Shown here: piece by piece, positions 1 through 64,000 of the stretch
How positions within the stretch are numbered: the first letter of the stretch is position 1
Layout of the letters: the number at the start of each line of letters is the position of its first letter
From: Pristiophorus japonicus
Taxonomy: Eukaryota
Assembly (NCBI RefSeq): GCF_044704955.1
Contig: NC_091979.1
Coordinates: 320,974,001-321,038,000 of the forward strand
Direction: 5' to 3'
Length of the DNA: 64,000 bases
Translations under genes and position numbers: made by a program
The notes under the pieces: generated by a model
Database searches by the model: none
The model's input: the letters and a program-made list of their open reading frames with translations, nothing else
Told to the model about the DNA's origin: nothing

Positions 1-131
1 CAGGGAACACACTTCACAGGTGCTGTCTGCCAAGAAATCTGTAGGTGACTGAACATTACGTGGGATTTACACTGTCCTTATCATCCACAATCATCAGGAC
101 AAGGAGAACAAATGAATCGAACTCTGCGAAA
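1..131 (+). pseudogene. pol: Retroviral integrase catalytic-core remnant (pol 3' fragment, truncated)
   Basis: Frame 1 reads QGTHFTGAVCQEICR*LNITWDLHCPYHPQSSGQGEQMNRTLRK. This matches the retroviral integrase (D)xGxxF...HxPYHPQSSGxVERxNRTLK region and has one in-frame stop. It is not in the ORF track. Confidence 0.85.
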
Positions 132-1485
132 ATGTATAAATTTACTGTATTACTGGTTGTAGGTATTCTAGGCATAGTCCTACTTCTTACTAGCCGACCC
201 TCTGCACCAGAGGGAAATAGTAGAGTAGCAAGGGAATTACATGTAAATACCTTTTTTATATATGTCATACATTTATGCCAAACAAGGTAACATTTCTAGT
301 TGTTGGGTGTGTGCGCATATTCCTATTCACTCAAAGGGAGGGATTCTCTTGAGGCCAGTTCCCTTGAATATCTCGGAAATGGCTCAGTGGATAATTAATC
401 AAAACAAAACAGGCAATGCGTTTCAGGATACGGAAAACTGGGCACATAAATGGAAGTCAGCAGGTTACAATCTGACTACCTTTGAAGGGGGATACCAACC
501 ATGCTACAATAATTCCAAACGGCCCCCATTTTTTGTGATCACTAATACAACGGGAATAGGAAGACCGGGGGAATCGGTCTGTCTGATTAGAAACATCAAA
601 GGAGGCCAAAATATGGGGTATAGTAACTGCCCCCGGAATTATAATATAATCAAGCCACGGAACTGTCCAAACTGGGCCAATGTGAGAATTTTTAACGTAA
701 CGGGGATTCTGAATAAAACAGATGGAAAAGCCTGGACAGGCCCCGGAGTGTTGCTGACAAAGAAACAGCTAACATTCATTGCCTATAATGGCACCTATTG
801 GGTGTGTGGCCACAAGGCCTACCCTTGGCTGCCCCAGAATTGGATGGGATCCTGTTATTTAGCCTACATTGTGCCTTATATGTATCATATAAAGTCACTG
901 TCGGAACATTTACACCGTCCTAAGAGAGCTATCACAGAAACAGAGAGGTCCTTTGCCATCCTGATCCCCGGGTATGGGACCGCCAGACTGGCAAGGGAAT
1001 CCATTAACATGGCATCCGTTGTGGAACGGGTAGCCAATGATACCTCAGAGGCCCTAGTTAAAATCAATGCAGAAATGGTAGCAATCCGCACAGTAGCCCT
1101 ACAGAATAGACTGGCCCTTGATTACATCCTGGCTGAAAAGGGAGGTACTTGCGTCCTACTCGGAACTGAGTGTTGCACATATATCCCAGATAGCTCCGAA
1201 GAAATTACCCACTTAGCGGAGCATATCCAAAAGGAGGTAGAAAAACTTAAACAACCCCCATCATTCACTTTGTGGAGTGGAGACACTGAATGGCTAGGTT
1301 CAATAGGAACTTCATTGGTGGAAGGTTTAATTCTATTTGTTGTAATTATTTTACTTTTATATTGTTTGTTTATGTTGATTAAATGTTGTTGCGACCAGGC
1401 GGCTGTAGCTGCTGTCCCACAGGTGAGACACCTTGCAGGTCCCAGCAGACCGTCTGTACGTGGCACAGGGGTATGTTATGCTTAA
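132..1485 (+). CDS. env: Endogenous retrovirus gamma-type envelope glycoprotein (~450 aa if one +1 frameshift in the T6 run at 252-257 is corrected)
   Basis: Signal peptide MYKFTVLLVVGILGIVLLLTS from ATG 132. ORF 262-1485 carries a CWVC (CXXC) motif, furin site RPKR, fusion peptide, immunosuppressive domain LQNRLALDYILAEKGG, CX6CC (CVLLGTECC), a TM helix and a Cys-rich tail. Confidence 0.92.
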
Positions 1486-1760
1486 GGGAAGGTTGTTTAC
1501 TGGTTGAACTAAGATATTGATTTGGATTAAATTGGAATAAGGTTAATTAACCTACTAAAACCAGACTTCCATTGTGGCCACGATGGAACTCGGGTTGGTG
1601 TAAATTTGTGTGGAAGCTACTAGTCCGGACATGTGGCAAAACACATCAACAAATTTTAGAAGGAAACTCTATTAACATGTATGAAATTATTTTGTAGAAT
1701 GTTTAACCAGTGATACCTGATATTTTATGATTCAGTTTGTGAAAGAATCAAAGGGGGGAT

Positions 1761-2125
1761 TGATAGAGAATTCAAACAGGCTGCATTTAGACAGGCTGTG
1801 AAAATTCACAGACACCAAGTCAGAGATGCTACGTGAGTGGGAGCATGTTGCATTAAGTCATCAATCAACTTGACATTTTAGGACCTTGGGTAGCGAGCCA
1901 ATTAAAAGGTTAAAAGACTATTAATTGAGCCAATAAGGTCAAAAAGGCGAGTTCTTTTCTGCAAATTGATCCAGGTATAAGTACAGCCATTTTGACCATG
2001 TGGTCTCAGAAGGACAAAGACCTGGCTTAAAGCCAAGAGCTTTTTACTGCGACCAAAATAAAGTGACATTAAAACCACAATCGGAGCTCGTATTTCATTG
2101 GAAATTAAGAGATCTAACAACAACA
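1761..2125 (+). mobile_element. ERV 3' LTR
   Basis: Polypurine tract AAAGGGGGGA immediately precedes the TG start at 1761. TATA-like GTATAA lies at ~1975, AATAAA at 2057-2062, and the CA end at ~2119-2125 (exact end uncertain). Confidence 0.75.
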
Positions 2126-2331
2126 GATGCTAGCTAGCTTATTGACCTGCAGTTTCCTGGGCTGTCCCAATGCCTCTTTGTAAAAGTGTTACATTAGCTA
2201 CTTCAAATCCTCAGCCATTACTCCCATTTCTAATGATTCCCTAAAGGCAGTGAGCCTAGTTGCAAAACTACAACTCGATATTAGATACTCAGTTACTTAC
2301 TGATTTTCCAAGTTATTAAAAAGAAAAATAT

Positions 2332-2757
2332 AAAGACTTCGATTTATATAGCGCCTTTCACAACCACCGGATGTCAAAAAGCGCTTTACAGCCAATGGAG
2401 TACTTTTGGAGTGTAGTCACTGTTCTAATGTAGGAAATGCGACAGGCAATTCGCACATAAGCAAACTCCCACAAACAGCAATAATGACCAGATAATCTGT
2501 TTTTGTTATGTTGATTTAGGGACAAATATTTGCCAGGACACTGGGTATAACTCCCCTATTCTTCTTCGAAACAATGCAAAGGGATCTTTTACGTCCACTT
2601 GGGAGAGCAAATGGGGCCTCGGTTTAACATCTCATCCGAAAGACGGCACCTCCGACAGTGCAGTGCTTCCTCAGCATTGCACTGGAGAGTCAGCCTAGAT
2701 TTTTGTGCTTAAGTCCCTGGAGTGGGGCTTGAACCCACAACCTTCTGACTTAGAGGC
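2332..2757 (-). mobile_element. tRNA-derived Deu-domain SINE (SacSINE1-like)
   Basis: Minus strand shows a B-box GGTTCAAGCCCC, a Deu-like core (GGAGGTGCCGTCTTTCGGATGAGA..AAACCGAGGCCCC) and an L2-type tail AAAGGCGCTATATAAAT. Recognised from memory of the consensus. Confidence 0.8.
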
Positions 2758-2933
2758 CGCATTAAAGTGGCCATATAATTTTATGCTATCCTAATTACCA
2801 GGTTGACATTTATTTATATGCTATCCTTGTGATACCGTAATTGATTTCAATCCTCAGTTACAAAGGTAATGATACAATTGAAATATAGTGCAGCTGCAAA
2901 GTTGATGTAATAATTATAAAAGGTAACATTAAC

Positions 2934-3080
2934 ATCACATTGCTGTTTGTGGGAGTTTGCTTCTGTACAAATTGGCTGCTGCATTTCCTACATTACAACA
3001 GTGACTACACTCCAAAAGTACTTCCTTGGCTGTAAAGCATTTTGAGACATCTGGTGGTCGTGAAAGGCGCTATATAAATC
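2934..3080 (+). mobile_element. SacSINE1-like 3' fragment
   Basis: CACATTGCTGTTTGTGGGAG...GAAAGGCGCTATATAAAT is the reverse complement of ~2335-2480. Confidence 0.75.
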
Positions 3081-3081
3081 G

Positions 3082-4055
3082 AAGATCAGGACCTCAAATC
3101 TGGCACCAAGCTTATGGTCTACAGGGCTGTAGTGATACCCGCCCTCCTATATGATGCACTTGGTGACACCTGGGAGTCCCTGGCCAAAGCCCGCCCTAAA
3201 GGGAGGAAGTGCATCTGGGAGGGCGCTGAGCACCTTGAGTCTCATCGCCGAGAGCATGCAGAAATCAAGCGTAGGCAGCAGAAAGAGCGTGCGGCAAATC
3301 AGTCCCACCCTCCATTACCCTCTACGACTATCTGTCCCACCTGTGACAGGGACTGTGGTTCTCGTATTGGACTGTTCAGCCACCTAAGGACTCATTTTAA
3401 GAGTGGAAGCAAGTCTTCCTCGATTCCGAGGGACGGCCTATGATGATAACGATGATGTATGGCTCAGAGACGTGGACCATATACCTCAAATCGCTGGAGA
3501 AATACCACCAACAATGTCAGCGCAAGATCCTGCAAATCCCCTGGGAGGACAGACGCACCAACGTCAGTGTTCTTGATCAGGCCAACATCGTCAGCATTGA
3601 AGCACTGACCACACTCGAACAACTCCGTTGGGCGGACCACATTGTTCGCATGCCTGACACGAGTCTCCCAAAGCAAGCGCTTTACTCGGAACTCCTACAC
3701 GGCAAGCGAGCCCCAGATGGGCAGAGGAAACATTTCAAGGACATCTTCAAAGCCTCCTTGATAAAGTGCAATATCCCCACCGACACTTGGGAGTCCTTGG
3801 CCAAAGACCACCCTAAGTTGAGGAAGAGCATCCGGGAGGGCGCTGAACACCTCGAGTCTCGTTGCCGAGAGCATGCAGAAAAGACGCGCAGGCAGTGGAA
3901 GGAGCATGCGGCAAACCAGACTCCCCACCCAACGACTGTCTGTCCCACCTGTGACAGAGACTGCAATTCCTGTATTGGACTGTTCAGTCACCTGAGAACT
4001 CACTTTTAGAGTGGAAGCAAGTCTTCCTCGATTTTGAGAGACTGCCTATGATGAA
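3082..4055 (+). mobile_element. Two tandem 3' fragments of an RTE-clade LINE
   Basis: Peptides include MVYRAVVIPALLY, YGSETWT, LRWADHIVRMPD and a C-terminal C2H2 finger (CPTCDRDC..IGLFSHLRTH) that occurs twice. Each copy ends in a (TGA)n-like tail. The first copy is internally deleted. Confidence 0.85.
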
Positions 4056-4074
4056 GAGTTAACAATTATGTTCT

Positions 4075-4215
4075 TTTTATCATTCTCGGGCTGTGGCCTT
4101 CACTGGCAAGGCCAGCATTTATTGCCCATTCCTAATTGCACTTGAGAAGGCAGTGATGGGCCTTCTTCTTGAACCGTTGCAGTCCATGTGGTGAAGATGT
4201 TCCCACAATGCTGTT
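4075..4215 (-). mobile_element. 3' end of a second LINE family (related pieces at ~5540-6030, 7283-8300, 27478-27665, 28116-28400)
   Basis: Shared 3' motif GGGCAATAAATGCTGGCCTTGCCAG on the minus strand. RT motifs VPQGSVLGP and LFADD occur in ORF 7495-7695. Confidence 0.6.
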
Positions 4216-5540
4216 AGGGCCCCAGCTATTCACAATCTATATCAATGATTTGGATGAGGGGACCAGATGTAATATATCCAAGTTTGCTGATACACAGCCA
4301 GGTGGAAATGTAAGTTGTGAGGAAGATGCAAAGAGACTTCAAGGGAATATAGTCAGGCTAAGTGAGTGGGCAAGAACATGGCAAATGGAATATAATGTGG
4401 AGAAATGTGAAGTTATCCACTCTGGTAGGAAAAATAGAAAAGACGAGTATTTTTTAAATGGTGAGAGATTGGGAAATGTTGGTGTTCAGAGGGACCTGGG
4501 AGTCCTTGTACATGAATCACTGAAAGTTAACATGCAGGTACAGCAAGCAATTAAGAAAGCAAATGGTATGTTGGACTTTATTACAGGAGGATTTGAGTAT
4601 AAGAGTAAAGACGTTTTACTGCAATTATATAGGGACCTGGGGAGACCACACCTGGAGTATTGTGTACAGTTTTAGTCTCCTTATCTAAGGAAGGATATAC
4701 TTGCCATTGAGGGAGTGCAAGGGTCACCAGACTGATTCCTGGGATGGGGGATTGTCCTATGAGGTGTGATTGAGTAAACTAGGCCTTTTGGCTAAGATCA
4801 AGTGTAGTACCGTTTCTGACCAGCCACCATGACCTCCGGGTGGTTTCTCCCTGGTCAGAAAGGTATATGCTTGCATTTTTGGAAACAGGAGGTGGGTGGG
4901 GAGGTTTGACCCATCCACCTCCACGGAGGTGTGTGGGGGACCTGACCCATCCACCTCCATGGCACGAACCTGGTATTGCAGTACTTCCAGGAACGGTGCA
5001 GTGGCTCTAGGCCTTTTGGCTAAGAGCATTGGCGCAGAGTGATCCTTGGCATGTGCAAGGTGACCTCTGGCGTTTGTGATTTGACAAAGAATTGGAACGA
5101 TTGGCTACGAATTTAAAAAAAAAACTAGGCCTATATTCTCTAGAGTTTAGAAGAATGATAAGCGACCGCATTGAAACATACAAAATTATTACAGGGCTTA
5201 ACAGGGTAGATGCAGGATGTTTCCTCTGGCTGAGGAGTCTAGAACCAGGGGCTACAGTCTCAGAATAAGGGGTCGGCTATTTAGTACTGAGATGAGGAAA
5301 ATATTCTTCACTCAGAGAGTGATAAATCTTTGGAATTCTCTACCCCAGAAGGCTGTGGAGGGTCAGTCTTTGAGTATATGTAAGCAGAGATCGATAGATT
5401 TTTAAGGGAATCAAGGGATATGGGAATAGTGTAGGAAAGTGGAGTTGAGGTAGAAGATCAGCCATAATCTCATTGACTGGCGGAGCATGCTCGAGGGGTG
5501 GAATGGCCTACTCCTGCTTCTAATTCTTATGTTCTTATGT
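4216..5540 (+). mobile_element. CR1 LINE 3' portion (RT C-terminus and 3' UTR), interrupted by the U2-derived insert
   Basis: [29 protein letters not shown] and RPHLEYCVQF motifs. CR1 3' hairpin and TTCTTATG tail are present. Confidence 0.9.
4776..5132 (+). mobile_element. U2 snRNA-derived retroposon (SINEU-like element or variant-U2 retrocopy) with poly(A) and 11-bp TSD
   Basis: GGCCTTTTGGCTAAGATCAAGTGTAGTA (4782-4809) equals the U2 5' region. Sm site ATTTTTGG at 4875-4882. ACCTGGTATTGCAGTACTTCCAGGAACGGTGCA (4968-5000) matches U2 stem-loop IV and the 3' end. A-tail at 5115-5124. AAACTAGGCCT is duplicated at 4776-4786 and 5122-5132. Confidence 0.85.
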
Positions 5541-6034
5541 AAAGAGTTCCAGGATTTTGACCCAGCAACAATGAAGGGATGGCAATATATGTCTAAGTCA
5601 GGCTAATGTGTGATTTAGAGTTAATTTCCCATGTACTTGCTGCCCTTGTCCTTCGAGGTGATGGAGGTCACAGGTTTTGGAGGTGCTGTGGCAAGTTGCT
5701 GCAGTAGATAAAAGGTAGATAGTACACACTGCAGCCACAGGAGGCTAGTGGTGGAGGGGATGGATGTTTAGGCTAGTGTTAAGGTGTTGAACAAGCAGAC
5801 TGCTCTGTCCTGGATAGTGTTGAGTTTCTTGAGTGTTGATGCATCTGTACTCATCCAAGCAAGTGGATAATATTCCATCAGACTCCTGATTTGTGCCAAG
5901 TGGATAATGAAGAGGCTTTGGAGAGTTCGGAGATGGGCTACTTGCCACAGAATATAGCCTCTGACCTGCTCTAATAGTCATGGCAAGTATGTAGCTGGTC
6001 AAGTTGAGATTCTTATTAATGGTGACCTCGAGGA

Positions 6035-7135
6035 TAAGAACATAAGAACATAAGAAATAGGAGCAGGAGTAGACCATAAGGTCCTTTGAGCCTGCTCCGC
6101 CATTCAATACGATCATGGCTGATCCAATCATGGACTCAGCTCCACTTCCCTGCCCGCTCCCCATAACCCCTTATTCCCTTATCGTTTAAGAAACTGTCTA
6201 TTTCCGTCTTACATTTATTTAATATCCCAGCTTCCATAGCTCTCTGATGCAGCGAATTCCACAGATCCACAACTTTCTGAGAGAAGAAATTTCTCCTTGT
6301 CTCAGTTCTAAATGGACGGCCCCTTATTTTAAGACCATGCCCTCTAGTTCTAGTCTCCTCCACCAGCGGAAACATCCTCTCTGCATCCACCTTGTCAAGC
6401 CCCCTCATAATCTTATACTTTTCCGAAAGATCACCTCTCATTCTTCTGAATTCCAATGAGTAGAGGCCCAAGCTCATCAACCTTTCCTCATAAGTCAACA
6501 CCATCATCCCTGGGATCAACCAAGTGAACCTTCTCTGAACTGCCTCCAAAGCAAGTATATCCTTTCGTAAATATGGAAACCAAAACTGCACACAGTATTC
6601 CAGGTATGACCTCACCAATACCCTGTATAGCTGTAGCAAGGCTTCCTGCTTTTATACTCCATCCCCTTTGCAATAAAGGCCAAGATTTCATTGGCCTTCC
6701 TGATCTCTTGCTGTACCTGCATACTAACCTTTTATGTTGCATGCACAAGTACCCTCAGGTCCCGCTGTACTGCAGCACTTTGCAATCTTTCTCCATTTAA
6801 ATAATAACTTGCTCTTTGATTTTTTTTCTGCCAAAGTGCATGATCTCACTTTGATTTCCAACATTATACTCCATCTGCCAAATTCTTACCCACTCACTTA
6901 GCCTGTCTATGTCCTCCTGCAGCCTTTTTATGTCCTCCTCACACATTGCCCTTCCTCCCATCTTTGTATCATCAGCAAACTTGGCTACGTTACACTCAGT
7001 CCCCTCTTCCAAGTCGTTAATGTAGATTGTAAATAGTTGGGGTCCCAGCACTGATCCCTGCGGCACCCCACTGGTTACTGATTGCCAACCAGAGAATGAA
7101 CCATTTATTCTGACTCTTTGTTTTCTGTTTGTCAT
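6035..7135 (-). mobile_element. CR1 LINE 3' portion
   Basis: ORFs 6797-7135 and 6136-6639 contain SGVPQGSVLGP, KFADDTK and LEYCVQFW. (TAAGAACA)n tail at 6035. Confidence 0.92.
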
Positions 7136-7146
7136 AATGTTGATAT

Positions 7147-7280
7147 AAAAACAGTAAATGCTGGAAATCTCAGCGGATTAGGCAGCATCTGTAGAGAGAA
7201 AAACAGAGTTAACGTTTCAGGTCGCCGACCCTTCGTCAGAAGTTTATTTCAGATTCCAGCATCTGCAGTATTTTACTTTT
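7147..7280. mobile_element. Penelope-like palindromic terminal-repeat remnant with a hammerhead-like core
   Basis: Inverted ends AAAACAGTAAATGCTGGAA ... TTCCAGCATCTGCAGTATTTT. Minus-strand CTGACGA-agggtc-ggc-gacct-GAAACGTT. Confidence 0.55.
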
Positions 7281-8106
7281 GTCCAGGATGTTGATGATAG
7301 GAGACTGACGACGGTAATGCAAAGATGAGGCACTTAAACTCTTTCTTGTTGGAGATGGTCATTGCCTGGCACTTGTATGGCATGAATGTTACTTGCCACT
7401 TATCAACCCAAGCCTGGATGTTGTCCAGGTCTTGCTGCATGCAGGAATGGACTGCTACATTATCCGAGGAATTTTGAATGGAGCTGAATGCTGTTCAATC
7501 ATCAGCGAACAGCCCCACTTCTGACCTTATGATGGAGGGAAGGTCATTGATGAAGTAGATGAAGATGGTTGGGCCGAGGACGCTACCCTGAGGAACTCCT
7601 GTCACAATGTCCTGGGGCTGAGATGATTGTCCTCCAGCAACCACAAACATCTTCCTTTGTGCCAGGTATGAACCCAGCAACAGGAGTTTTCCCACTTTCT
7701 CACCTCACCTCTAGAATTCATATGAGGTCTGGAGCCAAGTGGTCCTCACGGACCTAAACTGAACAACAGGTTATTGGTAAGTTTTGCTTGATAGGACCGT
7801 TGACAACTCCTTCCATCATTTTGCTGATATTAGGAGTGGGGTGATAGGTGATAATGGTCAGATTGAATTTATCTTGCTTTTTTTCTGGGCATACCTGGGC
7901 AATTTTTCACATTGTCGGGTAGCTGCCAGTATTATAGCTGTACTGGAACAGCTTATCTGGGGTTCAGCTAATTCTGGAGCACAGGTCTGCAGCGCTAAAG
8001 ATGAAATGTTGTCAGGGCCCATAGCCTTTATTGTGTCCTGTGCACTCAGCCATTCATGTGGAGTGAATCAAAGTGACTGAAGACTGGCATCCATGATGGC
8101 GGGGAC

Positions 8107-8237
8107 CAATGTTCCCCACAACATTTTTTTTGTACCCGGTCCCTTTAAATTTGCTGCGTGGTATCTTTCAGCGCAACAGCGCGTGAGCCTGAGACTTCCC
8201 GATTGATGCATGGCCGCGAACCTTCGGGGGAACATTG
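8107..8237. mobile_element. hAT-type MITE
   Basis: Perfect TIR CAATGTTCCCC/GGGGAACATTG. Flanking 8-mers GCGGGGAC/GTGGGGAT match at 6/8, with both differences transitions, consistent with an aged 8-bp TSD. Confidence 0.7.
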
Positions 8238-8536
8238 GTGGGGATCTCACCACCATGAGGTTAAGAAGGATCATTTATTCATCATTTCTGACTGAAGATG
8301 GTTACAAATGCTTCAGCCTTGTCTCTTCCAAGTCACATTACCTTGGTCACGATAATTTTATGACATTTCCACAAATTATTAAATTGATAATCTGGTTATT
8401 TTATTTCCCGTTAAAGGTGATGGCCTAATTAAATTATATGAAATTTCAGGTTATTATGGGGATGATGTAATGATATGAATTGATGATTACCATGTTATGA
8501 TGCAATTGTCTGAATTCCAGGTTAGCAGGGCAATGG

Positions 8537-8800
8537 TGTCATTACTGATCTGACGTCATTACTGAGATATTACTGATCTGACGTCATTACTGAGATATTA
8601 CTGAGCTGACGTCATTACTGAGATGTCATTACTGAGCTGACGTCATTACTGAGATATTACTGATCTGACGTCATTACTGAGATGTCATTACTGAGCTGAT
8701 GTCATTACTGAGATATTACTGATCTGACGTCATTACTGAGATGTCATTACTGAGCTGACGTCATTACTGAGATACTACTGAGCTGACGTCATTACTGAGC
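8537..8800. repeat. 28-31 bp minisatellite built around the TGACGTCA (CRE) palindrome
   Basis: Unit approximately ATTACTGA(G/T)CTGACGTCATTACTGAGAT(GTC). Perfect TGACGTCA at 8551, 8579, 8607, 8638, 8666, 8725, 8756 and 8784. Confidence 0.9.
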
Positions 8801-9112
8801 TTGACGTTAGGAATTTCGCGTCAATTACGTCATTGCCCGGAGAGCGGGTTGCCAGGGCGATGACGTCATGTGTTGTGCGGGTTGCTAAGGGGGCGACGTC
8901 ATGTGTTGTGCGGGTTGCTAGGGCGATGATGTCATGCCGGACCCCTGCCGTTGCCATGCTGAAGATGTCACAGAGGCCCGGGCCTTTGAATGTGTTGAGT
9001 GGTGTCCGAGCGCAGGCCAGTAGAGCCGGGCCCTCAGGTACAGTACGGTCAGCGCGCACCTGGGGCCCGGGCTCCCGCCCGCGGCCTCCTTCTGTCTGTC
9101 AGCCCGCCCACA

Positions 9113-9143
<31 letters not shown>

Positions 9144-10600
9144 CTCCACAGGGCCGGGCCGGGCCGGGGGAGGGGGAGGGAGAGGGACACACACACACAC
9201 ACACTCCCAGCGGCAGCGGGCCTGGCCGACAACTTTGTGACAGGACACAGCGGGAGCGGCGTGTGTGGGGAGGGGAGAGCCGGCCCCCACCCACCCCCGG
9301 GCCCGGTCCCGGTCCCGGTCCGCGGGCAGGCGGGGGTTCTAGGTCCCGCTCTCAGTCCCGGGGACGGGGAGGGGGAGGGGGAGGGGAACCGGAGCGGATT
9401 GGATTCAAAGCGAGCGCCCTAGTTTGCGACCAATGAGCGCGGCCTGGGCTGTGTGTGTGTGTGTGCAATGCCCAGGCGCTGCGTAAACAAGCGCGCAACG
9501 CCGCCCGCCCGCCCTCCCTCGCAGCATTTCCGTGTTTTCACCACATTACACACACACAGAGAGAGAGGGAGGAGAGAGGAGAGAGAGAGTGAGTCAAGTG
9601 CTCAGTGCCACTCACCCACAGGGCACAACTTGGCCCTCCTCACCATTTATTGTTTGATTGTTGAGGGGCACATTCCGGGGGGGTTGGGGGGGCGTGATTC
9701 ACACAACAATGTGTGTGTTTAAAAACTCTAGCCCTCTTGTAATCACTATGGCCTCTTGAGAACATTCTTTTATACACACATATATATATATATAAGGTAA
9801 GAAACGCAGTCGCCAAAAAAAAAAATGAAGTGAGGAGGAGGGAGGGAGAGGCAAACCCCCCCGGTGTGCGATGTGCCTCAGTGCCCTGCCCTCCAGCATT
9901 GTAAAGTTTGGCCATCCTCTGTCAGCATCAAGTTGCCCAGGCACCCGCCGAGCGACCTTGCCTTTGCTGGCAGTGCAGCAGCCCCCCCCACCCCCCCCTT
10001 TTTAAGTTCAGGGTTGCCCGGCATGTTGTGAAATAAATGATGCGCCACAAAAACTGTGTTGGAAACTTCCACCGGGGCTTTTTTTTTCTCTCTCTCTCCT
10101 CCTCCTCCTCCTCCTCCATAGCTAGACAGAGATTGTGTCGAGAGGCGGCTTTTAATGCTAAGGCTTGAGGCATCCCAGTGACTCTGTCGCCACCCCCCCC
10201 GGGGTCGGACCCGACTGTCCGAAGTGCAAAGCCACTTTCACAGTTTTAATTTTCACAGTGCTCGGAGCGGACCTGTTTTTTTTTTTCTTTCCTTTTCCTC
10301 CCCCCGCCGCCTTCCCCTTCCCCTTCCTCCCTCCCTCTTCATGCAGGCTGACGCAAATGGTGACGCTGGTGGCTTCCTGATGAGAGACAGAGACACACAC
10401 ATACACATACACACACACACACTTGCTCGCTTGGACAGCAGCAGCAGCGGGCTTTCGCTTTCCACCACCCCCCCCCCATTGCCTCTCGCCAGCCAGCTGC
10501 ATCATGCGGCGCAGTTGGGCTGCTTTAAAATTTCCCAGCGAGGGATTGCCTCCAGCAATCGGTCCGTCTCCAGTGCGAGAGGCAAGTGTGGTGAGCTGAG
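8800..10600 (+). promoter_or_regulatory. PCGF5: CpG-island promoter and probable non-coding first exon(s) of PCGF5
   Basis: High GC and CpG density, GC boxes, CCAAT at ~9430, and CA/GA microsatellites. A candidate donor G|GTGAGC lies at ~10591. The region is ~2 kb upstream of the ATG exon. The TSS and exon limits cannot be determined from sequence alone. Confidence 0.65.
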
Positions 10601-12279
10601 TTTGTTGTTTGTGGGTAAACTGTACTCTAGCCATCCCAGGGATAGAATCCAGTGCGTAGTATGTCAGCTGGTTTATTTAGCTGTATCTGTACAGAGGGAC
10701 AGCACTGCCTGGACTGTAGAGTGCAATTGGAGCAGCAGCTTAAGTAAGTGCAGTGTGCTCCACACTAGATCCACGCACACACCTGCGCACACAATACTAC
10801 AGCACACACACACACACACACACACCACACAAGCCACTCAAACTGACAGGGCTCCACGTGTTCGGCTTTCAGTCTACCCATCACTTTACTGCTCGGCAAA
10901 GAAGGCTTAGAGCGCCTCTTTGCACACCCAGCCTACCCGATTGGTGGCCAGCAAATGCGATACGGCCTACTTTTACACAAGGCTGCGTTTTTACACCCCT
11001 TCGCTGTGCGACGATGCACAAGTAGCATTCATGCGAGGGATTTATGTGTGGTGTCTAGAAGTTGTGGGGCAGCAGCGGGTAAACGGCATTTTGTGGCGAC
11101 AGAGAATACAGTGGATTCCACCAGTCTCTACACAGGAATTGAAAGTTTCAAAACGCAGAGTCATGGCTGAAATTCTAAAAATCACCCCATCAGAATTGTA
11201 ACAAAAAATTCTGAATTTTGGAAGTCCAGAGAAATAATTTAAGCATTTACTCCCAAACTTACAGTATTTTTATGCTATATGTGTCACATTTACATGCTTT
11301 ATATTAGTAAGTAAAACGTATTTGTTTCTTAAAATAACCAAGTTGAATTTAAAGGAGCAATGTCATGTGGTAAATTATTGAACCAAAGGATGGTTAAATT
11401 TGCAATCATTTACTTTTGTGATGTACTAACTTTTTTTTCTTTGTACAAAATCCCTAAAACTGAAAGATGTAAACTGCATTGGAACAGTTCGTGATGCTGC
11501 CTTGCATACTTGCCCTGGTAACCAAAATGACTGATTTGGTGGCTTCACAGCATGATGTTCTGGCTTTACCATGAGTTAAGCCTGGCTGAAAGTTCCCTAA
11601 CTCATTACAAATCCTTTTACTTGGTATTTTGATTATTATTTTCATTATTTTATTTCACATTGTTTGGTAGATCATTTATGGAAGGTACTTTATTCCTACA
11701 AATATATTTTTTTAATTTTGAAAGTGAATGGTAATGTAAAATTATGATTCATCATTAAGACCAAAAATAAGCACAATTTACTATAATATAAACCTTTCAC
11801 TAAAGTGTTCACTACATAAAATTGGAGCATTCTTTTGTTTGGCCATTATTTCTGTTGGTGGCAATAGCTAAACATTAATACGCAGTATTTTTAAAATTAG
11901 CAATAATGAGCTAAAAGATGTGTCATATGACTTAGACTTGTCATGTGCCAAAGTAGAGACTGATATGGCAATACCCCATAATGCACATTTTGCAGTTAAT
12001 TATTGGTATTCGATCAGTAGTTTGGAAGTAATCATGAGATATATAATGTATAACATATTAATTTATATTTTAAAATGTCAGTTGTATCAGGAACAAGTAA
12101 AACGCCCAAAGAAATATTCTGAATGAGTAAATTAGTTTTACAGCACTGTGATAGCCAATCACTGCATTGTTTTTCAAGTATGATTTAACAGATAGTTAAC
12201 ATCTTTATCTTGTAATGCTGTAGGTTTGGGACACTTTGTACAACTCAGAAGAAGGGAAAAGCATAACCTTGATCCTTGA

Positions 12280-12576
<297 letters not shown>

Positions 12577-13299
12577 TAATGCTGCAAGAATCATGGTATA
12601 TGTTTACGAATAATAGTCCGGGAGTATTGGATCAGACCTGTTTACAATTCACCGTCAATTCTTGCATATAACAAAATATGAAAATACCATGTCGAAAGCT
12701 ATGCTTACTGGAATATTGTGACAGTAAACACTTAGAAAATACTTAAAAACAACACAGTTGGTGGCCGTATATGGAGACAGTTTCTTACAGCAACAGCCGA
12801 TTCTCAACGTATTTAAAACTGATGCTGCTTTCTGTTTATAGAATGGGATGAGTCTATTTCCATCATGGATGCCTAGTTAATGAGCTTTTACTATATTGTG
12901 CTAATTCATCTTGTTACCAGAAAAACCAAGCACTCAATTGGTAGTTTTTGGGTAGCAATATTTAAGGAACACTGCTTACCACCTCTCATCAAGCGTATTC
13001 TAAGAACTCCTTTGCTCGCTTCCACTTAGCCATGTATTCCAAGATCTTCATCTGGGTGTGCACATTGGCTATCACTGGATTTGAGCTCTCTCATCACTAT
13101 TTCTCCACATCTCCCAGCCCTGCTATGCCCTCTCTCCCCCAGCATCTGCCTTCCATGCCCTTTTACACTTTCTCTCCATATTTTCAGCAACATTCCCTCT
13201 CACCCCATTCAACATTACATCCCAACTGGCATTATCTCCTGCTGAAGTCCCAGGCTTGAGTTTCCCCCTGGATGACTCGCTACTTATCCCTTGGTATTC

Positions 13300-16200
13300 T
13301 TTGTAACATCCATTACACCTGCTGCTGACTCTTTCAGAACCGATATCTCAGCTGCCTCATCCTCTATTCTTGGTGACCATGCTGCTTATTTTGCATCTTG
13401 GAGATTAACCTCTTTAACATTCTCGTCATCCCTATTGCCTCTTCACAGCACCTCGCCTCTCTGACCCTGTACATGGAGCATTATCCACTGCTCTGCTCCA
13501 TCGCTCTCCAGAGCACTCATTTCCCTGTTTTAAAAAAAAAGGCCCTTGTCATCCACTAACTTGTTGAGGATAAATCTATTGATATCTTGGCCTGACGGAA
13601 ACCTAGCTCATGGACGGTGACTCATTTCACCCCTTACTGAAGCTATTCCGTCCTGTTACACCTTCCATCCATGTCTTGCCCAAACTGCTGTGTTTGGCTC
13701 TCATTGCCAAGTCCCACCTTGCCCTCTCCCACTATTCCTCTGGCATCTTTTCCTCATTTCAGCACCTTACCCTTTTCCATCCCTGCTACCTCTCAGCCAA
13801 AATCCTCATCGTCTACAGCCCTTTCAAGTTAAATGATCTCCCTGAACCTCTGTACTGAGTGACAACTCATTCTCGGTGATTTTAACCCACACCTAAATTC
13901 CTCTTGTCCCCTCTATTCTGATTTTTCTGCACTTCTTCTCTCGCTGAACCTTACCCACATCTCTGGCCATTCATTTGACCTTGCCAGCTCTGTGGTCTTG
14001 ATCACTGAAACTGTCTCTAAGCACCTCCTTGCCTCTCTTACCATCCGTCACCTCACTTACTTCAAATCCTACTAGTCTGACCCTCTGCCTGTGAAGAAAA
14101 CTCTCCTCCAGCTCCCTCACCAACAAGCTCTCAAACTCCCCTCCTTCCTCCATGCCCCGACATCTGGTCATCTTTTGAGTCGTCACGCACCCTCTCCCTG
14201 ACACTTGTCATTCAACAATTTCTCTGCCATCTCCAAGCTTACCTCTTTCACGAGACCCATCCGCTGCTTCTTCTATCACTTTCCTTGATGTTATAGTTAT
14301 CTTTCTTGGCCTTCATGCTTGTCGACATTGTTAACAGCTTCCTCTACTCCGACATTGTGCCTCTCCCTTTCAAAACTATGGTCCTGACCTACCTCTTCAA
14401 AAAGCCTTTGCCACTTTCTACATTTTCCTTCAAAATGTATGCTCACTTGTAAATAAGGGTCTTGCCATCCATGACCTTATTGTGGACGATCAAATTGACA
14501 TTATAGCATTGCCAGAGTCATGGTTGAGGGGCAATGATATCTTTTCCCTTAATGAAATTTGCCCACCTGGCTATACATTCTATCATATTCCACGCACAAA
14601 CCGCTGCAGTGGTGGGTCTAGCCCTTGTATCTAAATCACACCTTGATCTGTCTCCTTATTTCCCCGGCAACTTCTCCTTCTAGCATCTCACCTTATTCCA
14701 CCCATCACATCTCTTTAAAATCCTTATTCTGTACTGCCCACCCAAATACCACACCAATTTTCTCATTGAGAGATCTTCTCTTTCCTCCCTCTGCACCGAG
14801 TGACTTATCATCCTCGGTGGCGTCAACCTTAACCGCCACTCTTGTTGTTCCCTCTCCTCTGAATTCACTGCTCTCCTTTCCTCCCTTAATCTCCCCCTTC
14901 ATGTCAAATCCCCCGCCCATATACACGGTCACCCTCTCAATCTTATCGTCTCACGTGGCCTCGCTGACTTCTCTGTAACCATTATCGATAAGGCAATCTC
15001 CGACCATTTCCTTATCACTCTCTACCCATATTCCTCTTCCCCCTCTGAAACCCACTTCTGTTCATATCCGTCCCTGGAAAAAAAAAACTCCCTCAAGTCC
15101 CTCACTTTCTAATTCGCAACTACCTAGCCTTTGGCCGATAATTCTTCATGTCATCTCTGCAGCTACTAACTTACTAAATCACACCCTCTCCTCCACTTTT
15201 GATGCTTCTGTCCTCACTAAAATCATTACACTCTCTCACCTTAGTTGTCCCCTCAGTAAACCCCTCATCTCCATTCCCTTAACTCCAAGGGACACAGACT
15301 TGAAAGTCTTTGGTGGACAACTGGTCTAATCATCCATCACCAGATTTGACTCCATCATATAAAGCGCTATGAGGTACAGCTCTCCGTCACTAAAACCATC
15401 CACTATTCTAAGACCATTCAGGACGTCAAAAATAACACCAGGCTTCTCTTCTCCACTGACAGCCTTCTGAAAACAACGTTCTCTACCTCCTCCTGCCTCA
15501 CCTTCACAACAATAAATGTGAAGAGCTCGTGGACTTTTTTGTTAAAAACATCCATTCAACTGCTTCTGCTTTCAATTCCCTCCCTTCCCCTAGCCCACCA
15601 GATGTTCCTCTCTGTTTTCCCCCTGCCCTGACCCTAAATTTGCATATTTAATTTCTCTCCTGTCTCTCCTCTTGCCCTTTCAAAGCTTATCTTGTCAATG
15701 AGACTGACCTGCTGCTCTCTCGACCCTATTCCTACTAAATTACTAACCACCCAGCTTTCCTTCCTAGCTCCCATTTTAACGGATATTGTTAAGGGTTTTC
15801 TCTCCGGTATTGTCCCCTTTTCCTTCAAATCTGCCGTTATCACCCCTCTCCTCAAAAATCCAACCCATGGTCCCTGCGTCCTTGTAAACCACTGCCGCAT
15901 CTTCAACTTCGCTTTCCTCTTCAAAGTTCTTGAATGTGTTGTTGCCTCCCAAATCCGTGACAATCTTTCCCAGAACTTCTTGTTTGAATCCGTCTAATCA
16001 GGCCTGTGCCACAGTACCGAAACTGCTCTTACCAAGGTCACAAGTGACATCCTAATTATCTGTGACGAAGGTAATCTATCCCTTCCCATTCTTCTGGACT
16101 TGTCTACAGCCTTTGAGATGGTTGACCACAAAATTCTGCTCCAACACCGCTGCACTGTTGTCCAGCTGGATGGGACTGTACTCGCCTGGATTTATTCCTA

Positions 16201-17300
16201 TTTTTCCAGATGTAACAATAGAATCACTTGCAATGGTTTCTCTTCTGATCCTGCACTGTCACCTCTGGTGTCCCCCCCAAGAATCTATCCTTGGCCCCCT
16301 CCTATTTCTAATCTACCTGCTGCCCCTCGGTGACATCATCCAGCAACGCAATGTGAGATTACACATGTGCGCTGATAATACCCAGCTCGACCTCTCCTCC
16401 ATCTCTCTCGAACCCTCCACCATCTTTATAGTATCAGACTGCTTGTCCGAAAGCCAGCACTGGGTCAGCAGAAGTTTCCTCCAATTAAATATCAGGAAGA
16501 CTGAAGCCATTGTCTTCGGTTCATGCCACAAATTCCGTTCCCTTTCCACTGATTCGATCTCTCTCCCCAGCAACTGTCTAAGGCTGATCAAGTCTCTTCG
16601 CAATCTTGGTGCCCTATTTGATCACAAATTGAGCTTCCTCCTTCATATCTGTTTTATCACTTTCCACCTTCGTAATATCCCCCGGCTCCACCCTTACCTC
16701 AACTTATCTGCTGCTATGCCTTTATCACCTCTAAACATGACTATTTCAATGCACGCTTGGCCGGCCTCCCTAGTTCTACTCTCCATAAACTTGAGGTCAT
16801 CCAAAACTCTGTCACCCGTGTGCTATCTTGCACCAAATCCCGCTCACTCATCTCCCCTGTGCTCGCTGACCTACATTGGCACCCACTTAAGCAACACCTC
16901 GATTTTAAAATTCTAATCCATGTTTTCAAATCCCTCCATGGCCTCACCCCTCCTTATCTCTGTAATCTCCTCCAGCCCGATAATCCCCTAGACCTTTGTA
17001 CTCTGCCTATTCTAGCCTTTTGAACCACCCGATTTTAAATGCTCCACCATTGGCGGCCGTGCCTTCAGCTGCCTAGGTTCGAAGCTCTGGAATTCTCTCC
17101 CTAAATCTCTCTGCTTCTCCAATTCTTTTTCCTCCTTTAAGACGCTCATAACCTACCTCTTCGACTAAGCTTTTGGTCGTCTGCCCTAACATTTTCTTAT
17201 ATGGCTTGGTGTCAAATGTTTTATTGTTGATAACACTCCCATGAAGCATTTTGGGACGTTTTATTACGTTAAAGGCGCTATATAAATGTAAGTTGTTGTT
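13300..17300 (+). mobile_element. Degenerate L2-clade LINE(s) (endonuclease, RT and 3' tail)
   Basis: Fragments [43 protein letters not shown] and [15 protein letters not shown]. Tail AAAGGCGCTATATAAATGTAAGTTGTTGTTG. An older fragment lies at ~13300-14420. Confidence 0.85.
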
Positions 17301-17339
17301 GCTACCCCTCTTAACTTAAACTTTTCCTCTCCACGGTCC

Positions 17340-17485
17340 TTGAATGCATTGTCCCCTTCTACCTCCATGTCTATTTCTCTGCACCGTATCAAAATCCTAC
17401 CATTCAGTTTCTGTCCTGGTAAAAGCACGGAGACTGCCCTGGTCAAAGTCATCATTGGTATCCTTTGTGACTGCAACTGCAGTAT
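17340..17485 (+). mobile_element. Older L2 fragment, split by the CR1 insertion and continuing at 22873-23935
   Basis: STETALVKV..IL.DC before the insertion continues as SLPVLLDLSA after it. An L2 tail follows at ~23915-23935. Confidence 0.7.
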
Positions 17486-20400
17486 AGAAACATAGAAAAT
17501 AAGTGCAGGAGTAGGCCATTCGGCCCTTCGAGCCTGCGCCGCCATTCAATAAGATCATGGTTGATCATTCCCTCAGTACCCCTTTCCTGCTTTCTCTCCA
17601 TACCCCTTGATCCCCTGAGCCGTAAGGGCCATATCTAACTCCCTCTTGAATATATCCAATGAACTGGCATCAACAACTCTCTGCGGCAAGTTTCTCCTCA
17701 TCTCAGTCCTAAATGGCCTACCTCTTATCCCAAGACTATGTCCCCTGGTTCTGGACTTCCCAAACATCAAGAACATTCTTCCTGCATCTAACCTGTCCAG
17801 TCCCGTCAGAATCTTATATGTTTCTATGAGATCCCCTCTCATCCTTCTAAACACCAGTGAATAAAGGCCCAGTTGATCCAGTCTCTCCTCATATGACAGC
17901 CCAGCCATCCCTGGAATCAGTCTGGTGAACCTTCGCTGCACTCCCTCAATAGCAAGAACGTCCTTCCTCAGATTAGGAGACCAAAACTGAACACAATATT
18001 CCAGGTGAGGCCTCACTAAGGCCCTGTACAACTGCAGTAAGACCTCCCTGCTCCTATATTCAAATTCCCTAGCTATGAAGGCCAACATACCATTTGCCTG
18101 CTGTACTTGCATGCCCACTTTCAGTGACTGATGAACCATGACACCCAGATCTCGTTGCACCTCCCCTTTTTCTAGTCTGCCGCCATTCAGATAATATTCT
18201 GCCTTCGTGTTTTTGTCCCCAAAATGGATAACCTCACGTTTATCCACATTATACTGCATCTGCCATGTATTTGCCCACTCACCTAATCTGTCCAAGTCAT
18301 CCTGCAGCCTCTTAGCGTCCTCCTCACAGTTCACACCGCCACCCAGTTTAGTGTCATCCGCAAACTTGGAGATATTACACTCTATTCCTTCATCCAAATC
18401 GTTAATGTATATTGTAAAGAGCTGGGGTCCCAGCACTGAGCCCTGCGGCACCCCACTAGTCACTGCCTGCCATTCTGAAAAGGACCCTTTTATCCCAACT
18501 CTCTGCTTCCTGTCTGCCAACCAATACTCTATCCACATCAGTACATTACCCCCAATACCATGCGCTTTGATTTTGTACACCAATCTCTTGTGCAGGACCT
18601 TGTCAAAAGCCTTTTGAAAGTCCAAATACACCACATCCACTGGTTCTCCCTTGTCCACTCTACTAGTTACATCCTCAAAAAATTCCAGAAGATTCGTCAA
18701 GCATGATTTCCCTTTCATAAATCCATGCTGACTTGGTCCGATCCTGTCACTGCTTTCCAAATGGGCTGCTATTTCATCCTTAATGATTGATTCCAACATT
18801 TTCCCCACTACTGATGTCAGGCTAACCGGTCTATAATTACCCACTTTCTCTCTCCTTCCTTTTTTCAAAAGTGGCGTTACATTAGCTACCCTCCAGTCCA
18901 TAGGAACTGATCCAGAGTCGATAGATTGTTGGAAAATGATCACCAATGCATCCACTATTTCTAGGGCCACTTCCTTAAGTACTCTGGGATGCAGACTATC
19001 CGGACCCGGGGATTTATCGGCCTTTAATCCCATCAATTTCCCTAACACAATTTCCTGCCTAATAAGGATATCTTTCAGTTCCTCATTCTCACTCGACCCA
19101 CTGTCCCCTTGTACATTCGGAAGGTTATTTGTATCTTCCTTTGTGAAGACAGAACCAAAGTATTGGTTAATTGGTCTGCCATTTCTTTGTTCCCCATTAT
19201 AAATTCATCTGAATCCGATTGCAAGGGACCTACGTATGTCTTTACTAATCTTTTTCTCTTCACATATCTATAGAAGCTTTTGCAGTCAGTTTTTATGTTC
19301 CCTGCAAGCTTCCTCTCGTACTCTATTTTCCCCTTCTTAATTAAACCCTTAGTCATAGAAACATAGACATAGAAACATAGAAACATAGAAAATAGGTGTA
19401 GGCCATTCGGCCCTTCTAGCCTGCACCGCCATTCAATGAGTTCATGGCTGAACATGCAACTTCAGTACCCCATTCCTGCTTTCTCATCATACCCCTTGAT
19501 TCCCCTAGTAGTAAGGACTTCATCTAACTCCTTTTTGAATATATTTGGTGAATTGGCCTCAACAACTTTCTGTGGTAGAGAATTCCACAGGTTCACCACT
19601 CTCTGGGTGAAGAAATTCCTCCTCATCTCGGTCCTAAATGGCTTCCCCCTTATCCTTAGACTGTGTCCCCTGGTTCTGGACTTCCCCAACATTGGGAACA
19701 TTCTTCCTGCATCTAACCTGTCTAACCCCGTCAGAATTTTAAACGTTTCTATGAGGTCCCCTCTCATTCTTCTGAACTCCAGTGAATACAAGCCCAGTTG
19801 ATCCAGTCTTTCTTGATAGGTCAGTCCCGCCATCCCGGGAATCAGTCTGGTGAACCTTCGCTGCACTCCCTCAATAGCAAGAATGTCCTTCCTCAGGTTA
19901 GGAGACCAAAACTGTACTCCTCTGTTGAATTCTAAATTTCTCCCAGTCCTCAGGTTTGTTGCTTTTTCTAGCCAATTTATATGCCTCTTCCTTGGTTTTA
20001 ACACTATCCTTAATTTCCCTTGTTAGCCATAGTTGAGCCACCCTCCCAGTTTTATTTTTACTCCAGACAGGGATGTACAATTGCTGAAGTTCATCCATGT
20101 GATCTTTAAATGTTTGCCATTGCTTATCCACCGTCAACCCTTTCAGTATCCTCTGCCAGTCTATTCTAGCCAATTCACACCTCATATCGTCGAAGTTACC
20201 TTTCCTTAAGTTCAGGACCCTAGGTTCCGAATTAACTTTGTCACTCTCCATCTTAATAAGGAATTCTACCATATTATGGTCACTTTTCCCCAAAGGGCCT
20301 CGCACAACAAGGTTGCTAATTAGTCCCTTCTCATTACACATCACCCAGTCTAGGATGGCCAGCTCCCTGGTTGGTTCCTCGACATATTGGTCTAGAAAAC

Positions 20401-22050
20401 CATCCCTAATACACTCCAGGAAATCCTCCTCCACCGCATTGCTACCAGTTCGGTTAGTCCAATCAATGTGTAGACTAAAGTCGACTATGATTACTGCTGT
20501 ACCTTTATTGCACACATCCCTTATTTCTTGTTTGATGCTGTCCCCAACCTCACTACTACTATTTGGTGGTCTATACACAACTCACACTAGCGTTTTCTGC
20601 CCTTTGGAATTCCGCAGCTCCACCCATACCGATTCCACATCATCCTTCCTTACAATTGCATTGATTTCCTCTTTAACCAGCAACGCCACCCCGCCTCCTT
20701 TTTCTTTCTGTCTATCCTTCTTAAATGCTGAATACCCTTGGATGTTGAGTTCCCAGCCTTGGTCACCCTGGAGCCATGTCTCCGTGATGCCAATCACATC
20801 GTATCCGTTAACTGCTATTTGCGCAGTTAATTCATCCACCTTATTCCGAATACTCCTCACATTGAGACACAGAGCCTTCAGGCTTGTCTTTTTAACACAC
20901 TTTGCCCCTTTTGAATCTTGCTGTAATGTGGCTTTTTTGTTTTTTGCCTTGGGTTTCTCTGCCCTCCACTTTTACTATTCTCCTTTCTATCTTTTGCTTC
21001 TGCCCCCCCTTCTATTTCCCCCTGTCTCCCTGCATAGGTTCCCATCCCCCTGCCATATTAATTTAACTCCTCCCCAACAACACGAGCAAACACTCCCCCT
21101 AGGACATTGGTTCCGATACTGCCCAGGTGCAGACCATCCGGTTTGTACTGGTCCCACCTCCCCCAGAACCGGTTCCAATGTCCCAGGAATTTGAAACCCT
21201 CCCTTCTGCAACATTTCCCAAGCCACGTATTCATCTGCGCTATCCTGTGATTCCTACTCTGACTAGCACGTAGCACTGGTAGCAATCCTGAGATTACTAC
21301 TTTTGAGGTCCTACTTTTTAATTTAACTCCTAGCTCCCTAAATTCGTCTCGTAAGACTTCATCATGTTTTTTACCTATATCGTTGGTACCTATATGCATC
21401 ACGACAACTGGCTGTTCACCCTCCCTTTTCAGAATGTCCTGCACCCGCTCCGAGACATCCTTGACCCTTGCACCAGGGAGGCAACATACCATCCTGGAGT
21501 CTCGGTTGAGGCCGCAGAAACGCCTATCTATTCCCCTTACAATTGAATCCCCTATCACTATTGCTCTCCCACTTTTATTCCTGCCCTCCTGTGCAGCAGA
21601 GCCAGCCACGGTGCCATGAACTTGGCTGCTGCTGCTCTCCCCTGATGAGTTATCCCCTCAACAGTACCCAAAGCGGTGTATCTGTTTTGCAGAGGGATGA
21701 CCGCAGGGGATCCCTGCACTGCTCTTCCTGTTGGTCTTCCATTCCCCATCTGGCTGTGGACCCTTTACCTGTGGCAAGACCAACTCACTAAACGTGCTAT
21801 TCACATCATTCTCAGCATCATGGATGCTCCAGAGTGAATTCACCCGCAGCTCCAGCTCCGCAATGCGGTCCGTCAGGAGCTGGAGGCAGACACACTTCCC
21901 GCACATGTAGTTGTCAGGGACACCGGAAGTGTCCCTGAGTTCCCACATGGTACAGGAGGAGCATAACACATGTCCGAGCTTTCCTGCCAATACTTAACCC
22001 TTAGATACACTTAAATTTGCAACAACAATGCTAAAAGTTAATTACTGATA
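17486..22050 (-). mobile_element. Near full-length CR1 LINE: ORF1 (zinc finger plus SGNH esterase) and ORF2 (APE endonuclease plus RT), frameshifted
   Basis: ORF1 pieces: CSSCTMW..CGKCVCL (21658-21990) and GDSIVR/HIGTND/DGLHL (21058-21609). ORF2 pieces: GITETWL/GGGVAL, YRPPN/SDHN, and a 491-aa RT (17573-19048). (CATAGAAA)n tail. Confidence 0.93.
19355..19917 (-). mobile_element. CR1 3' fragment nested in ORF2 of the larger CR1
   Basis: It has its own CATAGAAA tail at 19355. The host reading frame (FRIQQR|TKGLIKKGKIEYE) rejoins across it. Confidence 0.85.
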
Positions 22051-22055
22051 TATAT

Positions 22056-22872
22056 AAGGACGGGAGAGTGGAGAGCACCAGTTCCAACTGTCACAGGACA
22101 GAGAGTGGAGAGCACCAGTTCCAACTGTCGCAGGACGGGAGAGTGGGAGCACCAGTTCCAACTGTCTCAGGACGGGAGAGTGGAGAGCACTAGTTCCCAC
22201 TGTCACAGGACAGAGAGTGGAGAGCACCAGTTCCAACTGTCACAGGAGAGAGAGTGGAGAGCACCAGTTTCCACTGTCTCAGGAGAGAGAGTGGAGAGCA
22301 CCAGTTCCCACTGTCACAGGAGAGAGAGTGGAGAGCACCAGTTCCCACTGTCACAGGACAGAGAGTGGAGAGCACCAGTTCCCACTGTCACAGGACAGGA
22401 GAGTGGAGAGCACCAGTTGCAACTGTCACAGGAGAGGAGAGAGAGTGGAGAGCACCAGTTCCCACTGTCACAGGACAGAGAGTGGAGAGCACCAGTTCCC
22501 ACTGTCACAGGACGGGAGAGTGGAGAGCACCAGTTCCAACTGTCACAGGACAGGAGAAAGAGTGGAGAGCACCAGTTCCAAATGTCACAGGAGAGAGAGT
22601 GGAGAGCACCAGTTCCAACTGTTGCAGGAGAGAGAATGGAGAGCACCAGTTCCAACTGTTGCAGGAGAGAGAGTGGAGAGCACCAGTTCCCACTGTCACA
22701 GGACAGAGAGTGGAGAGCACCAGTTCCCACTGTCACAGGACGGGAGAGTGGAGAGCACCAGTTCCCACTGTCACAGGACGGGAGAGTGGAGAGCACCAGT
22801 TCCCACTGTCACAGGACGGGAGAGTGGAGAGCACCAGTTCCAACTGTCACAGGAGAGAGAGTGGAGAGCACA
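22056..22872. repeat. ~36-42 bp minisatellite (about 21 units)
   Basis: Unit GAGAGTGGAGAGCACCAGTTCC(C/A)ACTGTCACAGGA(C) with no unique spacers. It accounts for the repetitive ORFs. Confidence 0.95.
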
Positions 22873-24472
22873 AGTATGTTCTCCCTTCCTGTCCTACTTG
22901 ACCTCTCTGCAGTGCTCAACATGTCTGCCACAATCATTCTTCTTCCTCTGCCTCTCCTTTTTAGTTCCACTCTTAACCTGTCTTAACAGAGCCAATGCAT
23001 TGCCAGCAATGGTATCTCCTCCTGCCAACCCCCCCCCCCACTCCCCACATTGTTATCTCTGGAGTTCACAAAGATCATCCTTGGCTACATGTCCTTTTGG
23101 TGTCAGGTCAGCTTCCATATATGTGGATGACACATGCCCCAACTCTTCTTCACTTGCCTTGTCCCATCTGTATTCTTAGACTGCCGTCATAAGATAGCCA
23201 GAATTGCCTTCAGCTGTACATTATGAGAGCCAAAGTAATTGAACTTGATCCCCACCAGAAACTTTGCTTATTTGACAATGATGCCAACATCCTCCCTGGC
23301 TGAACCAGATTGTGACCAACTTCAGGGCCTTGTATGACCCTAAGCTGAGCTTCAAACTCCTCATGCTATCCGTCATAAGCCAGCTGAATTCCATGGTTAC
23401 AAGATTGCTCATGTCTGCCTCACCGCCACCAAAATCCGGTTCTAAGCTTTTGTTGCCTCTCGACTAGATGTTTCCTGCAGGCTTTCCAAACTCCAGCCTC
23501 AATAAACAACTTGTTCAGGTTTCTACCACTCACATTGTGTCCTGTACTAAGTTCTGGTTGCCCAACATCCCTGTCCTTGCTGACTTACGCTGGCTCCCTT
23601 TTAGTAGTATATTGAGTTTAAAATCCTCATCCTAATCTACAAATTCCATCATTCCCCCTTAGTTCTGCAACCATGTCCAGCCATGACCTTCAGTCATGCA
23701 TCTCTACTATTTTCCTCTGACATTGACCTGTGAATCCACTCCATTCCCCTGTTAAGGACAGGTCCTTCACGTATTGGCCCTAATCGCTGGGGACTTCCTT
23801 CCCCAAACCTCTCCCCTTCTCTACTTCTCCCTGCCTTTAAAAGCCTCCATAAATCCGAACTCTTTGTCTAAGCCTTTTGTCACCTATCTTTCATTCCCTC
23901 ACTAAAGCTCTACAATATAAATGCAAGTTATTGTGGGGAAATATGTGGTTAGTGTCAGCTTTGATGTCATTGCATTCCCAGTGCCTCATTTGATTCTCCC
24001 ATGAGATATAAAACGGTTGACCATACAACAGAGTAATAGTCCATTTTTCCACGTCCAGGAGCAACAGCTCTCCTTTTCCATGTTGGGTAGGGGGTCATGA
24101 GTTACGTTGCCCTTTCCTCATTTAAAAATAATTCCCTTTTACAAGTGGCTTTTAAATTGACTATTTCTTTAATATAGTTATTGACTTCACTGTTTTTAAA
24201 GTACGTCTGGAATTTAAGTGAAATCTTCTTCAATTTCACTATGTATTGACCGATGCATCACATGGTCACTGCTTGGATGATAGTGACCAAACCATTCGAA
24301 TTCTTTGCATGTGTGGTTGGACATAGTGTCACATGCCACCTTGGTTTAAAAAAGTGGTATGTATATTTACAAACGATGCACTGGCTGATCTCCTGTGGTG
24401 TTACTCACAAATAGTTTGAAGACTGGAGCAATGTTTTGATATTTAGTTGCTGACCTGGCCTGTCCTTTTTAA

Positions 24473-25249
24473 GGGGCTCAATTTTCCCCAAAGCTATTTT
24501 TAGCGTACTTGAAGAGTTACGCCCGTTTTTTTGGGGTCCATCAAGTACGGCAAAAAAAAATGTTCTAAGTTTCCCTGTTGGATTTCTTCATTTTGGCGCG
24601 GCCTAACCTGCCCTTTAGTTTTGGGGGTGGAGCCTTGATCTGCACCAAAAAGATCGGGCTGCCACGGTATCCAGGGACACAATGCGAGCTGAGGCTGCAA
24701 AGTGAAACATATAGCCAGTTCCCAACACATTAAAACACATTGCATCAATTTAAAAACACATAAAAATATATTGCAGCAACTTGCCTCCAATTATTAAAGC
24801 CGATTCTGCTACTCGCCCTGGCCGAAGGGCTTGCCGGTCTGCTGCCCCTCCTCTTTCTCTTTCTCTCTCGCTCTCGCTCTCTCTCACTTCCCCACTCCCC
24901 CCCCCCCCCCCCTGCTATCCGGGCATCTGCTGCACTTACCTGCACCGATTTCCTTACCTGCGGCAATTTCTTTAACTCTCCAGAAGGTTTTTCTGCAGAG
25001 GCCACATATGCTGGCCTAAGCAGAACTAGAGTAACTTTCAGCTGGCCAAACTTGCCTAACTTGCCAGAATTGGTGCGCGTGGCAGGTTACGACCCCTTTG
25101 GCTGAAAAAAAAAATTAACCTAAAAAAATTGTAACTAACTGAGTTACGCTGGTGCAAATTGATTGGGGAAACTGTGATTTTTTAACTTGGGTCCAAAAAA
25201 AGCCGCCTGCTCCAAAAAAACATCGCAAATCACTGGAAAATTGAGCCCC
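24473..25249. mobile_element. Non-autonomous DNA transposon (Harbinger-like MITE)
   Basis: Perfect 15-bp TIR GGGGCTCAATTTTCC/GGAAAATTGAGCCCC. The TSD is not conserved (TAA versus GTG). Confidence 0.75.
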
Positions 25250-25699
25250 GTGTTACTGCCCAAAACCATCCTATAAGAAAAAGATCACTCTACCTCTCTC
25301 TCTCTTTTAAGACATTCCTTAAAACCTACCTCTTTGACTAAGGTCTTGGTAACCTGTCTTAATATCTCGTTGTGTTGCTTGATGTCAAATTGTGTTTGAT
25401 AATGCTCCTGCGAAGCATCTTGGGATATTTGAGAACGTTAAAGGTGCTATATAAATGCAAGGTGTTGTGATTAGCTGTTCTCGAGCTAATTCTTCCTGTG
25501 GTAGTTGGATAATTCTGTCAGTTAAGACAGTGTCGGTTTAAGCTGAGTAGCATGAAATTAATATTGAGTTATGAAAGACCATGAGAATGTGGAGATTAGC
25601 CTTAGTGGGAGTTCAGCCTTACAGGGATTTCAGCCTTGAGGTGCATTTGGACAGGAGTTTTTCGCTATAATTAATGCTTGCATGAAATAATTAAGTAGA

Positions 25700-27030
25700 A
25701 TTTGATTCTTGCAAAAGTTTGATGCTAGTGGGAATTCAGACTAATGCTAACTACATTTTTTGTTAGACAGCTAGACACAGAGAGATGGCACTGCGTTGGG
25801 AGTTCTCCTGATGTGATATGTGGGGAGTGCGGTACGTGGGCCTCAAATGTATCCAGGAACAGCGCACTTGGGAAATTGGATTTCTCGAGCCGGGGATGAT
25901 TGTGCTCAAGGAGCAAAGGGCCACAATGCCCTTCCCGCAGCATCAGAGACGTAGAGTTTCAGGATCATACTCTCCAGAATGTGGTCATCCAAGAGGCAGT
26001 GCTAGACAGTTTAGGACTCTGGGATAATGTAGATAGATAGTCAAGAGGGTGACCATCCACAGGGGCAGCAGAGGAAGATGGGATCCCCTTAGTTACTGGA
26101 ACTCTCCAATTAGTATATAGTGTTAGACAAGCATGAAGTGGACAGTGACTCAGAAAGGGGGTAGTCCTGAGTGACACGACAGAGTAAGGGACTGGGTGGG
26201 GCGGGGTGGGGGGGGGAAGAAGGTAAACTCGAAGTATCGGAGAATGATAGTTGTGAGAAATTCTATGTTATGGGGAATATTCAATCTTTTTTTTGCAGTT
26301 GTGTTTGAAAATCCAAACTGTTTTTTGTTGCATCTCTGGTGCTGGACATCAATGAATGGGACTTCTGCAGAGGGGAAGAGAGCAGTCAAAAGTCATGGCC
26401 TGTGTTGGAATCAATGACTGAGATAGAATTATGTTTCAGGTCTTGTCGAGAGAGTTTAAGGAGTTAGGCACTAGAAAAATCTCAGGAATGGTAATCTTAA
26501 AATTACTTGTTGTGCCATGGAATGGACAGATTAAGGAGATGAATGTTAAAATCTGGCAGGTGCGGGAGGGAAGCGTTCACATGCTTGGGACATTTGAATG
26601 AGCTCTTGAATAAGTGAAGCCTACAAGGGCTGACTTACCAGAACTGAAGTGGCACCAGCATCCTTGGAGAGAGGGTTAAAAGAGCAGCGGAGAAGTATTT
26701 AAACTAGTATGATGGGAATGGGGGCAAGTCTAGGTTTGCGACCAGAGAAAGGGAGTCTGATTAATAGAGCTGCTGGACTAAAAGCAAAAGAATTAGCTGA
26801 TAATAGTCCGTCCTTATTTATTTCAAAGAAAAAAGAGAAAGAAAGATAGGTAGCGAGAGTTGGAAAACAAGGGAAAGAGTTAGAATTGATTGATATGTAT
26901 GTGAGTAACAAAGCGTCCCAAGCATTATTAGAAGAATTAATAATTATGGAGAGATGTGATGGCTATAATGGAGATGTGTCCTAGGTTAGACAGGATTGGG
27001 CACTTAATATTCCCTGGTTATAATAGTGTG
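25700..27030 (+). mobile_element. Highly decayed CR1 5' region (ORF1 and endonuclease remnants)
   Basis: Weak resemblance to the ORF1 zinc-finger/esterase and ORF2 start of the 17.5-22 kb element. Confidence 0.5.
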
Positions 27031-27035
27031 GATGG

Positions 27036-28400
27036 ACGTATGAGGAGAGACTAGATCAACTGGGCCTGTATTCACTGGAATTTAGAAGGATGAGAGGGGA
27101 TCTCATAGAAACATATAAAATTCTGACGGAATTGGACAGGTTAAATGCGGGAAGAATGTTCCCGATGTTGGGAAAGTCCAGAACCAGGGGACACAATCTT
27201 AGGATAAGGGGTAAGACATTTAGGACTGAGATGAGGAGAAACGTCTTCACTCAGAGAGTTGTTAACCTGTGGAATTCCCTGTCGCAGAGAGTTGTTGATG
27301 CCAGTTCATTGATATATTCAAGAGGGAGTTAGATATGGCCCTTACGGCTAAAGGGATCAAGGAGTATTGAGAGAAAGCAGGAAAGGGGTACTGAGGTTGA
27401 AAGATCAGCCATGATCTTATTGAATGGTGGTGCAGGCTCGAAGGGCCGAATGGCCTACTCCTGCACCTATTTTCTATGTTTGCCTGGATGAGTGCAGCTC
27501 CAACAACACACAAGAAGCTCGACACCATCCAGGGCAAAGCAGCCTACTTGATTGGCACCCCATCCACCACCTTAAACATCTACTCTGTCCACCACCGGCA
27601 CACCGTGTTTGCAGTATGTACCATCTATAAGATGCACTGTAACAACTCGCCAAGGTATCTTCGACAAACACATGAGGAGAGACTGGATCAACTGGGCTTG
27701 TATTCACTGAAGTTTAGAAGAATGAGAGGGGATCTCATAGAAACATATAAAATTCTGACGGGATTGGACAGGTTAGAGACAAGAAGAATGTTCCCGTTGC
27801 TGGGGAGTTCCAGAACCAGAGGTCACAGGCTAAGAATAAGAGGTAAGCCATTTAGGACCGAGATGAGGAGAAACTTCTTCACTCAGAGAGTAGTTAACCT
27901 GTGGAGTTCTCTACTGCAGAAAGTTGTTGAGGCCAGTTTGTTAGATATATTAAAAAGGGAGTTAGATATGGCCCTTACGGCCAAAGGGATCAATGGGTAT
28001 GGAGAGAAAGCAGGAAAAGGTTACTGAGGTTGAATGATCAGCCATGATCTTATTGAATGGTGATGCAGGCTCGAAGGGCTGAATGGCCAGCTCCTGCACC
28101 TAACTTCTATGTGTCTATGACCTCTACCACCTAGAAGGATAAGGGATGCAGGCACATGGGAACAGCACCGTCTCCAAGTTCCCCTCCAAGTCACACACCA
28201 TTCCTGACTTGAAATATATCGCTCTTCCTTCACCGTCTCTGGGTCAAAATCCTGAAACACTCGACCTAACAGCACTGTGGGAGCACCTTCACCACGCGGT
28301 TCAAGAAGACGGCTCACCACCACCTCCTCGAGGGCAGTTAGGGATGGCCAATAAATGTTGGCATTGCCAGCGATGCCCACATCCCGTGAATGAATAAAAA
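27036..28400 (+). mobile_element. Two CR1 3' fragments (27036-27478, 27668-28115) interleaved with another LINE 3' end
   Basis: EERLDQLGLYSLEFRRMRGDLIETYKI occurs twice. The intervening WMSAAPTTHKKLDTIQGKA continues after 28115 to a GAATAAAAA end. Confidence 0.85.
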
Positions 28401-28791
28401 ATGGTTGACGAGCAGAAACGAAAGTTTCAGATAAATGGGTGTTGCTGGGATTGTAGGTTTATAGAAGGTTTGAAAATGGTGTACCCCAGGGTATACTTTT
28501 GTTTTTGGTAATTAAAATGTATTTGGACTTGGACATGGGGAGCACAATCTCAGTTTGCTGACCGCATAAAAGGTTGGCGGTATTTCAAACTGTAAGAGAT
28601 TTCGGGAAGATCTAGACAGATTAGCACGTTGGACAGATAGGTTGCAGATGCAAATTAACAAAGATAAGTGAGATAATACATTTTGAGAGAAAAATCAAGC
28701 AGTAGGAAGATGTACTGGATGGAAAGATGCTGAAGGATATGCTTAAACAGAGCCCTAGGTGTTCAAATACATAGTTCCTTGAAAGTGTATA

Positions 28792-29835
28792 AAGAAAGAC
28801 TTGTATTTATATAGTACAAGTAGAACATCCAAAATACAGAGTTCTAAAAACTGTAATTGTCCAAAAACCGGACATTATGCAGATTGCAAGATTCGTTGTC
28901 CGGAATTCGGAAATACTTCCCGAAAACTGGACTTTTAAGTTGTGCATATTTTTCTCCAAACATGAATCAAAAAAAATGCGCGGCCAGCCTCGAGGTTGCC
29001 GTTGGATGTAATGCTCCAAAATCCGGAAATTCACAAAAGTCGTCCCAAGGATTTCCAGAATCGGGACGTCAGATTGTCTCCCAAATCCGGAAATACCTAA
29101 AACTAGGCCCAAGGGTTTTTGGATTCGGGACATTGGATTGTCTCCGAAATCAGGAAATACTCGAAAATCGTCCACGAGGTTTCCGGATTCGGGCCATCTG
29201 ATTTTCGGCTCCGAAATCCGGGAATACACAAAAGTCTGCCCAAGGGTTTCCGGATTCGGGACGTGAGATTTCTTCTCCGAAATCCAGAAATACCTGAGAC
29301 TCAGCCCATGGGTTTCCGGATTCGGAACGTCGGATTTCTTCTCCGAAATCCGGAAAAATCTGAAAACAGGAACGGCCTCGATCCCGAGGTTTCCAGTTTC
29401 GGGACGTTATACCTGTACCTTTCATAACCTCAAATGTCCCACTTTATAAGTAATGAAGTACTTTTGAAGTGTTGTCACAGTTGTGATGTAGGAAACGTTG
29501 CAGCCAATTTTTGCACAGCAAGCTCCCACAAACAGTAATGTGAGAATGACTAGATAATCTGTTTTATGATGTTGATTGAGGGATAGGTATTGGCCAGGAT
29601 ACCAGGAATAACTCCCCTGCTCTTCTTCGAAATAGTGCCATGATCTTTTTTGTCCATTTGACAGGGTACAGTGGGCCACGGTTTAACATCTCATTCGAAA
29701 GACGGCACCTCTGACAGTACAACACTCTCTCAGTACTGCACTGGAGTGTCAGCCTAGATTTATGTGCTCAAGCCTCGAGTGGGACTTGAACCCACAACTT
29801 GCTGCCTCAGAGGCAAGAGGGCTATCAACTGGGCC
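28792..29835 (-). mobile_element. SacSINE1-like SINE whose tail is split by the MITE
   Basis: Body at 29418-29835 (B-box GGTTCAAGTCCC). Tail remainder GAAAGACTTGTATTTATATAG at 28794-28814. Confidence 0.78.
28817..29415. mobile_element. Tc1/mariner(pogo)-type MITE with TA TSD and internal palindromic repeats
   Basis: The ends CAAGTAGAACATCC and GGACGTTATACCTG are imperfect TIRs with TA on both sides. Internal repeats CCGAAATCCGGAAA / TTTCCGGATTCGG. Confidence 0.75.
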
Positions 29836-30139
29836 ACGGCTGACACACAAAGCCATAAAAAAGCCAACAGCGGTTTTGGTTTTATAAATAGGGGGATAGA
29901 GTGCAAAAGTGGAGAAGAAAGAATGTTTGATCTCTACTACCAAGGCTAATGGTGGACTTTCCTTATTGGTTCTGCCCCAAGTTTCACCTGACAGTAGCAA
30001 TGGATGCTTTGACAATTATTAGCTCCCTTCCTTCTGCATAAGAACTATGCATGAGTCAGCATAGAGGCTGGATAGCCTCTTTTCTGGGGGTGGGTGATGT
30101 TTCTATGTGCGTTTCCTCGGTTTCTGCAATATCTAATGG

Positions 30140-30680
30140 TTTCTGAAATCTGAGGAAGGACGTTCTTGCTATTGAGGGAGTGCAGCGAAGGTTCACCAGA
30201 CTGATTCCCGGGATGGCAGGACTTGACATATGAGGAGAGACTGGATCGACTGGGCCTGTATTTACTGGAGTTTAGAAGGATGAGAGGGGATCTCATAGAA
30301 ACGTATAAAATTCTGATGGGATTGGACAGGTTAGATGCAGGAAGAATGTTCCCGATGTTGGGAAAGTCCAGAACCAGGGGACATAGTCTGAAGATAAGGG
30401 GTAAGCCATTTAGGACTGAGATGAGGAGAAACTTCTTCACTCAGAGTTGTTAACCTGTGGAATTCCCTACCGCAGAGAGTTGTTGATGCCAGTTCATTGA
30501 TATATTCAAGAGGGAGTTAAATATGGCCCTTACGGCTAAAGGGATCAAGGGGTGTGGAGAGAAAGCAGGAAAGGGGTACTGAGGTGAATGATCAGCCATG
30601 ATCTTATTGAATGTTGGTGCAGGCTCGAAGGGCCGAATGGCCTACTCCTGCACCTATTTTCTATGTTTCTATGTTTCTAA
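30140..30680 (+). mobile_element. CR1 3' fragment
   Basis: TYEERLDRLGLY..RRMRGDLIETYKI. (TTTCTATG)n tail. Confidence 0.9.
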
Positions 30681-32498
30681 AATCAGAACAACAATAACTT
30701 TTATTTATATAGCGCCTTTAATGTAGTAAAATGTCCCAAGGTGCTTCACAGCGGTGTTACAAGACAAAACAGATCAATTTGACACTGAGCCACATAAGAA
30801 GAAATTAAGGCAGATGACCAAATGCTTGGTTAAAGAGGTAGGTTTTAAGGAGCGTCTTAAAGGAGGAAAGAGAGATAGAGAGGTAGAGAGGTTTAGGGAG
30901 GGAGTTCCAGAGCTCAGGGCCCAAACAGCTGAAGGCACGGCCACTGCTGGTTGAGCAGTTATAATGAGGGATGTTCAAGAGGGCAGAATTATAGGAGTGC
31001 AGACATCTTGTGGGGTTGTGAGGCTGAAAAAGTTTACAGAGATAGGGAGGGGCAAGGCCTTGGAGTGATTTGTAAACAAGGATAAGAATTTTAAATCGAG
31101 TCGTTGTTTAACTGGGAGCCAATAAAGATCAGAAAGCAAAGGGGTGATCGTGACTTGGTGCGAGTTAGGACACGGGTTGCTGAGTTTTGGATGACCTCAA
31201 GTTTACGTAATGTAGAATGTGGGAGGTCAGCCGGGAGTGAGTTGGAGTAGTCAAGTCTAGAGGTAACAAAGGCATGAATGAGGGTTTCAGCAGCAGAAGA
31301 GCTGAGGCAGGGGCGGGCAATGTTACGGAGGTGGTAAAAAGACGGTTTTATTTATGCCATGGATATGTGCCCGAAAGCTCATTTCAGGGTCAAATATGAC
31401 ACCTAGGTTGTGAACAGTCTTGTTCACCCTCAGATTGATGCTCGGGAGAGGGATGGAATCAGTGGTTAGGGAATGTAGTTTTTGGCGGGGACCAAAGATA
31501 ATGGCTTCGGTCTTCCCAATACTTAATTGGAGAACAGTTCTGCTCATGCAGTCGGTCAAGTAATCTGACAATTTAGAGACCATGGAGGGATCGAGAGAAG
31601 TGGTGGAGAAGTAGAGCTGGGTGTCGTCAGCGTACATGTGGAAACTGACTCCGTGTTTTCAGATGATATCGCCAAGGGGCAGCATATAGATGAGAATTAG
31701 GAGGGTGCCAGGGATTGATCCTTGGGGGACACCGGAGGTAACGATGCGGGAGTGGGAAGAGAAGCCGTTGCAGGAGATTTTCTGGCTACAATTAGATAAG
31801 AATGGAACCAGGCGAGTGCAGTCCCACCCAGCCGGACTTTGGTGGAGAGGCGTTGGAGGAGGATGTGTCAAAGGCTGCAGACAGGTCCAGAAGGACGAGG
31901 AGGGATAGTTTACCTTTGTCACAGTCATAAAGGATGTCATTTGTGACTTTGATGAGAGCAATTTCGGTTCTGTGGCAGGGGCGAAAGCCAGACTGAAGGA
32001 TTCAAACATTGAATTCAGGGAAGGATGGTCACGGATTTGGGAGGTGACAACACGTTCATGTACTTTGGACAGGAAAGGGAGGTTGGAGATGGGACGGTAG
32101 CTAACAATCAAAGTTGGGTCAAGGGTTGTTTTTTTGAGGAGAGGGGTGATGACAGCAGATTTGAAGGAGAGGAGAACAATACCTGACGACAGAGAACCGT
32201 TAACAATGTCGGCCAACATGGGAGCCAGAAAAGGAAGTTGGGTGGTCAGCAGTTTAGTGGGAATAGGGTCAAGGGAGCAGGAAGTGGGTCTTAAGGACAA
32301 GATGAGCTTGAAGAGATCAAGAGGGGAATCAAAGAGAAACTAGAGAAAGATATGAGTTTAGGGCTAGGGCTGGTGGGAGCCTCAGATGAAGTTTGGCCTG
32401 TGGGCTAGGTGAAGGAAGGGAACTCTCAGAGGCAGCTGATTGGATGGTCTCAATCTATGAGACAAAAGTCCATGAGCTCCTCACACTTCTTGGAGGTG

Positions 32499-34388
32499 AT
32501 TAAGAACATAAGAACATAAGAATTAGGAACAGGAGTAGGCCATCTAGCCCCTCGAGCCTGCTCCGCCATTCAATAAGATCATGGCTGATCTGGTCGTGGA
32601 CTCAGCTTCACTTACCCACCCTCTCCCCGTAACCCTTAATTCCCTTATTGGTTAAAAATCTATCTATCTTTGACTTGAAAACATTCAATGAGCTAGCCTC
32701 AACTGCTTCCTTGGGCAGAGAATTCCACAGATTCACAACCCTCTGGGAGAAGAAATTCCTTCTCAACTCGGTTTTAAATTGGCTCCTCCGTATTTTGAGG
32801 CTGTGCCCCCTAGTTCTTGTCTCCCCCACCAATGGAAACAACCTCTCTGCCTCTATCTTGTCTATCCCTTTCATTATTTTAAATGTTTCTATAAGATCAC
32901 CCCTCATCCTTCTGAACTCCAACGAGTAAAGACCCAGTCTACTCAATCTATCATCATAAGGTAACCCCCTCATTTCTGGAATCAGCCTAGTGAATCGTCT
33001 CTACCCCTTCCAAAGCTAGTATATCCTTCCTTAAGTAAGGTGACCAAAACTGCACGCAGTACTCCAGGTGCGGCCTTACCAATACCTTATACAGTTGCAG
33101 TAAGACCTCCCTGCTTTTGTACTCCGTCCCTCTCGCAATGAAGGCCAACATTCCATTCGCCTTCCTGATTATCTGCTGCACCTGCAAACTAACTTTTTGG
33201 GATTTCATGCACAAGGACCCCCAGGTCCCTCTGCACCTCAGCATGTTGTAATTTCTCCCCATTCAAATAATATTCCCTTTTACTGTTTTTTTTTCCCAAG
33301 GTGGATGACCTCACACTTTCTGACATTGTATTCCATCTGCCAAACCTTAGCCCATTCGCTTAACCTATCTAAATCTCTTTGCAGCCTCTCTGAGTCCTCT
33401 ACACAACCTGCTTTCCCACTAATCTTAGTGTCATCTGCAAATTTTGTTGCACTACACTCTGTCCCCTCTTCTAGGTCATCTATGTATATTGTAAACAGTT
33501 GTGGTCCCAGCACTGATCCCTGTGGCACACCACTAACCACTGATTTCCAACTGGAAAAGGACCCATTTATCCCGACTCTCTGCTTTCTGTTCGCCAGCCA
33601 ATTCTCTATCCATGCTAATATATTTCCTCTGACTCCGCGTACCTTTATCTTCTGCAGTAACCTTTTGTGTGGCACCTTATCGAATGTCTTTTGGAAATCT
33701 AAATAAACCACATCCATCGATACACCTCTATCCACCATGCTCGTTATATCCTCAAAGAATTCCAGTAAGTTAGTTAAACATGATTTCCCTTTCATGAATC
33801 CATGCTGCGTCTGCTTGATTGCACTATTCCTATCTAGATGTCCCGCTATTTCTTCCTTAATGATAGTTTCAAGCATTTTCCCCACTACAGATGTTAAACT
33901 AACCGGCATATAGTTACCTGCCTTTTGCCTGCCCCCTTTTTTAAACAGAGGCATTACATTAGCTGCTTTCCAATCCGCTGGTACCTCCCCAGAGTCCAGA
34001 GAATTTTGGTAGATTATAACGAATGCATCTGCTATAACTTCCGCCATCTCTTTTAATACCTTGGGATGCATTTCATCAGGACCAGGGGACTTGTCTACCT
34101 TCAGTCCCATTAGCCTGTCCAGCACTACCCCCCTCTTGATAGTGATTGTCTCAAGGTCCTCCCTTCCCACATTCCTGTGGCCTGCAAATTTTGGCATTGT
34201 TTTTGTGTCTTCCACTGTGAAGATGGAAGCAAAATAATTGTTTAAGGTCTCAGCCATTTCCACATTTCCCATTATTAAATCCCCCTTTTCATCTTCTAAG
34301 GGACCTACATTTACTTTAGTCACTCTTTTCCGTTTTATATATCTGTAAAAGCTTTTACTATCTGTTTTTATGTTTTGCGCAAGTTTAC
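32499..34388 (-). mobile_element. CR1 LINE 3' half
   Basis: 347-aa RT ORF 33280-34323 (KSPGPD, QHGFMKGKSCLTNL, KFADDTK). TAAGAACA tail. Confidence 0.93.
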
Positions 34389-34621
34389 CTTGTGTGGAGG
34401 CGGGAGAGGGGTTTAAAGAGACGGTTAGCAGGAGAGAATAGTAGCTGGGGGGTGGAGTGGGGGGGGGCTTTTTTGCTTTCCAGAATGATCCTTGAATAGT
34501 GAGCAGTTTTTGTAGACAAGAGTAGGACTCGATAATATTTTATGTGTTCGAGCCAGATCTGGCGGTGAATGGCTAAACCAGTTGTCCGCCACATCCGTTC
34601 AAGTCTGCGCCCTTTTGACTT

Positions 34622-36050
34622 GAGGGAGAGAAAACAAGGAATTATAGACCGGTTAGCCTGACATCGGTGGTGGGGAAAATGCTGGAATCAATTATTAAAG
34701 ATGTAATAGCAGCGCATTTGGAAAGCAGTGACAGGATCGGTCCAAGTCAGCATGGATTTATGAAAGGGAAATCATGCTTGACAAATCATCTAGAATTTTT
34801 TGACGATGTAACTAGTAGAGTGGATAAGGGAGAACCAGTGGATGTGGTGTATTTGGACATTCAAAAGGCCTTTGACAAGGTCCCACACAAGAGATTAGTG
34901 TGCAGAATTAAGGCACATGGTATTGGGGGTAATGTATTGACGTGGATATAGAACCGGTTGAGAGACAGGAAGCAAAGAATGGAAATAAACAGGTCCTTTT
35001 CAGAATGGCAGGCAGTGACTAGTGGGGTGCCGCAGGGTTCAGTGCTGGGACGGCAGCTATTTACAATGTACATTAATGATTTAGACGAAGAAATTGAATG
35101 TAATATCTCCAAGTTTGCAGATGACACTAAGCTGGGTGGCAGTGGGAGCTGTGAGGAAGATGCTAGGAGGCTGCAGGGTGACTTGGACAGGTTAGGTGAA
35201 TGGGCAAATGCGTGGCAGATGCAGTATAATGTGGATAAGTGTGAGGTTATCCACTTTGGTGACAAAAACAGGAAGGCAGATTATTATCTGAATGGTGACA
35301 GATTAGGAAAAGGGGAGGTACACTGAGACCTGGGTGTCATGGTACATCAGTCATTGAAGGTAGGCATGCAGGTACAGCAGTCAATAAAGAAAGCAAATGG
35401 CATGCTGGCTTTCATAGCGAGGGGATTTGAGTATAGGAGCAGGAAGGTCTTATTGCAATTGTATCGGGCTTTGGTGAGACTGCACCTTGAACATTGTGTG
35501 CAGTTTTGGTCTCCTAATCTGAGGAAGGACATTCTTGCTATTGAGGGAGTGCAGCGAAGGTTCACCAGATTGATTCCCGGGATGACGGGACTGACATATG
35601 AAGAAAGACTGGATCGACTAGGCTTATATTCACTGGAATTTAGAAGAATGAGAGGGGATCTCATAGAAACATATAAAATTTTCACGGGATTGGACAGGTT
35701 AGATGCAGGAAGAATGTTCCCGATGTTAGGGATGTCCAGAACCAGGGGTCACAGTCTAAGGATAAGGGGTAAGCCATTTAGGACCGAGATGAGGAGAAAC
35801 TTCTTCACTCAAGAGAATTGTGAACCTGTGGCATTCTCTACTGCAGAAAGTTGTTGAGGTCAGTTTGTTAGATATATTCAAAAGGGAGTTAGATGTGGCC
35901 CTTACGGCTAAAGGGATCAAGGGTTATTGAGAGAAAGCAGGAATGGGGTACTAAAGTTGCAAAAATGATCAGCCATGATCATATTGAATGGTGGTGCAAG
36001 CTCGAAGGGCCGAATGGCCTACTCCTGCACCTAGTTTCTATGTTTCTATG
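34622..36050 (+). mobile_element. CR1 LINE RT and 3' end
   Basis: ORFs 34667-35857 carry RT motifs. TTTCTATG tail. Confidence 0.93.
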
Positions 36051-36854
36051 AGGGCTGTACCAGGGGGAACGGCCAGCGTAGGAGAGAGTAATCTTTTTAA
36101 TAGGGTCTAGGGCATCAAAGCTGGTGGTGAGGGTATGGTTGAGCAGATCGGTGGTTGCAAAAATGTCATTGTTAAAAGAGGGCTAAAGGTTAGACAATTT
36201 GGAGTTGATCAGTGCAGTTGTAAAAGAGTTTCAAGAGAGTTTTTTTTCCAGGGGGCGGGTGCAGAAAGAAATAGGTTTGGATTGGGGCAGGGGAATGTGG
36301 GCCGAGAGCGATACAACATATGGTCAGAGGTGGATTTGCCTTTAATTGACACGGTTGGAATAGCAAGGCTACGAGAGATTGCAAGGTCAAGGGTGTGGCT
36401 GTGAATATGGGTTGAGGAATTTAAATGGAGGGAGAGATTAAGGGAGGACAGGAGGGTAGTGAATTCAGAGGAGAGAGAACAAGATGAATTGAGATGGAGG
36501 TTGAAGTCACCAAGGATGAGAAGTTCCTCGGAGGGAGGAAAGCAGTGACGATATATCCGTGATAACATTTTTAACATACTTGGGTGGGCGGTAGAGAACG
36601 AGAATTTTGAATGAGAGGTGAGAGGCGTGGAATAAAGTTGAGATGTTCGAAAGATGAGACAGCGCGGAGGAGTAGGGGGACAGACTATGATTTGGTGATG
36701 AGAGCTATACTGCCACCACGGCGGTCTGGGCGGGGCAAGTGGTGGAAGGTATAGCTGGGAGGGGGGAGGCTTTGATTAAAGGTAATGTGTCCTTCAGCCA
36801 AGTTTCCGTTCGTGCCATGTGAGAACAGGAGGAGCAAAAGGTGATTTCATACAA

Positions 36855-37638
36855 GGGAACTGAAATTGCCCTGGGCTGGTTTTGGGGCTGTCATTTCGCA
36901 AAAAGTGATTTTTTGTTTTTGCGCTGGCGCGGATTTGGGCTCTTTGATCCATAAAAATGTTGCCTGCGGTAACGGAGCGTTCTCCCAGCGTTCGCACAGC
37001 ACCCGTGGGGCCCAGCGCTCAGCACCGCACTCAGCACATCTGCGCCGTGCTGATGTGCTGCGTCACGCTGACGCCTCAGAACGTCCCTTCCCTTTCCCTT
37101 GCGAACTCTGCAGCCTCTTTAATGGCGCCCCTGGACCACCAGCGAGGGTGTTGGCCAGGCTGGCGCCCAAGAGGCGGGGGGGGGGGGGGGGGGGCGGGGG
37201 GGTGCCAGTCAGTATGTCGGTGGCCCGGCCACACCATCGGCCGCCATTGTCGGGCCGACTGAAACGTCGGTCCGACAGATAAAAGATGGCATTGGCCGTG
37301 CTACCACCTCCCCTTTAAGGGTGGCCGGGGAGCCGCAGCCACCATAGCTTCACGCACCGAGAAGCTGTCAGTGGCATCGCCCCTCACTGACCTCACGTCC
37401 TGCGAGAGAATTTCCCCTGAGGGGCGCATGGGGGATCGCCGTGGGCCGGTAAGGGGTTGGCATGCCGCGGTGTGCTAATCGCGGGTCGCGGTGCAAACCA
37501 CTTTTCGCCGGCCGAGCGCCAAGAACAATTCTGCGCCGTTCGATGTGGTTGCCGCACCAGAGTGCAACTCATTAGCTCTCCGTTGGGGCCCCACCAGCAG
37601 TGCTAACTGGCCCTGCTCAAAAGGACACTTTTGGCCCC
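36855..37638. mobile_element. GC-rich putative Harbinger-type non-autonomous element
   Basis: The ends GGGAACTGAAATTGCCC and GGACACTTTTGGCCCC resemble the GGGGCCGAAATT TIR family. The interior is CpG-rich like the 40609-41074 element. Confidence 0.5.
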
Positions 37639-37942
37639 TACATGTGGTGTCTACCCCACAGGACAGACCTGCTGCAACATCAGGTTCTATTCTACGCCTG
37701 CCACCAGCAGGTTTCCAATTGACAGCTTGGCTGCTGAGAGAGAGAGAGAGAGAACGCTTATTTGTTCACTTGTAGTGAATGTTCTATTTGCATTATGCGA
37801 ACCATCCATGAATAGAGCCTACAATGTGAATTGAAATAAATTTCTTAAACGGTTTCCTCTTTTGAAAAAAAATAGTCTGCTTTCTCTTGGTTTATCTTCT
37901 ATTCTTAAGTGCCTTCCAGTTTTTTTTATCCAGCAGTTGATC

Positions 37943-39770
37943 CATAGAATCATAGAAGTTTACAGCATGGAAGGAGGCCATTTCGGCCCATCGTGTCTGT
38001 GCCGGCCAACAATAGGCTATCCAGCCTAATCCCACTTTCCAGCTCTAGGTCCGTAACCCTGCAGGTTACGGCCCTTCAAGTGCACATCCAAGTACTTTTT
38101 GAATGTGGTGAGGGTTTCTACTTCTACTACCCTTTCAGGCAGTGAGTTCCAGACCCCCACAACCCTCTGGGTGAAGAAATTTCCCCTCAAATCCCCTCTA
38201 AACCTTCTGCCAATTACTTTGAATTTATGCCCCCTAGTTGTTGACCCCTCTGCTAAGGGAAATAGGCCCTTGCTATCATGAGGTCTCCCCTCAGCCTCCT
38301 CTGTTCCAAGGAAATCAAATCCAGCCTATCCAATCTGTCCTCATAGCTAAGATTCTCCATTCCAGGCAACATCCTCGTAAATCTCCTCTGTACCCTCTCC
38401 AGTGCAATCACGTCCTTCCTGTAATACGGTGACCAGAAATGCACGCAGTACTCCAGCTGTGGCCTAACTAGTGTTTTATACAGTTCGAGCATAACCCCCC
38501 TGCTCTTGTATTCTGTGCCTCGGCTAATAAAGGCAAGCATTCCGTATGCCTTCTTAACCACCTGGTCTGCTACTTTCATGGATCTGTGGACCTGCACTCC
38601 AAGGCCCCTTTGTTCCTCTACACTTTTCAGTGTCTTACCATTTAATGTGTATTCCCTTTCCTTGTTAGCCCTCCCCAAATGCATTACCTCACACTTCTCT
38701 GGATTAAATTCCATTTGCCACTGTTCTGCCCACTGACCAGTTAATTGATATCTTCCTGCAGTCTGCAACTTTCCTCTTCATTATGAACCACACAGCCGAT
38801 TTTAGTATCATCTGCAAACTTCTCAATCAAACCTCCTATATTCAAGTCTAGATCATTGATGTATATCACAAAAAGCAAGGGACCTAGCACTGAGCCCTGC
38901 GGAACCCCACTGGAAACATCCTTCCAGTCACAAAAACACCCATCAATCATTACCCTTTGCTTCCTGCCTCTGAGCCAATTTTGGATCCAACTTGCCACTT
39001 TGCCCTGGATCCCATGGGCTTTTACTTTCATGACCAGTCTGCCATGTGGGACCTTATCAAAAGCTTTGCTAAAATCCATATACACTACATCGACCCCTCC
39101 TGGTTACCTCCTTGAAAAAGTCAATCAATTTAGTCAGACATGACCTTCCCTTAACAAATCCATGCTGACTGTCCTTGATTAATTCGTGCCTTTCTAAGTG
39201 AAGATTTATCCTGTCCTTCAGGATTTTTTCCAATAATTTTCCCACCACTGAGGTTTGGCTGACTGGCCTGTAATTACTCGGTCTATCCCTTTCTCCCTTA
39301 AACAAAGGTACAACATTAGCAGTCCTCCAGTCCTCTGGCACCATACCTGAAGCCAAAGAGGATTGGAAAATGGTCAAAGCCTCTGCTATTTCCTCTTGTT
39401 TTGCTTAACAGCCTGGAATACATTTCACCCAGACCTGGGAACTTATCCACTTTCAAAGCTGCTGAGCCCTTTAATACATCCTCTCTCAGTATTTTTATTT
39501 CATCTAATATTTCACACTCCTCCTCGATAGCAATGTCTGCATCGCCCCTCTCTTTTGTGAAAACAGACGCAAAGTATTCATTAAGAACCATACCCACATC
39601 TTCCGCCTCCACACACACATTACCCTCATGGTCTCTAATAGGCCCCACTCTTTCTCTAGTTAGCCTCTTGCTCTGAATGTATTTATAAAACATCTTTGAG
39701 TTTTCCTTGATTTTACTTGCCAAGAATTTTTCATGCTCTCTCTTTGCTTTCCTAATATCCTTTTGAAGTT
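37943..39770 (-). mobile_element. CR1 LINE (different subfamily), 3' half
   Basis: DFSKAFDKVPH, SGVPQGSVLGP and WQMEFNPEKCEV motifs. CATAGAAT tail. Confidence 0.9.
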
Positions 39771-40608
39771 CAGCTCCATTTGCTTTTAGCTGGCAGCAGT
39801 TTGCTTTCCCTGACCCTTCTAGTTTATTAGAAAAACATCTGCTTGTTTCATGAAGGCAATCGGGAAGGCTTACATCCCAATATCCAGCTCTTGTCCCAAA
39901 TTGGGAATTAGACCGAGTCATCCAAAACCGGTGCAGCCTCCTTGTGATCGGACTGAGATCCATCTTGTTGCACATTATAAAATTTGAACGATAATGAGGT
40001 AAATGGCATAAGTTAGTTTTCCTAGTACAGGGCCTCACTTGATGGGAGGTCAGATGGAACAGTGATGTGTGAAAGTTAGTGGGCTAGATTTGTGGTGAAT
40101 TTTCCAATTGTGAACAGTCTGTCAGCATGGCGATATCTGCCTATTGGAGAGATGAAGGGCTAAAGATTCAGTTCCGTAGTGCCCCTTGTTTGGGTGCTAC
40201 AGGTGCCGAATTGGCTCGAAAATGGCGTCCGAGCAGCGTGCACACACTTTTGGTGAGGGCATAGCATCGGCGTTGGGAGCGCGTGGTGTAAACATGCACG
40301 GTGGGCAGATTGTGACGTCAGTCAGTGTGTCACGTTAATTTGACGCCACGCTGCTATTCGAACTCAACGTTGGAGCTAATGCCCTTTCTTAACCGTGCGC
40401 AGCAGGTAAGACCCACAATCAGTGCTGTTTATAGGGATCATTACCTACTTGCAGGTTAGTTATTGATTGATTTCTACGAGCTGTTACTGAGTTTGTAGCA
40501 GTGTTTGGTGCTTTCTAGACTTCTTTAAATTTGCCTAACGTCTACAAGGAGTGGTGTGGTACATGTTCAAGGACGTGCTACTGACTTGCAAGGGGTGCTT
40601 CAGACCAG

Positions 40609-41074
40609 GGGGCCGAAATTTCTCCCCTCCCTTAAGGTCCATTACCGCCTCGAAGAGACTCTGAAGTCGGCCCAACAGTGGCGGCCACAGGTTCGGCCGG
40701 GCCGCCAACAGGCAGCCCCGCTCCCCCTCTTGGCTGCCGGACTGCTGGCCAGGCCGAAGCCCTCCCTGATGGCCCATTGGGCACCACTAAAGTGGCTGCA
40801 GAGCTCGCAGCGGCCCTGTCCTCTAACTGAAAGGAAGGGACGTTGCTACGCGTCAGCACGACGTGACATCTCCGCGTCACGCTGATGTGCTCAGTGCGGC
40901 GCTGATGACACCGCCCACCTTCCGCTCTGCAGCCACCCAAAACACCGCCCCGACTGAAACTCAAACAAAAAGAGGGCAAAATCCCTCTATTCTCCGCCCC
41001 AAGGATTGGGGTGGAGAATAATAATTTATTTTGAAAGGTATGCCCGGTTTGGAGCTGAGGCTAATTTCGGCCCC
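40609..41074. mobile_element. Harbinger MITE nested in Harbinger no. 1
   Basis: Perfect 12-bp TIR GGGGCCGAAATT/AATTTCGGCCCC, flanked by CAG and CTG (CWG). Confidence 0.8.
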
Positions 41075-41122
41075 CTGTTCCCAGACATGTGTGTAACAGC
41101 TTGTATCGCCTTGGCTTGCAGC

Positions 41123-42060
41123 ATGACGGAGAATGAGCAGAGGTGTGACACAGTAGGACAAACTGCAAGAAGAGGCAGGACGAGAAGGGCTCTCGGCAGG
41201 AGGCCATATCCACCTAGGGTCTTCAAGCAGCAATTCTCCTACCTTAACCTCAGTGAAGAACAGTGCATACGACGTCTCTGTTTTACTAAGGAGGTGCTCC
41301 CCTGCCACCTGCTGCAGGCAGACTTGCAGCGTCAGTCCAGAGCAGCATTGCCAGTGGCCTTGAAATTCTTCGCGTCAGGGTCCTTACGGGCTAGAGCAGG
41401 CGACATCTGTAACATCTCCCAGTTTACCATCCACTCCTTTTATAAGGGAGGTGAGTGAGGCTCTGTATGCAAGGAGAGCTGAATACATTTCCTTCTCTCT
41501 TGAAAGAGAGAAGCAGGTTGGTGCGAGCATGCAGCTTCACCAGGATAGCCGGCATCTTCATGGTGCGGGATGCCATTGATTGCACGCACATCACTTTGCA
41601 GGCGCCGCATCTCAATTCGGAAATATACAACAACCGGAAGGGATTCCCCTCCCTCAATGTGCAGATGGTGCGCGACCATACACTGCGTATCATGCAAGTC
41701 AATGCTCGTTATCCTGGCAGCAGCCACGATGCTTTAATTCTGCAGCGGTCTGCTGTACCGTCTGTATTTGAGCCACCACAACAAACCAGAGGGTGGCTAC
41801 TGGCTAAGATGCGGGCTATCCGCTGGATCACGACTCTGCTGCACAACCCAACCACATGTGGGCAGCATGGATACAACGAAAGCCATGCTGCCACATGGAA
41901 TCTGATAGCGCAGACCATTGGTATCCTTAAACAATGCTTCCATTGCCTGGACCACTCTGAAGGAGAGCCCTGCAGTACTCACCGGATCGCGTCTCAAATT
42001 TCGTCGTTGTTTGCATGTTCCACAACCTCAAATCATGAGGGCACAGCCCTTGCCAGGAGG
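41123..42060 (+). pseudogene. Harbinger (HARBI1-like DDE) transposase, frameshifted
   Basis: ALKFFASGS..AGDICNISQ, AIDCTHI, NRKGFPSLNVQMV.D, ARYPGSSHDALIL and YNESHAAT.N.I.QTIGILK.CF motifs. Confidence 0.9.
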
Positions 42061-42960
42061 CATACGGCGACCAGCGGAGGAGGGAGGAGGGAGGAGGGAG
42101 GAGGGAGGAGGGAGGAGGGAACCCAGACAGCTCCTTTCTGCCTGGGCTGTCCGCGATCGACTCATCCGACTGCACTACCAGTGAATTCCCCATTCAACAA
42201 TAGTCCCACTATTGCTAACCATCACAGCGTCCTCTTGGTCACAATGCTACAATAAAAGCCACCACAAAACAAACATTCCAAACCAATTTTATGAATCAGA
42301 ACATTACAATATTTCATTCAAAAGTCAACTAATCACCCTCATGCATTTTAATAATGCCTGTCTTCAGAACACACTTGCTTGTACTAGTGCTCCTACGCAG
42401 TGCTACCCCATTGGCTGCAGCATGACTGGTGGAAGGCTGAAGATGGCATTGCAGGACGACCTTGAGCACCTCTGAGCTGTGGAGTGCACCACCTCGGCAT
42501 GGACGGCAGCAGTCTGGGCTGGCTGGCTGACCGGCAACAGCAAGGGCACTGGCAGAGTGGCAGTGGTGGGAGGACGAATACTGTGATCCTGAGAGAGGAC
42601 GGCAGGTTCTTGCTCCACTGAGCCACTGCCACTCCCCCAGGGCAGCGCCTCAGCACTCCTAGCCTTCAGTTGGACAACAGATTGTTGGACTGCTGTGATA
42701 CCCTGCAAGCGTAAACCCAGCCATGATGGCAGCAGTCTGTGCTTATGTTGCAGCAAGCTAAGACATCGGCCATCAGACGTTGCAAGACAGTTGGTTCTTC
42801 AAGTCTGCTAATGGATCAGCCCACCCCTTCCATGATGGAAAGGATGGGTTTCACGCTTTGCAAGGCTAGTGCTGGATTCCTCCATGCTTCTTGATATTGC
42901 ATTCAGGCTTTCTGGCATTTCATGGTGCATACCCATCAGCGTCCTTCTGCAGGCCGACCC

Positions 42961-43518
42961 TCTCGCATCTCTCCCATCTCTCCCTCCGATCTCTCCCTCC
43001 GATCTCTCCCTCCGATCTCTCCCCCTCTCCCTCCCATCTCTCCCCCTCTCCCTCCCATCTCTCCCCCTCTCCCTCCCATCTCTCCCCCTCTCCCTCCGAT
43101 CTCTCCCCCTCTCCCTCCCATCTCTCCCCCTCTCCCTCCCATCTCTCCCCCTCTCCCTCCCATCTCTCCCCCTCTCCCTCCCATCTCTCCCCCTCTCCCT
43201 CCCATCTCTCCCCCTCTCCCTCCCATCTCTCCCCCTCTCCCTCCCATCTCTCCCCCTCTCCCTCCCATCTCTCCCCCTCTCCCTCCCATCTCTCCCCCTC
43301 TCCCCCTCTCCCTCCCATCTCTCCCCCTCTCCCTCCCATCTCTCCCCCTCTCCCTCCCATCTCTCCCCCTCTCCCTCCCATCTCTCCCCCTCTCCCTCCC
43401 ATCTCTCCCCCTCTCCTCCCATCTCTCCCCCTCTCCCTCCCATCTCTCCCCCTCCCTCCCATCTCTCCCCCTCTCCCTCCCATCTCTCCCCTTCCCCTCT
43501 CCCCCTCTCCCTCCCATC
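42961..43518. repeat. ~21-bp pyrimidine-rich tandem repeat (CTCTCCCTCCCATCTCTCCCC)
   Basis: Directly visible in the sequence. It runs into the assembly gap. Confidence 0.95.
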
Positions 43519-44065
43519 NNNNNNNNNNNNNNNNNNNNNNNNNNNNNNNNNNNNNNNNNNNNNNNNNNNNNNNNNNNNNNNNNNNNNNNNNNNNNNNNNN
43601 NNNNNNNNNNNNNNNNNNNNNNNNNNNNNNNNNNNNNNNNNNNNNNNNNNNNNNNNNNNNNNNNNNNNNNNNNNNNNNNNNNNNNNNNNNNNNNNNNNNN
43701 NNNNNNNNNNNNNNNNNNNNNNNNNNNNNNNNNNNNNNNNNNNNNNNNNNNNNNNNNNNNNNNNNNNNNNNNNNNNNNNNNNNNNNNNNNNNNNNNNNNN
43801 NNNNNNNNNNNNNNNNNNNNNNNNNNNNNNNNNNNNNNNNNNNNNNNNNNNNNNNNNNNNNNNNNNNNNNNNNNNNNNNNNNNNNNNNNNNNNNNNNNNN
43901 NNNNNNNNNNNNNNNNNNNNNNNNNNNNNNNNNNNNNNNNNNNNNNNNNNNNNNNNNNNNNNNNNNNNNNNNNNNNNNNNNNNNNNNNNNNNNNNNNNNN
44001 NNNNNNNNNNNNNNNNNNNNNNNNNNNNNNNNNNNNNNNNNNNNNNNNNNNNNNNNNNNNNNNNN
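43519..44065. other. Assembly gap (547 N)
   Basis: Run of N. Confidence 1.
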
Positions 44066-44550
44066 GCTGCAGAATTCTTCCTGGCTGAAGCACTTTCACA
44101 CAGGTAGGAAGGTGGTTTATTTAATCTTTTCTTGGCTTATAAATGTTTATTCAGGTTGGATTTATTTGTATAATATTTGTAGAATTATAAATAAGGATTT
44201 ATTGTCGAATTTAATGAGTTCCCTTCCCCACCTCGTTCTGGACGCCTAATTTGTAACCTGCGCCTGATTTTTTTAATGTGTAGAACAGGTTTTTTCAGTT
44301 CTACAAAAATCTTCACTGGCTCCATTCTACTTTAGTTTGGAGTACATTTTCACTGTGGAAACTTTCAAATCAGGCGTCAGTGGCCGGACACGCCCCCTTT
44401 TGAAGAAAAAATTCTGTTCTAAACTAGAACTGTTCTACCTGACTAGAACTGCAGAAAAAAAAATGTGGAGAATTGCGATTTCTAAAATAGTCCGTTCTCC
44501 ACCAGTTGCTCCTAAAAATCAGGCGCGAATCATGTGGAAAGTTGGGCCCC
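44066..44550. mobile_element. Right half of a MITE related to the 24473-25249 element
   Basis: Ends in GGAAAGTTGGGCCCC, similar to GGAAAATTGAGCCCC, with similar subterminal sequence (GCTCC(T/A)AAAAA). Confidence 0.6.
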
Positions 44551-45172
44551 ACATTTCTCTATATTAAAGTTCATTAGCCAATTAAATGCCGATTCTGCAA
44601 GTTTATTAATGTCTTTGTGTATTTTGTCGCAGTCCTCTTCTGTATTAACACAGCCCCAATTTGGTGTCATCCGCAAATTTTGAAATTATATTTCTGATTC
44701 CAGAGTCCAAATCGTTTATGTAAATGGTGAACACCAATGGTCCCAGCACCGATTTTTGTTGAACACCACTTTCCACCTTTTTGCCTGCCTGAGTAACTAT
44801 CTTTAAACCCTACTCTCGTTAATGTTTTGTAGCCAACTTGCTATCCATTCTACTACGCTTCCCCTGACTCCAGATTATCTGACCTTAGTTATGAGTCTAC
44901 AATGAGTATTAGCCCATGATGATTATTCTATCTCCTTTACTCATTTTGCATATTTGCTTACATATTACTTCCTTCACCTCCTTTCCACTGTTAGGTGATT
45001 TGCAGCACAGCTCCATTATTGTGATCGATCCCTTCTTATCTTTTATTTCAATCCAAAAGGATTCTATTTCTAACCTTCTGTTAATTATGTCGCTTTTTCT
45101 ACTGCCATTATGTTATCTCCAATTAATACAGCTACCCCACCCCTTCCTTCCCTATCCTTTCTGATTATGTTA

Positions 45173-46218
45173 TAATGGCAGGCATTGACTAGTGGAGTGC
45201 TGCAGGGCTCAGTGCTGGGACCCCAGCTATTTACAATATACATTAATGATTTGGATGAGGGAATTGAGTGTAATATCTCCAAGTTTGCAGATGACACTAA
45301 ACTGGGTGGCGGTGTGAGCTGTGAGGAGGATGCTAAGAGGCTGTAGGGTGACTTGGACAGGTTAGGTGAGTGGGCAAACGCATGGCAAATGCAGTATAAT
45401 GTGGATAAAAATGAGGTTATCCACTTTGGTGGCATAAACACGAAGGCAGAATATTATCTGAATGGCGGCAGATTAGGAAAAGGGGAGGTGCAACGAGACC
45501 TGGGTGTCATGGTACATCAGTCATTGAAAGTTGGCATGTAGGTTCAGTAGGCGGTGAAGCAGACAAATGGTATGTTGGCCTTCATAGCGAGAGGATTTGA
45601 GTATAGCAGTAGGGATGTCTTGCTGCAGTTGTACAGGGCCTTGGTGAGACCACACCTTGACTTGAGTATTGTGTGCAGTTTTGGCCTCCTAATCTGAGGA
45701 AGGACATTCTTGCTATTGAGGGAGTGCAGCGAAAGTTCATCAGACTGATTCCTGGGATGGCAGGACTGACATATGAGGAGAGACTGGATCGACTGGGCCT
45801 GTATTCACTGGAGTTTAGAAGGATGAGAGGGGATCTCATAGAAACATATAACATTTTGATGGGACTGGACAGGTTAGATGCAGGAAGAATGTTCCTGAGA
45901 ACGGGGAAGTCCAGAATCAGGGGACATAGTCTAAGGATAAGGGGTAAACTATTTAGGACTGAGATGAGGAGAAACTTCTTCACTCAGAGAGTTGTTAACC
46001 TGTGGAATTCCCTACCGCAGAGAGTTGTTGATGCCAGTTCATTGGATATATTCAAGGGGTAGTTAGATATGGCCCTTACGGCTAAAGGGATCAAGAGGTA
46101 TGGAGAGAAAGCAGGAAAGGGGTACTGAGGTGAATGATCAGCCATGATCATATTGAATGGTGGTGCAGGCTCGAAGGGCCGAATGGCCTACTCCTGCACC
46201 TATTTTCTATGTTTCTAT
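45173..46218 (+). mobile_element. CR1 3' portion inserted among decayed minus-strand CR1 pieces (44551-45170, 46220-47420)
   Basis: RT and 3' motifs plus a tail. The flanks show minus-strand RT, endonuclease (REGRGGVAVL) and ORF1 remnants. Confidence 0.85.
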
Positions 46219-48192
46219 AACCTGCAGTATTTATTTGCCAGTCCTTTTCTTTATGTAGCTATGTTTCAGTTATTCTTACTATATCTGGTTCCTTGCTACG
46301 GATTATTGCCTCCACTTCCCCCGTTTTACTTTTGATGCTGCATACATTGCTGTACTTTGTCTTCAATAATTGTTCCTTTTGCTTTCTTTTTAACAGTCTT
46401 TTCATACTTCTGTTCTATAACGGTATTTGTTCCCTGACTCTTTATGTTACTGTTATTCCTTATCTTGGTCTGACTTTTACTTTTATCTCCTTTTTCTTTT
46501 ATCTTCCGACATGTTATTTTCACCAGATTCCTTCACCTTTCTTACTAGTTTAAAGTCCTATTTACATTCCACGAGGACACTGGTCCCATTCTGGTTCAGT
46601 TGGAGCCCATCCCAGTGGTATAGCTCCTTCCTGTTCTAGTACTGGTGCCAGAGCCCCATGACATGGAACGCCTCCTTCCCACACCAGTCTTTCAACCACA
46701 CATTCACCATCCTGAGCTGCCTATCCCTATGCCAATTAGCACGTGACTCAGGAAGTAATCCCAGCATTACTGACTGTGAGGTACTGTTTTTTTAATTTAG
46801 TTCCTAACTTCTGATATTCCCTTAGCAGTACCTCCTCCCTTTTCTTCCTTATGTCATTGGTTCCAACATGGACTATGACAGCTGGATTCCCCCCCCTTCT
46901 AAGTTTCTCGTTGCTCCGAGATATCTTTTACCTTTGCTTTTACCTTTGCTTCAGTTAGGCAACACACACTCTGGCCTCTCCCTTTAATTATCAAACAGAC
47001 TCTCTATTCTGGTCTTCTTGCCGCTGGCTCCCCTCGCACCTTCTTGGACTGCCTCCTGCTCCGCAGTGCTAAACTTAGTTAGCATTCTGGCTGTCCCTTC
47101 CACATCCTTTGCCCCACAGCTAACAAGTGCATTGTATCTATTGGACAGGACCAGTGTCTGCTGGATCTCCTTCTCTATCTCCCCTTGGTTCCTCTTACCC
47201 TGCTGACTAATAGTCACACTCTCCCCTTGCTTGCACCTGTGCTTTCTTCTGAGGTGTGAATGTTCTCTGGAGAAAACACTCCAAAAATTCCTCCCCCTTC
47301 TGTGTTCGAATGTCTCGCACTCTAGCTCAAAGACTCTGAGCCGGAGTGTACCAGGCCAGAGACATTTACTGTAGGTATGGCAATCCAATTCAGTCTCACT
47401 GTCCACAAACTCCCACATATTAGTGTCGACACATTGTTGGAAAGAACAGGCTTGGTGGGCTGGCTGGCCTTATCCCGTTACAGACTTTCTTATATACCTA
47501 ACAATAGGCTGGCTTTTTATGCAAGTTTGTTTACATAAATTCAGAATCAACTTTCGTGCAGTCTCTGTGTATTTGAATTAACTTACAAATGGGACCATTA
47601 ATAAAATGTTCATGTTGCAGGTCTTTTGGGTATTAGTAAGTGGGAGGTTGTGCTGTTGCAAGTGGGGAATGCTGCAGTGAGGGAATAGTGCATTTTTCTT
47701 CTGACAGAATTTGGAAAGATGTTTTACATAGAATTATATAGAAATAATAACAAAAATAAACAAGCCATTTGGCCCAACCAATTGATGTTTATCCTCCACA
47801 TGAGCAGTAGTCTTAACCCCATGTGCCCGCCCTGCTATCATCTCCTTTCCTTCAACCGCCTATCTAATCAATTCTTAAAAGTTGACATCGTCTCTGCTTT
47901 CATTACTTACTCTGGTAAGTGTATCTTATAGCCTGTCAATCGTCTGTGTAGAAACATTTCTCCTGCTCCCTGTCCTAAATCTTACATTTACTCTTAAGTT
48001 TGTGAGAGATGAGTTTAAAGACATTATTGAAGTGAATGTTTTTGATTGTTTTTTAGAAAATAATGTTCTTCTTCGCCACTGCAAGTAGATAAGCAAAGAA
48101 ATTTGTGCTTTAAATACCAGAATTGGAAATAAATTAATTTGTGCATGTAAAATGGGGGAGCGGGGGGAGGTGGTGATTTAGGAGGAGAACCA

Positions 48193-48960
48193 TGTATCTG
48201 AATGGTGACAGATTAGTAAAAGGGGAGGTGCAACGAGACCTGGGTGTCATGGTACATCAGTCATTGAAGGTTGGCATGCAGGTACAGCAGGCGGTTAAGA
48301 AGGCAAATGGCATGTTGGCCTTCATAGCGAGAGGATTTGAGTATAGGAGCAGGGAGGTCTTGCTGCAGTTGTACAGAGCCTTGGTGAGACCACACCTTGA
48401 GTATTGTGTGCAGTTTTGGTCTCCGAATCTGAGGAAGGACATTCTTGCTATTGAGGGAGTGCAGCGAAGGTTCATCAGACTGATTCCTGGGATGGCAGGA
48501 CTGACATATGAAGAAAGACTGGATCGACCAGGCTTATATATTCACTGGAATTTAGAAGAATGAGAGGACATCTCATAGAAGCATATAAAATTCTGACGGG
48601 ATTGGACAGGTTAGATGCGTGAAGAATTTTCCCGATGTTGGGGAAGTCCAGAACCTGGGGTCACAGTCTAAGGATAAGGGATAAGCCATTTAGGACCGAG
48701 ATGAGGAGAAACTTTTTCACTCAGAGAGTGGTGAACCTGTGGAATTCTCTACCACAGAAAGTTGTTGAGTCCAGTTCGTTGGATATATTCAAAAGGGAGT
48801 TAGATGTGGCCCTTACGGCTAAAGGGATCGAGGGGTATGGAGAGAAGGCAGGAGTGTGGTACTGAAATTGCATGATCAGCCATGATCATATTGAATGGTG
48901 GTGCAGGCTCAAAGGGCCGAATGGCCTCCTCCTGCACCTATTTTCTATGTTTCTATGTTT
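48193..48960 (+). mobile_element. CR1 3' fragment
   Basis: YLNGDRL..QRDLGV and RPHLEYCVQFW motifs. TTTCTATG tail. Confidence 0.92.
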
Positions 48961-49788
48961 GTTGAGTTGAGTGGTGTAAGGATGGGTCAGAGTGATTATT
49001 GATCAGAATTAGACAGAACGCATAGGTCAAAGAACCCAGGCACCTAAATCCAGGCCTACGAGGAGTAAAAAGCAAACTAGAGTAGTAGTCCTCAGAAAGG
49101 ATGCGGAGAGTGACTGGGAAGGCACCTGATTCTGAAACAGTAACTAATTATTTGGCTGATTTAATAAACAATCACTGGTATAAACATCATTAATGTAATG
49201 TACTGTCCAAAATCAATTTGCAAAATGCTCATACTTGTTTGATCCTTTACTTTGTTTTTCATGTTTTTAATCAAAAGAAAAAAATATATATTTATTTTCA
49301 AAACATCAACAATAGTTTCCCGGCCCTGTGCTGACTACTTTCGAATCGCTGGGCAGGGAGAGGGCAGGGTTTACAATGCTTCGTGAGTGCAAAATTGTTA
49401 ATAAATGGTATTGATTATTACTATGTTCATTTACCTATGCATATAGTTTTTAGCTCACCTTTTTTAAAACCCAGAATATACAGGAAGATAGGAAACATAT
49501 GTGAGATTATAGGCAGGTATATGGGGTTTAGTAGTAGTGCAGAGTGGCGAGGTTGTGTGGTTTAACATCAATTATGCATTGCTACCAGACATCATCAATC
49601 TCCAAATAAAGCCACACCCTCGGGCTCTCTGCCCCAATACCCCAACTCAGTGCTCCCAGACCCTAGGATCCATTCCATGGTGCTGGTATAGTCTGAGGCC
49701 CACCTTTCCACTGGTTCCTGACTCTGGAGTTCATCCCACTTCCCAGTGCTTGCAGAGCCAGGAACCACCTGGCTATCTTCGGCATTGA

Positions 49789-49939
49789 GGGCGGAACTTT
49801 ATACTTCGTGGGTGTAAAGTCGGCGATAGTGGATTTTGCCATCCATTATAGATTGACATGATTTTGGGCAGAAGGTTTAATGGTCAGCCAATCCGCTATC
49901 GCCTGTTTTATGCTCTCGCCGATGTTGAAAGTTCTGCCC
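49789..49939. mobile_element. 151-bp Harbinger-type MITE
   Basis: TIR GGGCGGAACTTT/AAAGTTCTGCCC (11/12) with a 3-bp TSD TGA on both sides. Confidence 0.75.
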
Positions 49940-51884
49940 TGAGGATTGCAATAAACTGACGGAGAAAGATAGAAGAGTTGGGATGTGTGTAAAGAAATGC
50001 AGTTCAGTGAAAATAGATTTTTTGTTGTGCATATATACATTTAGAGCTTTGCATTTTTATTTCATAATGACAGTCCCCCCCCCCAAAAAAAATTATCTTT
50101 TTGTATACATTTATTTTACCCCATTTTCACCTAAATATTTTTATATTGCTTTTTATTTTGATTTAAAACCCCATTTTTAAATCATGATTTGAACTGGAAA
50201 TACAGCTTCCAGTTAAAAACTTGTGCTTTCTCTTCGTGCACAGAAAAAGTCTCCCAATTCCGAAGCCCAGGGAAAGAAAAGGGAAGACTGTGCATGAGAA
50301 CGGAGGATTTCAGTGCGTGTGAGAAACCAAAAACTAGCAAGGGAGAAGTTGGCTGCATAGAAGACCAAATTGGGTAACGCCTTGACAGCAAGCAACATGA
50401 TTAACTGAAGGCTGAGCCATATGCTCAGAACAAGAGGAGCATTAGAGCCACCTTTGGTAGCAGCAGCAAAATAGAAACCAGAATGCAGAGATCATGAATG
50501 AGTCTGCTCATGCACTTGTGCTTTGCTGGACAACCTTTAAGTTTAGCTGAAGACTCATTGGTAACTTTGTGCTAAAATATTACTCAACTGCGAAAATCAT
50601 TACTAACGTGGACAATCTTAAGCGCAAGTACCTGGCCGAAAATAGTGCATTGGTCAGAAAGATAAAGCAGTCCATTGAAGGCGGCATCGTGATCAGCATT
50701 TATGTTCAATGAATCTCAGGATGCTTTGGATTGTCCCCTTGTGGTCCTCTTTTCGCTCTGTGACCTTCTGACAAAGAAGCTGGTTTCTGGTAAGTGCCAA
50801 ATTCCTTTCCTCTCAACAGCACAGTTGCATTATTATGTTATGGTGCAACATGGTCTGATGTGGAAGCAAGTCACAGAATTCAACACAGCTTCATCCTCAT
50901 ACATGGCAAAATACATGAGAAGCATTGTCAACGTAGATCTCTGAGTGAAGTCTGATCAACCTACAATGTAACTACAAGTACAGAAACCTTCATTGCAGTG
51001 ATGGAAGATATGAAGTCCTTTCCATTCAGGGCAGTATTTAGGTATGCTACTAAACTCACTGGCTTATTTCGTGATCCTGGGAACCAAACACCTTCAATAC
51101 AGAACACCTCTAACAGTTCCATACCTCTGGATGCTAAGGTACATGTTGCCAAACATAGAATGTGTTTGTGCAACTTCTGGCTGATTCCACACTGAACAGG
51201 GTAAAAAGCAAAAGCTCGGCAACTGTTTCTGCGAAATGAGAGTCAAGCAGTTTCTCAGAGTTAAAGTCAAATTCCTGGTTGAAAAGTTTTGGCTCCTGGC
51301 GGTCCAGTGATTCAGCTGGAATTGTCTCACACCAGCACAAAACTTCAACACCAAAGCATTCCACCTGCTGACACCTATGGTTATGCTCAGCTGCATTACA
51401 ATGCTGGAAATTGGCAAATTAAGGCAAAACTAAGGAATCATTGGCACTGGAGAGGTTCTGTAAGATTGGAAATAAGGAAACTAAAAGGGCCGACAAATCT
51501 TACTGATACAACTTTAAGCCCATTAACCCAACATCAATAACAGATAAAATAATGGAAACTATTCTTCGGCTAGAAGAGTGCCTGTATAGCAATAACATAA
51601 TAAACAGCCAACATTTTCTGTCCCTGTCGAAAGTCTCTAATTTCTTTCAGCATCCTTGCATAGATGCCACCTAACCAGGAAATTTTTAATGGTCAGTCAT
51701 TTTAACCCATTAAATACCTCTGTCACCCCAATTATGATCGTCAACGTACTGCAAAAATTGAAAACAATGTTATTTATTTGTTTAATTAATATTCTGGAAA
51801 TGGTATTTTAGCTATTTTCTCATCATATTTACTACCATTTTTATCCTTTAGAATAACAACAGTAAGTGGTCTGTGCTTTTGCAA

Positions 51885-52160
51885 AAATAAAATCTGGAAA
51901 TAAAAAGCTGGTGTCAGTAAAAGTGACCAATGTGCTATCATTGTTGGAAAAACCTAACTGGTTCACTAATGTCCTTTAGGGAAGGAAATCTGCTGGTCCT
52001 TACTGGGTCTGGCCTACATGTGACTCCAGTCCTAACTAACATAGTTGATTCTTAATTGCCCTCAAGTGGCCTAGCAAACCATTCAGCAAAAGGCAGCCAA
52101 GGATGGGCAATAAATGCTAGCCTTGCCAGTGATGCCCACATCCTGACGATGAAAAAAAAA
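51885..52160 (+). mobile_element. SINE-like fragment sharing its 3' tail with the LINE at 28116-28400
   Basis: Ends GGATGGGCAATAAATGCTAGCCTTGCCAGTGATGCCCACATCC plus an A-run. Confidence 0.55.
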
Positions 52161-55100
52161 ACTTCTGAGGTTGAAAAAAGACGATTGCATTGAATATACT
52201 GTCTGTGAGACTGGCAGCCTCAGACACTAACATTTCGCCATTGGATTTATGGCATTTGTAACTTGGATGTGCTGCCAGCCCTTAGTAACGCTTCCCTCCG
52301 ATCTCTCTGTGTGCTAACTGTTTCCGATGGTGTTGAGTGCACATTCTCAAACTTGGCCTTACTTCAGAACAGTCTGTGAATGAGCATGGAAGGCGAGACC
52401 TTGCAAAAACTGAATTGTTTGCATGCAAATTAATAATTCTGGCGAGAATACTGATGGCTATCAGTTTGTGCTTTCAATGGAGGATTTCTGCGTGTAATTA
52501 TTTGCATTGCCGTTTCTGAGAACTCCAGGACACAATGTGATTGGAAAGGAAATAACCCTGGAGAGCACAAGGATTGAAATGACTGTCAGCAATATTAGCA
52601 TATGAATGCTTTACCCACTTGTTCCACATTCCTCTCTCCGATACTTTGACAGAAGTGTAAATGGATTTTTAAAAAGTGGATTTTAAAGTCACGTGACTTG
52701 TATGACTGCTTGCAATCATTTTGTGGAACTTTTTAAGCGTTCTTGGACAAGACAACACCAATAGGTAGATGTCAATATGGTTTGTGCATTGGATCAAATT
52801 TATTAAGCATACTTAAATAAAGGCGATAATTGAACGAAAGCTCACAGGTCTCTGAAAACTTCCGGACACAGATGATGTTGTCTTAAATCTGTAAGGTATT
52901 CTTTGAGTATCGCTGTTTTAACCAATTTCTTATCAAAGGTTTGTTTGGCCAGTGTCCATATATGGTTTTCAACAAAATCACCCTTTTTAATTGGTTTTAG
53001 TGATCAAAATACCATTAACACTCAAACTAAAGGTACCATCTTGGCCACGCCTGCCCCCAGTACTTTTCCACAAACCTTACGTTTGCACATTGGAATGTTA
53101 TCTTATCTCTCTTGCGACTGGCTCAAAATTGTACCAACTGTCTCATCTTACTGCTTCTTTATATTAACTACCACTCACAGCATTTGTCTGCTTGTCTGTT
53201 GGAGTTCAGTCAAAAGCTGTTTTGACTGCCTTTGCATGCATTTGAGCAGCCTCTAACATTCCTATGCCCACAGAGAATCATGGGTAAGATTAGTTTGGTC
53301 AATGGCTACAAATTGAATATATATACGAATCTCTAATACCAGTCTTTCTTACAATTTCTACTCCATCCTGTTTTTGCATTAATTTTTATATTGTTTCAAA
53401 CCGAGAAAACAGTTAAGAAAACATGTTAATTGAATAATTTCAATTGACTTACAAGTGTTCATATCAACAATGATGATCATTGGAGAATATCTATATCTAT
53501 TTGCTTGAAGGTATCTGTACAATCCCTGAGGCAAGCTGAGTAACTATGATTGTATTTGTGTTCTATATCATAATGGTCATACAGAAACAGTACCAATGAC
53601 TCACAGTCTGTTTCTTCCCCAAATTTCCACTGCCTTTTATATTTTTCGAAGAGTTGTATTAGTTAAAAGGAAATGTTCATTGAGAAGTTAATAGATAACT
53701 ATGATGCACTGATGAAGAACGGAAACTGATGAAGTCGACAAGTTGTGTCTTGGGGATTATGCAAAAAATAGATGGCGGTGAAGGAATGTGAGGTGTCATA
53801 TATCTGAAATTAGGGTGGGGGAATTAAACAGCTAACACTAGGAGTGAGGAAGAGGATAAAGAGGCAGGGAGGGGTGATAGTTGAATGACAGAGTATCAAG
53901 AGTGGTTAATAAAAATATAATTGGGGGAATTCCATTATTGAATGCATTTAGAAAGTTATGTACAAGAATACAGCTCATCAAGTGATTTCGAGCCTATTTA
54001 ATATAAAATAAATTATGTTTTGGAAAGGCTTAATCATTTGTTAAACAAACCAGACAAGGTCTTGTAGTTTTTTGTTAAATCAGAAGTAGCACTATAGGGC
54101 TGTTAGCTTGGCATCTATATAAGGAAGATAATAGTATTGATCATCAAAAGATCAATTGTACAGTATCTGGGGAGGATAATAGAAGGCATTTATTCCGATT
54201 AATGGAAGACAGGTTATGCCGAAAAAACTTATTGAAATTCTTTCCAGAATGTAATGCAGGTAATGTCTTGACAATCATAAAGCATCTGGTGATGTCCTTT
54301 ACGACAGATTTGTGGCAAAAGTTAAAATAGGCTGTAACATGGAGGAGGTGTTGGAATCTTTCACAGCTTCTCGTCGCTCTTTTTGCTACATTTATATTAA
54401 TAGTTTCAAAAAATATATATCAATAAGAAATTCATGTCCTTTCTGTTGCTCTGCTAATATAGAACTTCCAATCTTGAGATTATTGCAAATTTGATATAGT
54501 CTCATTGGATACCATGTGATAATCAGTAGAACACACAAATGTTTTTCCTGAGTTGCCTGGGGGCCGAAATTCAGCCTCCCGTTAAGGCATGTTATATGGC
54601 CGCCAATTTGTAGTCAAATAGCCGCCATTTCCAAAATTCTCCTCGGGGGTTTTTGCAGCGCTGTCTAGATCTGCGCCGTTACTGCCCCACTTCTGCCCCG
54701 CTCCTGCAGACGGGTCGTTAGAGACGTCATCAGAGCGCGCACCGCAGCCTCTCCGCCCCGGAAGCTAAATTCAGTTTTCAAAGTCAACCGGTTGCCTGTT
54801 GGTGCCAGCGATAGATTTTTGTGTTGGTGCACTGTGCCGGCTCAAGACCGCCAGCGGACTTCAAAGGCGTGTTGCGTGCATCCCCATTTTCTTGGCCGAT
54901 AATTTTTCGGAGTTCTCAAAACATTGTCACTTGCCCTTTTCATAGCGGCATTGAATGCTAGTGGGCTGGGGGCCTCAATCTGTACTCCACAGAGGCCTCA
55001 TTGTGGAGGTTGACCTCGCAGAGGCAATGGGCTCAATGCTGACAATGGAACGCCTCCTGCACATTGTGCGTGACAGGGAGGCACACAGGAAAGGTGGAGC

Positions 55101-55223
55101 CGTCAGCAATGGCTGCACAGGCAGCAGGCCAGGGATGCAGCAGCCATTGATGTCCAGTATAGAGAAGGGCCTGGAAATGGCGACAGACCTCAACGCAGAG
55201 AGGTGGCCCAGGAAGAACCTGCC

Positions 55224-56400
55224 ATGAGGGTCAGGTATGCTGACCCCCCGCACCAGGTAGTGGGTGAGATAGAAAGAAGGCAGGATGCACAGGAGGCAGC
55301 TGCTTGCCAGCAACAGGCTGCAGAGGCCAAGGAGCAGCAAAAGCATGAGGGAGAAGGCAATGAGCCAGCTGCCTTAGGAGGAGCTGACCATAGAGTTGGG
55401 GAAGGAGGCCCTATCGTGCAAGGGTCTACAGGCAGCAGTTTTCCTTCATCGACCTACCGGATGACCAATGCCTCCGCAGGCTTAGATTCAGGAAGGACAT
55501 CGTCAGGGAGCTGTCTCCTTCAGCCAGATCTGCAGCCTCAGACAAGTCTCTGAGCATCGCAACAAAAGTGACCATAGCACTAAATTTCTATGCCACTGGC
55601 TCTTTCCAATCTGCCACTGCAGACATTTCGAACATTTCCCAGTTCTCCGCCCATTGCTCCATCCGTCAAGTGACAGATGCTCTCTATAAGAGATGGGGCG
55701 AATCCATTTCCTTCCCGATGAGCAGGGAGAAGCAGTTGGAGCGGCAGACCGGATTTGTGCACATTGCGGGCTTCCCCAGGGTTCAGGGCGCCATAGACTG
55801 CACCCACGTTGCACTGAGGGCGCCACAAACCAATGCGGAAATGTTCAGCAACCGAAAGGGATTCCATTACCTCAATGTGCAGCTGGTGTGCGATCACCAG
55901 CACAAGATCATGGCAGTTGATGCCTGGTATCCCGGCAGCAGCCACGATGCCTTCATCCTGTGCCCGGCGTGTTTTCTGTGCCAAACCAAAGTTGCGGCTG
56001 GCTGCTTGGTGACAAGGGCTTCCCACTGTGCACAGCTGCTGACTCCCCTTCGCATCCCCTGGACTAGTGCGCAGCATGTCTACAACGGCTCTCATTCAGC
56101 CACCAGGTGCCTAATTGAACAATGCATTGGGACCAAGCAGAGGTTCCATTGCCTGGTGGACTGTTGCATTACTTGCCTGAGTGGGCCTCCCTATTCATCG
56201 TCGTCTGCTACATGCTTCACAACCTGGCAATCATGAGGGGCTAGCCATTGGAGGACGAGCCAACAATAACACCTGAAGAGGAAGCGCAGGAGGAAGAGGA
56301 GGACCAGGATGTGGGTCGCTGGCCACGCAGGAGGCATCATCGCCATCAAACCCTGCAAGGAAACTGCAGACCTGTCTCATTACTGCTTGTTTCTGATGAG
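55224..56400 (+). pseudogene. Harbinger transposase, frameshifted
   Basis: TIALNFYATGSFQSATADISNISQ, GFPRVQGAIDCTHV, NRKGFHYLNVQLVCD, YPGSSHDAFIL and YNGSHSATRCLIEQCIG motifs, followed by an acidic C-terminus. Confidence 0.92.
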
Positions 56401-56589
56401 TTAATGGCCACTTCACCCTTCAGCTTTGCATTTCCATGGCCATCCCAATGAGCCCTTTCACATATCATTGCCCACAGTGAAATGATACACCTGCACAGAT
56501 ATGGGAACACAAAATAAAGATTTATTACAGAATAAAGATGCAAAAAAAACATACAGCTCATCATTTCTCACCCTTGTGCATCTCCTTAT

Positions 56590-58642
56590 AACCCCTCTTA
56601 CGCAAGCCTATTCTGGAACTACGCCGCAGTGTCTCCCCTGTGGCTGCTTCATGGGTCTGGAAAGGCTTCTGTCTTTCACATCTAGAGGCTACAGATGTCC
56701 TACGAGGACGCCCTCGACCAACTCTGGCCCTGGAAGGGCCGGCTGTCGACTGGGCAGCACCCTACTCGGTGCGTTCAGTCGGCCTTGGCTCGGATGAGCC
56801 CATGGTTCTTGGCAATGGCGGAGTGACAGGTGTGGGGTCAGGAATGCTGTGATCCTGAGAGAGCACATCATCGTCATTCGAGCCCAAGGAGCCTGCGCCA
56901 CTCGCCGGGGGCAGCACATCACCATCGCCACCAATCTAAGGGAGCACAGGTCGGTGGTGTGACACTATACTGGAAGGTCCCCCGTGGACCGTCGTGGACT
57001 CAGCCACGATGGCAACAGTCGAGAGAGAGCAGACACAGTCTTGATGCCACCAGAGACAACGGCAGTAAGTCGCTCCGTGGCCTGTTGCCGAGAGTGCATA
57101 TGAGCGGCCATCCTATCCAAAGCAGCACTCAGATGCTCGTTCCCTTGCACCTGTGCTGTAATGGCAGCTGCCATATCGCCCACGACACGTGGCATCACAG
57201 CTGGATCCGCACGGTCACTCTTGGAGACCACCATCGTCTGCACACTGACAATGATGGGCTTCATGGTGTGCGCAGAGCTGTCGACTAAACGGGAGGCAGA
57301 CTCCTCCATGCTCCTGACCACTTGCGACAGCCGCTCTGGCACCCTTGCCATTGCCCCCAACATCTGGGAATGCATGGCCTCCACCCTTCTTTCTTAAACC
57401 CCAACAGCGATGAGCTTGTCGGAGTCCTCTTCAGCAGAACTCGTGTGCGCACTACCCCGCCCCCCTCTCCCGGGAGATGGCATCCAAGGTTCCCTGTGCC
57501 CCTCACCATGTCGCAACACCCAGTGCGATCTCTAACTGATCCGACCGCATACTCCCAGTATCTGAGCTGGCGCGTGTGAGTGTAGGAAGCAGTGAAACGG
57601 TGCTACCAGCAGTATTCCTCTCTTCCTCCATCTCATCAGACATCACGCCAACATATGCACTGGCCTCCAGGGTATCGTCCAGGCTCGCGCACCCAATGGC
57701 CTCTGGGATGTCAGCACGGTTATGGCTGCCAGTGCCCCCAAGGCTGCCTCCCTGGCTTGGCCCCCAGTATCATCATAAGCCTCTCCCTGACTTCGGCTGG
57801 CTGTGCACTCGAGGCTGTCATCCTGGCTTGCCGTCCACTCACATCAGTGCTCTGTCCCTGGCCTTGGCTCACACTCGGGCTCTCGTCTGCAAGCGTAAAT
57901 GGCACAAGGGCTGCCGTGAGGGGTAGGTAGGGCATTGGCACATGCAGGCTGCAATTGCACACTATCATAAGCAAACGCGCGGTATGCGCTGGCATTAAAG
58001 GAAGGCCTTTACTTACCCATGCTGCCCCCAGCGGGATCGGCACCACCGGCGGTCACAGGGAAGACAACATTTGGGCCCACTAGCGTCTGGACCCTTTCTT
58101 CCAGGAGAATGAGCTGCTGTATACCTGCCTCGCCACCACCAGTCCTCTGTTGCTCCACACGATCGGGAGCAACCAAAACAAAGAAGGCTTGCTGAGTAGC
58201 GGTGTCATGAGGCCTCAGCAATGAGTGCACAAGTGTGTGTCCATGACAGGAAACGAGAACGCACACACACACATATATATATTATACATACAGACCTCAA
58301 CAATAAAATGCTGCTTCAGTGAAGGTGGGAAATAAGAGAAGGTGAAGGTGAAGATGGCAGGAGTTGCGGGAACATTTACTCGCTTTCATCAGGCGAATGA
58401 CCGGACTGCGACCCAAAGCCGCGAAAGGTTGAACAGCCTTTCGCGGCTTTGGGTCGCGGTCCGGTCATGAATGGAGGTCCCGGAGACCTCCTCAGCAATC
58501 TCTCTCCAGGCATTCATGAACGCATCATGAGTCGGTCTACCTGTGTCGGGGTACAAGATGTGCCTCCTTCCCTCCACAGCCTCCATGAGAGTCTCCAGTT
58601 ATGTGTGGGAAAATCTGCTATTGCTGCATTACCTATGGCCAT
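56590..58642 (-). pseudogene. Harbinger Myb/SANT-like DNA-binding partner gene (multi-exon, decayed)
   Basis: EAVEGRRHILYP..RP...AWREIAEEVSGTSIHDRTATQSRERLFNL (58389-58586). A second exon-like piece QRTGGGEAGIQQLILLEERV (~58015-58195). Coiled-coil piece RSMEESASRL (56965-57384) is homologous to RSMEESSTSL at ~42860-42940. Confidence 0.8.
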
Positions 58643-58780
58643 TTAAACGGCCTCCCTGCTCGGGGCCTCGCTGCAAACCCTACCCTTTAAGAAGGCCAGG
58701 CAGCAGCTGACTTGTTAGCAGCAAATCACCAGTAGATGAATTCCTCGGCCCTATCGGCCCACTCTGCACCCGCACCGTTG

Positions 58781-59967
58781 CATAGAAACATCGGAAATAG
58801 GTGCAGGAGTAGGCCATTCGGCCCTTCGAGCCTGCACTGCCATTCAATTAGTTCATAGAAACATAGAAAATAGATGCAGGAGTAGGCCATTCGGCCCTTC
58901 TAGCCTGCACCACCATTCAATGAGTTCCAGTCTTCCTTGATAGGTCAGTCCCGCCATCCCGGGAATCAGTCTGGTGAACCTTCGCTGCACTCCCTCAATA
59001 GCAAGAATGTCCTTCCTCAGGTTAGGAGACCAAAACTGTACACAATACTCCAGGTGTGGCCTCACCAAGGCCCTGTACAACTGTAGCAACACCTCCCTGC
59101 CCCTGTACTCAAATCCCCTCGCTATGAAGGCCAACATGCCATTTGCTTTCTTAACCGCCTGCTGTACCTGCATGCCAACCTTCAATGACTGATGTACCAT
59201 GACACCCAGGTCTCGTTGCACCTCCCCTTTTCCTAATCTGTCACCATTCAGATAATAGTCTGTCTCTCTGTTTTTACCACCAAAGTGGATAACCTCACAT
59301 TTATCCACATTATAATTCATCTGCCATGCATTTGCCCACTCACCTAACCTATGCAAGTCACTCTGCAGCCTCATAGCATCCTCCTCGCAGCTCACACTGC
59401 TACCCAACTTAGTGTCATCCGCATACAAGCCCAGTGAATACAAGCCCAGTTGATCCAGTCTTTCTTGATATGTCAGTTTCGCCATCCCGGGAATCAGTCT
59501 GGTGAACCTTTGCTGCAATCCCCGCAGACTGCCGATTCATGGCTGAACATGCAACTTCAGTACCCCATTCCTGCTTTCTCGCCATACCCCTTCATCCCCC
59601 TAGTAGTAAGGACTACATCTAACTCCTTTTTGAATATGTTTAGTGAATTGGCCTCAACAACTTTCTGTGGTAGAGAATTCCACAGGCTCACCACTCTCTG
59701 GGTGAAGAAGTTTCTCCTCATCTCGGTCCTAAATGGCTTACCCCTTATCCTTAGACTGTGACCCCTGGTTCTGGACTTCCCCAACATTGGGAACATTCTT
59801 CCTGCATCTAACCTGTCGAAACCCGTCAGAATTTTAAACGTTTCTGTGAGATCCCCTCTCATTCTTCTGAACTCCAGCGAATACAAGCCCAGTTGATCCA
59901 GTCTTTCTTGATAGGTCAGTCCCGCCATCCCGGGAATTAGTCTGGTGAACCTTCGCTGCACTCCCTG
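58781..59967 (-). mobile_element. Mosaic cluster of CR1 3' fragments inside Harbinger no. 2
   Basis: Two tandem CATAGAAA tails (58781, 58854) and several discontinuous RT and 3' segments. Confidence 0.88.
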
Positions 59968-60269
59968 CAGACTGCTGATTCCCGCCACCAATCCCGCTCC
60001 GCTGCATTTTTTCAGCAAAAATGCTGAATTTCGCTCCAATGGTTGCAAATGAATGGCAAAAAGCAATAGGTAACGTCCCGTTTCGGGCAGAGGTGAATTT
60101 CTATCCCCTGGTCTCCAAACCAATGACCTTATGAAATCGAGTAGACCATGTGGATCACAGCATGCTAGTGAATGTGCCTGGGAGCTGAACTGCAACCACC
60201 CAACCCTGTAAGATCTGCTGCAGACTATGTATAACCAGTTGGTGAAGTGTTTTCCGAGGGTCCAGTTGT

Positions 60270-60660
60270 CTTCTCTCTTATCTTTCCTCTGATGAGGATG
60301 AATGCTGGGGTACAGTTTCCCAGCTGTCAGTCGCCTTCCAGTATCTTGCTCAAATAGCCATTCCTTACACAGAAGCCTCGAGTGGATGTCGGGAGGCTGT
60401 TTGGCCACAGAGGGTGTTGCAGCAGAGCCTGAACTCGCCCGTATGTAACATCCCCATAGCTGCACTTCTGCAAGAGTTTACTAAATAGTGATCAGGGGAG
60501 GATCCCAGCCAGTTATTCTTTACTCTAGCCTAAGACTACTAACTAAGACCATAAGATAAATATCCCCTCTGCCATCCTGGCTGGCATCAGCTAACTCAGT
60601 AGTCCTAGTCTGTATGGCTCAAAGAGCACTCCACATGGTGCATTTAGCTACGAATTACTG
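60270..60660 (-). mobile_element. Old AmnSINE2-like SINE
   Basis: Minus strand has GAGCCATACAGAC..CTGAGTTAGCTGATGCCAGCCAGGATGGC..CCTGATCACTAT..CTGTACCCCAGCA, resembling the remembered AmnSINE2 consensus. Confidence 0.55.
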
Positions 60661-61559
60661 AGTAGTATTAAAAACTGCTGCATTTTTTACGGTAGATGCA
60701 TACAAGCAGGTTTTTTTTGCCATTTCTGCATATATTTACAGAAAGGATATATAAAGAGGACCAGCACGCCTGGCCAGAAGTAGTCTGAATTGGGTCAATT
60801 TTCAGTCCTTTCATAATAAACCCGAAATAGTCCAGTTAATGTTTATTTCTACAGATGTTTTTTTTTTAACTGTACCATGCTAAACAGCTCTACTAATCTC
60901 AGACATAAGGTGTTTCCTTTTTAAAGTGAAAGTAGCAAACAGAAAATAGTTACAGTCTGACAACTTCTGCAAAACGTAGACAAATCTTTTGCTCCCACTG
61001 CCCCCCTCTCCCCCTCCCCCATTTTGGCAGAAATCCTAAATTTGAAACAAAAAAAAACACTTCTAAGTGGAAAATGTGGATGTCTAAATGCTCAGTCAGA
61101 GAAAGTGTGAAGAATAGTGCAGATTTTCATAGGCTGTGAAAAGTGGGGCTAATAATGCGACCAGGATCCCATTTTATCAGACACTGTGGTCTTAAGGCCT
61201 TTTCATTGCTTGCTGAGTATATAGTTGATGCAGCTAAGATGCACAAGGCTCATTAGTATCTTTCTAATGTAAATGAGGCTGGCTTCCCATAATGTCACTG
61301 GAGTGTCTGAGAAGCACCCCAGTTGCTCAGTGACTGTTGCAAACAGGTGCTGCAAAGGAGTGTCACAGTGTAATGCATCATCCCCTCCTCTCCCCCCATG
61401 GTTATTAAAGGGCCACCCAGCTTAAATTTCTTGAAGGTCTTTGGCTTCAAAAGGCTAATTTGCTCTCTCCCTGAGCAAAGGAATGGACCCTTCAGTGTCC
61501 CAGCAGTCCTTTAAGAGTTGAAAATACTGCCAAACCTGTACTGGAGTATTGCGTATAGT

Positions 61560-62540
61560 TATCATCACCATCATCATTGGCAGTCCCTCGAAATCGAGGA
61601 AGACTTGCTTCCACTCTAAAAGTGAGTTCTTAGGTGACCGAATCGTTCAAGACAGGAATTATAGTCACTGTTACAGGTGGGACAGATAGTCGTTGAAGGA
61701 TAGGGTGGGTGGGGAGTCTGGTTTGCCGCACACTCCTTCCGCTGCTTGCGCTTGCTTTCTGCATGCTCGGCGATGAGACTCGAGGTGCTCAGCGCCCTCC
61801 CGGATGCTCTTCCTCCACTTAGGGCGGTCTTTGGCCAGGGACTCCCAGGTGCCGGTGGGGATGTTGCATTTTATCAAGGAGGCTTTAAGGGTGTCCTTGA
61901 AACGTTTCCCCTGCCCACCTGGGGCTCGCTTGCCTTGTAGGATTTCTGAGTAGCGCGCTTACTTTGGGAGTCTTGTGTCAGGCATGCGAGCAACGTGGCC
62001 CGCCCAATAGAGCAGGTCGAGTGTGGTCAGTGCTTCGATGCTGGGGATGTTGGCCTGATCGAGGAGACTAACGTTGGTGCGTCTGTCCTCCCAGGGGATT
62101 TGAAGGATCTTGCGGAGACATCGTCGGTGGTATTTCTCCAGTGATTTGAGATGTCTGCTGTATACGGTTCATGTCTCTGAGCCACACAGGAGGGCGGGTA
62201 TCACTGCAACCCTGTAGACCATGAGCTTGGTGCCAGATTTGAGGGCCTGATCTTCGAAAACTCTCTTCCTCAGGCAGCTGAAGGCTGCGCTGGCGCACTG
62301 GAGGTGGTATTGATCCTCCTCGTCGATGTCTGCCCTTGCTGATAATCGGCTCCCAAGGTGTGGAAAATGGTCCACGTTGTCCAGGGCTACGCCGTGGATC
62401 TTGTTAACTGGGGGGGGGCAAAATGCTGTGTGGCGGGGTCAGGTTGGTGGAGGATCTTTGTCTTACGGATGTTTAGTGTAAGACCCATGCTCTCGTATGC
62501 CTCAGTGAAGATGTTGACTATGACTTGGAGTTCAGTCTCA
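61560..62540 (-). mobile_element. RTE-clade LINE 3' portion (same family as 3082-4055)
   Basis: DHFPHLGS, KLMVYRVAVIPALLCGSET and TWESLAKDRPKWR motifs. (TGA)n tail. Confidence 0.88.
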
Positions 62541-62879
62541 CCACCTCACCAAAGTTCTGATCACCATGAAATTAGAGTATCACTCATGCCCTGGAGCCAG
62601 TGAAGGGTAGAACAATGAGGGGCTCTTCCTGCATGACATGCAAAACGTTTTGGGAGGGTTGCATAAAGATGCTAATGTACTGACCCTGTATTACCAAGCG
62701 AGGTCTGGGCCTAAGCTCCCAGGCTTGGCCAGTGCAAGATTTGCCACGGTCTCATCGCCATCCACTGGGATCACATGTCTAAACTTATGTTTATTACCTT
62801 CAACATCATTCACCCCCGTACAGTTTTCACAGCACCATAGATTTGGACGAAGAAGGCCTTTGATCTCATCCTTTCACTT

Positions 62880-63740
62880 TAATAAGCCTAGTTGAGTGTT
62901 CTGGTATCAACCAGTCTTCCTGGCAACCTGTTCCAGCTGTTGATCACCCTCTGTGTAAAGAAATAGCTTCTAACATTGGTCCTAAATTTGCTCTTCACAA
63001 CAGGCATGCTGTGCCCTCTTATCCTGCTGTACTGACATATCTGAAAGTTTACTTTTTCTTTTCTACGTCTCTGTTCAAGGCTCTCTTATCAAGTCGTTCT
63101 TCATACACTGGAAATCAGCCTCATTATCCTCCTCTGCACTGCCTCTGGGACATGAACTATACCCTTATGTGGTGGCCGGAACTATAAAAAATATCGCGGA
63201 TATGCCCTGATCAGGACGTTATATAACTTCAACATGCCCTCTGAAGATTTGTACTCATACTGGTTTGGCGATGTAACCTGTCTAATATTTGCTTTGTTTT
63301 TTTGTCACCTCACATTGTTTAGACATAGCTAACAACAAGTTAATTAACATCTCTTTCATTTTCCCTTTCAAGTTCTATACCATATATGGAGTAATTCTAC
63401 CTTGTATTTGTCTACACTGAACTCATTTGTCACTGATCAGCCCAGGTGCAAACTTGTAAGATCCTGGCTGCCTTCTCTGGGTTCACTGTTCCCTCTTGTT
63501 TGGTACTATCTGAAAATGTAACTAATTTGCATTGAGACTGTGATTCAAGGCCATTTATATACAGCAGAAACAGGAGGGGACACAGCATGGATGTATGGAA
63601 CACCGCGTTGAATGCCTCCGCTTGGCCTGTCCTTCTCTGCTTTCATCCCTTTAGCTAGTTCCTCATCCATGTCCATAGGGTACCACTAAAGCCACTTACT
63701 TTAGGTTTTCTCATAATGCCATTTAAACAGTAAGAAATTT
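62880..63740 (-). mobile_element. Highly decayed CR1 RT and 3' fragment
   Basis: Residual similarity to CR1 3' sequence (e.g. ACCCTCTGTGTAAAGAAA; TTTGGTACTATCTGAAAATGT corresponds to KFADDTK). Confidence 0.5.
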
Positions 63741-64000
63741 AAACAATATATCATTCAATGTAAAAAACTTAAATACTTGCATTTATTTTGTTGTCAGTTG
63801 ACACTAAAAGAGAGACTTTTATGTCTAATTTAAACTTGCAGATGCTCACAGTAACTTATGGCACCAAAATTTACAAGAAGAGGAGGACCTATGGAGGGAC
63901 GGCCTGCTGGTACCCACACACCCATACCTGCAATCAAAGGAAGAGCATACTTCACTTTGGCAAATGATTAGTACATGATGAGCCCCTTTTCTCAATGGAA

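Follow-up and report, generated by a model that had tools for sequence, protein, structure and literature searches.

A stretch of 64,000 nucleotides from the genome of Pristiophorus japonicus (contig NC_091979.1, positions 320,974,001 to 321,038,000 of the forward strand), hereafter the window, contains an insert resembling U2 small nuclear RNA (snRNA). The locus raises the question of whether this insert is a retrocopy of a variant U2 snRNA gene or a member of a SINE family derived from U2, and how such a family could be transcribed and mobilised. The insert is bounded by an 11-bp target-site duplication (TSD) at 4776-4786 and 5122-5132, with 335 nt between the two copies ending in 10 A, in agreement with the first-pass annotation, which described an insert of about 340 bp with an 11-bp duplication and a 3' A-tail. 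The Rfam U2 model matched 4776-5006 with 61.5 bits (cut-off 46; E 1e-9; model positions 1-192, its full length), bearing out the U2 modules noted earlier. This is the sole above-threshold Rfam match in the window, and all other Rfam matches at 4500-5400 fall below their own cut-offs. Upon in silico removal of the insert, the host, an old LINE fragment (CR1 by its first-pass label) with approximate limits of 4220-5540, aligns across the junction to eight listed paralogues within the window at 75-78% identity, confirming that a LINE has been split; one of the paralogues sits in an RVT_1 frame at 17576-19204. The only N run of the window (43519-44065) lies within low-complexity sequence where each strand has long frames.

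All parts of the insert are read on the forward strand. Ahead of the nick, at 4770-4778, the sequence contains a target-site motif, T(-6)...R-Y/A, obtained from 45 insertion sites and representing a degenerate Keno site of U2. The U2 head (4782-4809), delimited by the Rfam match and copy alignment, comprises nt 11-38 with stem I and the branch-point recognition sequence; its first five bases, nt 11-15, are also the last five of the 5' TSD copy (microhomology). Full-length members start at U2 nt 1, and the window copy, being 5'-truncated, is without nt 1-10. The head is followed by a remodelled stem II region (4810-4874), predicted from alignment and folding to form with the head a long hairpin (4800-4871), inside which the branch-point sequence would be hidden (z -4.4; 0 of 200 shuffles as good), and by the Sm site (4875-4882; Rfam match and subfamily comparison), which is intact in subfamily A1 and altered in A2 and A3. 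Next come a derivative of stem-loop III in which 36 bp are duplicated internally (4888-4962; alignment) and an almost unaltered U2 stem-loop IV (4962-4999; Rfam match, alignment and folding). The parts between the conserved modules, previously taken not to be U2, are diverged U2, colinear with the U2 gene of the same genome. A second U2 5' fragment at 5007-5025 was found by alignment, and in the least-derived family, C, it reaches U2 nt 38, the Keno site (locus L034). The tail of about 90 nt reported earlier as unique does follow, at 5026-5114 (alignment, folding and motif counts), and is common to the family, but it is preceded by this second fragment of U2; families B and C have related tails. 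Three ATTGG words occur in the tail, with a fourth arising in A2 via duplication. The poly(A) tail occupies 5115-5124, its final three A also being part of the TSD.

A 28-nt motif of the tail has at least 4,151 exact matches in the genome of origin (5.9 Gb), while the heads of A1, to which the window copy belongs, and of its sister subfamily A2 have at least 225 and at least 386, respectively; reversed-motif controls gave 0 matches, and the motif counts are lower bounds. Comparison of the element with the whole genome yielded 1,393 candidates, and all 40 of those scored were full-length at 99-100%. Thirty A1 copies taken in contig order show 89 differences from the reference copy in 10,101 bases, and a single private change at 4859 sets the window copy apart from 29 other fetched copies. 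From 120 loci fetched with internal queries, 100 non-redundant copies were obtained, 66 of them with a detectable TSD. Copies begin at U2 nt 1, as 40 A1 copies do, or lack as many as 23 nt, in which case microhomology is frequent. Since copies occur at many independent loci in differing flanking DNA, an assembly chimera is ruled out. The window insert is thus almost certainly, as judged from these sequences, one copy of a young SINE with a poly(A) tail and flanking TSDs (family A, subfamily A1); the SINE reading offered at first pass is upheld by dispersed, near-identical copies sharing the tail. Among individual A1 copies, that at L264 (G000:C1, about 546.0 Mb) shows 12 differences, 10 of them A-to-G changes, which is the pattern left by an RNA edited by ADAR and then retrotransposed, and a neighbour copy of L017 has a similar A-to-G pattern. 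Another, at L002, interrupts an apparent histone H2B coding sequence, as seen by eye.

The relative age of the subfamilies can be read from tandem stacks, in which the 5'-to-3' order is A2-A1 in 9:0 cases, A1-A3 in 11:0, A2-A3 in 3:0 and A3-B in 3:0 (26:0 in total), the nested TSDs at L012 identifying the 3'-most copy as the oldest. Divergence of the shared core amounts to 0.10% in A2, 0.37% in A1 and 1.43% in A3, in samples biased by the manner of fetching. Since stack order and core divergence agree, A2, the subfamily resident in U2 genes, is the newest.

Beyond family A, a canonical U2 34-mer has 651 matches in the genome, and all 15 inspected loci proved to be sister SINE families rather than plain pseudogenes, built on the plan of family A, with an almost complete U2 followed by another U2 5' fragment, a related tail and poly(A). 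These families, B and C (L031-L045, L068), account for about 370 exact matches by subtraction of two pattern counts, and their copies serve as targets of later insertions. True U2 genes, identified by a pattern for intact stem IIa that has 284 matches, with 30 loci fetched, are of two types, one forming tandem arrays of units of about 765 bp and the other located on C9. Alignment produces a series leading from the array-type U2 gene through families C and B to family A, in which the U2-colinear body is followed by the second U2 5' fragment and the hairpin tail. In family C, a U2 gene together with a few bases of flank is joined to a U2 5' fragment (ending at nt 38 in L034) and a tail, and we infer that this junction may be the trace expected of an insertion at the Keno site. 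The source of the family tail was not found in this genome analysis.

Several features of the U2 loci were also recorded. The C9-type genes (L047-L065, C9:111.0-113.8 Mb) are spaced by about 20 kb, have a different stem-loop IV and a PSE-like motif, and are followed downstream by LINE 3' ends and stacked family-B fragments. In the main U2 array (L077 and other units), the spacer includes a long GTT repeat as well as a GC-rich block present in duplicate. Pieces of the array were found far from it at L139, L286 (C14:76.77 Mb), L066 (C17) and L046 (C1); one displaced piece spans a LINE end, spacer and the next unit, and L046, starting near U2 nt 5 and ending in the 3' box, resembles a retrocopy of pre-U2 RNA.

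The longer units of the U2 arrays result from insertions directly ahead of U2 nt 39, either of a 5.7-kb LINE or of subfamily A2. This LINE encodes a zinc-knuckle ORF1 and an ORF2 with APE endonuclease and reverse transcriptase, the domain set of Keno, and 15 of the 16 long copies on C19 keep a frame of 1,147 codons. Its 3' flank, beginning at nt 39, is the Keno target as published in the accessible text of PMC6136364 and PMC4640811. The nearest named protein matches of ORF2 are from newt (47-49%) and pufferfish (39%), and there are short matches to shark proteins; none of the matches returned was named Keno, and the element is called Keno-like by its domains and target site. At L076 (C1003) and L113-L124 (C19:69.62-69.73 Mb) the LINE has its own variant U2 head, starts at +1 and stacks in tandem at the same site. 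Just past this head is a word that we take to be octamer-like.

The array on C19 has 17 units, of which 11 contain the LINE, five contain A2 and one is intact, and A2 was also found in 5 of 29 units on C1832 and 4 of 30 on C1868. With 16 of 17 units occupied, the C19 array end is nearly full. All of these insertions begin at U2 +1, their own head replacing the 5' end of the gene, and a separate A2 insertion (L099) lies at +1 of a C9-type gene with a PSE-like motif at -62. A genome-wide collection of poly(A)/U2-nt-39 junctions contained 84 cases, 82 of which were classified. Family A accounts for 19 junctions in array-type U2 genes and two in C9-type genes (21 of 82), 21 in copies of families B and C, and one other; for the B/C class, about 1e-4 would be expected by chance, and five of its 21 junctions represent duplicated loci on C8. 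The remaining junctions belong to the LINE (21), to families B and C (4) and to 14 unlabelled elements, those inspected being diverged LINE 3' ends. An A1 copy (L088) is among the poly(A)/nt-39 junctions. Copies that are identical within the arrays may go back to a single insertion multiplied by homogenisation, and independent insertions into U2 genes may be only a few.

These data are best summarised by a reading to which we assign a probability of roughly two in three, namely that family A is a non-autonomous U2-derived SINE moved by the Keno-like Tx1 LINE and transcribed from masters residing in U2 genes. The SINE would have no promoter of its own and would be moved in trans. The LINE endonuclease would nick U2 genes at nt 38/39, with priming on the SINE poly(A). 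Since the cDNA ends in a U2 head, it would join the 5' end of the gene by homology, presumably by annealing, and the SINE would thereby come to start at U2 +1, the position at which it is observed, behind the upstream snRNA promoter. Such resident copies would act as masters, with transcripts that read across the SINE and a long A tract, continue into the remainder of U2 and reach the 3' box of the host gene. A leaky endonuclease would direct most daughters to weak sites resembling the target in other parts of the genome, where, like the window copy, they would have no promoter. Turnover of the array would replace the masters and give rise to the successive subfamilies B, A3, A1 and A2, and truncated insertions at nt 38/39 gain fresh U2 or Keno heads, junctions of this kind being observed and their founding of subfamilies being presumed.

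A considerably less likely account keeps Keno as the mobilising agent and places the main masters among dispersed copies, read through from flanking promoters or LINEs, with the U2 copies as passengers amplified by homogenisation. Transcription from flanking sequence was indeed proposed for SINEU by Kojima in the accessible part of PMC4494074. It would suit this account that no A1 copy is assembled behind the array promoter, the one match being dispersed; the A1 master is therefore lost, unassembled or of another kind. Nor does any of 30 inspected full-length A1 copies lie behind a C9-type promoter. Also in its favour, neither an octamer nor a PSE could be recognised in the DNA upstream of the large U2 array on comparison with the U1 and C9-type genes, although the array does have a 3' box. 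U1 genes have an octamer near -205, exact in 10 of 12, together with a PSE-like motif near -62, and the C9-type gene has a PSE-like motif and no octamer within 330 bp upstream; octamer, PSE and 3' box were called by general consensus motifs. Full-length copies, however, end at U2 nt 1, and no common upstream DNA was present in any of 30 inspected A1 copies, the subfamily resident in U2 genes is the youngest, and array A tracts are long, with a median of 54 in 13 array copies of the derived variant versus 15 in 90 dispersed copies. A T at -1 of full-length copies was considered as a trace of the array promoter and discarded, as it occurs in only 11 of 30.

The traffic between array and genome can be followed by a variant private to the arrays, which has 18 matches, 16 in arrays and two dispersed. 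That it occurs in only two dispersed copies (2 of the 386 A2-head matches, and none of 30 sampled dispersed A2 copies in its exact form) fits dispersed masters. Both of these copies are 100% identical to an array copy, one of them having a TSD, and two copies in the C19 array represent an intermediate state of the variant. The intermediate favours an array-to-genome direction, an unseen master elsewhere being possible. Among 26 dispersed junctions, no family-A copy was found to have transduced the 3' half of a host U2 gene.

The choice of targets outside U2 genes bears on the identity of the mobilising LINE. The Keno-like LINE is also dispersed, with 220 matches to its 3' motif, and in 30 inspected loci its TSDs are similar to those of the SINE. 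A hot spot in the RNase H region of the pol gene of an LTR element contains 9 of 100 SINE copies (at eight loci) and 2 of 30 dispersed LINE copies; both elements also use two sites within an abundant LINE and the 5' side of SINEs already in place, 7 of the 30 dispersed LINE copies abutting a SINE. The target motif was determined from 45 independent SINE sites, with copies lacking a TSD or located downstream of an element left out and the LTR site counted once. As in the U2 site and the window site, T is found at -6 in 30 of 45 (background 0.275, p 5e-8) and a purine-pyrimidine step ahead of the first A in 29 of 45 (p 1e-5). The recurrent SINE targets identified among the flanks inspected are U2 nt 38/39, other SINE copies, the LTR-element pol site and the LINE sites. 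A SINE with a TSD was also found at the equivalent position in the LINE head (L286, L144). The idea that degenerate heads shield elements from re-targeting was rejected, as both LINE and SINE insert into Keno and A2 heads too.

That other L1/Tx1 families, using any poly(A) RNA, moved most dispersed copies and Keno only those at U2-like sites is improbable. It would agree with the finding that about two thirds of SINE copies lie at unremarkable sites (62 of 100 without a special neighbour) and with the dissimilarity of the SINE and LINE tails: the search for a LINE sharing the tail, proposed at first pass, gave no similarity between the SINE tail and the Keno-like LINE (best E 0.59), so recognition is probably by poly(A). 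Against it, dispersed LINE copies use the same hot spots with similar TSDs, and the motif of dispersed SINE sites is a degenerate U2 site. On the basis of these common targets, mobilisation of the family by the Keno-like Tx1 LINE is very probable, which narrows the initial guess of an L1/Tx1-type partner to a U2-targeting LINE of the same genome.

The other possibility raised at first, that the copies are retrocopies of a functional variant U2-like snRNA gene, has become very improbable. Subfamily A1 does keep the branch-point sequence, Sm site and stem-loop IV, and folding predicts a highly structured A1 RNA (z -5.3). In all four folded copies, however, the head is predicted to pair with remodelled stem II, the branch-point sequence being buried, as in A1, or replaced; A2 and A3 have lost this sequence. 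None of the 34 predicted pairs of the head hairpin is changed on both sides among seven sequences, subfamilies turn over, and those copies that are linked to a promoter disrupt a U2 gene by their insertion. The window copy has no upstream PSE or DSE and no 3' box, its flanks being the split LINE. The tail hairpin of the window copy is of weak predicted stability (z -1.1). Judging from the modelled structures, a splicing role of the family RNA is unlikely, and A1 RNA may possibly enter snRNP maturation. Likewise very improbable is an ordinary Pol III SINE driven by an internal promoter, as the words that we take to be box A-like (element positions 246 and 259) and box B-like (133) stand in the wrong order, the latter varies between subfamilies, and T4-T5 runs occur at 15, 105 and 243.

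A more far-reaching joint claim, for which we see an even chance, extends the transcription of a Keno-mobilised SINE from U2-resident masters. The SINE would target its gene of origin, its masters would cycle through the U2 array, and its snRNA-type RNAs may enter snRNP maturation via the Sm site and stem-loop IV; it would compete with Keno, would be independent of crocodilian SINEU and would still be active. As part of this claim, the U2 head would serve as a homology arm for Keno-mediated integration and as a stand-in for the 5' end of the gene.

The SINEU-1, -2 and -3 families of crocodilians (Kojima 2015) are the nearest known relatives in design, and the accessible part of the defining paper reports none outside crocodilians (PMC4494074). 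Family A shares with them the features of the class, namely a U1/U2-derived 5' region, a short multicopy unit of common structure (342 nt, under 500 bp) with poly(A) and TSD, and mobilisation by the Tx1 clade, which is suggested here by common targets. SINEU as described in the same text further resemble family A in having T runs, tandem copies around the TSD, repeated addition of U2 pieces, a Tx1-clade partner without a common tail and partner LINEs with snRNA heads. SINEU prefer Mariner (Mariner-N4_AMi) according to that part of the paper, which mentions no copies inside U2 genes, whereas family A copies lie at +1 of U2 genes. The body of family A, unlike crocodilian SINEU, comes from this genome's own U2 gene variant, which argues for a separate origin.

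Among LINEs, Keno of the Tx1 clade and Utopia are U2-specific, and the partner LINE resembles Keno in its insertion site before U2 nt 39 and its APE-type endonuclease (PMC4640811; PMC6136364). Both are autonomous, with no non-autonomous partner described in the accessible text of these papers, whereas the Keno-like family here has one that it very probably moves and also disperses. The R2 and R2/R1 SIDEs of Drosophila are, by analogy, the closest functional counterpart, being short, non-autonomous, located at a LINE target in a multicopy RNA gene and dependent on transcription of that gene; SIDEs, as presented in the accessible portion of PMC3414825, are internal LINE deletions with a ribozyme and the LINE 3' end, whereas family A is built from the target RNA and is spread genome-wide. 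U2 retropseudogenes and U2/LINE chimeras share TSD, poly(A) and U2 sequence with family A, but they are independent one-offs (PMC4494074, as far as its accessible text goes), while the subfamilies of family A are defined by common deletions, duplications and tails. The accessible parts of PMC5786205, PMC5381603 and PMC4758252 cite SINEU for crocodilians only or without a new taxon. A literature search, thin on subscription journals and without Repbase Reports, found no report of a U2-derived SINE outside crocodilians or of a SINE at the Keno site; it is quite possible that the family is already an unpublished catalogue entry. What is new, and was not anticipated at first pass, is that the youngest subfamily resides in tandem U2 genes at nt 38/39, starting at U2 +1, beside intact Keno-like LINEs.

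The transcription of SINEU was left open by the defining paper, which in its accessible text suggests upstream promoters (PMC4494074), and U2-resident masters, marked by private variants and located beside intact partner LINEs, would address this question. Young copies are candidate population markers. If the proposed reading is true, snRNA-derived SINEs would have arisen a second time here, the evolutionary series of U2 gene and families C, B and A still being present in the genome, and family A would be a Pol II analogue of R2 SIDEs. It would also be a natural example of a short non-coding cargo inserted site-specifically under the guidance of homology, the site being one that is conserved across eukaryotes, and so of relevance to targeted gene insertion.
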